Shown here: positions 1-40,264 of the stretch, piece after piece
Layout: the number at the start of each line of letters is the position of its first letter
Position numbering within the stretch: the first letter of the stretch is position 1
DNA from: a virus
Lineage: Duplodnaviria > Caudoviricetes
Reading direction: 5' to 3' (one strand)
IMG/VR virus record: IMGVR_UViG_3300012921_000060
Location: 1 to 40,264 of that record
DNA length: 40,264 nucleotides
Notes under the pieces: model-generated
What the model was told of the DNA's origin: nothing
Databases searched by the model: none
Seen by the model: only the letters and a program-made list of their open reading frames with translations
Program-made: the position numbers and the translations under genes

Positions 1-729
1 TTGAACCAGTCCAATCCCACGCGCCGCGCGTTTCTGGCAGCCAGCTTGGCGCTGGCCGCAAGCGGCACGGTACTGGCCGGCGAGCGCTCGGCCCACACGC
101 TGCCTGCCCGACCCTTCAGCGCGCCCGCTGCCGACCTGGCCTTGGTGCTGGCAGTGGATTGTTCCAGTTCGATCGACGCCGACGAATACCGTTTGCAAGC
201 CCTGGGCTACGCCGCCGCCTTCCGCCACGAACGGGTGCGACGGGCAGTGCTGGGCGGCTCGGGGGCCGGACGCATCGCCGTCGCCCAGACGCAGTGGGGC
301 GGCCAGTTCGCGCAAACCCAGGCGATCGGCTGGACGCTGCTCGATTCGCCTGCCGCCCTCGATGCGTTTGCCGGGCGCCTGGAAGCCCAGCCGCGTTTGG
401 TGCAGGACGACGCGACGGCGATCGGGGCCGCGATCGACCATGCGGTCAAAACGCTGGCGCTGTGCCCGTTCGAAGCGACGCGCCGCACGATCGACGTTTC
501 GGGCGACGGGCGCAACAACCAGGGCCGTTTTGCGCGCTATGCCCGCGACGACGCGGTGGCGGCGGGGATCGGCATCAACGGCCTGCCGATTCTGACCGAC
601 GAAGCGAATCTGGCCTCGATCTACCGGGCCGAGGTGATTGGCGGCCCCGGCGCGTTTGTGGTGCCCGCGCGCCGTTTTTCGAATTTCGCCGACGCGATCC
701 TGCACAAACTCGCCACCGAGATCGCCTGA
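1..729 (+). CDS. Host DUF1194-family (vWA-like) protein with twin-arginine signal peptide
   Basis: N-terminal TRRAFL Tat-like motif; LVLAVDCSSSIDADEYRLQ, TAIGAAI, RRTIDVSGDG and INGLPI blocks typical of DUF1194. Lies outside the prophage. Confidence 0.8.
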   Translation: MNQSNPTRRAFLAASLALAASGTVLAGERSAHTLPARPFSAPAADLALVLAVDCSSSIDADEYRLQALGYAAAFRHERVRRAVLGGSGAGRIAVAQTQWGGQFAQTQAIGWTLLDSPAALDAFAGRLEAQPRLVQDDATAIGAAIDHAVKTLALCPFEATRRTIDVSGDGRNNQGRFARYARDDAVAAGIGINGLPILTDEANLASIYRAEVIGGPGAFVVPARRFSNFADAILHKLATEIA

Positions 730-740
730 AATAGGCGACC

Positions 741-771
741 AATAGGCGACGACCGGCGACCGTCGCCTATT
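741..771 (+). terminator. Hairpin after the DUF1194 gene (probable terminator)
   Basis: AATAGGCGACG (741-751) pairs with CGTCGCCTATT (761-771). A second AATAGGCGAC copy at 730-739 offers an alternative stem. Confidence 0.5.
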
Positions 772-832
772 TATCCCGTTGGAATCGCTGGCATGTAACC
801 GCGCCGACGATTTGCAATCCGGCCAAATTCGT

Positions 833-857
833 GACCCTCGGGCTTGACCCGAGGGTC
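833..857. repeat. REP-like palindrome at the insertion site
   Basis: GACCCTCGGG-CTTGA-CCCGAGGGTC is a perfect 10-bp stem with a 5-nt loop. Its last 5 nt are the duplicated target. Confidence 0.6.
853..857 (+). repeat. Left 5-bp target-site duplication GGGTC
   Basis: Identical to 39781-39785 and immediately precedes TG. Confidence 0.95.
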
Positions 858-1052
858 TGTAGAGGGACAGGTGGTATGAAATTAACTGGGCAATCGGGAT
901 TGGGCGGCACTGGGCGGGATATTGTGGGACAGGCTATTGAGATTGCGCGACAAATCGGCGCGTCTCGGCATCGTGTCGGCGGGCGTGTCGAGACGCCAAA
1001 CGGGACACGTCGCGCGGCCGTTTAGAGCCGCTGGACAGGCAGTTTGAAATTC
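858..1052 (+). promoter_or_regulatory. attL transposase-binding sites
   Basis: GGGACAGGTGGTATGAAATT (864-883), GGGACAGGCTATTGAGATT (926-944) and GGACAGGCAGTTTGAAATTC (1033-1052). The last is the exact reverse complement of 39732-39751. Confidence 0.85.
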
Positions 1053-1218
1053 GAAAAAGAGGCGGACTGACGGTTCGTCGGCGCTGGCGGAGTTGCGACC
1101 GGAAGGCCCAGAATCAGGCGCAGGCGAGCGAGTTTGTCGAACGGCGTGTGCATCGTTCACAATTGTATGAACAACGCGCGCCGCAAATCGTCCGGGTCGA
1201 GGGTGCAGAAACGCCCGG

Positions 1219-1680
1219 TTATCCGGCGAGGCGCAGTGTTTTCTTGCCGGTCAGATCGAGCCAGGCGCGCCGGTCGCCGTTGGGCACTTCGAGCGCGAGC
1301 TCGTAGAGCAACAGCACGCATTCGGCGAATCGCGCGTTGGGCATCGAGACGCCGCGTTCGCTGAGCGACTCGAGCACGAGAGCAACGCAGTCCTGCATTA
1401 GAACGCTGTCGAGCGGCGGCGCTGCCGGGGGCACGCCGCGCTCCATTGGCCCTTCGCCGCTTGCGAGCCATTCGAGCGACACGCCTTTGTCGAGGGCCAG
1501 TTTGGCCACGACCGAAAAGGGCGGATCGGCGAGCCCTTTTTCGTAGCGGGCCAACATTTCATCGGTACGCTCGCAAATCTTCGCTGCTGCACGGCGACTC
1601 GGATACAGGGCAACGACGCGCGCAAGCCGCGTTCCCAGTTCCAGAATCGAACTGGGAACTGGATTTCCCACTTCGGCCAT
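1219..1680 (-). CDS. Immunity repressor (c-like, XRE/CI-type HTH)
   Basis: Only convincing minus-strand phage gene, divergent from ner. HTH-like RRAAAKICERTDEMLARYEKG and GVSLEWLASGEGPM. Start is uncertain (ATG 1680 chosen; the ORF extends to 1749). Confidence 0.8.
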   Translation of the reverse strand: MAEVGNPVPSSILELGTRLARVVALYPSRRAAAKICERTDEMLARYEKGLADPPFSVVAKLALDKGVSLEWLASGEGPMERGVPPAAPPLDSVLMQDCVALVLESLSERGVSMPNARFAECVLLLYELALEVPNGDRRAWLDLTGKKTLRLAG

Positions 1681-1806
1681 TTTTGCGATCGGCAGTTTGC
1701 GCATTGATTTTCCTGCACTATTCCAAAGTATCGATAAAAATCGATGCACCAGAACCGGGAACTCGATTTTTATCGTTGACGGTGTCGATTAAATTCGACA
1801 CTGTCA
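1631..1806. promoter_or_regulatory. Operator and divergent-promoter region between repressor and ner
   Basis: AT-rich, with three TCGAT-W-rich-TCG palindromes (1730-1745, 1763-1776, 1782-1801) and GAACYGGGAAC repeats. Candidate promoter TTGACG (1776-1781)-17 nt-CACTGT (1799-1804) lies just upstream of the ner ATG. Confidence 0.65.
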
Positions 1807-1813
1807 GTTCGCG

Positions 1814-2155
1814 ATGTCGAACCCATACACCCCGTTGAAACGCTCCCAAGCTCACGATTGGCACCCGGCCGACGTACTCGCTGCGTTGACAAAAGCGGGC
1901 CATCGGCTCGACCGAATTGGACCGCTGCTAGGCCTTGATCGCTCGGCCGGCGGCAAGGCGCTTCACCAGAAGCCGTGGCCCACCGTCAAAGCGAAGATCG
2001 CCGCGTTGATCGGCGAGCGCCCCCACAAAATCTGGCCGTCTGTCTTCGACGAAAACGACGAGCCCTATCCGTTTCGGCGCAACAGACGATCCCACAAATT
2101 GGCAGCACTCCGCAATGTCTGCCGGACTGCCAGTGCCGACGGTCAGGCCGGATGA
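1814..2155 (+). CDS. ner: Ner/Nlp-family transcriptional regulator
   Basis: DWHPADVLAAL...IAALIGERPHKIWPS signature; Mu-like position. Confidence 0.9.
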   Translation: MSNPYTPLKRSQAHDWHPADVLAALTKAGHRLDRIGPLLGLDRSAGGKALHQKPWPTVKAKIAALIGERPHKIWPSVFDENDEPYPFRRNRRSHKLAALRNVCRTASADGQAG

Positions 2156-2610
2156 CGAAGCCCCGTCAGACCGACCCGCGCCAGCAGATTTTGGCGCTCG
2201 ATCAAAGCACCCGCGCCCCGGCCGCGCGCGGCTCGCTCAACTGGGATGGCGAGCTTCGCGCCGCTCTCGCCGAAGCCATCAAACAAAGCGACAAATCGCG
2301 CGCCGAAATTGCCGCCGCGATGGAAGACGCCCTTGGCGCCGACCCCAACTATCCCGTGTCGGTTTCGACGCTCGACGCCTGGACCGCGCCCAGCCGTACC
2401 GACTGGCGTTTTCCGCTGCTGTATCTGGCCGCCTTCATCGAAGCGACCGGCGCCGCCTGGTTGCTCGCAAGGCTCGCGTCGAAATCGGGCCACCAGGTGG
2501 TCACGGGCGAGGCCGCGATCGGCGCCGAACTTGGCATCGTTCTGGCCGAACAGGACCGGCTCAAAGACCGCGCGCGCGACCTTCGCAAACAATTGCGGAG
2601 GCGCCCGTGA
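2152..2610 (+). CDS. Hypothetical protein, probable HTH regulator
   Basis: ATGA overlap with the ner stop and GTGA overlap with the transposase start; SRAEIAAAM...VSTLDAWTAPSR helix pattern. Confidence 0.7.
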   Translation: MTKPRQTDPRQQILALDQSTRAPAARGSLNWDGELRAALAEAIKQSDKSRAEIAAAMEDALGADPNYPVSVSTLDAWTAPSRTDWRFPLLYLAAFIEATGAAWLLARLASKSGHQVVTGEAAIGAELGIVLAEQDRLKDRARDLRKQLRRRP

Positions 2611-4823
2611 AAATCTGGTTTACCGCCGCCGAGCTGGCCGAGCTCGTTCTTGCCGATCTGCCGCAAACAAAACGCGGCGTGCAGCTCCTCGCCAAGCGCG
2701 ACGCCTGGCCGTCGCGGGATCGCGTCGGCCGGGGCGGCGGGCGCGAATACCCGATCGACGCCCTGCCGCGCGAGGCGCGAGAGGAGCTTGCCGCGCGCGA
2801 GCTGTCCGCGTCAGCCAAGACCACGCTGGCCGTCGCTGCTAACGCTGCGCTGAGCGATCTGGCCGGGCTCGCCGGGTCCAAGCGCAGCCGGGCCGAGGCG
2901 CGGCTGTGCATCGTTAGGCTCGCCGACGCGTTCCGCACGCAAGCCTGTATCGAAGCCACGCCCGCCGACGCGCGCTTTGCCGTCGAATGGAATGCCGGGC
3001 GCTTCGATACCAAAGCTGGGGCAGAACCCTGGCTGCGCGCCGCCCTGCCGACCGTATCCGGCCCCAGCCTGCGGCGCTGGCGCATCGCGGCGTCGAAGGG
3101 CGATATCGCCGGCATCGCCGGGCGCTACGCCCCGTCGCGCGAAGCGGGCCTGATCGACGGCAATCCGGTCTATCGCGATTTCATCCTGTCGCTGATCGCG
3201 CATGCCCCGCACTACCGGCCGGGCGCCGTGCGCGACGCCATGAAGGCGAGGTTCCAGGGTCTCGCGATCCCGAGCGCCAAAACCCTGCAGCGCTGGATGA
3301 ACCGTTGGCGCGAAGCAAACCCGCGCACCGCCCTTCAGCTGGAGAACCCGGACGCCGCCCGCAGCAAGTTCAAGATCGCGATCGGCGACCGCAGCGAACA
3401 TGTGCTGCGCATCAACCAGCTTTGGGAAAGCGACGCCACGCCAGCCGACGCCCAGTGCATCGACGGCCGCCATACCATCGTGGGCGTCATCGACGTGTTC
3501 ACGCGCCGCGCGCGCCTGGTCGTGGCGCCGACGTCCAAGGCGCAAGCGGTGCTCGCCACGATCCGCAAGGGCATCGTCGATTTCGGCGTGCCGGAAACGG
3601 TCAAGACCGACAACGGCAGCGACTTCACGTCGCGCTGGGCAACGTCCGCGTTCGCCGCCTTGGACATCCATCAGGAACTGTGCACGCCCTTCGACCCGAC
3701 GCAGAAGCCGCATATCGAGCGGTTCTTCAAAACCATGTCGCACGAGCTCCTGGAAATCCTGCCGGGTTTTATGGGCCATAGCGTGGCGCAGGCGCAGGCC
3801 ATCCGCGCGCGCGTCGGCTTCGCGAAGCGGCTGGGGACCGGCGACGATCTGCTGTTCCACGTGGCGCTGACGGCAAGCCAGCTTCAAGCCGCGTTGGACG
3901 CGTGGGCGCTCGGCAAATACGAGCTGGCCGTGCACGGGTCGCTGTCTGGCCGCACGCCGCGCGAGGTCGCCGCCGCAAACGCCGCGCACATGCGCCCGGT
4001 CGCGGAACTGCGCGCGCTCGACGTGCTGCTGTCGGAACCCGCCCTTCGCACCGTCGGCAAAAAGGGCATCGCCCTCGCGCGCGCCGAATACTGGCACGAG
4101 GCGTTGGTGCCGCTGATCGGCCAGCGCGTGGACGTGCTGATGGATGCGGCCGATGCCGGGCGCATCGTCGTGCGCCGCACGGACGGCGCGTTCGTGTGCG
4201 TGGCGCGCGATCTGGCGCTGGCCGGCACGAGCCGCGCCGAACTGGCCGCGAAGGCGTCGGCTATCCAGCGCCGCATGGACAGCGACAGCCGCGCGATATT
4301 TCGCCAGCTCAAGGCCGAGTACCGGCCGGAACTGTCGGCCGGCGAAGTGCTCGACGCGGCGCTGGCGCGCGCCCAGGCCGCCGGCACGATCACGCCGGCG
4401 GGCCTGCCCTATGCGTCGGCGATGCTCGACCAAGCTGGCAAGGCGGCCGCAGCGCTCGATGCGCCCAAGGCGTGGGAACCGCCGGCGCTCGACGCGCCGG
4501 CATTCGAAGCCTCCAACATCGTGCCGCTCTACGACGCCCTGCCGCGCGAAGAGCGGGCGCGGCGCATCGACTGGGACGTTTGCGAAGACACGACCGACAT
4601 CACGCGCGAACAGATCAAAGCGGCGCCGGATCGCGTCGATCTTCTGTGGCTGTACCAGCACGCGGCAGAGACCACCGACATCGAGAAGGCCTATCTGGCC
4701 GACCGCATGGCGGCCGACCCGTACGTGCTGGAGCGCATCCAAACCTCGCTGCGCCTGATCCGGGAGAGAAAGGAAAATGCCGCTTTCTGGGCGGTGCCCA
4801 AAAAAGAAACCGCCGCCGGTTAG
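2607..4823 (+). CDS. MuA-like DDE transposase
   Basis: N-terminal Mu DNA-binding domain (WFTAAELA...LPQTKRGV...GGGREYPIDALP); catalytic WESDAT, KTDNGSDF, KPHIERFF; GTG start after GGAGG. Confidence 0.95.
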   Translation: MKIWFTAAELAELVLADLPQTKRGVQLLAKRDAWPSRDRVGRGGGREYPIDALPREAREELAARELSASAKTTLAVAANAALSDLAGLAGSKRSRAEARLCIVRLADAFRTQACIEATPADARFAVEWNAGRFDTKAGAEPWLRAALPTVSGPSLRRWRIAASKGDIAGIAGRYAPSREAGLIDGNPVYRDFILSLIAHAPHYRPGAVRDAMKARFQGLAIPSAKTLQRWMNRWREANPRTALQLENPDAARSKFKIAIGDRSEHVLRINQLWESDATPADAQCIDGRHTIVGVIDVFTRRARLVVAPTSKAQAVLATIRKGIVDFGVPETVKTDNGSDFTSRWATSAFAALDIHQELCTPFDPTQKPHIERFFKTMSHELLEILPGFMGHSVAQAQAIRARVGFAKRLGTGDDLLFHVALTASQLQAALDAWALGKYELAVHGSLSGRTPREVAAANAAHMRPVAELRALDVLLSEPALRTVGKKGIALARAEYWHEALVPLIGQRVDVLMDAADAGRIVVRRTDGAFVCVARDLALAGTSRAELAAKASAIQRRMDSDSRAIFRQLKAEYRPELSAGEVLDAALARAQAAGTITPAGLPYASAMLDQAGKAAAALDAPKAWEPPALDAPAFEASNIVPLYDALPREERARRIDWDVCEDTTDITREQIKAAPDRVDLLWLYQHAAETTDIEKAYLADRMAADPYVLERIQTSLRLIRERKENAAFWAVPKKETAAG

Positions 4824-4838
4824 CGGCCGGCGGCGGTT
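4800..4838 (-). terminator. Minus-strand intrinsic terminator-like hairpin at the A/B junction
   Basis: 12-bp perfect stem AACCGCCGCCGG/CCGGCGGCGGTT (4808-4838), followed on the minus strand by TCTTTTTT. Confidence 0.55.
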
Positions 4839-4874
4839 GGATATTCGTAAAGCCACAACCAGCGGAGAACTGAC

Positions 4875-5630
4875 GTGACGCAAGGAAGATACAGCAAGCT
4901 CGTCGATGTTGCAAACGTGCGGATATTCAAGGACGCGATCAGAGCGGTCGAAGGGCGCTCGGCGCCCGAAGCGGCGTTCATCGTCGTCGCGGGCGAGTGG
5001 GGCTTGGGCAAGACGCATCTTGGCCTCAACTACGCGCTGACGCACGAGGTGCCGTTCGTGCGTCTGCAATCGGCCTGCACGCCGCACTGGGTGCTGTCGG
5101 ATTGGGCGCGCGAACTTGGCGCCCCGCCCGCGCGCTCGTGCGAGGGCCTGTACGAACAGCTCATCGGCATCCTCGCCAAAAACCCGCGCCCGGTGATTTT
5201 CGACGAAGTCGAGCACGCGCTCGCCAGCGGCAAGGTTGTCGACCAAATCCGCGGCGTGGTCGATGCGACCGAAATCCCGTGCGTGCTGATGGGGCGCGAG
5301 TTCATCGCGCACAAACTGAAGCGCCATCCGGCCGTGTGGAGCCGGGTTTCCAAAGTCGCGAAGTTCAAGCGCATGGCGGCCGACGACATGGCGAAGCTGA
5401 TCGCCGACCGCGCCGGCGTCGGCGTCGATGCGGCGCTGATGGAACGGCTGCTGCGCGAAACCGAAGGCCGCATGCGCCTGGCGCTCGGCGCTGCCGACGA
5501 ATTGAAACGCGTCGCGCGCGGCCAGAAAAACACGCTGACGGCCGCCGACCTTGCCAACCGCCAGCTCGTCAAGGCCGAAGCGTTTGCGGCCCCGGGGCAA
5601 AATGCCGCCCCGCTCGCAGGAGCGGCGTGA
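4875..5630 (+). CDS. MuB-like AAA+ ATPase (target capture)
   Basis: Walker A GEWGLGKT and Walker B VIFDEVEH; follows the transposase. Confidence 0.92.
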   Translation: MTQGRYSKLVDVANVRIFKDAIRAVEGRSAPEAAFIVVAGEWGLGKTHLGLNYALTHEVPFVRLQSACTPHWVLSDWARELGAPPARSCEGLYEQLIGILAKNPRPVIFDEVEHALASGKVVDQIRGVVDATEIPCVLMGREFIAHKLKRHPAVWSRVSKVAKFKRMAADDMAKLIADRAGVGVDAALMERLLRETEGRMRLALGAADELKRVARGQKNTLTAADLANRQLVKAEAFAAPGQNAAPLAGAA

Positions 5631-6277
5631 TGGCGACGAACCTCGTTCCCCTGCAGCTCACGCTCGAAGGCATGCCGCCGCCCGCACTGTCGACCGGCGC
5701 CATGTGCATCCGCATCAAGACGCTGGCGGCGCAGCTGCGCCAGAACCCGGACAATGTCCGCCAGCGCATCTACCGTCTCGTGCGGCTCGGGCTGGTCGAG
5801 CGCAAAATTCCGGGCTGCTACGCGCTCACGAAGATGGGCCAGCGGGTGCGCGCGACCGGCGGTTTCGAGGGCGGCGGCATCCAAGCCTGCGGCATCGGCG
5901 TCGCCGACGTCGCCGCGTCGGGCAGACCGCCGCCGGCGAAGCCCGTCAAAAAGCCGCGTTTCAAATACGAGACCACGCTGGCCGACCGGCTGTGGCGCGC
6001 CTTGCGCCTGGTGCGCAAAGCGAGCGTGGCCCAATTGGTCGAACTTGCGGCGCGCCCCGGCGAGCAGGGCATCGCCAACGCCCAGCAAATCCTGGGCGTG
6101 TGGAAGCGCCACGGCGTGGTGCGCCAGCTCAAGCACGGCCGGCCGCCGCGCTATTTGCTGGTTCGCGATTTGGGCCCGCTCACGCCGCGCCCGAGCGACC
6201 GATACGAGCGCGTGTGGGACGCCAACGCCCGGGCGTTTCTAACGCTCGACGCGAGCGTCGGCGGAGTCCGCGCATGA
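5630..6277 (+). CDS. Hypothetical protein with two winged-helix-like segments
   Basis: TGATG overlap with B; IYRLVRLGLVER..PGCYALT and LWRALRLVRK...RYLLVRDLGP blocks. Confidence 0.7.
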   Translation: MATNLVPLQLTLEGMPPPALSTGAMCIRIKTLAAQLRQNPDNVRQRIYRLVRLGLVERKIPGCYALTKMGQRVRATGGFEGGGIQACGIGVADVAASGRPPPAKPVKKPRFKYETTLADRLWRALRLVRKASVAQLVELAARPGEQGIANAQQILGVWKRHGVVRQLKHGRPPRYLLVRDLGPLTPRPSDRYERVWDANARAFLTLDASVGGVRA

Positions 6278-6642
6278 CCGCCGAGTGGATCGCGCTGCTG
6301 AACGACGCGGTCGCCGCCGAGCGCCAGCGCACGGGCGGCAAGCGCGGCGCCATCAGCGCCGTGGCCAGCCAGATCGGCATGTCGCGCGCCGCCGTCTCGA
6401 CCGCGATGCGCGGCAAGTATCCCGGCGCCACGCACCGGATCGAAGCGCGCGTGCTCAAAGTTTTCGGCGGCGGACGCGTGCTGTGCCCGCACCTCCAGCA
6501 CGCGATCGCGGGCGCGCTTTGCCGGAGCTGGCAGACGCGCGCCCAGCCGCGCTCGAACCCCGAAGCGCTGCGCCACTGGACCGCGTGCCGCGCGTGCCCG
6601 ATCGCATCCGCGTCCGTTCCCCGGAAACAGGAGGCACCATGA
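6274..6642 (+). CDS. HTH plus Cys-cluster putative regulator
   Basis: VASQIGMSRAAVSTAMRGKY HTH-like; CPHL...C...CRACP; ATGA coupling. Confidence 0.75.
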   Translation: MTAEWIALLNDAVAAERQRTGGKRGAISAVASQIGMSRAAVSTAMRGKYPGATHRIEARVLKVFGGGRVLCPHLQHAIAGALCRSWQTRAQPRSNPEALRHWTACRACPIASASVPRKQEAP

Positions 6643-6848
6643 TTTCGAGCGACCTCAAAGCCGTGCGCCAAAAACTCGACATTTTGCGCGCCGACCCGAC
6701 CGACTACGCGCAGAGCATCGGCGCCGCTATCGCCATGCTGGAAGCGGCCGAGCGCGACGTGCTTGCGCTGGAGACCAACGCCGTGCCGCTCGCGACCGTC
6801 TACGCGCTGAGCGGCGAGGGCTATATCCGCCCGCAGGCGCTTTCGTGA
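6639..6848 (+). CDS. Hypothetical protein
   Basis: GGAGG SD and ATGA coupling. Confidence 0.65.
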   Translation: MISSDLKAVRQKLDILRADPTDYAQSIGAAIAMLEAAERDVLALETNAVPLATVYALSGEGYIRPQALS

Positions 6849-6858
6849 GGGCGGCGCC

Positions 6859-7536
6859 ATGACCGACGAAGCAAAACACGATCCGTTCGGCAGCGTCGCG
6901 ACGATCAAGCGGCTGGTCGCCGCCGCGTTCGAAGTGCCGATCGACGCCATGGCGTCGCGCCACCGCACGCGGCGACTCGCGGTCCCGCGCATGGTCGCCA
7001 TGGCGCTCGTGCGCGAGCTTTGCCTGGGCATGTCGTATCCCGCGATCGGACGGCTGTTCGGCAATCGCGACCATACCAGCGTGCTGCACGCGTCGCGCTC
7101 GATCGCAAGGCTGGTCGCGCGCGGCGATTTGACCCAGGCCGATTTCGACGCGCTGCAGGCGCAATGCAAGGCGGCCGTTGCGGTCGAAGCCACGCGCAGC
7201 GACGTCTTCCTGAAACTCGAAGCCGAGCGGCTCGTCGCGCGCATCTGCGAGCACGTGCGCGACGGCCTGTTGCGGGCGGTGCTGCGCGACCCGCAGGCCT
7301 TCGTCGCGCGCATGTGGCGCGACGGCCACAAGCCGAAATTGCGGCCGGAAGCCGAGGCGTCGCTCGACGCCAAGCTCAAACTCAAATTCGATCCGCCGCG
7401 CGCGGCGCGCGACGTGCCGGCCGGCCATAGCTGGGCGTTTCCCAAAAAGGCGCCGCGAAACGTCGGGCGCGCGCTCGATCCCAAATGGCCCGTTCGGCCG
7501 GACTTCAAAAAGGAGACTGCCAGTGAACCAAGCTGA
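6859..7536 (+). CDS. Protein with DnaA domain IV-like (C-terminal HTH) domain
   Basis: RTRRLAVPRMVAMALVREL...SYPAIGRLFGNRDHTSVLHA closely follows the DnaA domain IV signature. Confidence 0.85.
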   Translation: MTDEAKHDPFGSVATIKRLVAAAFEVPIDAMASRHRTRRLAVPRMVAMALVRELCLGMSYPAIGRLFGNRDHTSVLHASRSIARLVARGDLTQADFDALQAQCKAAVAVEATRSDVFLKLEAERLVARICEHVRDGLLRAVLRDPQAFVARMWRDGHKPKLRPEAEASLDAKLKLKFDPPRAARDVPAGHSWAFPKKAPRNVGRALDPKWPVRPDFKKETASEPS

Positions 7537-7804
7537 AAAATCCCGTGCGGAGCAGGCCGCCGAAATCCGCGCGCATATCGAGCGCATTCGGATCGGAACG
7601 CGTCTGGCCGAGGCGATCCTCAAAAACCGGCCGCTGCACTACCCGGTCCAGGTGCAGGCGAAGGCCGTCGCGTCCGGCATGACTGCGCTGCACGATTTGC
7701 TGGCGGGCGTGCTCGACGGCAGCGCAGAGGCGCTCGATATCGCGCGCGCGGTCGTGCGCGCCCCGGAACCGGCGCCCGCTTCCACCGGGAGCGCGCCGTC
7801 GTGA
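7523..7804 (+). CDS. Hypothetical protein
   Basis: AAGGAG SD before GTG; overlaps its neighbours as in an operon. Confidence 0.6.
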   Translation: MNQAEKSRAEQAAEIRAHIERIRIGTRLAEAILKNRPLHYPVQVQAKAVASGMTALHDLLAGVLDGSAEALDIARAVVRAPEPAPASTGSAPS

Positions 7805-7938
7805 TCGCCCGGCTGGTCGCGCGGTTTCTCGCGTGGCGCCGGGCGCGACGCGAAGCGGCGCGATGCTGTCGGCGCGACGCGCTGCTGATCGCGGCCCATG
7901 TCGCGCGCACCACGCCCGACCAAGACACGTTTTCCTGA
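7801..7938 (+). CDS. Small basic hypothetical protein (45 aa, not in ORF track)
   Basis: GTGA coupling to the upstream stop; MIARLVARFLAWRRARREAARCC... Confidence 0.4.
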   Translation: MIARLVARFLAWRRARREAARCCRRDALLIAAHVARTTPDQDTFS

Positions 7939-7980
7939 TCCGCCCCGCCTACCTCTCCCACCGACCTCGGAGTCCTCGCC

Positions 7981-8310
7981 ATGGCCAAACACGCAGTTCC
8001 CAAAACGCCGACCTATCCGACCCCGGCGCCCCCGTCGTCGCTGCAAGCCGGCAGCCTGCCAGCGGTCACGCGGGCGCAGCTGCAAAAGCTGCTCGAACGG
8101 ATGGAAGAGCACGACAGCTACGCCGAACTGCGCGACCGGCTGCAGCGCTATCTCGACAAGCCGGACTCCGCGACCATCCGCATCGCGCTCGATTTCGACA
8201 AGCTCGAACCGGTCGAACTCGAGGTGCCGACCATGGCCGTCGTGTCGGTGGTCAACGATCTGGTGGCGATGGCGCGCGGCGAAGTCGAAATGCTGGGGGG
8301 CGCGATCTGA
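7981..8310 (+). CDS. Hypothetical protein
   Basis: GGAG SD; TGATG coupling to gam. Confidence 0.7.
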   Translation: MAKHAVPKTPTYPTPAPPSSLQAGSLPAVTRAQLQKLLERMEEHDSYAELRDRLQRYLDKPDSATIRIALDFDKLEPVELEVPTMAVVSVVNDLVAMARGEVEMLGGAI

Positions 8311-8957
8311 TGGCCCGCGAATATTCCGGCACCCCATCTTCCCGCATCGGGCGCACCAAACGCATCGCGACGCCCGCCGCCGATTTGCCGCAGACGCTCG
8401 AAGAGGCCGGGTTGCTCGTGCACCTGATCGGCGTGGCGGCCCGCACGCTCGACGCGCAGACGGCCGCGCGCGACGGCGCCGTCGCCAAGCTCGTGGCCGA
8501 CCATGCGCCGGGCATCGAAGCCTCGGCTGCGGACGTCAAGAAGATGGTCGCCAAGCTGCAGGCCTACGCGGAAGCGAACAAGACCGCGCTGCTCGCGGAC
8601 GGTGCGCGCAGCGTGCAGCTCGCGTCGGGCGCGTTCGGCTGGCGCTACGGCAACCCGACCGTAAAGCTCGACGCGGACACCGACGAAGCCGCCGCGATCG
8701 AAACGCTGAAGCGCGCCAGGCTCGGCGCGTTCGTGCGCACGGTCGAGGAGCTCAACAAACAGGCGATCCTCGACGCGCCCGACAAGATCGCCGATCTGCG
8801 CGGCCTGTCGGTCGAACAGGCCGAATCGTTCTTCGTGCGCCCGCTCGAGGTCAAGGACGCGATCGCGGGCAAGGCGGCGAAGCTCAAGGGCGCCGCGCTG
8901 CAAAAGCCCGATGCCCCCGAACCCAAGCCCAAAAAATCCAAAAAGCAGGAGACGTGA
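8310..8957 (+). CDS. gam: Mu Gam-family host-nuclease inhibitor
   Basis: SVQLASGAFGWR...FVRTVEELNKQAIL...GLSVEQAESFFVRP Gam pattern. Confidence 0.88.
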   Translation: MAREYSGTPSSRIGRTKRIATPAADLPQTLEEAGLLVHLIGVAARTLDAQTAARDGAVAKLVADHAPGIEASAADVKKMVAKLQAYAEANKTALLADGARSVQLASGAFGWRYGNPTVKLDADTDEAAAIETLKRARLGAFVRTVEELNKQAILDAPDKIADLRGLSVEQAESFFVRPLEVKDAIAGKAAKLKGAALQKPDAPEPKPKKSKKQET

Positions 8958-8958
8958 C

Positions 8959-9336
8959 ATGGTGGTTCTCGAACTCGAAGCCGACAACGAAGCCGAACGC
9001 CTGATCGCCGCCGCCGACGCGCGGCGCCAGGACTATGCCGACGGCCGCCACGGCTGGCCGTCGATCTTCGTCTATCGCTGGCACGACGCGGCGGGTTTGC
9101 GCGAAGATGCGTGTCCGCCGCGATTGCACGTGCCGGCCGACCGCGACACCGAAATCGGCTACCGGCAAAAACGCGCCAGCAGCGAGCCCAAGACGTGGCC
9201 CGCCCTGACGGTCGTGGCGCCCGGCATGCTCGCCCACTACGACGCGCTGCGCGCGGCCGGGCGCCTGCGCGACCCCGGCCATCTGGGCGCCGAGAGCGGC
9301 CTTGCCGAAGACCTGCGCCCGGCGCCGGAGGCATAG
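8959..9336 (+). CDS. Hypothetical protein
   Basis: AGGAG SD; tight packing with neighbours. Confidence 0.6.
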   Translation: MVVLELEADNEAERLIAAADARRQDYADGRHGWPSIFVYRWHDAAGLREDACPPRLHVPADRDTEIGYRQKRASSEPKTWPALTVVAPGMLAHYDALRAAGRLRDPGHLGAESGLAEDLRPAPEA

Positions 9337-9339
9337 GCC

Positions 9340-9750
9340 GTGGTCGCGCTGAATTTCCAAATGCCCTTCTCGGGCAAAGTCGAAGCAGGCATCAAACGGC
9401 GCACGATCCGGCTCGACGGCAAGCGGCGGCCGCCGCGCGCGGGCGAAACGCTCCAGCTGTATTTCGGCATGCGTACGCGGTATTGCCGCCTGCTGCGAAC
9501 GGCGAAATGCACCGATGTTCGGCGTTGCATCCTGAACGTCGGAAACGCGTCCGTTTGGCGTGTCACGCTCTACCGTCTCGAGGACGGCAAGCCGGTTTCC
9601 GAAAAGCACGTAACCGCTCGCCGATCGCTCGATGCGTTTGCGCACCTGGACGGCTTCAATGGCTGGCCCGAGCTTGTCGCGTATTTCGCGCCAAGAGCCG
9701 ATCCGTTCGGCCTTGTGGCCGGATACCTCATCGAATGGGGCGCGTCATGA
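9340..9750 (+). CDS. ASCH/PUA-like domain protein
   Basis: LNF...VEAGIKRRTIR...GETLQLYFGMRT...FAHLDGF pattern. Confidence 0.65.
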   Translation: MVALNFQMPFSGKVEAGIKRRTIRLDGKRRPPRAGETLQLYFGMRTRYCRLLRTAKCTDVRRCILNVGNASVWRVTLYRLEDGKPVSEKHVTARRSLDAFAHLDGFNGWPELVAYFAPRADPFGLVAGYLIEWGAS

Positions 9751-10172
9751 TCGACCGCGCGGCACTCGTTGCGGCCTACAAGGCGCGTCGCGGCACGGCA
9801 GAAATCTTCACGCGCCGCATGGCGATCGATATCGCCGACGAATTTGGCGTGACCGCGCGCCAGGTCATCGTGCGGCTCGAACGATACGGCGCGCTCAAGC
9901 GCGGCGCGTGGCGCTGGTTCGCCGAGAACGGCGGCATCACGCCCGAGCACTATGCGCAAGTGCGCGCGTCGCGGCGCCCGGCCAGCCCGGCCGACATGGA
10001 GCTGCGCCACGATTTTGCGGCGCTGCTTGTCCGCGGCCATTCACACCTGCCGCGCGCGCCGCGCAATCTGGCCGACTGGCTCGCGTATCGCGACGTCTGG
10101 GAACTCGCCCGATCAATCGTCCGAAACGAGGTGCCGGCGGAAATCGCAGGGAGCTCGGCACATGGCCCGTGA
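9747..10172 (+). CDS. Hypothetical protein, possible HTH
   Basis: ATGA coupling; IADEFGVTARQVIVRLE. Confidence 0.6.
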   Translation: MIDRAALVAAYKARRGTAEIFTRRMAIDIADEFGVTARQVIVRLERYGALKRGAWRWFAENGGITPEHYAQVRASRRPASPADMELRHDFAALLVRGHSHLPRAPRNLADWLAYRDVWELARSIVRNEVPAEIAGSSAHGP

Positions 10173-10512
10173 GTTCGGCGCCTTCGTTTTGTCGTGGTTT
10201 TACTCCGACTATGGCGAGGTCGCGGAAACGACGATAGGCGTGTTCCGCTCCGTCGCGGCCGCCGAAGCCGTGCGCGATGCGATCACGGCCGCGATCGCGC
10301 CCGTCGTCCAGCGCCACGAGCGGCTGCAGCGTTGGGCGCAAGAGCGCGTCGGCGAGACGATCTACATACCCTCCGAACGTTTTTGGGAGAAGTGCCGCCC
10401 GCGCCTTTGCGCCGATTTGTCGTGGATGCTTGCCTGCGACGGCGCTCCGGCGATCCAAGGCTTCCGGCTGTATCGCAGCGCACGCGCGTTTCTGGCGGAG
10501 CGCTCGGCATGA
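10162..10512 (+). CDS. Hypothetical protein
   Basis: GGAG SD; overlaps neighbours. Confidence 0.55.
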   Translation: MAREFGAFVLSWFYSDYGEVAETTIGVFRSVAAAEAVRDAITAAIAPVVQRHERLQRWAQERVGETIYIPSERFWEKCRPRLCADLSWMLACDGAPAIQGFRLYRSARAFLAERSA

Positions 10513-10778
10513 ACCCGCGCGGACAAATCGTCGCGGTCGAGCTCACCGTCGATCAGATCGACGTGCTGGCGGACGTGGCCGACAACAAGCTCACGGCGAT
10601 CGACTGCATCGACCGCGAAGACACGCGGCAGGCGGGCTTGCTGGCGTCGGCGCTCGCCGCGCTGCGCAAGGCCCGGCCGTGCACGCCGATGCGCAAACTC
10701 GCCCAACGCTTTTCGCCTCTCGCAAACCGGGGCCGCAACGTCTGCCGGAAATCCAAACGGGAGCCGACCGATGGCTGA
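10509..10778 (+). CDS. Hypothetical protein
   Basis: GGAG SD and ATGA coupling. Confidence 0.55.
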   Translation: MNPRGQIVAVELTVDQIDVLADVADNKLTAIDCIDREDTRQAGLLASALAALRKARPCTPMRKLAQRFSPLANRGRNVCRKSKREPTDG

Positions 10779-11025
10779 GTTTTTCGCGCCCGACCGCATC
10801 GTGACGATCTGGCCCGACAACGATTTGCCGGGCATCGCGGCGGCCAAACGCATCGCGCATCTGTTGCTGGCATTGCGCGCGCGCGTGTTCGTTCGCTGGC
10901 CGCCGGCCGTGGCGCCGGTCGGCTGGGACGCGGCCGACGCGATCGGGGAAGGCTACGGCCCCGACCGGCTGCGCGATTTTCTTTCGTTGGCCGAGCCGTT
11001 CGAAAGCGAGGCGCCTCATGGATAA
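10771..11025 (+). CDS. Stand-alone C-terminal half of a TOPRIM-like domain
   Basis: VTIWPDNDLPGIAAAKRIA...P.GWDAADA pattern seen in phage primase-type TOPRIM domains. Confidence 0.6.
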   Translation: MAEFFAPDRIVTIWPDNDLPGIAAAKRIAHLLLALRARVFVRWPPAVAPVGWDAADAIGEGYGPDRLRDFLSLAEPFESEAPHG

Positions 11026-11713
11026 TCTCGAACGCGACCTGTTCGGCAACGTGCGCGAGCCCGAGGCGGCGCCGACGTTGGGCGTGCAGACCGGGCTAAC
11101 GCAGCCCGGCGCGAAGTCCGGGACCTGGCCCTTCGGCGATCTGGCGCCGTTCAAGTACGGCAAAATCGTCGCCGACCCGCCCTGGTGGTTCGATCTCTAT
11201 TCGAAGAAGGGCGAGGGCAAGAGCCCGCACGCGCACTACGCGCTGATGTCCGATGCCGATTTGTTGGCGCTGCCGGTCGGGCAGCTCGCCGGCCGCGATT
11301 GCGCTTTGTGGCTTTGGGCCACCAGCCCGCGTCTCGATTTCGCGCTGGCTGTCATGCGCGCCTGGGGTTTCGCGTTCGTCACGGCCGGCACCTGGCACAA
11401 GACGACGGTGCGTCGAAAGACCGCCTGGGGCACCGGCTACTGGATGCGCTCGGTCTCCGAGCATTTCTTGATCGGCAAGATCGGCTCGCCCCCGATCGAC
11501 ATGCGCTTTGCCGCGCGCACGCCCAATCTGTTTCGCGCGCGGCGACGCGAGCACAGCCGCAAGCCGCCCAACGCCCATCGCTACATGGACGGCATCCTGC
11601 CGAACGAATTCGGCTGCGAGCTTTTCGCGCGCCAATCCCGGCCGGGCTGGGACGCGTGGGGGAACGAAGCGACGAAGTTCGATCCGGCGCCCGCGCGAGC
11701 CGCGACGCCATGA
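11018..11713 (+). CDS. MT-A70-family N6-adenine methyltransferase
   Basis: IVADPPW catalytic motif, LWLWAT, WGF, HSRKP and ELFAR..RPGWDAWGNE. Confidence 0.92.
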   Translation: MDNLERDLFGNVREPEAAPTLGVQTGLTQPGAKSGTWPFGDLAPFKYGKIVADPPWWFDLYSKKGEGKSPHAHYALMSDADLLALPVGQLAGRDCALWLWATSPRLDFALAVMRAWGFAFVTAGTWHKTTVRRKTAWGTGYWMRSVSEHFLIGKIGSPPIDMRFAARTPNLFRARRREHSRKPPNAHRYMDGILPNEFGCELFARQSRPGWDAWGNEATKFDPAPARAATP

Positions 11714-11934
11714 CCGTCACGGCCGCCGAGCTGCACGAATTGCGCGAAGCCTGGATCCGCGCCCCGCGCGGCTGCAGGACCGCGCGCGCGCGTGCGTTTC
11801 GCGCGGCCGTGGCCCAGGCGCTGCGCGAAAACGCGCCGCAGGTCGCGCCCGCTCGAACGCCGGAACCGCGCGTCTCGGAACCGCCCGAAGACGATTCCGC
11901 GAAACTCTATTGGCAGAAGGGCTCGTACGCATGA
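11710..11934 (+). CDS. Hypothetical protein
   Basis: ATGA coupling at both ends. Confidence 0.6.
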   Translation: MTVTAAELHELREAWIRAPRGCRTARARAFRAAVAQALRENAPQVAPARTPEPRVSEPPEDDSAKLYWQKGSYA

Positions 11935-12671
11935 AACCCGCCTACAGCCGCCCGACGCGCTTGGGGCCGGCCGGCCAACGGCAAACGGATCTGTCGGTCA
12001 TCCATATCGCCAAGAAGCAGCTGGCGTTGGAAGACGACAGCTATCGCGACCTGTTGGAGCGTCTGACGGGCCAACGTTCGTCGGCCAAGCTCGATGCCGA
12101 ACAGCGCCGAATCGTCCTCGCGGAGTTCAAGCGGTTGGGTTTCAAACAGCAGAGCGCGCAGCAAAGTTCCGCAAATGGCGGCGCCAAAAAGCCGCGCATC
12201 GGCACAAGGCGCCTGGCGGCCGATCCGCGCGCGCGCAAGGTGCGCGCTTTGTGGCTGACGCTGTGGCAACTGGCGGCCGTGCGCGATCCCTCCGAAGACG
12301 CGCTGGCGGCGTTCGTCAAACGCGTCGCGCGCGTGGACGATCTGGCCTGGCTCTCGCCGCAGCAATTCCACGCCGTCACCGAAGCGCTCAAGGATTGGTG
12401 CGAGCGCGAGGGTTTTGCCGTGCATGGAATGCCGGCGACCGCGACCCCCGAAGACTGGAACCGCGCGACCGTGCGCGCGATCTGGGCCAAACGTACGGCG
12501 CTGGAGACGCAAGGCGCCGCGATCGACGAATTTTTTTTCGGCAATTGGGTCGCGAAGAACGTCCCGTGCGGCACGCGCTGGGAAGAGCTCGACGCGCACT
12601 GGTCGCTGCACCTGGTCAAGAAGGCCGGCGCGTGGCTGCGCGCCGCCGTGGCGCAAGGGACGAAAGCGTGA
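11931..12671 (+). CDS. gemA: GemA/gp16 (DUF1018) regulatory protein
   Basis: IHIAKKQLALEDDSYRDLLERLTGQRSS...KVRALW...LAAFVKR...EALKDW. Confidence 0.88.
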   Translation: MKPAYSRPTRLGPAGQRQTDLSVIHIAKKQLALEDDSYRDLLERLTGQRSSAKLDAEQRRIVLAEFKRLGFKQQSAQQSSANGGAKKPRIGTRRLAADPRARKVRALWLTLWQLAAVRDPSEDALAAFVKRVARVDDLAWLSPQQFHAVTEALKDWCEREGFAVHGMPATATPEDWNRATVRAIWAKRTALETQGAAIDEFFFGNWVAKNVPCGTRWEELDAHWSLHLVKKAGAWLRAAVAQGTKA

Positions 12672-13054
12672 CCGATCGCGACATGAATACGGGCCGCCAT
12701 CCTTTCGGCCTGCCGTTGCCGTCCGTGCTGGCCGAGATTGCCGACGTTGCCGGGCTCGATGTGGCCATGATGATCGCCGAGCAGCGCGGCGGCCGACGCC
12801 TGGAAATCGCGCGCGAGAGCGCGTTGCTGGCCAGCTGGGTCGGCGCGGACGCGGCCGCCAAGATCGCCGACAAACTCGGGGTGGGCTACCGGGTCTATGT
12901 GCCGCTGGCAGCCTACCACCTCGTGCATTGGCTCAAAGACAAAGGCGTGCCGCGCGCCGAAATCGTGCGCCGCACGCGGGTTCCCGTGCGCACGATCCAG
13001 CGCTGGGAGAAGCCGCCCGCCGAGCGCGAGCAATTGAGCCTGAAGCTGCTGTGA
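12668..13054 (+). CDS. Mor/C-family transcription activator
   Basis: LPSVLAEIADVAGLDVAMMIAEQRGG N-terminal block plus C-terminal HTH; follows gemA. Confidence 0.78.
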   Translation: MTDRDMNTGRHPFGLPLPSVLAEIADVAGLDVAMMIAEQRGGRRLEIARESALLASWVGADAAAKIADKLGVGYRVYVPLAAYHLVHWLKDKGVPRAEIVRRTRVPVRTIQRWEKPPAEREQLSLKLL

Positions 13055-13275
13055 GCGATCTGGTCGACCGATATCTGCTCGTCTGGAACGCCATCGAAGC
13101 CGCAGGCGGCCCGTCGCACATGGCGCGCGTCTGGCGCATGAGCGTGCGTCTGGCCATCGCGTACCACACGGGCGAGCGCAAGCTGCCGGCCGCGCGTCGC
13201 CGAACGCTCGCCGCCGCGTTGCGCAGCCAGGCCGCGCGCGCCTTGCGCCTGGCCGACAAGCTCGATCCCCCGTAA
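13051..13275 (+). CDS. Small Cro-like HTH protein
   Basis: GTGA coupling; AIEAAGGPSHMARVWRMSVR...GERKLP. Confidence 0.55.
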   Translation: MSDLVDRYLLVWNAIEAAGGPSHMARVWRMSVRLAIAYHTGERKLPAARRRTLAAALRSQAARALRLADKLDPP

Positions 13276-13346
13276 CCCGTTCGCTTGACTCCGCATACGA
13301 TCGTCGCGGAGTCTGCGCGCAGCTTCGCGCCCCGGCAATAGCCCCC

Positions 13347-13392
13347 GGCGACACGCGTCGTCCTGCGCCGCATCTCGGCGCGCGGGCATGTT
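13347..13392 (+). promoter_or_regulatory. Candidate late promoter (Plys-like)
   Basis: GGCGACACGCGTCGTCCTGC (19/20 identical to 21139-21158), with a CATGTT -10-like box at identical spacing. Confidence 0.7.
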
Positions 13393-13398
13393 GGCCGG

Positions 13399-13968
13399 AT
13401 GAGCATCCCGCCCGCAAAAATCCCCCCCGGCAAAACGATACGCCGCGTTCTCGTGCTGCATCCGAGACTGCCGACGCCGCCGACCGACCAGGAAATCGAC
13501 GTGATGGCGCGCACGCTGTGGGGCGAGGCGCGCGGCGAACCGTATACCGGGATCGTCGCGGTCGCGTGGGTCATCCTCAATCGCGCGCGCGCCGATGTCG
13601 GGGGCGACGGCAAACCCGACTGGTGGGGCGAAGGCATTCTCGGCGTTTGCTGCAAGCCGTGGCAATTCTCGTGCTGGAACGAGAACGATCCCAACCGCGC
13701 CAAGATGCTCGCGCTCAAAGAGGGCGACTGGACGTTCGACCGCATGCGGTTCGTCGCGCGCCAAACCGCCCAGCTCGCGTTCGACGGCGATACGGGCGAG
13801 CGCGACGCCGCCGGCGGCGAGCGCGCCCGGCGGCACGTCGATCCGACCGACGGCGCGGTCGCCTATCTCACGTCCAAGCTGCTCGCGACCGCGCCGCCCA
13901 AATGGGCGCTAGGCCGCACGCCGTGCTGCACGATCGGCGCGCACGCGTTTTTCAAGGAGGTGTTCTGA
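13399..13968 (+). CDS. Endolysin, SleB/Hydrolase_2 cell-wall hydrolase family
   Basis: MARTLWGEARGE, AVAWVILNR, WQFSCWN.NDPN, DPTDGA, IGAHAFF. Confidence 0.9.
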   Translation: MSIPPAKIPPGKTIRRVLVLHPRLPTPPTDQEIDVMARTLWGEARGEPYTGIVAVAWVILNRARADVGGDGKPDWWGEGILGVCCKPWQFSCWNENDPNRAKMLALKEGDWTFDRMRFVARQTAQLAFDGDTGERDAAGGERARRHVDPTDGAVAYLTSKLLATAPPKWALGRTPCCTIGAHAFFKEVF

Positions 13969-14135
13969 TGGAATTTTTCTTGAACGCGCTGTTCCTGGCC
14001 GTCGCCGTCTCCGTCGCGGCCGGCGGCGTCGGCATCTTGCGCGGCGCCAAAAGCGCCGGCGAAGGCGGGTTCGGACTCGGCCTTTCGGTTGCCGGGGTCT
14101 TCCTGACCGTCCATGCGCTGAAGGCGTTTTTCTGA
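13968..14135 (+). CDS. Small two-TM membrane protein in the lysis cassette
   Basis: 55 aa with two hydrophobic stretches; GGAGG SD; TGATG coupling on both sides. Confidence 0.65.
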   Translation: MEFFLNALFLAVAVSVAAGGVGILRGAKSAGEGGFGLGLSVAGVFLTVHALKAFF

Positions 14136-14707
14136 TGGCGCTCTCGCTGCTCGCTTCGATCGGCTTGCCGGCCCTCGTCAAACTCGTCGGCGGCGCGCTC
14201 GGCAAGATTGACAACCCGGTGGCCAAGACGGCTGCGGCCGCGTTGGGCGACGTGGGCGCCGCCATCGGCGCCAAGACGATCACGCCCGAACAGCTCGCCG
14301 AAGGCAACCGGCATATCGAAGCGCTCGACAAAACCGAGAGCGAAGATTTCCAGACGGCGTTGCGCGAAGTGAACGCGACGATGCGCGCGGAAGCGCAAAG
14401 CGACGACGCCTTCACGCGGCGCTGGCGGCCGTTCTTCGGCTACGTCACCGCCGTGACCTGGGGCCTGCAGGCGACGGCGATCGCGTTCGCGATCGTCTGG
14501 GCGACGCTGACGCCCGAACAGAGCGCTGCGATCTTCGCGGGGCTCTCGGCGCTGATGGGCGCGATGACCGTGATGTGGGGCATCGCCCTCTCGGTGCTCG
14601 GCGTCAACGCGGTCCAGCGCAGCCGCGACAAGGCGGTGGCGGCGGGGCTCTCGCCGCCGTCGATGGTCGAGGCTTTGTTCAAGCGCGGCAAGGATGCCAA
14701 GCCGTGA
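14135..14707 (+). CDS. Holin (3TM GTA-holin-like)
   Basis: MRAEAQSDDAFTRRWRPFFGY followed by TM helices and RSRDK. Confidence 0.75.
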   Translation: MALSLLASIGLPALVKLVGGALGKIDNPVAKTAAAALGDVGAAIGAKTITPEQLAEGNRHIEALDKTESEDFQTALREVNATMRAEAQSDDAFTRRWRPFFGYVTAVTWGLQATAIAFAIVWATLTPEQSAAIFAGLSALMGAMTVMWGIALSVLGVNAVQRSRDKAVAAGLSPPSMVEALFKRGKDAKP

Positions 14708-14892
14708 TCGACGAAGCCGATCGCGCGCAGCTGCGCGAGACCGACGCGCGCGACACGGCGATAGCGCGCGCGGTTTTCGGCGCGCGTCTGGCCGACCGTA
14801 TCTGCGTGCGCTGCGGCAACGATCTGCCGCGCACCGTGCGCGAGGCGCATCCCGATTGGACCGATTGCAACAATCTCTGCGGCTTCAGGTGA
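14704..14892 (+). CDS. TraR/DksA-like C4 zinc-finger protein
   Basis: IDEADRAQLRE N-terminus (DxxDxA) and CVRCGNDLP...CNNLC. Confidence 0.7.
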   Translation: MIDEADRAQLRETDARDTAIARAVFGARLADRICVRCGNDLPRTVREAHPDWTDCNNLCGFR

Positions 14893-14896
14893 GACG

Positions 14897-15277
14897 ATGA
14901 ACCAGGACTTTTTGCAGCTCGGCCACTACGCGATTTCGGTGATCGGCTTCGTCGCCGGTCTTTTCATGCTGCTGATGCGGAGCCAATTCGTGGCGCGCGC
15001 CGATTTCGACGGCTACAAAAAATCGATCGACGAACGCTTCACGGCCGGTTCGCAGAAGATGGCGGAGCTTACCTCCGTCATCGGCCGCGTCGAAGTGGCC
15101 CTCGGCAATCTGCCGACCAAGGACGATCTGCACCAGCTGGCGCTGGCGCTGCAGGAACTGCGCGGCGACCTCAAGTCGATTCGCACCGAAACCAAAGGAT
15201 TGGCCGACGACATCGAGCGTCAGGGCGAAACGCTCGTGCGCCACGAAGACATCATCGCGCAGGGGAACCGCGCATGA
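14897..15277 (+). CDS. Mu gp25-like (DUF2730-like) TM plus coiled-coil protein
   Basis: N-terminal TM; LPTKDDLHQL..ELRGDLK; position before gp26. Confidence 0.65.
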   Translation: MNQDFLQLGHYAISVIGFVAGLFMLLMRSQFVARADFDGYKKSIDERFTAGSQKMAELTSVIGRVEVALGNLPTKDDLHQLALALQELRGDLKSIRTETKGLADDIERQGETLVRHEDIIAQGNRA

Positions 15278-15573
15278 CCGCCCACCTGCACGAGGCCTGG
15301 CGCGAGCATTTGCGCATCGCGCTGCTGCGCACGCTCGCCAACGCGCCCGCCCACCAGCTCAACGACTCGATCCTTGCCGATGTCGTGCGCAACGCCGGCA
15401 TCAATGCCACGCGCGACCAGGTGCGCGTCGAACTGCAATGGCTGGCCGAAGCGGGGCTCGCGTCGCTGCAAAGCTTCGATGCGCTCGCGGTCGCAACGCT
15501 GACCGGGCGCGGCGAAGACGTCGCCGCCGGCCGCAGCCTGGCGCCGGGCGTCAAGAAGCCGTCCGCGCGATGA
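15274..15573 (+). CDS. Mu gp26-like winged-helix protein
   Basis: RIALLRTL...NDSIL...RDQVRVELQWLAE.GL...LTGRGEDVA.G...PGVKKP. Confidence 0.85.
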   Translation: MTAHLHEAWREHLRIALLRTLANAPAHQLNDSILADVVRNAGINATRDQVRVELQWLAEAGLASLQSFDALAVATLTGRGEDVAAGRSLAPGVKKPSAR

Positions 15574-15604
15574 CCCCGCATCGCGCATCGACAAGGGCGC
15601 GCTG

Positions 15605-16168
15605 ATGGCCCGCAAGTCGACGATCGACAGATTGCCGGTCGAGCTGCGCAAGGAAATCGCGCGCCTGCGCGACGAGCGCGCTTTGTCGATCGACAATATC
15701 CTGGCGCATCTGCGCGCGCTTGCGCCCGAGGCGGATATCTCGCGTTCGAGTTTGGGGCGCTACACCAAACGCATCGACGCGATGGGCGCCATCCTGAAAG
15801 ACGCGCGCGACGGCGCCAATGCGCTGGTCGCCCAGCTCGGCGATCGCGGCGAAGGCGACGTCCAGCGCATGAACGTCGAGCTCGCCCAGTCGCTGCTCAC
15901 GCGCTTCATGATTTCGGAGACCGGCGTGCCCGTGCAGCTCGACGCCAAGGAGGCGAGTTTCCTTGCCGCCGCGATCAAGAACCTGACGGCCGCTAGCCGC
16001 GACAATGCCGCGTTCGTCGAAGCGGTCGAGAAACGCGCGCGCGCCAAAGCGGCCGAGCTCGCGAAGTCGGCCGCAAAATCCGCCGGCATCTCGGCCGAGC
16101 TGGCGGACACGATCGCCGCGACGATTTTGGGCGTCGCCGCACCGGCCGCCTTGCAGGCGCCGCCGTGA
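15605..16168 (+). CDS. Mu gp27-like terminase small subunit (DUF3486)
   Basis: MARKSTIDRLP...ISRSSLGRY; precedes the large terminase. Confidence 0.85.
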   Translation: MARKSTIDRLPVELRKEIARLRDERALSIDNILAHLRALAPEADISRSSLGRYTKRIDAMGAILKDARDGANALVAQLGDRGEGDVQRMNVELAQSLLTRFMISETGVPVQLDAKEASFLAAAIKNLTAASRDNAAFVEAVEKRARAKAAELAKSAAKSAGISAELADTIAATILGVAAPAALQAPP

Positions 16169-17775
16169 AGGCCGCTGTTGCGCAGCCGACGTCTCCCGTA
16201 TCGGCGCCGCTGCGGCAGATCGAAACGGTTTTGCTGCCCTACCAGCAGCGGCTTTTCCATGCCGTCTCGGTCCATGCGCTCGTGGTCTACGAGAAGAGCC
16301 GCCGTATCGGCATCACCTGGGCGATCGCGTCGGCCGCCGTGCTGACGGCCGCGAAGGCCAAAGCTGCTGGCGGCATGGACGTGCTGTATCTGGGCTACGC
16401 GCTCGACATGACGCGCGAATTCATCGACACGTGCGCCAGCTTCGCGCGCGCGATCGAGCCCGCCGCCGCGTCCGTCCAGGAGTTCATCTTCGACGACGGC
16501 TCGAAGAACCCCGACGGTTCGACGAAAGGCATCGGCGCTTTCCGCATCAAATTCGGCAGCGACTTCGAAATCGTGGCTCTCACCTCGAAGCCGCGCAGCC
16601 TGCGCGGCCGCCAGGGTTTCGTGATCATCGACGAAGCGGCGTTCCACGACGATCTCGAAGAAGTGCTGAAAGCGGCGCTGGCGCTGCTGATCTGGGGCGG
16701 GCGCGTCGCCGTGATCAGCTCGCACGACGGGGCTTCGAACTATTTCAATACGCTGATCGGCAAAATTCGATCGGGCGAGCAAAAGGGCGTGGTGCTGCGC
16801 ACCACGCTCGACGACGCGTTGGCCGAGGGACTCTACCAACGCATTTGCTACGTGCAAGGCAAGAAATGGTCGCCCGCCGCCGAACAGGCGTGGCGCGCCG
16901 ACATCTACGGCTTCTACGGATCGGGTGCGGCCGAAGAGCTCGACGTCGTGCCGTCCGAAGGTTCGGGAACCTGGCTGTCGCGCGGCGTTCTGGAAACGCG
17001 CACGATCGAAGCGCCCGTAATGCGCCTGGTCCGCGATCCCGAATTCACGATGCTGCCCGTCGAAGCGCGCGTGGCCGACATCGATGCGTGGCTCGACGAG
17101 CACGCGGCACCGCTGCTCGCCGCGCTGCATCCGCATCGGATATGCGCCTTCGGTCTCGACTTCGCGCGCACGGTCGACCGCTCCGTCCTGTGGCCGATCC
17201 AGCGCGACGGCGATCTTGTCTGGCGGCCGCCGTTTCTGATCGAGATGACGCGCATCCCGTTCGAGCAGCAAAAGCAGGTGCTGTTCCGCGTCGGCGACGC
17301 GTTCGGTCCGCGCCTCGCCGCGGGCGCGCTGGATGCCAGCGGCAACGGCGCCTATCTCGCCGAGGTCGCGGCGCAGCGCTACGGATCTTCGGTCGAGCAA
17401 ATCAAGCTCAGCGAAAGCTGGTATCGCGAGCACATGCCGAAGCTCAAGGCGGGCCTCGACAACGGGCTCTTTCTGGTTCCCAAGGACGGCGACGTCGTCG
17501 ACGACTTCATGCAGTTCAAGTTGGTGAAGGGCGTGGCCCGTCTGCCGGACGGCGCCAGCCGCGAGGGCAGCGACGGCCTCAGCCGCCACGGCGACGCGGG
17601 CATCGCGGCAGCGCTCGCCTGCTACGCCAGCAAAGCCGAGCCCATGCGATACGGCTACACGCCCGTACCCAAACCGGCTTTGCCCGCAAGCGCGGCCGGG
17701 CGCGGCATGGCGATGCGCCCCGACCATCGCGACGACGAACGCGCGAGCGGCCGTTTTGGCGGGGGAACGTACTGA
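16165..17775 (+). CDS. Terminase large subunit (Mu gp28-like)
   Basis: LLPYQ, EKSRRIGITW, LRGRQG.VIIDEAAFH, GLDFAR, HGDA. Confidence 0.93.
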   Translation: MKAAVAQPTSPVSAPLRQIETVLLPYQQRLFHAVSVHALVVYEKSRRIGITWAIASAAVLTAAKAKAAGGMDVLYLGYALDMTREFIDTCASFARAIEPAAASVQEFIFDDGSKNPDGSTKGIGAFRIKFGSDFEIVALTSKPRSLRGRQGFVIIDEAAFHDDLEEVLKAALALLIWGGRVAVISSHDGASNYFNTLIGKIRSGEQKGVVLRTTLDDALAEGLYQRICYVQGKKWSPAAEQAWRADIYGFYGSGAAEELDVVPSEGSGTWLSRGVLETRTIEAPVMRLVRDPEFTMLPVEARVADIDAWLDEHAAPLLAALHPHRICAFGLDFARTVDRSVLWPIQRDGDLVWRPPFLIEMTRIPFEQQKQVLFRVGDAFGPRLAAGALDASGNGAYLAEVAAQRYGSSVEQIKLSESWYREHMPKLKAGLDNGLFLVPKDGDVVDDFMQFKLVKGVARLPDGASREGSDGLSRHGDAGIAAALACYASKAEPMRYGYTPVPKPALPASAAGRGMAMRPDHRDDERASGRFGGGTY

Positions 17776-17791
17776 CGATGGAAAACCAACC

Positions 17792-19480
17792 ATGAGCGCC
17801 TCGACGATCCTGGGACCGGACGGTTTGCCGTTCGACCGATCCGTGCTGCGCCGCGTCGAAGCGGGCGCCACCACGACCGGCGTGCGTTCGACCGACGCGC
17901 TCGATCCCTCGACCGGCTTGACGCCCGAGCGCCTGGCCGCGTTGCTGCGCGCGTCGGAAGACGGCGACCCGGCGTCCTATTTCGAACTGGCCGAGCGCAT
18001 CGAAGAGAAAGAGCTGCACTACGTGTCGGTGCTGCGCACGCGCAGGCTGGCCGTATCCGCGCTCGAACCCGTCGTCGAAGCCGCCAGCGACGATGCGGCC
18101 GACGTCGCGATCGCGGATTTTGTGCGCGAAATCGTTTTGGGCGATGCGGTGCGCAGCAGCCTGTTCGACATTCTGGACGCGATCGGCAAGGGCATCAGCG
18201 TCACCGAAATCGTCTGGGACCTGTCGGGCGGCCAGTGGGTGCCCGACCGCCTGGCGTGGGTCGATCAGCGCTGGATCGAGTTCGACCGCACGGATCGGCG
18301 CACGCCGATGCTGCGCAGCGGCCCCGGCGAACCGGGGGCGGGCACGTTGCCTGCGGGCAAGACGCCCGACACGGCCGGGCCGCCCGGCCCGCATCTCAAA
18401 CCGCTCGCCCCGTTCAAATTTATCGTCTGCAATATCCAGTCGAAATCGGGCTTGCCCGTGCGCGGCGGTCTGGCGCGTCCCGTGGCGTGGGCGTATCTCT
18501 TCAAGAATTTCGACCTCAAAGCGTGGGTGCAGTTCGCCGAGGTGTACGGCCAGCCGCTGCGCGTCGGCAAATACCATCCCGGCGCCAGCGACGAAGAGAA
18601 ACGCACGCTGTTGCGAGCGCTCGCCAACATCGCGTCGGACGCTGCCGCGATGGTGCCGCAATCGATGGCCGTCGAGTTCGTCGAAGCGTCGGGCAATCGC
18701 GACGGCGCGATGTTCGAGAAGATGGCGGTCTATCTCGATCTGCAAATCTCGAAGGCGGTGCTGGGCCAGACCGGCACGACCGACGCGGTGGCGGGCGGCT
18801 ATGCGGTCGGCAAAGTGCAGAACGAGGTGCGCAGCGACATTCGCGACGCGGACTCGAACGCGCTGGCGATGACCCTCAAGCGCGACCTGGTCAAGCCGCT
18901 GGTCGATCTCAATTTCGGCCCGACCGGCAACGACGGCCGCAAGCGTCGCTATCCCAATCTGCGCTTCCAGACGCCCGAACAGTTCGACGTGACCGTCATG
19001 TCGGACGCGCTGGTCAAGTTGGTGCCGCTCGGCCTGCAGGTCGAAGCGAGCCTGGTGCGCGACAAGCTCGGCTTCGGCGACCCCAAACAGGGGGCCGTGC
19101 TGCTGAAGGCACCCGCAGCATCCCCGCCCAGTTTTGGGACGCCGGGTTTCGGCGCGCCCGTACCGGCGTCGGGCGACGCGCTCGCTCGTGCCTTCCATGC
19201 CGTGGCGGCGCAGCAAGCGGCCGACACGCGCGACGAAACGGCACGCATTGCCGCGAAGCTTGCAGCTGCAGCCGACCCGGCGATCGCGGCCCAGCTCGCC
19301 CGCATCGAAGCGGCCGTGGCGAACGCCGGCAGCTTCGACGATCTGTCGGATGCGCTGTTGGGCCTGGCCGGCGAATTGTCGGCCGACGATTTTGCGGCCG
19401 CGATGCGCGACGGCTTGGTGCTGGCGCACCTGTCGGGCGCCGCGTCGGTGCCCGCGATCGCCAAGAAGCGCAAGCCATGA
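17792..19480 (+). CDS. Portal protein (Mu gp29, DUF935)
   Basis: GLTPERLAALLR, FAEVYGQPLRVGKY, ISKAVLGQT, VQNEVR. Confidence 0.92.
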   Translation: MSASTILGPDGLPFDRSVLRRVEAGATTTGVRSTDALDPSTGLTPERLAALLRASEDGDPASYFELAERIEEKELHYVSVLRTRRLAVSALEPVVEAASDDAADVAIADFVREIVLGDAVRSSLFDILDAIGKGISVTEIVWDLSGGQWVPDRLAWVDQRWIEFDRTDRRTPMLRSGPGEPGAGTLPAGKTPDTAGPPGPHLKPLAPFKFIVCNIQSKSGLPVRGGLARPVAWAYLFKNFDLKAWVQFAEVYGQPLRVGKYHPGASDEEKRTLLRALANIASDAAAMVPQSMAVEFVEASGNRDGAMFEKMAVYLDLQISKAVLGQTGTTDAVAGGYAVGKVQNEVRSDIRDADSNALAMTLKRDLVKPLVDLNFGPTGNDGRKRRYPNLRFQTPEQFDVTVMSDALVKLVPLGLQVEASLVRDKLGFGDPKQGAVLLKAPAASPPSFGTPGFGAPVPASGDALARAFHAVAAQQAADTRDETARIAAKLAAAADPAIAAQLARIEAAVANAGSFDDLSDALLGLAGELSADDFAAAMRDGLVLAHLSGAASVPAIAKKRKP

Positions 19481-20766
19481 CGACCCCCGCCGTGACTGGG
19501 CCAGCTGCGTTCGACCTGCCGTTCGACGAAGCGATCGCGTTCTTCCGCCAGAAGATCGACATGCCGAGCAAGGACTACCGCATGCTCTACGAAGGCATGC
19601 ACGCGCGCGCCTTCGTGGTGGCAGGGGCAACGAACGCGCAATTGCTCGCCGACCTGCGCGCCGCGATCGACAAGGCGCTCGCCGACGGCACGACGCTCGA
19701 TACGTTCCGCAAGGACTTCGCGCAGATCGTCGCGAAAAACGGCTGGACCGACTATACGGGCGCCGACAGCGCCAAGGGCCGCGCCTGGCGCACGGGCGTC
19801 ATCTACGACACGAATCTGCGCACCGCGCGCGCCGCCGGCCAGTGGGCGCAAATCCAGAAAACCAAGAAGACGCACAAATGGTTGCGCTACGTCGCCGTGC
19901 AGGACGACCGCACGCGCGACGAGCATCGCCAGTGGGACGGGCTCGTGCTCGACGCCGACGATCCGTTCTGGCGAACGCACTATCCGCCCAACGGCTGGAA
20001 CTGCCGCTGCACGGTCGAAGCGCTCGACCGGATCGATCTCGACGAGGAGGGCATCGAACCCGGCACAGCCCCGCCGGTCGAAATGGAAACGCGCAGCGTG
20101 AAGACTGCAGACGGCGCGATGGAAGTCAAAGTGCCCAAAGGGATCGACACGGGCTTCGGCTACAATGCGGGCCAGGCCGCCGGCGACCGCATCACGCCCG
20201 AGCTGATCGCGATGGAACGCAAGGCGGGCTTCAGGGCGTCCGTCAATCCGTTGCTGCCCGAACCCGAAGCGCCGTTGCCGTTGGCGCCGACCCAAGCGCG
20301 CGCGCTGCAGGCGGAAGCGACCGACATCGGCGATACAGACGCGATGCGCGGCATTTTGCGCGCGGCGATCGGCGGCGAGGAAAAGACCTTCGTCGATCCC
20401 GTCGGCGGCCGCGTGCGCATCGACGGATCCATCGTCGGCCATATCGCGGCGACAAAGGAGCGGGGCGCTTCGCATCGCGAACGGTTTTTTCCGTTCATCC
20501 CCGAACTGATCGAAGACCCGGCCGAGATTTGGGTGACCTTCGCAAAGAATGTCGGCACCGGCGCGGTGCGTTTGCGGCGCAACTACGTTTCGCGTCTGGC
20601 GCTCGGCAAAGACCGAACGGTGGCGCTCGTCGCCGAACAGGACAACGGCATCTGGAGCAATTTCAATTTTTTGATGTCCGATCGCGATCTTGCGAAGGCG
20701 CGCAAAGGCAAACGCATCTACGCGCGCGCGTCGATCCCGTCGAAAAAAACGGAGCCGAAATCGTGA
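19477..20766 (+). CDS. MuF (gp30) minor head protein with C-terminal PBECR-like extension
   Basis: LPFDEAIAFF...DDRTRDEH..WDG...FWRTHYPPNGWNCRC...IDTGFGYNAG, then about 190 extra aa including RERFFPFIPELIEDPAEIW...RRNY. Confidence 0.88.
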   Translation: MTTPAVTGPAAFDLPFDEAIAFFRQKIDMPSKDYRMLYEGMHARAFVVAGATNAQLLADLRAAIDKALADGTTLDTFRKDFAQIVAKNGWTDYTGADSAKGRAWRTGVIYDTNLRTARAAGQWAQIQKTKKTHKWLRYVAVQDDRTRDEHRQWDGLVLDADDPFWRTHYPPNGWNCRCTVEALDRIDLDEEGIEPGTAPPVEMETRSVKTADGAMEVKVPKGIDTGFGYNAGQAAGDRITPELIAMERKAGFRASVNPLLPEPEAPLPLAPTQARALQAEATDIGDTDAMRGILRAAIGGEEKTFVDPVGGRVRIDGSIVGHIAATKERGASHRERFFPFIPELIEDPAEIWVTFAKNVGTGAVRLRRNYVSRLALGKDRTVALVAEQDNGIWSNFNFLMSDRDLAKARKGKRIYARASIPSKKTEPKS

Positions 20767-21138
20767 TCGGATTTTCGGGATGGATCGCGCAAGTCCGTCG
20801 GCCAGCTTGGCGACCTGCGGCGGGAATTGGGGCTCGACCCACCCGACGCCGGTATCCAAAAACTGCCACAGCGCGCCGGGCCGGTCAAGCCGACCGATTT
20901 TGGCCGGTCGCTGCTAACGTTTCTGGATGGCCTTGGCCCCCCATCGGGCTAGCCCTGGTGCGGGGACCCTCGGGACCCTGCGTTAACTATGCGTTAGCGG
21001 CGGATTTTCGGGCACCTGGCGGGCGTGTTTGCCGGGGCATCGCGCGCCCGGCGCCGTTCCAGCCCCCCGTTTGGCCTCCTGTTCGGCAGGCGAAACCGAC
21101 CTGCCGGACCCCCGCTCGTACACCGCGCAGGCGCGCCG

Positions 21139-21184
21139 GGCGACAGGCGTCGTCCTGCCGGGCGCCGATGCGCATTCGTAGGTT
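21139..21184 (+). promoter_or_regulatory. Candidate late promoter (PI-like)
   Basis: GGCGACAGGCGTCGTCCTGC followed by TAGGTT; same motif and spacing as 13347-13392. Confidence 0.7.
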
Positions 21185-21217
21185 GGCAGCCTTCCAACTG
21201 CCAAGCAAGGGGACCCT

Positions 21218-22360
21218 GTGAAAACAGATTTGCGCGCATCGACCGCAATGGAGCTGACGCTCGCGGCAGCCGATACGCCTGGAAGCGGCGCGCCCGGCAA
21301 AGGCGCGACCGCGCCGACGCGCATCCATGTGATGCCGCTCGGCACGTGGCACGGCGCCGACGGTCGCGGCCCCTACAAAAACGATGCGGCCAACGCGGCG
21401 CGCGTCGTCGCCGCGAGCGCTGCCGACAAACGGCCGCTGCCGATCGACTACGACCATGCGCTCGATCTGGCCTTGGGCCAGAAGGCAGGCCAGCCCGCGC
21501 CGGCGTCGGGCTGGATCGTCGGGCTTGAGGTTGTGAACGACGGTACCGCCAACGCGGGCATTTGGGCGCCGGGCATTTGGGCGACCGTCGAATGGACGCC
21601 CGGCGGCGAGACGGCCGTCGCGTCGCGCGAATACCGGTTTATCTCGCCCGTCTTCGACCTCGCCAAAGACGGCACGGTGCTGCGCATCGTGCGCGCGGGT
21701 CTCACCAACGTGCCGAATTTTCCGAGCCTCGCGGCTCTCGCGTCGCAAACGACCAACCCGAACGGAGACAATCCGATGGACGAAAACATGAAGAAGCTCG
21801 CGGCTCTGCTGGGTCTCGCCGAAACCGCCACGCCCGAAGAGGTGATGGCGGCCGTGAAGGCGCTGCAGGACGCCGCAACGCAAGCCGCCGCCGCGACCAA
21901 AACGGCCGCCGCCGCGTTGGGCCTCAAGGAAGATGCGGGCTTGGCCGTGGTTGCCGCCGCGATCGCGCCCGCACTCGCGGTTGCAAAAGCGGATGGGGCG
22001 AAAGCCGCCGGCACGCAAACGGGCGCCGCCGACCAGCCGACGATCGCGACGCTCAACAAAGAAATCGCCGAGCTCAAGGCCGGCAAAGCCGCCGAGTCCG
22101 CCGAGACGGCCGTCGCGTCGGCGATGGCAGCGGGCAAGCTGGCGCCGGCCGCCAAAGCCTGGGCGCTCGACTACGCCAAGACCAACCCGCAGGGCTTTGC
22201 CGACTACGTCAAGGCCGTGCCCGCCGTGCTGACGCCCGGCACCGACACGCCTGCGATCGCGGCGCAGACCGGCGCAAGCGGTCTCACCGCCACGGAGCTT
22301 GCGGTCGCAAGCAAGCTCGGCGTGGCGCCCGACGCGTTCGCCAAAGCCAAAACCGCCTAG
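21218..22360 (+). CDS. Mu gpI-like head maturation protease (with C-terminal scaffold)
   Basis: PIDYDH, APASGWI, VEWTP, EYRFISPVF, AGLTNVP. The start could be ATG 21248. Confidence 0.92.
   Translation: MKTDLRASTAMELTLAAADTPGSGAPGKGATAPTRIHVMPLGTWHGADGRGPYKNDAANAARVVAASAADKRPLPIDYDHALDLALGQKAGQPAPASGWIVGLEVVNDGTANAGIWAPGIWATVEWTPGGETAVASREYRFISPVFDLAKDGTVLRIVRAGLTNVPNFPSLAALASQTTNPNGDNPMDENMKKLAALLGLAETATPEEVMAAVKALQDAATQAAAATKTAAAALGLKEDAGLAVVAAAIAPALAVAKADGAKAAGTQTGAADQPTIATLNKEIAELKAGKAAESAETAVASAMAAGKLAPAAKAWALDYAKTNPQGFADYVKAVPAVLTPGTDTPAIAAQTGASGLTATELAVASKLGVAPDAFAKAKTA
21776..22360 (+). CDS. Nested in-frame scaffold protein (gpZ-like)
   Basis: GGAG SD in a C/A-rich context 5' of an internal ATG (MDENMKKLAALLGL); Ala-rich helical sequence follows. 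Confidence 0.7.
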   Translation: MDENMKKLAALLGLAETATPEEVMAAVKALQDAATQAAAATKTAAAALGLKEDAGLAVVAAAIAPALAVAKADGAKAAGTQTGAADQPTIATLNKEIAELKAGKAAESAETAVASAMAAGKLAPAAKAWALDYAKTNPQGFADYVKAVPAVLTPGTDTPAIAAQTGASGLTATELAVASKLGVAPDAFAKAKTA

Positions 22361-22390
22361 CAACCCGAACAGGACAGGAGCACCAGTCCC

Positions 22391-22801
22391 ATGCCGTTGA
22401 GCGCACCCCGCGAAACCCCCGAACTCTTGAACCCGCGCGAACGGCACTTGCCGGTTGCCGCCGGCGTGCGCCTGTTTCAGGGCGCGCTCGCCGTGCGCGA
22501 TGCCGCGGGTTTCGTGCGCCCCGCGCGCGTCGCGGCGACCGACGTGCCCGTCGGCATCGCGCTCGAAGAGGCCAACAACGCCGGCGGGGCCGACGGCGCC
22601 GTTGCGGCGCGCGTGCGGCGCGGTACCTACCGGTTCCGCAATTCGGCGGCGGGCGACGCCATCGCGCGCCTCGATATCGGCGCCGTTTGCTACGTCGTCG
22701 ACGACGAGACCGTCGCCAAGACCCATGCGACGAACACGCGCTCGGCCGCAGGGCGCGTCTACGACGTCGATGCGCAAGGCGTGTGGGTCGAAATCCAGTA
22801 G
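22391..22801 (+). CDS. Probable head decoration protein
   Basis: Between protease and capsid; DIGAVCYVVDDETV...AGRVYDVDAQGVWV. Confidence 0.7.
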   Translation: MPLSAPRETPELLNPRERHLPVAAGVRLFQGALAVRDAAGFVRPARVAATDVPVGIALEEANNAGGADGAVAARVRRGTYRFRNSAAGDAIARLDIGAVCYVVDDETVAKTHATNTRSAAGRVYDVDAQGVWVEIQ

Positions 22802-22853
22802 GCGCCCGCTTCCCGAACGCGCCTCGTTTCTCTTTTCCCGGAGCCAGACAGCC

Positions 22854-23744
22854 ATGATCATCAACCGCCCCAATCTCGACGCGATCTTCACGGGGTTCAA
22901 AGCGAACTTCCAAAGCGCCTTCGACGGCGTCAAGACGCAGTACAAAGACATCGCCATGGTCGTGCCCTCGACGACGGCCAAGGAAATCTACCCGTGGCTC
23001 GGCGCGATGCCCAATTTCCGCGAGTGGCTCGGCGACCGCGTGATCAACAATCTGCGCACGCACGATTTTTCGCTGATCAACAGGGACTACGAAAACACCG
23101 TCGGCGTGCAGCGCAACGCCATCGAAGACGACACGTTCGGCACCTACGCGCCGATCTTCGCCGAATACGGCCGCGCCTCCGCAAGCTTGCCCGACGAGCT
23201 GGTGTTCCAGACCCTGCCGCTGGGTACGAGCCAGCTTTGCTACGACGGGCAGTTTTTTTTCGACACCGACCATCCGGTGCTGAATGCCGACGGCACGGTC
23301 GCGAGCGTGTCGAATTTCGGCGGCGGCGGCGGCAATGCCTGGTACCTCATGGATTTGTCGCGCGCCGTCAAGCCGATGATCTTCCAGGACCGCAAGAAGT
23401 TCGAGCTGGTCCGCATGGACGATCCCAAAGACGAGAACGTGTTCATGCGCAAGGAATATCTCTACGGCGTCGACGGGCGTTGCGCGGCCGGGTTCGGCCT
23501 GTGGCAGCTCGCCTACATGTCGCGCCAGACGCTCAATGCGGCGAACTATGCCGCCGCGCGCGCCGCGATGCTGGACTTGAAGGGCGACGGCGGCCGCAAG
23601 CTCGGCGTCAATCCCACGCACCTGGTCGTGGGCGGCGCCAACGAAGGGCCCGCGCGCAAAATCCTGATGAACGAGATGGCGGCCGGCGGCGAGTCCAACG
23701 AATGGAAGGGCACCGCGCAATTGCTGCTCTCCTCCTACCTCTAA
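22854..23744 (+). CDS. Major capsid protein (Mu gpT-like)
   Basis: YPWLGAMPNFREWLGDR, CYDGQFFFDTDHP, KPMIFQDRK, YGVDGR.AAGFGLWQLAY. Confidence 0.95.
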   Translation: MIINRPNLDAIFTGFKANFQSAFDGVKTQYKDIAMVVPSTTAKEIYPWLGAMPNFREWLGDRVINNLRTHDFSLINRDYENTVGVQRNAIEDDTFGTYAPIFAEYGRASASLPDELVFQTLPLGTSQLCYDGQFFFDTDHPVLNADGTVASVSNFGGGGGNAWYLMDLSRAVKPMIFQDRKKFELVRMDDPKDENVFMRKEYLYGVDGRCAAGFGLWQLAYMSRQTLNAANYAAARAAMLDLKGDGGRKLGVNPTHLVVGGANEGPARKILMNEMAAGGESNEWKGTAQLLLSSYL

Positions 23745-23795
23745 GCGCAACCGCCACCGCCACTGCCACCGTTACAACGCAAGAAGGAACAGCCC

Positions 23796-24008
23796 ATGAA
23801 GGTTCTGCAAGTCACCGCCAAACGGCCGAGCTTCTGGCGCGGCGGCATCGAGTTCGGGCATGCGCCCAAATTCGTGCCCGTGTCCGAGCTGTCGGCCGAC
23901 CAGATCAAGGCCATCGAAAACGAAGGCAAACCAGACGGCATGCTGATCGTCAATCGCATGGACGTCAAAGACGAGAAGCCCCCGAAAGACGAGAAGCCCG
24001 CAGCGTAA
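23796..24008 (+). CDS. Mu gp35/HI1506-like small protein
   Basis: VTAKRPSFWRGGIEF...LSADQIKAIENE; position after the capsid gene. Confidence 0.65.
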   Translation: MKVLQVTAKRPSFWRGGIEFGHAPKFVPVSELSADQIKAIENEGKPDGMLIVNRMDVKDEKPPKDEKPAA

Positions 24009-24014
24009 CCGCCG

Positions 24015-24464
24015 ATGCCCCCCATGCCCTACGCCACGCAACAGGACCTGATCGACCGGTACGGCGCGGACGAAATCCGCGCCGTATCGGACCGTTCCCA
24101 GCCGCCGCTCGACGCGATCGATGCGGCCGTGGTGGCGAAGGCGCTTGCCGACGCGCGCGAGGAAATCGACGGGTATCTCGCCAAGCGCTACCAGCTTCCG
24201 CTTGCTGTCGGCGGCGCAGCACCGGTGCCGGGCGTGCTCGTGGGCTTGGCAAGCGACATCGCGCGCTTCCGGCTGCACCGGCATATCCCGCCCGAAGACG
24301 TCGAGGCCGGCTACGCGCGCGCGGTCAAACGCCTGCAGGAAATCGCGGCAGGGCAATTCCTGCTGCAGATCGCGGGCGTGCAGCCCGTCCAAGGCGGAAC
24401 CGACATCGCCATGCTCGAAGCGCCGCCGCGCATGTTCACCGCCAAATCGCTGATGGGGTTCTGA
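24015..24464 (+). CDS. Mu gp36-like head-tail adaptor (DUF1320)
   Basis: YATQQDLIDRYG...EIDGYL..RY.LPL...DIARFRL. Confidence 0.88.
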   Translation: MPPMPYATQQDLIDRYGADEIRAVSDRSQPPLDAIDAAVVAKALADAREEIDGYLAKRYQLPLAVGGAAPVPGVLVGLASDIARFRLHRHIPPEDVEAGYARAVKRLQEIAAGQFLLQIAGVQPVQGGTDIAMLEAPPRMFTAKSLMGF

Positions 24465-24466
24465 CC

Positions 24467-24913
24467 ATGGCCGGCGTGGGCATGAAGGTCGATACAAGCT
24501 CGGCGGGGCCGGTTGCGGATGCCTTGCGCGCGATCGGCCGGCGTGCGGACGACATGACGCCTTTGTTCGAAACTCTCGGCCAATATCTGCGCACCTCGTG
24601 GCGTCGGCGGTTCCGCACCAATGTCGGTCCCGACGGCACCGCTTGGCGTCGCTCGCAACGCGCAGCGCGGGACAACGGGCAGACGCTTGTCGATCGCGGC
24701 CACATGCGCGACAGCGTCACGTTCAGAGCGGGGCCACGAGAGGTCGCCGTCGGAAGCAACGACGTGCGCGCCGCTATACACAATTTCGGTGGCCGCACCG
24801 GGCGCGGCGGCAACACCATTCTGCCGGCACGCCCCTTTATCGGTCTGTCGAAACCCAATGAACGCGGCATTGCCACGCGAACCGTGCAGTACCTAAAGGG
24901 AGGGCAGCGATGA
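24467..24913 (+). CDS. Virion morphogenesis protein (Mu gpG / P2 S-like)
   Basis: RRRF...GPDGTAW...L.DRGHMRDS...VGSN..AAIHNFGG...LPARPFIGLS. Confidence 0.88.
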   Translation: MAGVGMKVDTSSAGPVADALRAIGRRADDMTPLFETLGQYLRTSWRRRFRTNVGPDGTAWRRSQRAARDNGQTLVDRGHMRDSVTFRAGPREVAVGSNDVRAAIHNFGGRTGRGGNTILPARPFIGLSKPNERGIATRTVQYLKGGQR

Positions 24914-25536
24914 TTCCGCTCGGCAAGATCGAAGCGGCGTTGGTCGCAACGCTGAAGGCCGAACTGGCGGGGCCGGCGGCGCCGTACGCGCTGCGCACGA
25001 TCGCGAGCTACGGCGGCGAGTTCGACAGCGAGGACGTCGCCAAAGTTGTCGCGCAGTTTCCGGCCTTGCTCGCGAGCTTTTCGGGATGGGAGGTCGGCAG
25101 CGACCAGGGGGCCGACAAAATCTTCGATCTGCGCTTCCAGATTTTCGCATGCGCCCAGTCGTTGCTCAACGAGGGCAGCGGGCGTGCGGGCGCCTCGGGC
25201 CAGGTCGGCGCCTACCAGCTCGTCGCCGACGCGGCGCTGGCGCTCGACGGTTCGGCGCTGGGGCTCGACGCGCTCGGCGTGCCGGTCACGCAGCCCGTCA
25301 GGATCGGCGCCATGCAGAGCGTGCGCAACGGTCTCGTGCAGTCGAAGCGCCTGGCGGTCTACGCGCTCGACATCGAATTGTCGGTGCGCGCGACGCGCAA
25401 AGCGCGCGGCCTGCCGGTCGGCGAATTCCTCACCCTTCATGCCGACTGGGACATTCCGCCGCACGGCGAAGCCCCCGAAACGCTGCCCGCCAATCCGCCG
25501 CTCGATGCGGCTTCGACGATCCAAATCCGGGAGTAG
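24910..25536 (+). CDS. Mu gp37-like tail completion protein (DUF1834)
   Basis: IASYGGEFD, GAYQLV, FLTLHADWDIP; synteny. Confidence 0.78.
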   Translation: MIPLGKIEAALVATLKAELAGPAAPYALRTIASYGGEFDSEDVAKVVAQFPALLASFSGWEVGSDQGADKIFDLRFQIFACAQSLLNEGSGRAGASGQVGAYQLVADAALALDGSALGLDALGVPVTQPVRIGAMQSVRNGLVQSKRLAVYALDIELSVRATRKARGLPVGEFLTLHADWDIPPHGEAPETLPANPPLDAASTIQIRE

Positions 25537-25540
25537 AGAG

Positions 25541-25735
25541 ATGGCAAAAATTCGCGTGACCCCGCGCAGCGACGTTTCGGTCGGAACCGAAAACGGCAAG
25601 CGCACGCTCGACGCCAAAGGCGAGACGGTCGAGGACAGCGTCTATTGGCGCCGTCGCGCCAACGAAGGCGACGTCGATCTGGTCGAAGTGCCCGACGCGC
25701 CCGTTAGCGCGGCGAAAAACAAACAAGCGGGCTAA
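25541..25735 (+). CDS. Mu gp38-like protein (DUF2635)
   Basis: GETVEDSVYWRRRANEGDV; precedes the sheath gene. Confidence 0.8.
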   Translation: MAKIRVTPRSDVSVGTENGKRTLDAKGETVEDSVYWRRRANEGDVDLVEVPDAPVSAAKNKQAG

Positions 25736-25787
25736 CGCGCCCGCCAGCTTTTCCGCCCGCCAAGTCTGCCCGTAAGGAGCATCCCCC

Positions 25788-27251
25788 ATGACGATCCCCG
25801 CCACGTCGTTTTCCCAAATCCCGATTTCGCTGCTCACGCCCGGCGCCTTCGTCGAAATCGATCCGACCCGCGCGCTCAAGGGTCTGCCGATCCAGCGCCA
25901 TCGCGTGCTGCTGCTGGGCCAGCGCCTGGCGGCCGGCACGGCCCCGGCCGGCGAAATTCGGCTGGTCTCGGACGCGACGCAAGCGCGCGCCTGGTTCGGC
26001 CAGGGCTCGCAGCTGGCCGCGATCGTCGCCGCCTACAAGGCCGTCGACGACTATACCGAGACCTTCGCGCTGGCGGCCGACGATGCGGGGGCGGGCGTGC
26101 AAGCGACGGGCACGTTCACTTTCGCGGGGCCTGCCACGGCGGCGGGCACGGTCGAGCTTTACATTGCGGGCATCAATGTCGAAGCGGGCGTGGGGTCGGG
26201 CGACACGGCGACCGCGATCGCGACGGCCGTTGCGGCCGCGATCAACGCCAATCTCGACCTGCCCGTCGCTGCCGCGTCGGCGGCAGGCGTGGTGACGCTC
26301 ACCGCGCGCCACAAAGGGTTGCTCGGCAACGACATCGATTTGCGCCACAGCTATTGGACCGGCGAAGCGTTGCCGGCCGGCGTGACGCTCGCGATCGCGA
26401 ATATGGTTGGCGGCACCACGGATCCCGCTTCGACGGCCTTGATCGCGGCGATGGCGGACGAGCGCTTCGATACGATCGTGTGGCCGTGGACCTCCGCAGG
26501 CTCGCTTCTCGATATCAAGAACGAAGCCGCGCGGCGTTTCGGCGCCATGGTGATGCGCGAGACCAGCGTGCACGCGGCCGCGCGCGGATCGGTATCGGCC
26601 CTGCAGACGCTGGGCAACGCGCACAACTCGCCGCATTTGACGATCGCGGACGCGGGCAACGAGCCCACGGCGCCGTGGGTGAAGGCCGCGCAGATCGCCG
26701 CACGCGACGCCTTCGAACCCGATCCGGCGCGCCCGCGCCAGTATCTGACGCTGCCCGGCGTGATGGCGCCGGTACGCGCGTTGCGGCGCACGCAGTCGGA
26801 GGCCAACACGCTGCTGGCGGCCGGCATCGCCACGACCATCGTCGGCGACGACGGCACGGTTTCGATCCAGCGGTTGGTGACGACCTACAAAACCAATCCG
26901 GCCGGAGCGAGCGACGCGGCGTATCTCGATGTCGAGACGATGCGCACGCTCGCCTATCTGCGCTGGTCGATGCGCACGCGCATTTTGCAGCGTTTCCCGC
27001 GCCACAAGCTGGCGGGCGACGACCATCCGGGCGGGCCGACGATCGCCAGGCCCAAAGACATCGTGGCCGAGCTTGTCGCGCTGTTCGTGCAGTGGGAAGC
27101 CGCGGGCCTGGCCGAAGGGCTCGACCAGTTCAAGAAGGACCTGCAGGTCGAGCGCGATGCCGGCAACCCGAACCGCGTCAACGCGCTGGTGCCGCCCGAC
27201 CTCGTCAACCAGTTCCGCGTGTTCGCGGGGCTGCTCCAGTTCCGCCTGTAA
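25788..27251 (+). CDS. Tail sheath protein (Mu gpL-like)
   Basis: PGAFVEID, FGQGSQLA, DPARP, RLVTTY, PPDLVNQFRVFA. Confidence 0.95.
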   Translation: MTIPATSFSQIPISLLTPGAFVEIDPTRALKGLPIQRHRVLLLGQRLAAGTAPAGEIRLVSDATQARAWFGQGSQLAAIVAAYKAVDDYTETFALAADDAGAGVQATGTFTFAGPATAAGTVELYIAGINVEAGVGSGDTATAIATAVAAAINANLDLPVAAASAAGVVTLTARHKGLLGNDIDLRHSYWTGEALPAGVTLAIANMVGGTTDPASTALIAAMADERFDTIVWPWTSAGSLLDIKNEAARRFGAMVMRETSVHAAARGSVSALQTLGNAHNSPHLTIADAGNEPTAPWVKAAQIAARDAFEPDPARPRQYLTLPGVMAPVRALRRTQSEANTLLAAGIATTIVGDDGTVSIQRLVTTYKTNPAGASDAAYLDVETMRTLAYLRWSMRTRILQRFPRHKLAGDDHPGGPTIARPKDIVAELVALFVQWEAAGLAEGLDQFKKDLQVERDAGNPNRVNALVPPDLVNQFRVFAGLLQFRL

Positions 27252-27272
27252 TCGCTTTAGGAGGCTTCGAAG

Positions 27273-27641
27273 ATGCCGAGTGCAAACCAACGGACGGGCC
27301 AGGTCTATATCCGCGTCGGCGGCGAGCTGCTGAAATCGATGCCCGGCGCCACGGCGCGCGGCCTGCTCGGCTTCAAGCGTTCGCCCGTGACCGGCACGCA
27401 AGTGCACGGCTTCATGGAAGAGACCGTGACGCCCGAAATCGAATGCGAAATCAGCCATGGCGCCGATACCTCGCTCGCCAAGCTCAAGGCGATGACCGAC
27501 GTGACGGCGACCTACGAATGCGACTCCGGCGTCACGTTCGTCCTGTCGAACGCTTGGGTCGCCGAAGCCGACGAGCTCAAGGACGGCAAGCTCAAGGTCA
27601 AGATCAACGCGCTGCGCTGCGTCGAGCAGGGCGCGGCCTAA
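27273..27641 (+). CDS. Tail tube protein (Mu gpM-like)
   Basis: G.VYIRVGG...VHGFMEE...IECEI...LSNAW; follows the sheath gene. Confidence 0.88.
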   Translation: MPSANQRTGQVYIRVGGELLKSMPGATARGLLGFKRSPVTGTQVHGFMEETVTPEIECEISHGADTSLAKLKAMTDVTATYECDSGVTFVLSNAWVAEADELKDGKLKVKINALRCVEQGAA

Positions 27642-27653
27642 AGGGAGAAGACG

Positions 27654-27959
27654 ATGTCCGACACGAAGACACCCGACACGATCAAGCTCGTGCTCGGCCA
27701 TCCGATCCAGGTCGAGGGTGCCGAGCTGAAAGAACTGGCGCTGCGCGCCGACGTGCGCGCGCGCGATTTCATGGCGGGCGACGGCATCGTCGGCGAAACC
27801 GCCAAAGCGCTGGCGATCGCGGCGCACCTGGCCGGCGTGCCCGCGCGCAGCCTGCATGCGCTGAAGGCCGCCGACTTCGTGCGGCTGATGGGCCTCATCG
27901 GCCCTTTGTTGCAGGGTGGCCCCGCGACGCCGGCAATGTCGCCGGCGACATCGCCCTGA
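27654..27959 (+). CDS. Tail assembly chaperone
   Basis: Between tube and tape measure; LGHPI...L..ADF pattern. Confidence 0.8.
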   Translation: MSDTKTPDTIKLVLGHPIQVEGAELKELALRADVRARDFMAGDGIVGETAKALAIAAHLAGVPARSLHALKAADFVRLMGLIGPLLQGGPATPAMSPATSP

Positions 27960-28060
27960 TCCTGCATTTCGGCGCGCGCGAAATCGGGGATTTCACGCGT
28001 ACCGAACTGATGTTCTGGCACGCCCAAGCATTGCGCGGCGTGTCCTCTTCGCCAGCGTGA
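27902..28060 (+). CDS. -1 frameshift extension of the chaperone (P2 E'-like)
   Basis: C-CCT-TTG slippery heptamer in the correct phase; the -1 frame reads GDIALILHFGAREIGDFTRTELMFWHAQA. Confidence 0.75.
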   Translation, partial: PFVAGWPRDAGNVAGDIALILHFGAREIGDFTRTELMFWHAQALRGVSSSPA

Positions 28061-28078
28061 CCAAACGGAAAATCGACC

Positions 28079-29815
28079 ATGGCCGGCATGACGGTGCAGC
28101 TCATCTTGCAGGCGATCGACAAGGCGACGGCGCCCATCGCCGCGGTCGGGCGCGCGCTCGACAAAGTCGGCCAGGCGCCGCGCGCGGTCGCGGCGGCCTT
28201 GGGGCGCATCGGCCAGGAGGTCGGCCTTGCCAACGTCGCCGCGCGCGCCAACGTCGCCACGCAAGCGCTTGGCAACGTCGCGGGTGCGGCGGGCGCGGCT
28301 GCGCTCAAGCTCGCCGCCATCGCGGGCGTCGGCGGCGGCGGCCTGTTGGGCCTCGCGCGGGGCACGGCCAACTACAGCGAACAGATTCTGATGCTGTCGG
28401 AAAAGACCGGCATCGCGACCGACCGGTTCCAGGCGCTGGCGTTCGCGGCCGAGCAATCGTCGGTCGGGCCGGAATCCTTTGCCGACGCGATGAAGTTTTT
28501 GAACGCCAACATCACCGAAGCCCTGCAAGGCAACGCCGACGCCAAGCAGTGGTTCGAGGCGGCGGGCGTGTCGATCAACGACGCGTCCGGCAAAGCCAAG
28601 ACCGCCGACGTGATTTTCTTGGAAATGGCCGACGCGTTCCAGAAATCCGGCAATGCGGCGGCCAAGGTCAAGATCGCGATGGGCACGCTGGGGCGCGCGG
28701 GCGTCGATATGATCCCGCTGCTCAACGGCGGCAGCGCGGCCATCGAAGATTTGATGGGCAAAGCCAAAAGCCTGGGGCTGATCCTCGACGGCGATGCGAT
28801 CAAACAGGCCGAAGCGTTCGGCGACAAACTCTCGCAGCTCTGGCAGATCGTCAAAGCGACGGGCATCGCGATCGGCGCCGCGCTGATCCCGCATCTCGAA
28901 CCGCTGATCGACCGCTTCGTCGATCTGGCTGCCGAGCTCAAACCCGTCGTCGCCGCGCGCATCGGCGAATGGTTCCAAAGCCTGGGCGACGTCGTGCCCG
29001 TCGTGATCGACGGACTCGCGCGATTTTGGGACGTGCTGCAGCAAGTGGGCAGCGCCATCGCGTGGGTCGGGGATACGTTCGGTTACGGCACCACCGTTGC
29101 GGTTGCGCTCGGCGCAATGATCGCTGGACCGCTCGTGCTGGCGTTCGCGAACCTGACGATCGCGGCGACGCTGCTCGGCACGTCGCTTGGCGGCGTCTTC
29201 GCGAAGCTGGGCGCGGCGGCGGTGATGCCGGCCGTTGCCGCGTTTGGCGCGCTCTTCACGGCCGTGCGCACGGGCACTGGCATCATGGCCGCGTTCAACA
29301 TCGTGCTGGCTGCGAACCCCGTGGGCTTGATCGTGCTGGGCGTGGTGGCGCTGGGCGCCGCGATCGCGGCGGCCGTGATCTATTGGGACCCGATGATGGA
29401 CGCGATCGCCAAGGTTGGCGACGCGATCAAACAGGGACTCGGCGCCGCGTTCGATTGGATCGGCGCCAAGATCGATTTTGTCGTCGGCGGCGCCACCCGC
29501 GCCCTTGGTGCCATCGTATCGGTGCTGCCCGACGGCGTGCGCCAGGCGCTTGGGTTCGCGGCGCCTGCGGCTGCAGCTGCTGCCGCAGCTACGGGCGGCG
29601 TTGCTTCGGGCGGGGCATCCGCCGCCTTGTCGCGCCAGGCGCCGGCCCAAGCCTTGTCGGCCGGGGCCGCGCGCGGCGCCACGACGCAGGCGGTCGACGG
29701 CCAGATCGTGATCCGCCTGGAGGGCGAGACCCAGCGCGCGCGCGTCGAAGCGATGCGCAGCACCGGTGCGGTCGGCATGGAGCTCGACCTCGGGCCGACG
29801 ATGGTGGCGCCATGA
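28079..29815 (+). CDS. Tape measure protein
   Basis: LILQAIDKATAP N-terminus; Ala/Gly-rich helical sequence; AANPVGL motif. Confidence 0.88.
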   Translation: MAGMTVQLILQAIDKATAPIAAVGRALDKVGQAPRAVAAALGRIGQEVGLANVAARANVATQALGNVAGAAGAAALKLAAIAGVGGGGLLGLARGTANYSEQILMLSEKTGIATDRFQALAFAAEQSSVGPESFADAMKFLNANITEALQGNADAKQWFEAAGVSINDASGKAKTADVIFLEMADAFQKSGNAAAKVKIAMGTLGRAGVDMIPLLNGGSAAIEDLMGKAKSLGLILDGDAIKQAEAFGDKLSQLWQIVKATGIAIGAALIPHLEPLIDRFVDLAAELKPVVAARIGEWFQSLGDVVPVVIDGLARFWDVLQQVGSAIAWVGDTFGYGTTVAVALGAMIAGPLVLAFANLTIAATLLGTSLGGVFAKLGAAAVMPAVAAFGALFTAVRTGTGIMAAFNIVLAANPVGLIVLGVVALGAAIAAAVIYWDPMMDAIAKVGDAIKQGLGAAFDWIGAKIDFVVGGATRALGAIVSVLPDGVRQALGFAAPAAAAAAAATGGVASGGASAALSRQAPAQALSAGAARGATTQAVDGQIVIRLEGETQRARVEAMRSTGAVGMELDLGPTMVAP

Positions 29816-29843
29816 TTGGGGCCCATGCCATGAAGAGGGCGCC

Positions 29844-31265
29844 ATGACCGGTTCAATCGCGCGCGACGTAAAACCCGGCTCGTTTCGCGGCGTGCCGTTC
29901 ATGTGCGCGGTCTCGGCCAGCGACGAAACCGGCCGACGCCTGGCGCTGCATCGCTATCCGCAGCGCGACGAAGCGTTTGCCGAGGACCTCGGCAAAAAGA
30001 GCGAGCCGTTCGAAATCGAAGCGATCGTGCTGGGCAGAGATTGGCTGGCCGCAGCCGAACGGCTCCATGCCGCCTGCGGCCAGGCCGGCCCTGGCGAACT
30101 CGTGCATCCCTGGCTTGGCGTGCGGCGGGTCGTGTGCCAAAGCGCCAAGCGCAGTTTCCAGGCGCGCGAAGGCGGCATCGTCAAATTCGCGCTGACGTTC
30201 TTCGAAGCGGGCGAGAACGTCTATCCGGCCAGCGTGCAGGATGCGGGCCTTGGCGTTCGCGACGCGGCCGACAATGCGATCGGCCCGGCCGAGATCGAGT
30301 TTTCGCGCAGCCTCGCGACCAGGCGCCAAAGCAGCCTCGTCCGCGAACGGCTCAAAGCAGCGCTCGACAATCTGCGCGGCGGTGCAAGCGACGCGTTCGG
30401 CTCTGCCCGAAATTCCCTTGGCTTCGAGAATGCGCAAACCGGCGACACGCTCGATATCGCCCGCGACATTTTGGGGGCGAGCGACGACGCGCTCGGTTTT
30501 GCCGACGGGGCGTTGGGCGGCGTCAGGAATGCCGGGGTTGGCGGGCGCGGCGCGTTGTCGGGCCTGTCGTCGCTGCTGTTGGGCGACTACGGCGATTTGA
30601 TGGATCGGCCGTCCGCGCTTGCGCGGCGCACGTCGTCGATCGCGCGGCTGCTGTCCTATGCCGACGCGAACCCGGCCCACGGCGCCCGTCGCGTGCAGAG
30701 CTGGAACGCCAGCGGCAACGCCTGGCGCACCGACACGATCAGCGCTTCGACCGTGCGCCAGGCGCAAACGCTGTCCGCCGGTACGCCAGCCCAATCTACG
30801 CCGGCCCACTCTACGCCAGCGCGTGCCACGGCCGCGCGCAACGAACGCGCGCTCGGCGAATTGCTCGACCGCGCAAGTCTTGCGGCCGAGGCGCGCCGCG
30901 CGCCCGATCGCAGCTTCGACAGCCGCGAGGCGGCGCTCGCGTATCGCGACGATCTGGCGGCGCGCCTGGGCACCGCCGCCCGGCGCGCGGCCGATCTTGG
31001 CGACGATGGCAGCGCCGCCGCGCTGCTAACGCTGCGGGCGCGCGTGTCGGCCGACCTCACGCAACGCGCCGGGTCGCTCGACCGCGTCGCCCGGCTAAGC
31101 CCGCGCGCGACGCAGCCCGCCTTCCAGCTCGCGTGGCAGATCTACGGCGACGATCCGGCGGCCGTCGCCGATCGCGCCGACGAAATCGCGCGGCGCAACC
31201 GCGTGCGCCATCCCGGTTTCGTTGCGGGCGGCCGGACGCTCGAGGTGCTGCTCGATGGCCGCTAA
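29844..31265 (+). CDS. Mu gpN-like DNA circularization protein
   Basis: GSFRGVPF...GRR...H.YP.RD...EDLG, GELVHPWLG, RN.VRHPGFV. Confidence 0.9.
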   Translation: MTGSIARDVKPGSFRGVPFMCAVSASDETGRRLALHRYPQRDEAFAEDLGKKSEPFEIEAIVLGRDWLAAAERLHAACGQAGPGELVHPWLGVRRVVCQSAKRSFQAREGGIVKFALTFFEAGENVYPASVQDAGLGVRDAADNAIGPAEIEFSRSLATRRQSSLVRERLKAALDNLRGGASDAFGSARNSLGFENAQTGDTLDIARDILGASDDALGFADGALGGVRNAGVGGRGALSGLSSLLLGDYGDLMDRPSALARRTSSIARLLSYADANPAHGARRVQSWNASGNAWRTDTISASTVRQAQTLSAGTPAQSTPAHSTPARATAARNERALGELLDRASLAAEARRAPDRSFDSREAALAYRDDLAARLGTAARRAADLGDDGSAAALLTLRARVSADLTQRAGSLDRVARLSPRATQPAFQLAWQIYGDDPAAVADRADEIARRNRVRHPGFVAGGRTLEVLLDGR

Positions 31266-32337
31266 TCTTGCCTCGACCAACAGGCCCGAATTTTCGCCGC
31301 TCACGCTGAGCGTCGCGGGCGAGGTCTTCGGCGGCTGGAAATCCGCGCGCGTGCGGACCTCCATCGAAAACCTCGCGGGCGGTTTCACGGTCACGGCCAG
31401 CGAGCGGTGGCCCGCCTCGAATGGCGGAACTTCCGGTCGGCGCATCCGCACCGGCGACCGCGTGACGCTGGCGATCGGCGGCGCGCCGGTCGTGACGGGC
31501 GCCATCGACGCCGTGCGCGTGCGCTATGCGGACGACACGCACGAGCTGGAGTTCTCGGGCCGCGACGCGACGGGCGACCTGGTCGACTGTTCGGCCGACC
31601 ACGATCCCGGCGAATGGCGCGGCTTGAAGCTGGAGCAGATCGCGCAAATCCTGGCCGACCCGTTCGGCGTCAAGGTGCGCGTATCGGGCAATACCGGCAA
31701 GCCGTTCGAGTATTTCCGCCTCACCGACGGCGAAACGGTCGGCGCCGCGCTCGAACGTCTGTGCCGGCATCGCGGCTTGCTGCGCGTGGCGGACGGCATC
31801 GGCGGCCTGGCGCTGACGCGCGCGGGCACCTCGCGCGCCCCGGCTGCGATCGTGCTGGGGCAAAACGCGCTCGAAGCGTCGGGCGAGTTCGACGACAGCC
31901 AGCGCTTCAGCCAGTACCGCGTCAAGGGCCAGCACCCGATGGTCGATCTGCAGGCGGCCGAACAGGTCGTATCGCCCTCGGCGATCGTGCGCGATCGCGG
32001 CATGGGGCGCCATCGCCCGCTGACCGTGATCGCCGAAGAACCGGGTTCCGAAGACCAATACGCCACGCGCGCGACGTGGGAAGCCAACATGCGCTACGGC
32101 AAAAGCCGGCGCGCGAGCTACACGCTGGCCGGGTGGAGCGCGGCTGGCGTTCTGTGGCGGCCCAACGCGATCGTGCATGTGCGCGATCCGTTCGTCGGCA
32201 TCGACGAAGACATGCTGATCGTCGGCGTCGATTTCAGCCTCGACGAACAGGGCAGCCGCACGCAGATTTCGGTCGCGCGCAAAGAAGCCTTCGATCTGCG
32301 CCCGATGCCCGATCCCAAGACGCCGGTGTCGCTGTGA
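31255..32337 (+). CDS. Baseplate hub (Mu gpP/gp44-like)
   Basis: FGGWKS, GRDATGDLVDCS, RFSQYRVKGQ, LWRPN. Confidence 0.9.
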   Translation: MAANLASTNRPEFSPLTLSVAGEVFGGWKSARVRTSIENLAGGFTVTASERWPASNGGTSGRRIRTGDRVTLAIGGAPVVTGAIDAVRVRYADDTHELEFSGRDATGDLVDCSADHDPGEWRGLKLEQIAQILADPFGVKVRVSGNTGKPFEYFRLTDGETVGAALERLCRHRGLLRVADGIGGLALTRAGTSRAPAAIVLGQNALEASGEFDDSQRFSQYRVKGQHPMVDLQAAEQVVSPSAIVRDRGMGRHRPLTVIAEEPGSEDQYATRATWEANMRYGKSRRASYTLAGWSAAGVLWRPNAIVHVRDPFVGIDEDMLIVGVDFSLDEQGSRTQISVARKEAFDLRPMPDPKTPVSL

Positions 32338-32350
32338 AGGGGGGCACGCC

Positions 32351-32911
32351 ATGAGCTCGCTGCTTGCCCATCTGCAAGCGCGCGTGGCCGGCCTGATCGG
32401 CCGCTGCCTGTTGCGCGCGATCGCGAGCGAGACCGGCGGCTTCCGCAAACTGCAGGTGCAGGTGCGCGCGGGCACCGTGCGCGACGACGTCGAACAGTTC
32501 GAAGCCTACGGACTCGCGGCCAGTCCGCACGTCGCCGACAATCCGCAAGGCATCTATGCCGAGCTTGGCGGGTCTGCGAGCCATCCCGTGGTTATCTTGG
32601 TGCATGCGGCGGCGCCGCGACCGCGCGATCTTCTGCCGGGCGAAGTGGCGCTCTATTCGCGTTTCGGCCAGCTGCTGAAGTTGGACGCCGCCGGCAATCT
32701 CACGATCTCGGCGCCCGGCAAGATCGAGCTTGTCGCGGGCAGCACGATGGAGCTTGCCGCGACCGGCGAAACAAGGCTGCGCTCGGCCGCGCGCACTGTC
32801 GTCGAGTGCAACGGCCACGGCACGGCGATCCTGCCCGACAGGATCGACAGTTGGACCATCGGCGCGGTTGCCGGCGCGACGGCCCCAATCGCTGCGCCGC
32901 GCCTGCCATGA
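32351..32911 (+). CDS. Baseplate spike (Mu gp45-like)
   Basis: VEQFEAYGL.ASP...GGS.SH...RP..L.PGEVALY. Confidence 0.85.
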   Translation: MSSLLAHLQARVAGLIGRCLLRAIASETGGFRKLQVQVRAGTVRDDVEQFEAYGLAASPHVADNPQGIYAELGGSASHPVVILVHAAAPRPRDLLPGEVALYSRFGQLLKLDAAGNLTISAPGKIELVAGSTMELAATGETRLRSAARTVVECNGHGTAILPDRIDSWTIGAVAGATAPIAAPRLP

Positions 32912-32924
32912 TGGAGATGCCGTG

Positions 32925-33428
32925 ATGGATCTGGCGCTGAATTTCGACGCCAAGAATTTGCGCAGCGACCTGGCCGTGTCGGCGGGCGATCTTGCCAGCG
33001 ACGGCGGCCTCGCGTCGGCCGTGGTCGTGTCGCTGTTCACCGATGCGCGTGCGCTGCCGGGCGACCGCCTGCCGGACGAAGCGGCCCCGCCGTGGGACCA
33101 GCTGTCGGTGCCGCAGGCGTTTTCGGATCGGCGCGGATTTTGGGGCGACGCGATCGATCCCATTCTGGCGAACGGCAAGCAGCGCGTCACGGGTTCCCGG
33201 CTTTGGCTTTTGCGCCGCGAAAAAATGCTGCCCGAAACGCTGGCACGCGCCGAAGCCTACGCGCGCGAGGCGCTGGCTTGGCTCGTCGAAGACGGCATCG
33301 CCCGTCGCATCGATGTGGCCGCGAGCGCCGAGCGCGAGTGCTGGCTCGTTCTGACCGTGTCGATCTACCGGCCCGACGGGCTGCGCTTCGAAAAAATCTG
33401 GACGCTGGGTGCGGGAGGGACGCGCTGA
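32925..33428 (+). CDS. Baseplate protein (Mu gp46-like)
   Basis: AVVVSLFTD.RA, RRGFWGD, GSRLWLLRREK, YAREALAWL.EDG. Confidence 0.9.
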   Translation: MDLALNFDAKNLRSDLAVSAGDLASDGGLASAVVVSLFTDARALPGDRLPDEAAPPWDQLSVPQAFSDRRGFWGDAIDPILANGKQRVTGSRLWLLRREKMLPETLARAEAYAREALAWLVEDGIARRIDVAASAERECWLVLTVSIYRPDGLRFEKIWTLGAGGTR

Positions 33429-34483
33429 TGGCGTTCGACCGTCCCACGCTTTCGGCCCTGGTCGCGCGCGCCGAGACCGACCTTGCCGCCTACATGCCCG
33501 AGGCCGACGCGCTGTTGCGCCAAGGCGTGCTGCCCGCCTTGCTGCGCACGCAAGCGGGCGCTGCCAGCGGGCTCTATGCGTATCTCGATTGGATGGCGCT
33601 GCAGTTGCTGCCGGACACGGCGACGGGCGAGGAACTCGCGCGCCACGCATCCTTGTGGGGCATCGCGCGCAAAGCGGCGGTTGCCGCCACGGGCACGGCG
33701 ACCATCGCAGGCACCGACGGCGCGGCCGTGCCGGCCGCAACGCAGCTCTTGCGCAGCGACGGCGCGTCGTATCGCACTCTGGCTTTGGCCACCGTCGCAG
33801 GCGGCACGGCGACGCTCTCGTTAGCGGCCGACCTGGCCGGGATTGGCGCTAACGCCGCCACCGCGACCAAGCTGCGCTTCGTGTCGCCGATCGCGGGCGT
33901 GTCGGGCGAAGCGATCGTGGCCGCACCGGGGCTTGCCGGCGGCGTCGCAGTCGAAAGCGACGATGCGTTGCGCGCCCGTATCCTCGCGCGCATCCAGGCG
34001 CCGCCCAACGGCGGCAATGCCGCCGACTACGTGCAATGGGCGCTGGCGCAGCCCGGCGTCACGCGCGCCTGGGTATCGCCGCACGAGCTGGGTATCGGCA
34101 CCGTCACGCTGCGCTTCATGTGCGACGCCGCCGCGTCGCCGGTGCCCGATGCGGGCAAGGTCGCCAGCGTGCAGGCGGCCCTCGATATCCTGCGCCCCGT
34201 GACGGCGCAGCTCGCCGTCGTGGCGCCCGTCGCCAATCCGATCGCGTTCCAGATCGCGATCGTGCCAGCGTCGGCCGCCGTGCAAACGGCCGTCGAAGCC
34301 GAGCTGCGCGATCTGATCGCGCGCGATGCGGTGCCGGGCGGCACGTTGCTGCTGAGCCGCATGCGCGAAGCCGTGTCGATCGCCTCGGGCGAGACCGACA
34401 ACCAGATCGTGGCACCCGCCGCGAACGTCGTTTCGGCCACCGGTCAAATCGCGACGTTCGGTTCCATCGCGTGGGTGCCGTAA
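33428..34483 (+). CDS. Baseplate J-like protein (Mu gp47)
   Basis: FDRPTL, QLLPDTA, ESDDALRAR...PP.GG...DY..WAL..PGVTRAW. Confidence 0.92.
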   Translation: MAFDRPTLSALVARAETDLAAYMPEADALLRQGVLPALLRTQAGAASGLYAYLDWMALQLLPDTATGEELARHASLWGIARKAAVAATGTATIAGTDGAAVPAATQLLRSDGASYRTLALATVAGGTATLSLAADLAGIGANAATATKLRFVSPIAGVSGEAIVAAPGLAGGVAVESDDALRARILARIQAPPNGGNAADYVQWALAQPGVTRAWVSPHELGIGTVTLRFMCDAAASPVPDAGKVASVQAALDILRPVTAQLAVVAPVANPIAFQIAIVPASAAVQTAVEAELRDLIARDAVPGGTLLLSRMREAVSIASGETDNQIVAPAANVVSATGQIATFGSIAWVP

Positions 34484-35085
34484 TGGCGGCGCTCCACAGC
34501 ATCGACGACTATCGCGACCAGCTCGTCGCCTTGCTGCCGCCAGGGGCGGCGTGGATCACCGAGCCCGGCTCGACGCGCTGGCAGCTGCTCACAGCCTTGG
34601 CGGCCGAGCTTGCGCGCATCGATGCGCGCGCGGCCGATCTGCGCGAAGAAGCCGACCCGCGCGACACGGCCGAGCTGCTGCCGGACTGGGAGCGCGTGGC
34701 GGGACTGCCGGATCCGTGCGCGGGCCAGGCTTCGACGCTGGCCGAACGCCGCCAGCGCCTGGTGCGCGCCTTGACCGCGCGCGGCGGACAGTCCCGCGCG
34801 TATTTCATCGGCGTGGCCGCCAAGCTCGGTTTCGCCGTGACCATCGAAGAGTTCCGCCCGTTCCTGTGCACGAGCGACTGCGACGACGCGCTCAATCCCG
34901 CTGCGGCCGGCTGGCCGTTCGTGTGGCGCGTGCGCGCGCCCGCAGAGACCGTGCGGCCGTTCACCGCAAACTCGGGTTGCAACGAGCCGTTGAACGCGTG
35001 GGGCAACCAGATTTTGGAATGCGTGATCGGCCGTCTGAAGCCGGCGCACACGACCGTTTTCTTTGCCTATGGAGCGCCGACATGA
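34483..35085 (+). CDS. Mu gp48/YmfQ-like baseplate protein (DUF2313)
   Basis: LLPPG.AW, ELLPDWERV.GLPD.C, GGQSRAYF, LEC.I.RLKPAHT. Confidence 0.9.
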   Translation: MAALHSIDDYRDQLVALLPPGAAWITEPGSTRWQLLTALAAELARIDARAADLREEADPRDTAELLPDWERVAGLPDPCAGQASTLAERRQRLVRALTARGGQSRAYFIGVAAKLGFAVTIEEFRPFLCTSDCDDALNPAAAGWPFVWRVRAPAETVRPFTANSGCNEPLNAWGNQILECVIGRLKPAHTTVFFAYGAPT

Positions 35086-35675
35086 AACGCATCGACACGA
35101 CCACGAAGCACGTCGACAAATTCGGCGCCGGGAAACACGGCTTCAAAGACGGCAATACCGAGACCGGCGATCCCGCGACCGCGCTCAACGCCGCTATGTT
35201 CGACATGTTCCAGGAGGAGATGGCCGCCGTCGTCGAGGGTGCGGGCATGGCGCTCAATCCGGCCAACAACGCGCAGATGTTTGCCGCGATCAATTCGCTG
35301 ATCGCCGCCAGCACGCCGGCCGGCGTCGCGTATCTTGGCGTCGTGCAGGCCTGGACGCGCGCGCAACGCTACGCGGTGTCGGCACTGGTCGATGGCGCCT
35401 CGATCGCATGGGACCTCGACACCCAGCCGCTCGCGCGCGTGACGCTCGGCGGCAACCGGACCTTTGCGGCACCCTCGAATATCCGCGACGGCGGCTTCGT
35501 GTATCTGGAAGCGATCCAGGACGGCACGGGCAACCGCACGGCCGCCTGGAACGCCGTTTTCGATTTCGGGCTCGAAGGCCTGCCTGTGCTGCCCACGGCT
35601 GCCGGCAAAAGCGCCACTTTCGTTTTCCAGCCGAACGCGACGTCGCTGCGCTGCGTCGGGCGTTGGTCGAATTGA
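35082..35675 (+). CDS. Short tail-fibre base protein
   Basis: MKRID...DKFGAGKHGF.DGN...AT...QEE fibre N-terminus, then TLGGNRT...QDGTGNRT..W small domain. Confidence 0.8.
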   Translation: MKRIDTTTKHVDKFGAGKHGFKDGNTETGDPATALNAAMFDMFQEEMAAVVEGAGMALNPANNAQMFAAINSLIAASTPAGVAYLGVVQAWTRAQRYAVSALVDGASIAWDLDTQPLARVTLGGNRTFAAPSNIRDGGFVYLEAIQDGTGNRTAAWNAVFDFGLEGLPVLPTAAGKSATFVFQPNATSLRCVGRWSN

Positions 35676-35691
35676 TCGAGAGGATTGGCCG

Positions 35692-37329
35692 ATGATCCCC
35701 ATTCTGCCGTTCGGCACGCCGCCGATCTATCTCGTGCCGTTCGGCATGATGTTTTCGGCTGCCTCATCGACGAACCTCTCGCGCGTGCTCGTCGCCGGCG
35801 ACCGGAATCTGTGGTCTCTGTTTTTCCAGGGAATCAAGCGCGGCGATCTTGGCCGGTTGCAGTATCTCTACGGCGCCGACACGGCCAGTCCCGACGCGGT
35901 CTATTTCGACGCGGCGGACCGACTGTGCGTCGATATCGCGGGCACCACGCGGCTCGTGACCAACGCCGTCTTCAAGGACTGCGAAGGCCACTACCCGGTC
36001 GTAGTCATCGATTTCGATGCGGCCAACGCGACGGCGGCGAATCGTTTGGTGCTGAAGGTCGGCGGCCAGACGATCACGTCGTTTGCGACCGACGCGCGCA
36101 GCGGGATCGCGACCAACACCGCCAAGACCGGCACGGCCGTGACGGCGTTCTATGGCCGCAACCCCGCATCGGCCGTCAATTTCTTCGACGGCGTGCTGTC
36201 GAATGTGGGCCACGTCAACGGCGCGCTCGCGGGCACCCTCGGGCGGCTGGATGCCGCGAGCGCGCAGTTCGTGCCGATACCGCCGAACGGCATGAACGCC
36301 AACGCGGCGGGCTGGTTTTTGGAATTCAAGAACGGCACGGCCGCCACGGCCGCCGCCTTCGGCGCCGACACGTCGGGCAACGCCAGCAATTGGACGCCCA
36401 GCGGCGTTTCGCTGGCTGCAGGTGCAGCGTGCGCCCAGGTAGCCGATACCGTCACCGGCAATTTCGCGACGTGGCACGCGAGCGATCGCACGTCGAACGG
36501 CACAATCCAGAATGCCAACACGCGCTTTGGCGTCGGCACGGGCGTCGGCTACGTTTCGATCCGCTCGACGCTTGCCTTGCCGCCGAGCGGCAAATGCTAT
36601 TTCGAAATCCCGACCGCCGCGAACGGCGGCTCGCCCATCGTGCGCTTGGGCCTCGCCACGGCGGCGCAGAGCTTGGCGCTCGACGCGCTGTCGGGCCTTT
36701 CTTCGCTGCCCGAAACGCGCACGATTATGAGCAACGGCGATCGCCACGATGGTGCCGGCACGGCGGCCTATGGCGGCGCGCTGTCCGTGCCGGGCACCTT
36801 GATGGCCGCGATCGACATGGACGCCGGCACGGCCAAATTCGGCTACGACGGCAATTGGGCGAACGGTGCCGGAGCTTGGAACCAAAGCTTCGCTGCGGGC
36901 GCCACCGCGTTTACCGATCTTCTCTCCAGCGGCAAAACCTGGTTCGTCTATTTCTACATCATTCAGTCGTGGGCCGATCTTGTCGCCGGGCGCGGCGGTT
37001 TCGCCTATGCGGTGCCGAGCGGCTACAAGCCGTTTTCGACGTTGGCGATGCCGAGCACTGTCGGCGTGGCGTCGGGCACCTTCACGGGCAACGCGAGTGC
37101 TTCGGGTCCGCGGCTGTTCCTGAACGGCACGCCCTCGGCCCTCACCATCAACGGCAATGCGGTTGCGTTCGGCACGCATGCCGAGAAGACGGCGACGGGC
37201 TGCCGCATCGTCACGTCGAGCGCGAGCTACAACGCGAGCGGCAGCAACAGTTTTGCGGCGACGTTCGCGACCCGATTGGTCGGTGCGGCACCGCGCCGCG
37301 TTCCCAACCCAGCACAGGTGAACCCATGA
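35692..37329 (+). CDS. Receptor-binding/tail-fibre protein with probable ConA-like (LamG/SPRY-type) beta-sandwich domains
   Basis: Gly/Thr/Ala-rich; GADTSGN..NW, SGKCYFEI, AAIDMDAG, F.Y.VPSGYK blocks. Confidence 0.65.
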   Translation: MIPILPFGTPPIYLVPFGMMFSAASSTNLSRVLVAGDRNLWSLFFQGIKRGDLGRLQYLYGADTASPDAVYFDAADRLCVDIAGTTRLVTNAVFKDCEGHYPVVVIDFDAANATAANRLVLKVGGQTITSFATDARSGIATNTAKTGTAVTAFYGRNPASAVNFFDGVLSNVGHVNGALAGTLGRLDAASAQFVPIPPNGMNANAAGWFLEFKNGTAATAAAFGADTSGNASNWTPSGVSLAAGAACAQVADTVTGNFATWHASDRTSNGTIQNANTRFGVGTGVGYVSIRSTLALPPSGKCYFEIPTAANGGSPIVRLGLATAAQSLALDALSGLSSLPETRTIMSNGDRHDGAGTAAYGGALSVPGTLMAAIDMDAGTAKFGYDGNWANGAGAWNQSFAAGATAFTDLLSSGKTWFVYFYIIQSWADLVAGRGGFAYAVPSGYKPFSTLAMPSTVGVASGTFTGNASASGPRLFLNGTPSALTINGNAVAFGTHAEKTATGCRIVTSSASYNASGSNSFAATFATRLVGAAPRRVPNPAQVNP

Positions 37330-37868
37330 GATACAGAATGCCCGACGGCACGATCGTGCGCGCGGACCGCGATTGGTCGTTCGACGACACGCAATATCCG
37401 GCGGGCGGCGCGTGGTCGCCGGCCGATTTCGGCGGCGTCGCGCTAGCCGATCCGCCCAACGTCGATCCGCGCGCGTTCGTCGTCGTCGAAACCGAGCCCG
37501 GAATCTACGAGACCAGCGCGCGGCCGTTGGCGGCGGTCAAAGCCGATCGGATCGCCGCGGCGGCGGCGTTGCGCTGGCAGACACAGACGGCCGGTATCGG
37601 CGGTTTCCGCACCGATCCCGAGAGCCAGTCGCTGCTGACTGGCGCAACGCTGCAGGCGATGCTCGACCCGGCCTATACGGTCGATTGGAAGACAAGCGCC
37701 GGTTGGGTGCAGCTCTCGGCCGCGCAGATCATCGCCGCAGCACAGGCCGTGCGCGCGCACGTGCAGGCGTGTTTCGACGCCGAGCGCGCGCACGCCCAGG
37801 CGATCGAAGCGCTTGCCACGGCCGAAAGCGTGCTGGCCTACGATATCGACAGCGGCTGGCCCGGATGA
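37326..37868 (+). CDS. DUF4376-like tail-fibre-associated protein
   Basis: TD.ESQ.LL.G, VDWKT..GWV.L, AVRAHVQACF.AE, GWP terminus. Confidence 0.78.
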   Translation: MRYRMPDGTIVRADRDWSFDDTQYPAGGAWSPADFGGVALADPPNVDPRAFVVVETEPGIYETSARPLAAVKADRIAAAAALRWQTQTAGIGGFRTDPESQSLLTGATLQAMLDPAYTVDWKTSAGWVQLSAAQIIAAAQAVRAHVQACFDAERAHAQAIEALATAESVLAYDIDSGWPG

Positions 37869-37905
37869 AAGCGCCCCGCATGACCGACTTTTCCGCCATC
37901 AAACG

Positions 37906-38011
37906 ACCGGCGGGGGATGCGCTGTTGGAGCAGCGCAAACCGCACGCGCGAACGTGCCCGACCACAACCGGCCGCATTCTGGCCGACCCGCCACCCCTGG
38001 CCTGGGGCGGG
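37906..38011 (+). ncRNA. Candidate structured RNA element upstream of com
   Basis: Hairpins TGCGCTG-TTGGAG-CAGCGCA and GCACG-CGCGAA-CGTGC inside a closing stem, followed by a CCCGCC/GGCGGG hairpin. Folded by eye only. Confidence 0.4.
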
Positions 38012-38031
38012 AGCAAGTGTAGGGTGATTCC

Positions 38032-38202
38032 GTGCGTTCCGACTATCGTTGTTCCTGCGGGCGGCTTCTGGCAAAAGCCAGCGGGCCGCTCGACGTCGAG
38101 ATCAAGTGCCCGCGCTGCGGCGCGCTCAACCGTTTCAAAATCGACAGGGCCGAGAGCCCGTCAAACCATGAACGCCGCCGCGCGTCTCTTGAAGGAGAAT
38201 AG
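38032..38202 (+). CDS. com: Com-family zinc-finger translational activator (56 aa, not in ORF track)
   Basis: MRSDYRCSCGRLLAKASGPLDVEIKCPRCGALN: RC.CGRLL...EIKCPRC...N signature at the Mu com position. Confidence 0.88.
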   Translation: MRSDYRCSCGRLLAKASGPLDVEIKCPRCGALNRFKIDRAESPSNHERRRASLEGE

Positions 38203-38211
38203 CGTGCATGG
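38143..38211 (+). promoter_or_regulatory. Candidate Com-responsive translation-inhibition structure
   Basis: CCATGAACGC (38166-38175) pairs 9/10 with GCGTGCATGG (38202-38211). Inner TCTCT/GGAGA stem covers the SD. Upstream GGGC-CGAGA-GCCC hairpin. Confidence 0.6.
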
Positions 38212-39085
38212 CGTGGCTCTATGTGCCGGTGCTGCCGGCCTTGAACTCGGACTCCACATTGCCGAACCAAACTACCGAACCGTCTGCTATGTCGAGCGCG
38301 ACGCGTTCGCGGTCGAAGTTCTCCAGGCGCGCATGCGCGACGGATCGATCGACGACGCGCCGATCTGGGACGACGTCAAAACTTTCGACGGACTGGCCTG
38401 GCGCGGAAAGGTGGATGTGCTCACTGCCGGATATCCGTGCCAGCCGTTCTCGTCGGCCGGCCACCGCAAGGGCGCGGCCGACCCGCGCCATCTGTGGCCC
38501 GCGATCGCCGGAATCGTCGCCGACATGCAGCCGCGCCGCGTCTTCGTCGAAAACGTGCGCGGCCATCTCTCCCTCGGTTTCGAGCGCGTCGTCGGCGACC
38601 TTCAGCAACTGGGTTTCCGCGTTGCAGCTACAGTCGTCGAGGGCGTCGAAGTCGGCGCGAGCCACGCGCGGGCGCGGGTTTTCGCTCTGGCCGACGCCGA
38701 CGGCGACGCGCAACGGCAATCACGTGTGGATGCAGATCGGCAAGCACGGCCTGCGCTTCGTGCCCATCCCCGACGCGTGGCAGACGATGAGCATCAGCGG
38801 CGCGGCGCTCGCGTGGTCGGTGCTGTGGGACGTGACGCAGGCGGCCGGCGGCGCCAGGCGTTCGCTCGTGTCGGCATCTTCCCGCCCGGTCCTGGCGAGC
38901 TTGTGGCCTGGGCGCGTTGGCTCGAACTACGGCCGGACGCTCAACCCACGCTTCCTCGAGGCCATGATGGGCTGGCCCGCTGGCTGGACCGATCCCGCAT
39001 TGCCGGTAACGGCGTTCTCAGCCTGGCTGCAGCGCATGCGTACCGCATGCTCGATGCTGCCTTGGCGGGAACGTGCGGAGATTGA
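38204..39085 (+). CDS. C5-cytosine DNA methyltransferase, alpha-like chain (motifs I-VIII, X)
   Basis: LCAGAAG (I), VERD (II), DDV (III), GYPCQPFS (IV), ENV (VI), H.R.RVF (VIII), AGNGV (X). GTG 38204 chosen; ATG 38168 is an alternative start. Confidence 0.9.
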   Translation: MHGVALCAGAAGLELGLHIAEPNYRTVCYVERDAFAVEVLQARMRDGSIDDAPIWDDVKTFDGLAWRGKVDVLTAGYPCQPFSSAGHRKGAADPRHLWPAIAGIVADMQPRRVFVENVRGHLSLGFERVVGDLQQLGFRVAATVVEGVEVGASHARARVFALADADGDAQRQSRVDADRQARPALRAHPRRVADDEHQRRGARVVGAVGRDAGGRRRQAFARVGIFPPGPGELVAWARWLELRPDAQPTLPRGHDGLARWLDRSRIAGNGVLSLAAAHAYRMLDAALAGTCGD

Positions 39086-39155
39086 AAACAGTTTGACTCG
39101 AAACAGCCAGAGGGCAAGAGTATTGAACGTGCAACCAAGAGGAACACAAACATGA
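38208..39155 (+). CDS. Overlapping +1-frame ORF: probable methyltransferase beta chain (motif IX-like)
   Basis: 315 aa with no stop; contains LWPTPTA and RTLNPRFLEAMMGWPAGWT; ATG shares the AAGGAG SD. Confidence 0.72.
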   Translation: MAWLYVPVLPALNSDSTLPNQTTEPSAMSSATRSRSKFSRRACATDRSTTRRSGTTSKLSTDWPGAERWMCSLPDIRASRSRRPATARARPTRAICGPRSPESSPTCSRAASSSKTCAAISPSVSSASSATFSNWVSALQLQSSRASKSARATRGRGFSLWPTPTATRNGNHVWMQIGKHGLRFVPIPDAWQTMSISGAALAWSVLWDVTQAAGGARRSLVSASSRPVLASLWPGRVGSNYGRTLNPRFLEAMMGWPAGWTDPALPVTAFSAWLQRMRTACSMLPWRERAEIENSLTRNSQRARVLNVQPRGTQT

Positions 39156-39676
39156 AGATATACGTTGCAGGGATTGTCGCTCTTCTGGCCTTCGTCGGGG
39201 GACATTCGTACGCGCAGCCTTTGTCGCTCGCGACGCCAAAGACGGAACGCCCGTTCATCGACGGATTGCAGGCGATCGAGGGTATCGCCGAGGTTGCGAC
39301 AGGCACTGCCCACGATGGCCGCATGTCCTATGTGGCGACGATCAAGGCACCGAGCGATATGACGCCGTCCGGCGTACTGATCGCGGTCTCGGGGCGGTTG
39401 TGGCAGGCTTTGCACGAAACGCCTGCGGCAGCGCGGCCCGCGATCGGCGCGTTGACCGTCAATATCGACGATCCCCAGGGCGTCCGCGCCTTGCGCTTTA
39501 CGGTGCTGGGAAGCGACCTCGACAAGATCGACGGTTCCCGCCCGGCCGACAGGCTGGACCTCTACCAGGCGGCGCGGGTCAATCCCACGGCGCTGAGCGC
39601 GGTCGGCCGGGTTTATCTGACGGCGTTCTGCACGGCCCCGCGCCGCAGCTGGTCTTTGTGCCGGACGGGCCTGTAA
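39152..39676 (+). CDS. Secreted/periplasmic hypothetical protein (moron-like)
   Basis: Signal peptide MKIYVAGIVALLAFVGGHSYA; GAGG SD; AT-richer upstream region with TTGACT (39093-39098). Confidence 0.72.
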   Translation: MKIYVAGIVALLAFVGGHSYAQPLSLATPKTERPFIDGLQAIEGIAEVATGTAHDGRMSYVATIKAPSDMTPSGVLIAVSGRLWQALHETPAAARPAIGALTVNIDDPQGVRALRFTVLGSDLDKIDGSRPADRLDLYQAARVNPTALSAVGRVYLTAFCTAPRRSWSLCRTGL

Positions 39677-39688
39677 CCGCGTCCAGCA

Positions 39689-39724
39689 GCGTTAGAGGCG
39701 CCGTTTTTCTGCTCCCTCTAACGC
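39689..39724. other. Inverted repeat between the last gene and attR
   Basis: GCGTTAGAGG (39689-39698) / CCTCTAACGC (39715-39724). Confidence 0.5.
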
Positions 39725-39731
39725 TTTTCCA

Positions 39732-39780
39732 GAATTTCAAACTGCCTGTCCCTGAATTTCAAACTGGGTGTCTCGCTACA
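39732..39780 (-). promoter_or_regulatory. attR transposase-binding sites
   Basis: Two tandem GAATTTCAAACTG..TGTC copies with a 22-bp period (39732, 39754), ending in CTACA. Confidence 0.88.
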
Positions 39781-39785
39781 GGGTC
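39781..39785 (+). repeat. Right 5-bp target-site duplication GGGTC
   Basis: Identical to 853-857 and immediately follows CA. Confidence 0.95.
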
Positions 39786-39970
39786 TCCCGGCCGGGTCGA
39801 ACTCTCTTCACTTGTCAAACAGCACCCGCCCCGGAGGGCGATGGCTGAAGTGAAGCATTTTGTTCGCTTTTGTGCAAGAGCGCTGTTATTTTACCTATCT
39901 CAGCTTATTACCTTGCATTTTGATTCGGTTTCGGCTATATATAGCTTCATGTTCAACTTCGGAGGTTGCC

Positions 39971-40264
39971 ATGCCCCTGTTCGAGTATGACGACGATTAC
40001 ACCGGCCTCGACAACGCGCCGGGCGCGTCGGACTGGTTCAAGCTCGACGATACGGTGGGCCTTGGCCGGGCCAATCGCCGCCACGACATGCTCAAAGTCG
40101 AAACCCTGCTGGCGAATGCGGGCGACCTGGACCTTTCGAAGGTCGGCGGGGCGATGGGCTACGGGCTCTACACGGTCGACGAGGCCGTGCGGAAATATCA
40201 GGGCCGCAACGGCCTCAAAGTGGATGGCTGGCTGCGCCCCGACGGCCCGACGATCGCCCTTTAG
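39971..40264 (+). CDS. Host peptidoglycan-binding-domain protein
   Basis: GGAGG SD; EAVRKYQGRNGLKVDG...PDGPT PG_binding_1-like motif. Lies outside the prophage. Confidence 0.7.
   Translation: MPLFEYDDDYTGLDNAPGASDWFKLDDTVGLGRANRRHDMLKVETLLANAGDLDLSKVGGAMGYGLYTVDEAVRKYQGRNGLKVDGWLRPDGPTIAL

Follow-up and report, generated by a model that had tools for sequence, protein, structure and literature searches.

The right end of a Mu-like prophage carries, directly behind a com gene, a methylase locus in which two almost completely overlapping reading frames probably encode a co-initiated two-chain DNA cytosine-5 methyltransferase in a Com-type operon. The second chain, beta, is read in the +1 frame of the catalytic chain, alpha, and this hidden frame seems to be preserved in a very large family of phage methylases. 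The window, i.e. the whole stretch of 40 264 nt that was analysed, contains the complete prophage together with its flanks.

Locus and prophage setting

The prophage is transposable and has TG...CA termini that are flanked by a GGGTC target-site duplication at 853–857 and 39781–39785. A scan of 33 ORFs against PHROGs yielded matches to a transposase, B protein, late activator, portal, head, sheath and baseplate. A relative that is identical to the window across the overlap (L184) lies on a 400-kb contig, and the prophage is therefore integrated. The com homologue is found directly 5′ of the methylase at the transposable phage's right end, which is the mom slot of Mu. The modification gene in this slot belongs to PF00145 and is not the GNAT-fold gene mom, so the replacement of mom suggested in an earlier note on this DNA holds for a complete Mu-like prophage. 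The main features are:

858–39780, plus strand: Mu-like prophage, defined by its ends, the duplication, end repeats and PHROGs genes
38032–38202, plus strand: com, zinc-ribbon translational activator (PF10122, E 7e-13; phrog_6417)
38204–39085, plus strand: alpha chain, 293 aa, GTG start, C5-methyltransferase large domain
38208–39155, plus strand: beta chain, 315 aa, ATG start, +1 frame of alpha
39152–39676, plus strand: 174-aa ORF, last gene of the prophage; its ATGA overlaps the beta stop at 39152–39155

The com stop ends 1 base upstream of the alpha GTG. Alpha and beta start 4 nt apart and overlap by 878 nt, as had been given exactly before together with the LWPTPTA at 38685 and the ATGA at 39152–39155; beta ends 70 nt beyond the end of alpha. 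The spacing from a single SD (AAGGAG, 38192–38197) is 6 nt to GTG 38204 and 10 nt to ATG 38208. No sigma-70-like site was found by a promoter scan of 37700–40264. The protein collection contains beta (38208–39155) exactly and lacks alpha from 38204, so the gene caller picked the +1 frame at this locus.

The ATGA overlap between the beta stop and the next gene is present in the window and is not kept in relatives: near relatives diverge from the window after 39045–39068, before the 174-aa ORF. Coupling of beta to this ORF as a kept feature was therefore rejected, and the ORF probably lies outside the methylase system. In relatives beta usually ends 15–31 codons past motif X, compared to 49 in the window. 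The 174-aa ORF has a hydrophobic N-terminus; beyond it lie a perfect inverted repeat of 11 bp and two end repeats (39688–39725). Elsewhere in the window a second DNA methyltransferase is located at 11018–11713 (phrog_359, E 2.5e-62), just 5′ of the late activator gene.

The +1 frame is open in nearly all relatives compared

Judged from the window alone, the open +1 frame could be an artefact, caused either by assembly indels or by a chance open frame in GC-rich DNA. The probability of the open frame was 0.07 in within-gene synonymous shuffles and 0.05 upon recoding with the codon usage of the prophage, and +1 open runs reach 205 codons in ordinary genes of the same prophage; as evidence for the +1 frame, the single window sequence is only suggestive. 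We fetched 183 relatives with patterns for alpha only, which together with the window gave 184 sequences. From these 31 were left out before counting: 6 truncated at the end of a contig, 6 duplicates, and 19 in which motif I or X could not be recognised, some of the latter with an alpha that ends after motif VIII. The remaining 153 loci (window included) are full-length and non-identical; they are kin and not independent events, and clustering leaves 77 representatives below 80% identity.

The +1 frame was stop-free from motif I to motif X in 151 of the 153 loci versus 42.6 expected from synonymous shuffles, and over all loci only 2 stops were observed where 266 were expected from within-gene synonymous shuffles. 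The +2 frame was open in none of them. Over the first 150 codons past motif I all 153 loci were free of +1 stops, and the GC content of the open relatives ranges from 49 to 73%. Among 34 metagenome loci examined 17 were incomplete; all 17 complete ones, one of which likely repeats L014, have an open +1 frame. Furthermore, no net indel was seen in the gene of three contigs from other studies whose identity to the window is ∼90–92%. The open +1 frame across relatives is far beyond chance and, as had been anticipated, is no indel artefact; at the level of the family the artefact reading is refuted by the 151 and 17 open loci, and for the window we consider its probability negligible.

Seven of 12 cultured phages were open in +1 across the gene. 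In one further phage the +1 frame is open for 445 codons and contains a motif IX-like segment, and four actinophage genes carry +1 stops; the methylase family thus exists in other layouts too, as these four genes indicate. All 12 records annotate one CDS at the locus and none annotates both frames. The cultured phages include the P22-like Salmonella phage S9-5 (L221:1438–2230), in which the gene has two frames and the +1 ORF is unannotated; a gene similar to it occurs in 4 of 5426 E. coli genomes. The Gordonia phages CheeseTouch and JKSyngboy (L225:1129–2163 and L229:1132–2196) show a different layout: frame 0 contains the motif IX-like segment, and PTP modules lie in a +1 frame that is open for ∼260 codons and does not begin with an ATG. 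Seven further sequences (L012, L019, L020, L038, L156, L164 and L166), split variants or else broken genes, have an alpha that ends early without motif X; past this early end the +1 frame of L012 and L019 continues with PTP modules and a motif IX-like segment.

Frame-specific selection

In 35 Com-linked relatives sequence identity is higher in alpha at motifs I–VIII and higher in beta at alpha codons 167–226, while codons 242–282 show similar identity in both frames. Alpha V41 is encoded by GTG in all 35 relatives (beta W), and alpha R43 by CGG in 27 and AGG in 8 of them (beta G in 35/35). Judging from these codons, synonymous sites of alpha are locked at some positions where beta is invariant among the Com-linked relatives.

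Selection in the lineage of the window itself was analyzed with two contigs that are ∼92% identical to it, using 40 of 41 difference rows. At alpha codons 163–225 the changed beta codons were silent in 8/11 and 6/9 cases, whereas the changed alpha codons were silent in only 1/11 and 2/10. Of 19 changes in this middle zone, 12 are at third positions of beta codons (p 0.007, with some changes common to both contigs), and not one creates a stop. The pattern of substitutions indicates that the +1 frame is under purifying selection in the middle zone, and the frame-specific selection that had been proposed as a check on homologues is found in this region. The alternation of the informative frame proposed before, 0, +1, 0, is not that simple, since codons 242–282 are conserved in both frames.

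For the first half of beta the picture differs. A SWRGW..RPW motif in this half is kept by the Com-linked relatives but lost in the window, and the closest alpha relatives of the window differ at the SWRGW position too. This loss counts against an important role of the beta first half in the window lineage, where it may be little more than a leader.

Domain content of the two chains

Alpha contains motif I at 38219, IV (PCQ) at 38429, VI (ENV) at 38543, VIII at 38654 and X (GNGV) at 39005, i.e. motifs I–VIII and X of a C5 methyltransferase including the catalytic PC and ENV. The PF00145 match is restricted to residues 3–164 (E 7e-29). Residues 167–225 are 25% Arg, and this segment appears as a shadow of beta, in agreement with the Arg-rich, shadow-like stretch described before. 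AlphaFold modelled alpha with high pLDDT for the catalytic core (residues 1–165) and the motif X helix (263–292) and with values below 50 at 186–204, 206–220 and 252–265; Foldseek aligned the model with M.HhaI at E 3e-13 across 171 columns. In a C5 methyltransferase, motif VIII and motif X of one chain are separated by a variable region and motif IX. Alpha does not have them: this segment is absent and disordered in alpha, and the homologous segment is on beta. Motif X is invariant in frame 0 of the relatives.

Beta is Ser/Thr-rich in residues 1–155 (22% Ser, 10% Thr), followed by LWPTPTA and a motif IX-like segment, as had been noticed from the sequence. Two features were assigned to its second half:

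38685–38933, plus strand: likely target-recognition region on beta, opening with a WPTPT module (Rita gp76 profile match; beta-frame selection)
38934–38990, plus strand: motif IX-like segment on beta, LNP.F.E.MMGWP.GWT (RTLNPRF...PAGWT), from profile comparisons

The label ‘motif IX’ rests on the position before motif X in Rita gp76 and on a pattern that we take to be that of motif IX. Likewise, the PTPT of beta may correspond to the ‘TL’ motif of target-recognition domains (TRDs). Mycobacteriophage Rita gp76 is a single chain with PTP repeats, L.P.F.E.MMGWP.GW and motif X all in frame 0. The alpha profile matches its residues 1–160 (E 5e-45), and the beta profile its residues 195–352 (probability 97.4, E 1e-11). 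The target of C5 methylases is recognised by a variable region located between motifs VIII and IX, and this region forms the small domain together with motif IX (PMC3404938, as far as this source was covered). Since the variable region and motif IX of Rita gp76 match beta, beta likely represents the small domain, bearing both motif IX and the region for target recognition.

Searches with single beta sequences were less informative. A comparison of each frame with the methylase family had been recommended: alpha matches PF00145, but beta alone gave no match in Pfam, PDB sequences, Foldseek PDB or a tblastn of phage records. The beta model alone folds poorly (pLDDT 62, pTM 0.29), and a word-indexed search with beta residues 155–290 gave 1 match among 152 candidates. 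Phrog_1008, on the other hand, is matched by the window beta and by 78 of 78 aligned betas, and with a cutoff of E 1e-10 the beta profile matches 27 558 clusters, some of which may be mere shadow frames of alpha.

Tandem W/L-x-T-P modules, from three to five or more in number, occur in the betas of L007, L010, L019, L224, L226 and P0003, which suggests that these enzymes are multi-specific. In Rita gp76 (L219:1438–2607) the +1 frame is open from codon 54 to 208 and contains two PTP modules; this stretch may be left over from an ancestor with two frames.

Two other readings of these chains were considered. Alpha could be a complete enzyme of relaxed specificity and the +1 protein a separate accessory or regulator. 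Relaxed-specificity methylases do occupy the mom slot elsewhere (described in PMC3299994, a source covered in part), and beta is without a fold match; nevertheless, the second half of beta is homologous to the VIII–X segment of a single-chain enzyme and alpha has no ordered small domain, which makes this reading very unlikely. Alternatively, a programmed +1 frameshift near motif VIII could join alpha 1–∼160 to beta ∼160–315 in one protein, full-length alpha being a by-product or a donor of motif X. The existence of single-chain relatives and the long open +1 remnant with PTP modules in Rita gp76 indicate that frame switches near motif VIII have occurred in evolution. A frameshift leaves the stop-free first half, the kept beta start and the invariant motif X in frame 0 unexplained, and we regard it as slightly more improbable still than the accessory reading. 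We therefore favour two chains: beta is very likely a real, translated protein, and we have considerable confidence that alpha and beta together form the enzyme.

Paired start codons

The head of the +1 frame carries a conserved element:

38208–38228, plus strand: beta start motif M-x-W-L-Y-x-P, kept in 140/153 loci

This W-L-Y-like motif lies 2 to 24 codons before alpha motif I, and in all 140 loci a start codon is found immediately, or one codon, before the W. In 88 of them, the window included, the alpha start is 4 nt 5′ of the beta ATG. In 48 others beta starts with an A/G/TTG that is immediately followed by TGG, which gives rise to an alpha GTG 2 nt downstream, and these are the sole codon types at that position; the last 4 have a beta ATG and no alpha start at −4. 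The alphas of P0004 and P0005 start at the same residue as the window alpha, and their residues 2–3 (YG and NG) fit the same +1 ATG. The two starts beneath a shared SD, proposed for the window, are thus a kept arrangement across relatives, from which we infer that both chains are initiated jointly under one SD.

Initiation of beta at an internal codon, with its first half untranslated in this prophage, was weighed as well. The window beta has ATGs at codons 28 and 70, it has lost SWRGW, and the beta of M.EcoHK31I is able to use internal Met codons (reported in PMC2836561, covered in part). Three observations oppose internal initiation: the 150 codons past motif I that are stop-free in every locus, the W-L-Y-x-P motif that shifts relative to motif I yet retains its start codon, and the fit of P0004 and P0005 to the same +1 ATG. 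An internal start is quite unlikely from this comparison; beta is likely initiated at 38208.

Com and its putative RNA site

Of the 153 loci, 44 have a com-like gene on their 5′ side, 42 of them recognised by pattern and the other 2 with a profile made from these 42, so the Com-linked form is a minority of the very large two-frame phage family. Late or structural phage genes lie 5′ of 22 of the 27 Com-linked loci scanned, a Mu-like nature being established for not all of them. The site bound by Com is described as CC(N)2–3GAG in a hairpin loop closed by C–G (PMC6483171, covered in part). Two predicted RNA structures precede the methylase:

38147–38159, plus strand: predicted Com-binding hairpin with a 4-bp stem and a 5-nt loop, CC(N)2–3GAG at 38150–38156
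38185–38198, plus strand: short predicted hairpin over the shared SD, candidate translation-inhibition structure; weak (z −1.09 for 101 nt, −2.06 for 48 nt)

The predicted Com hairpin with its intact motif is closed by C–G and lies ∼45 nt upstream of the start. A second, start-proximal copy of the motif at about 38174–38183 has GCG where GAG is expected. Within 75 nt of the start CC(N)2–3GAG occurs in 34/38 Com-linked representatives versus 3/40 others, with ∼7.8 expected in each group, although the motif is within the com coding region and protein conservation and kinship inflate its count. In the 4-bp consensus hairpin one pair is changed on both sides in 21 of 36 rows. Com-linked loci showed no stronger folding around the SD than the remaining loci did (p 0.43).

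These findings also bear on the possibility that the two-chain enzyme is real but Com control has been lost, the chains being translationally coupled to the com stop. The com stop 1 base before the alpha GTG, the degenerate proximal motif and the weak SD hairpin would all fit such a loss, but the intact motif in the C–G-closed hairpin and a window com that retains its four cysteines argue against it. We consider loss of Com control unlikely, though it is the most serious of the alternatives, and Com control of the methylase in this prophage likely.

In a tree built by a quick method the window groups with P0004 and P0005 (97); on this tree the Com label needs 5–7 changes, from which nothing is concluded about origins, since at least two of the rows labelled ‘non’ turned out to be Com-positive. 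The com frame, a third frame, extends 8–46 nt beyond the first methylase start in 23 of 36 Com-linked representatives, so three frames are in use at once (e.g. L003, L024, L025, L037, L108). In L004, L024, L035, L059, L092, L093 and L047 the com–methylase cassette stands behind a phrog_52 tail gene, a terminase–portal pair or an integrase; from this gene order, the cassette may not be confined to Mu-like phages.

Proposed model and implications

In the reading we prefer, ribosomes at the one SD would choose either GTG 38204 or ATG 38208. Alpha would contribute SAM binding and catalysis (motifs I–VIII and X) with its shadow segment looped out, beta would contribute the small domain, i.e. target recognition and motif IX, and the two chains would assemble into a single DNA cytosine-5 methyltransferase. 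Binding of Com to the hairpin at 38147–38159 would free the SD, so that one switch would release both chains. Switched on late, the enzyme may protect progeny DNA from restriction and thus have an anti-restriction role. A broader version is put forward more tentatively, at somewhat less than even chances: one Com-gated SD with starts 2–4 nt apart that would release both halves of the enzyme together, a hidden chain with exchangeable recognition modules, and a beta first half that, although encoded across the best-conserved catalytic motifs of alpha, would be a functional domain of its own. Elements that can be named in this half are W-L-Y-x-P, SWRGW and a helix at 129–149.

Long same-strand overlaps in which both frames are selected are rare, and they are seemingly the rule in this very large phage family. 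If the hidden-frame reading is true, thousands of phage methylases that are annotated as one protein are two-chain enzymes whose specificity resides in an unannotated frame. Were the recognition region to lie in that hidden frame, half of the enzyme would be missed by expression tests and by predictions of specificity that start from the annotated frame alone. Furthermore, the Com-linked form makes two questions testable, namely how ribosomes select one of two starts that share an SD and are 2–4 nt apart, and how the proportion of two subunits is set by a single RNA switch.

Comparison with known systems

Both a frame-nested subunit and a methylase in the mom slot are already known and have published precedent. 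M.EcoHK31I is described as an alpha/beta C5 methyltransferase that recognises YGGCCR (PMC2836561, PMC3404938, both covered in part); its beta, which activity requires, is encoded within the alpha gene in another frame, a precedent for chains working in trans (PMC2836561). The analogy drawn in the earlier note applies insofar as two chains are encoded by different frames of a single stretch of DNA, alpha having motifs I–VIII plus X and the motif IX-like segment being on a chain in the other frame. It does not extend to the placement of the TRD and the nesting of beta. In the published descriptions, as far as covered, the TRD of M.EcoHK31I is assigned to alpha and its beta is smaller and nested wholly in alpha, whereas at the window locus the TRD is likely on beta, given the Rita gp76 profile match, and beta (315 aa) is as long, starts 4 nt later and outruns alpha. 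Also, M.EcoHK31I is a restriction–modification enzyme while the window gene is an orphan behind com. In M.AquI, another natural two-chain C5 enzyme, motif IX is on the second chain along with some of the variable region (PMC3404938); this second chain is described as holding motif X too, in a plain N/C split, in contrast to the window, where motif X is on alpha and the overlap is nearly complete.

The arrangement resembles com–mom of Mu as far as that system is described in the portions covered: com at the right end of a transposable phage is followed by a DNA-modification gene, with a Com-type RNA motif upstream. Replacement of mom by methylases has been described for B3 ORF48 and for FluMu Hin1523, Hia5 and Nma1821 (PMC3299994, PMC6483171, covered in part). 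These described replacements are single-frame adenine methylases, while that of the window would be a two-frame cytosine-5 enzyme; one switch would therefore have to release two starts.

In a partial coverage of the literature, with REBASE outside it, we found no report of a phage family with the two-frame layout or of Com with a two-frame C5 enzyme. The portions covered of PMC5537653, PMC6536676 and PMC3925955 deal with m5C methylases of alphaproteobacterial prophages and do not mention a second frame. The actinophage methylase family has been studied for insertions (PMC11855218), where the portion covered discusses an out-of-frame HNH insertion and not a second methylase chain. Actinophage methylases of the Rita gp76 type (OP068340) share the homologous catalytic domain, the PTP modules and the motif IX-like segment with the window locus but, unlike it, have all parts in one frame. 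Both frames of the window gene are already database families, phrog_363 for alpha and phrog_1008 for beta, and both are labelled DNA methyltransferase.
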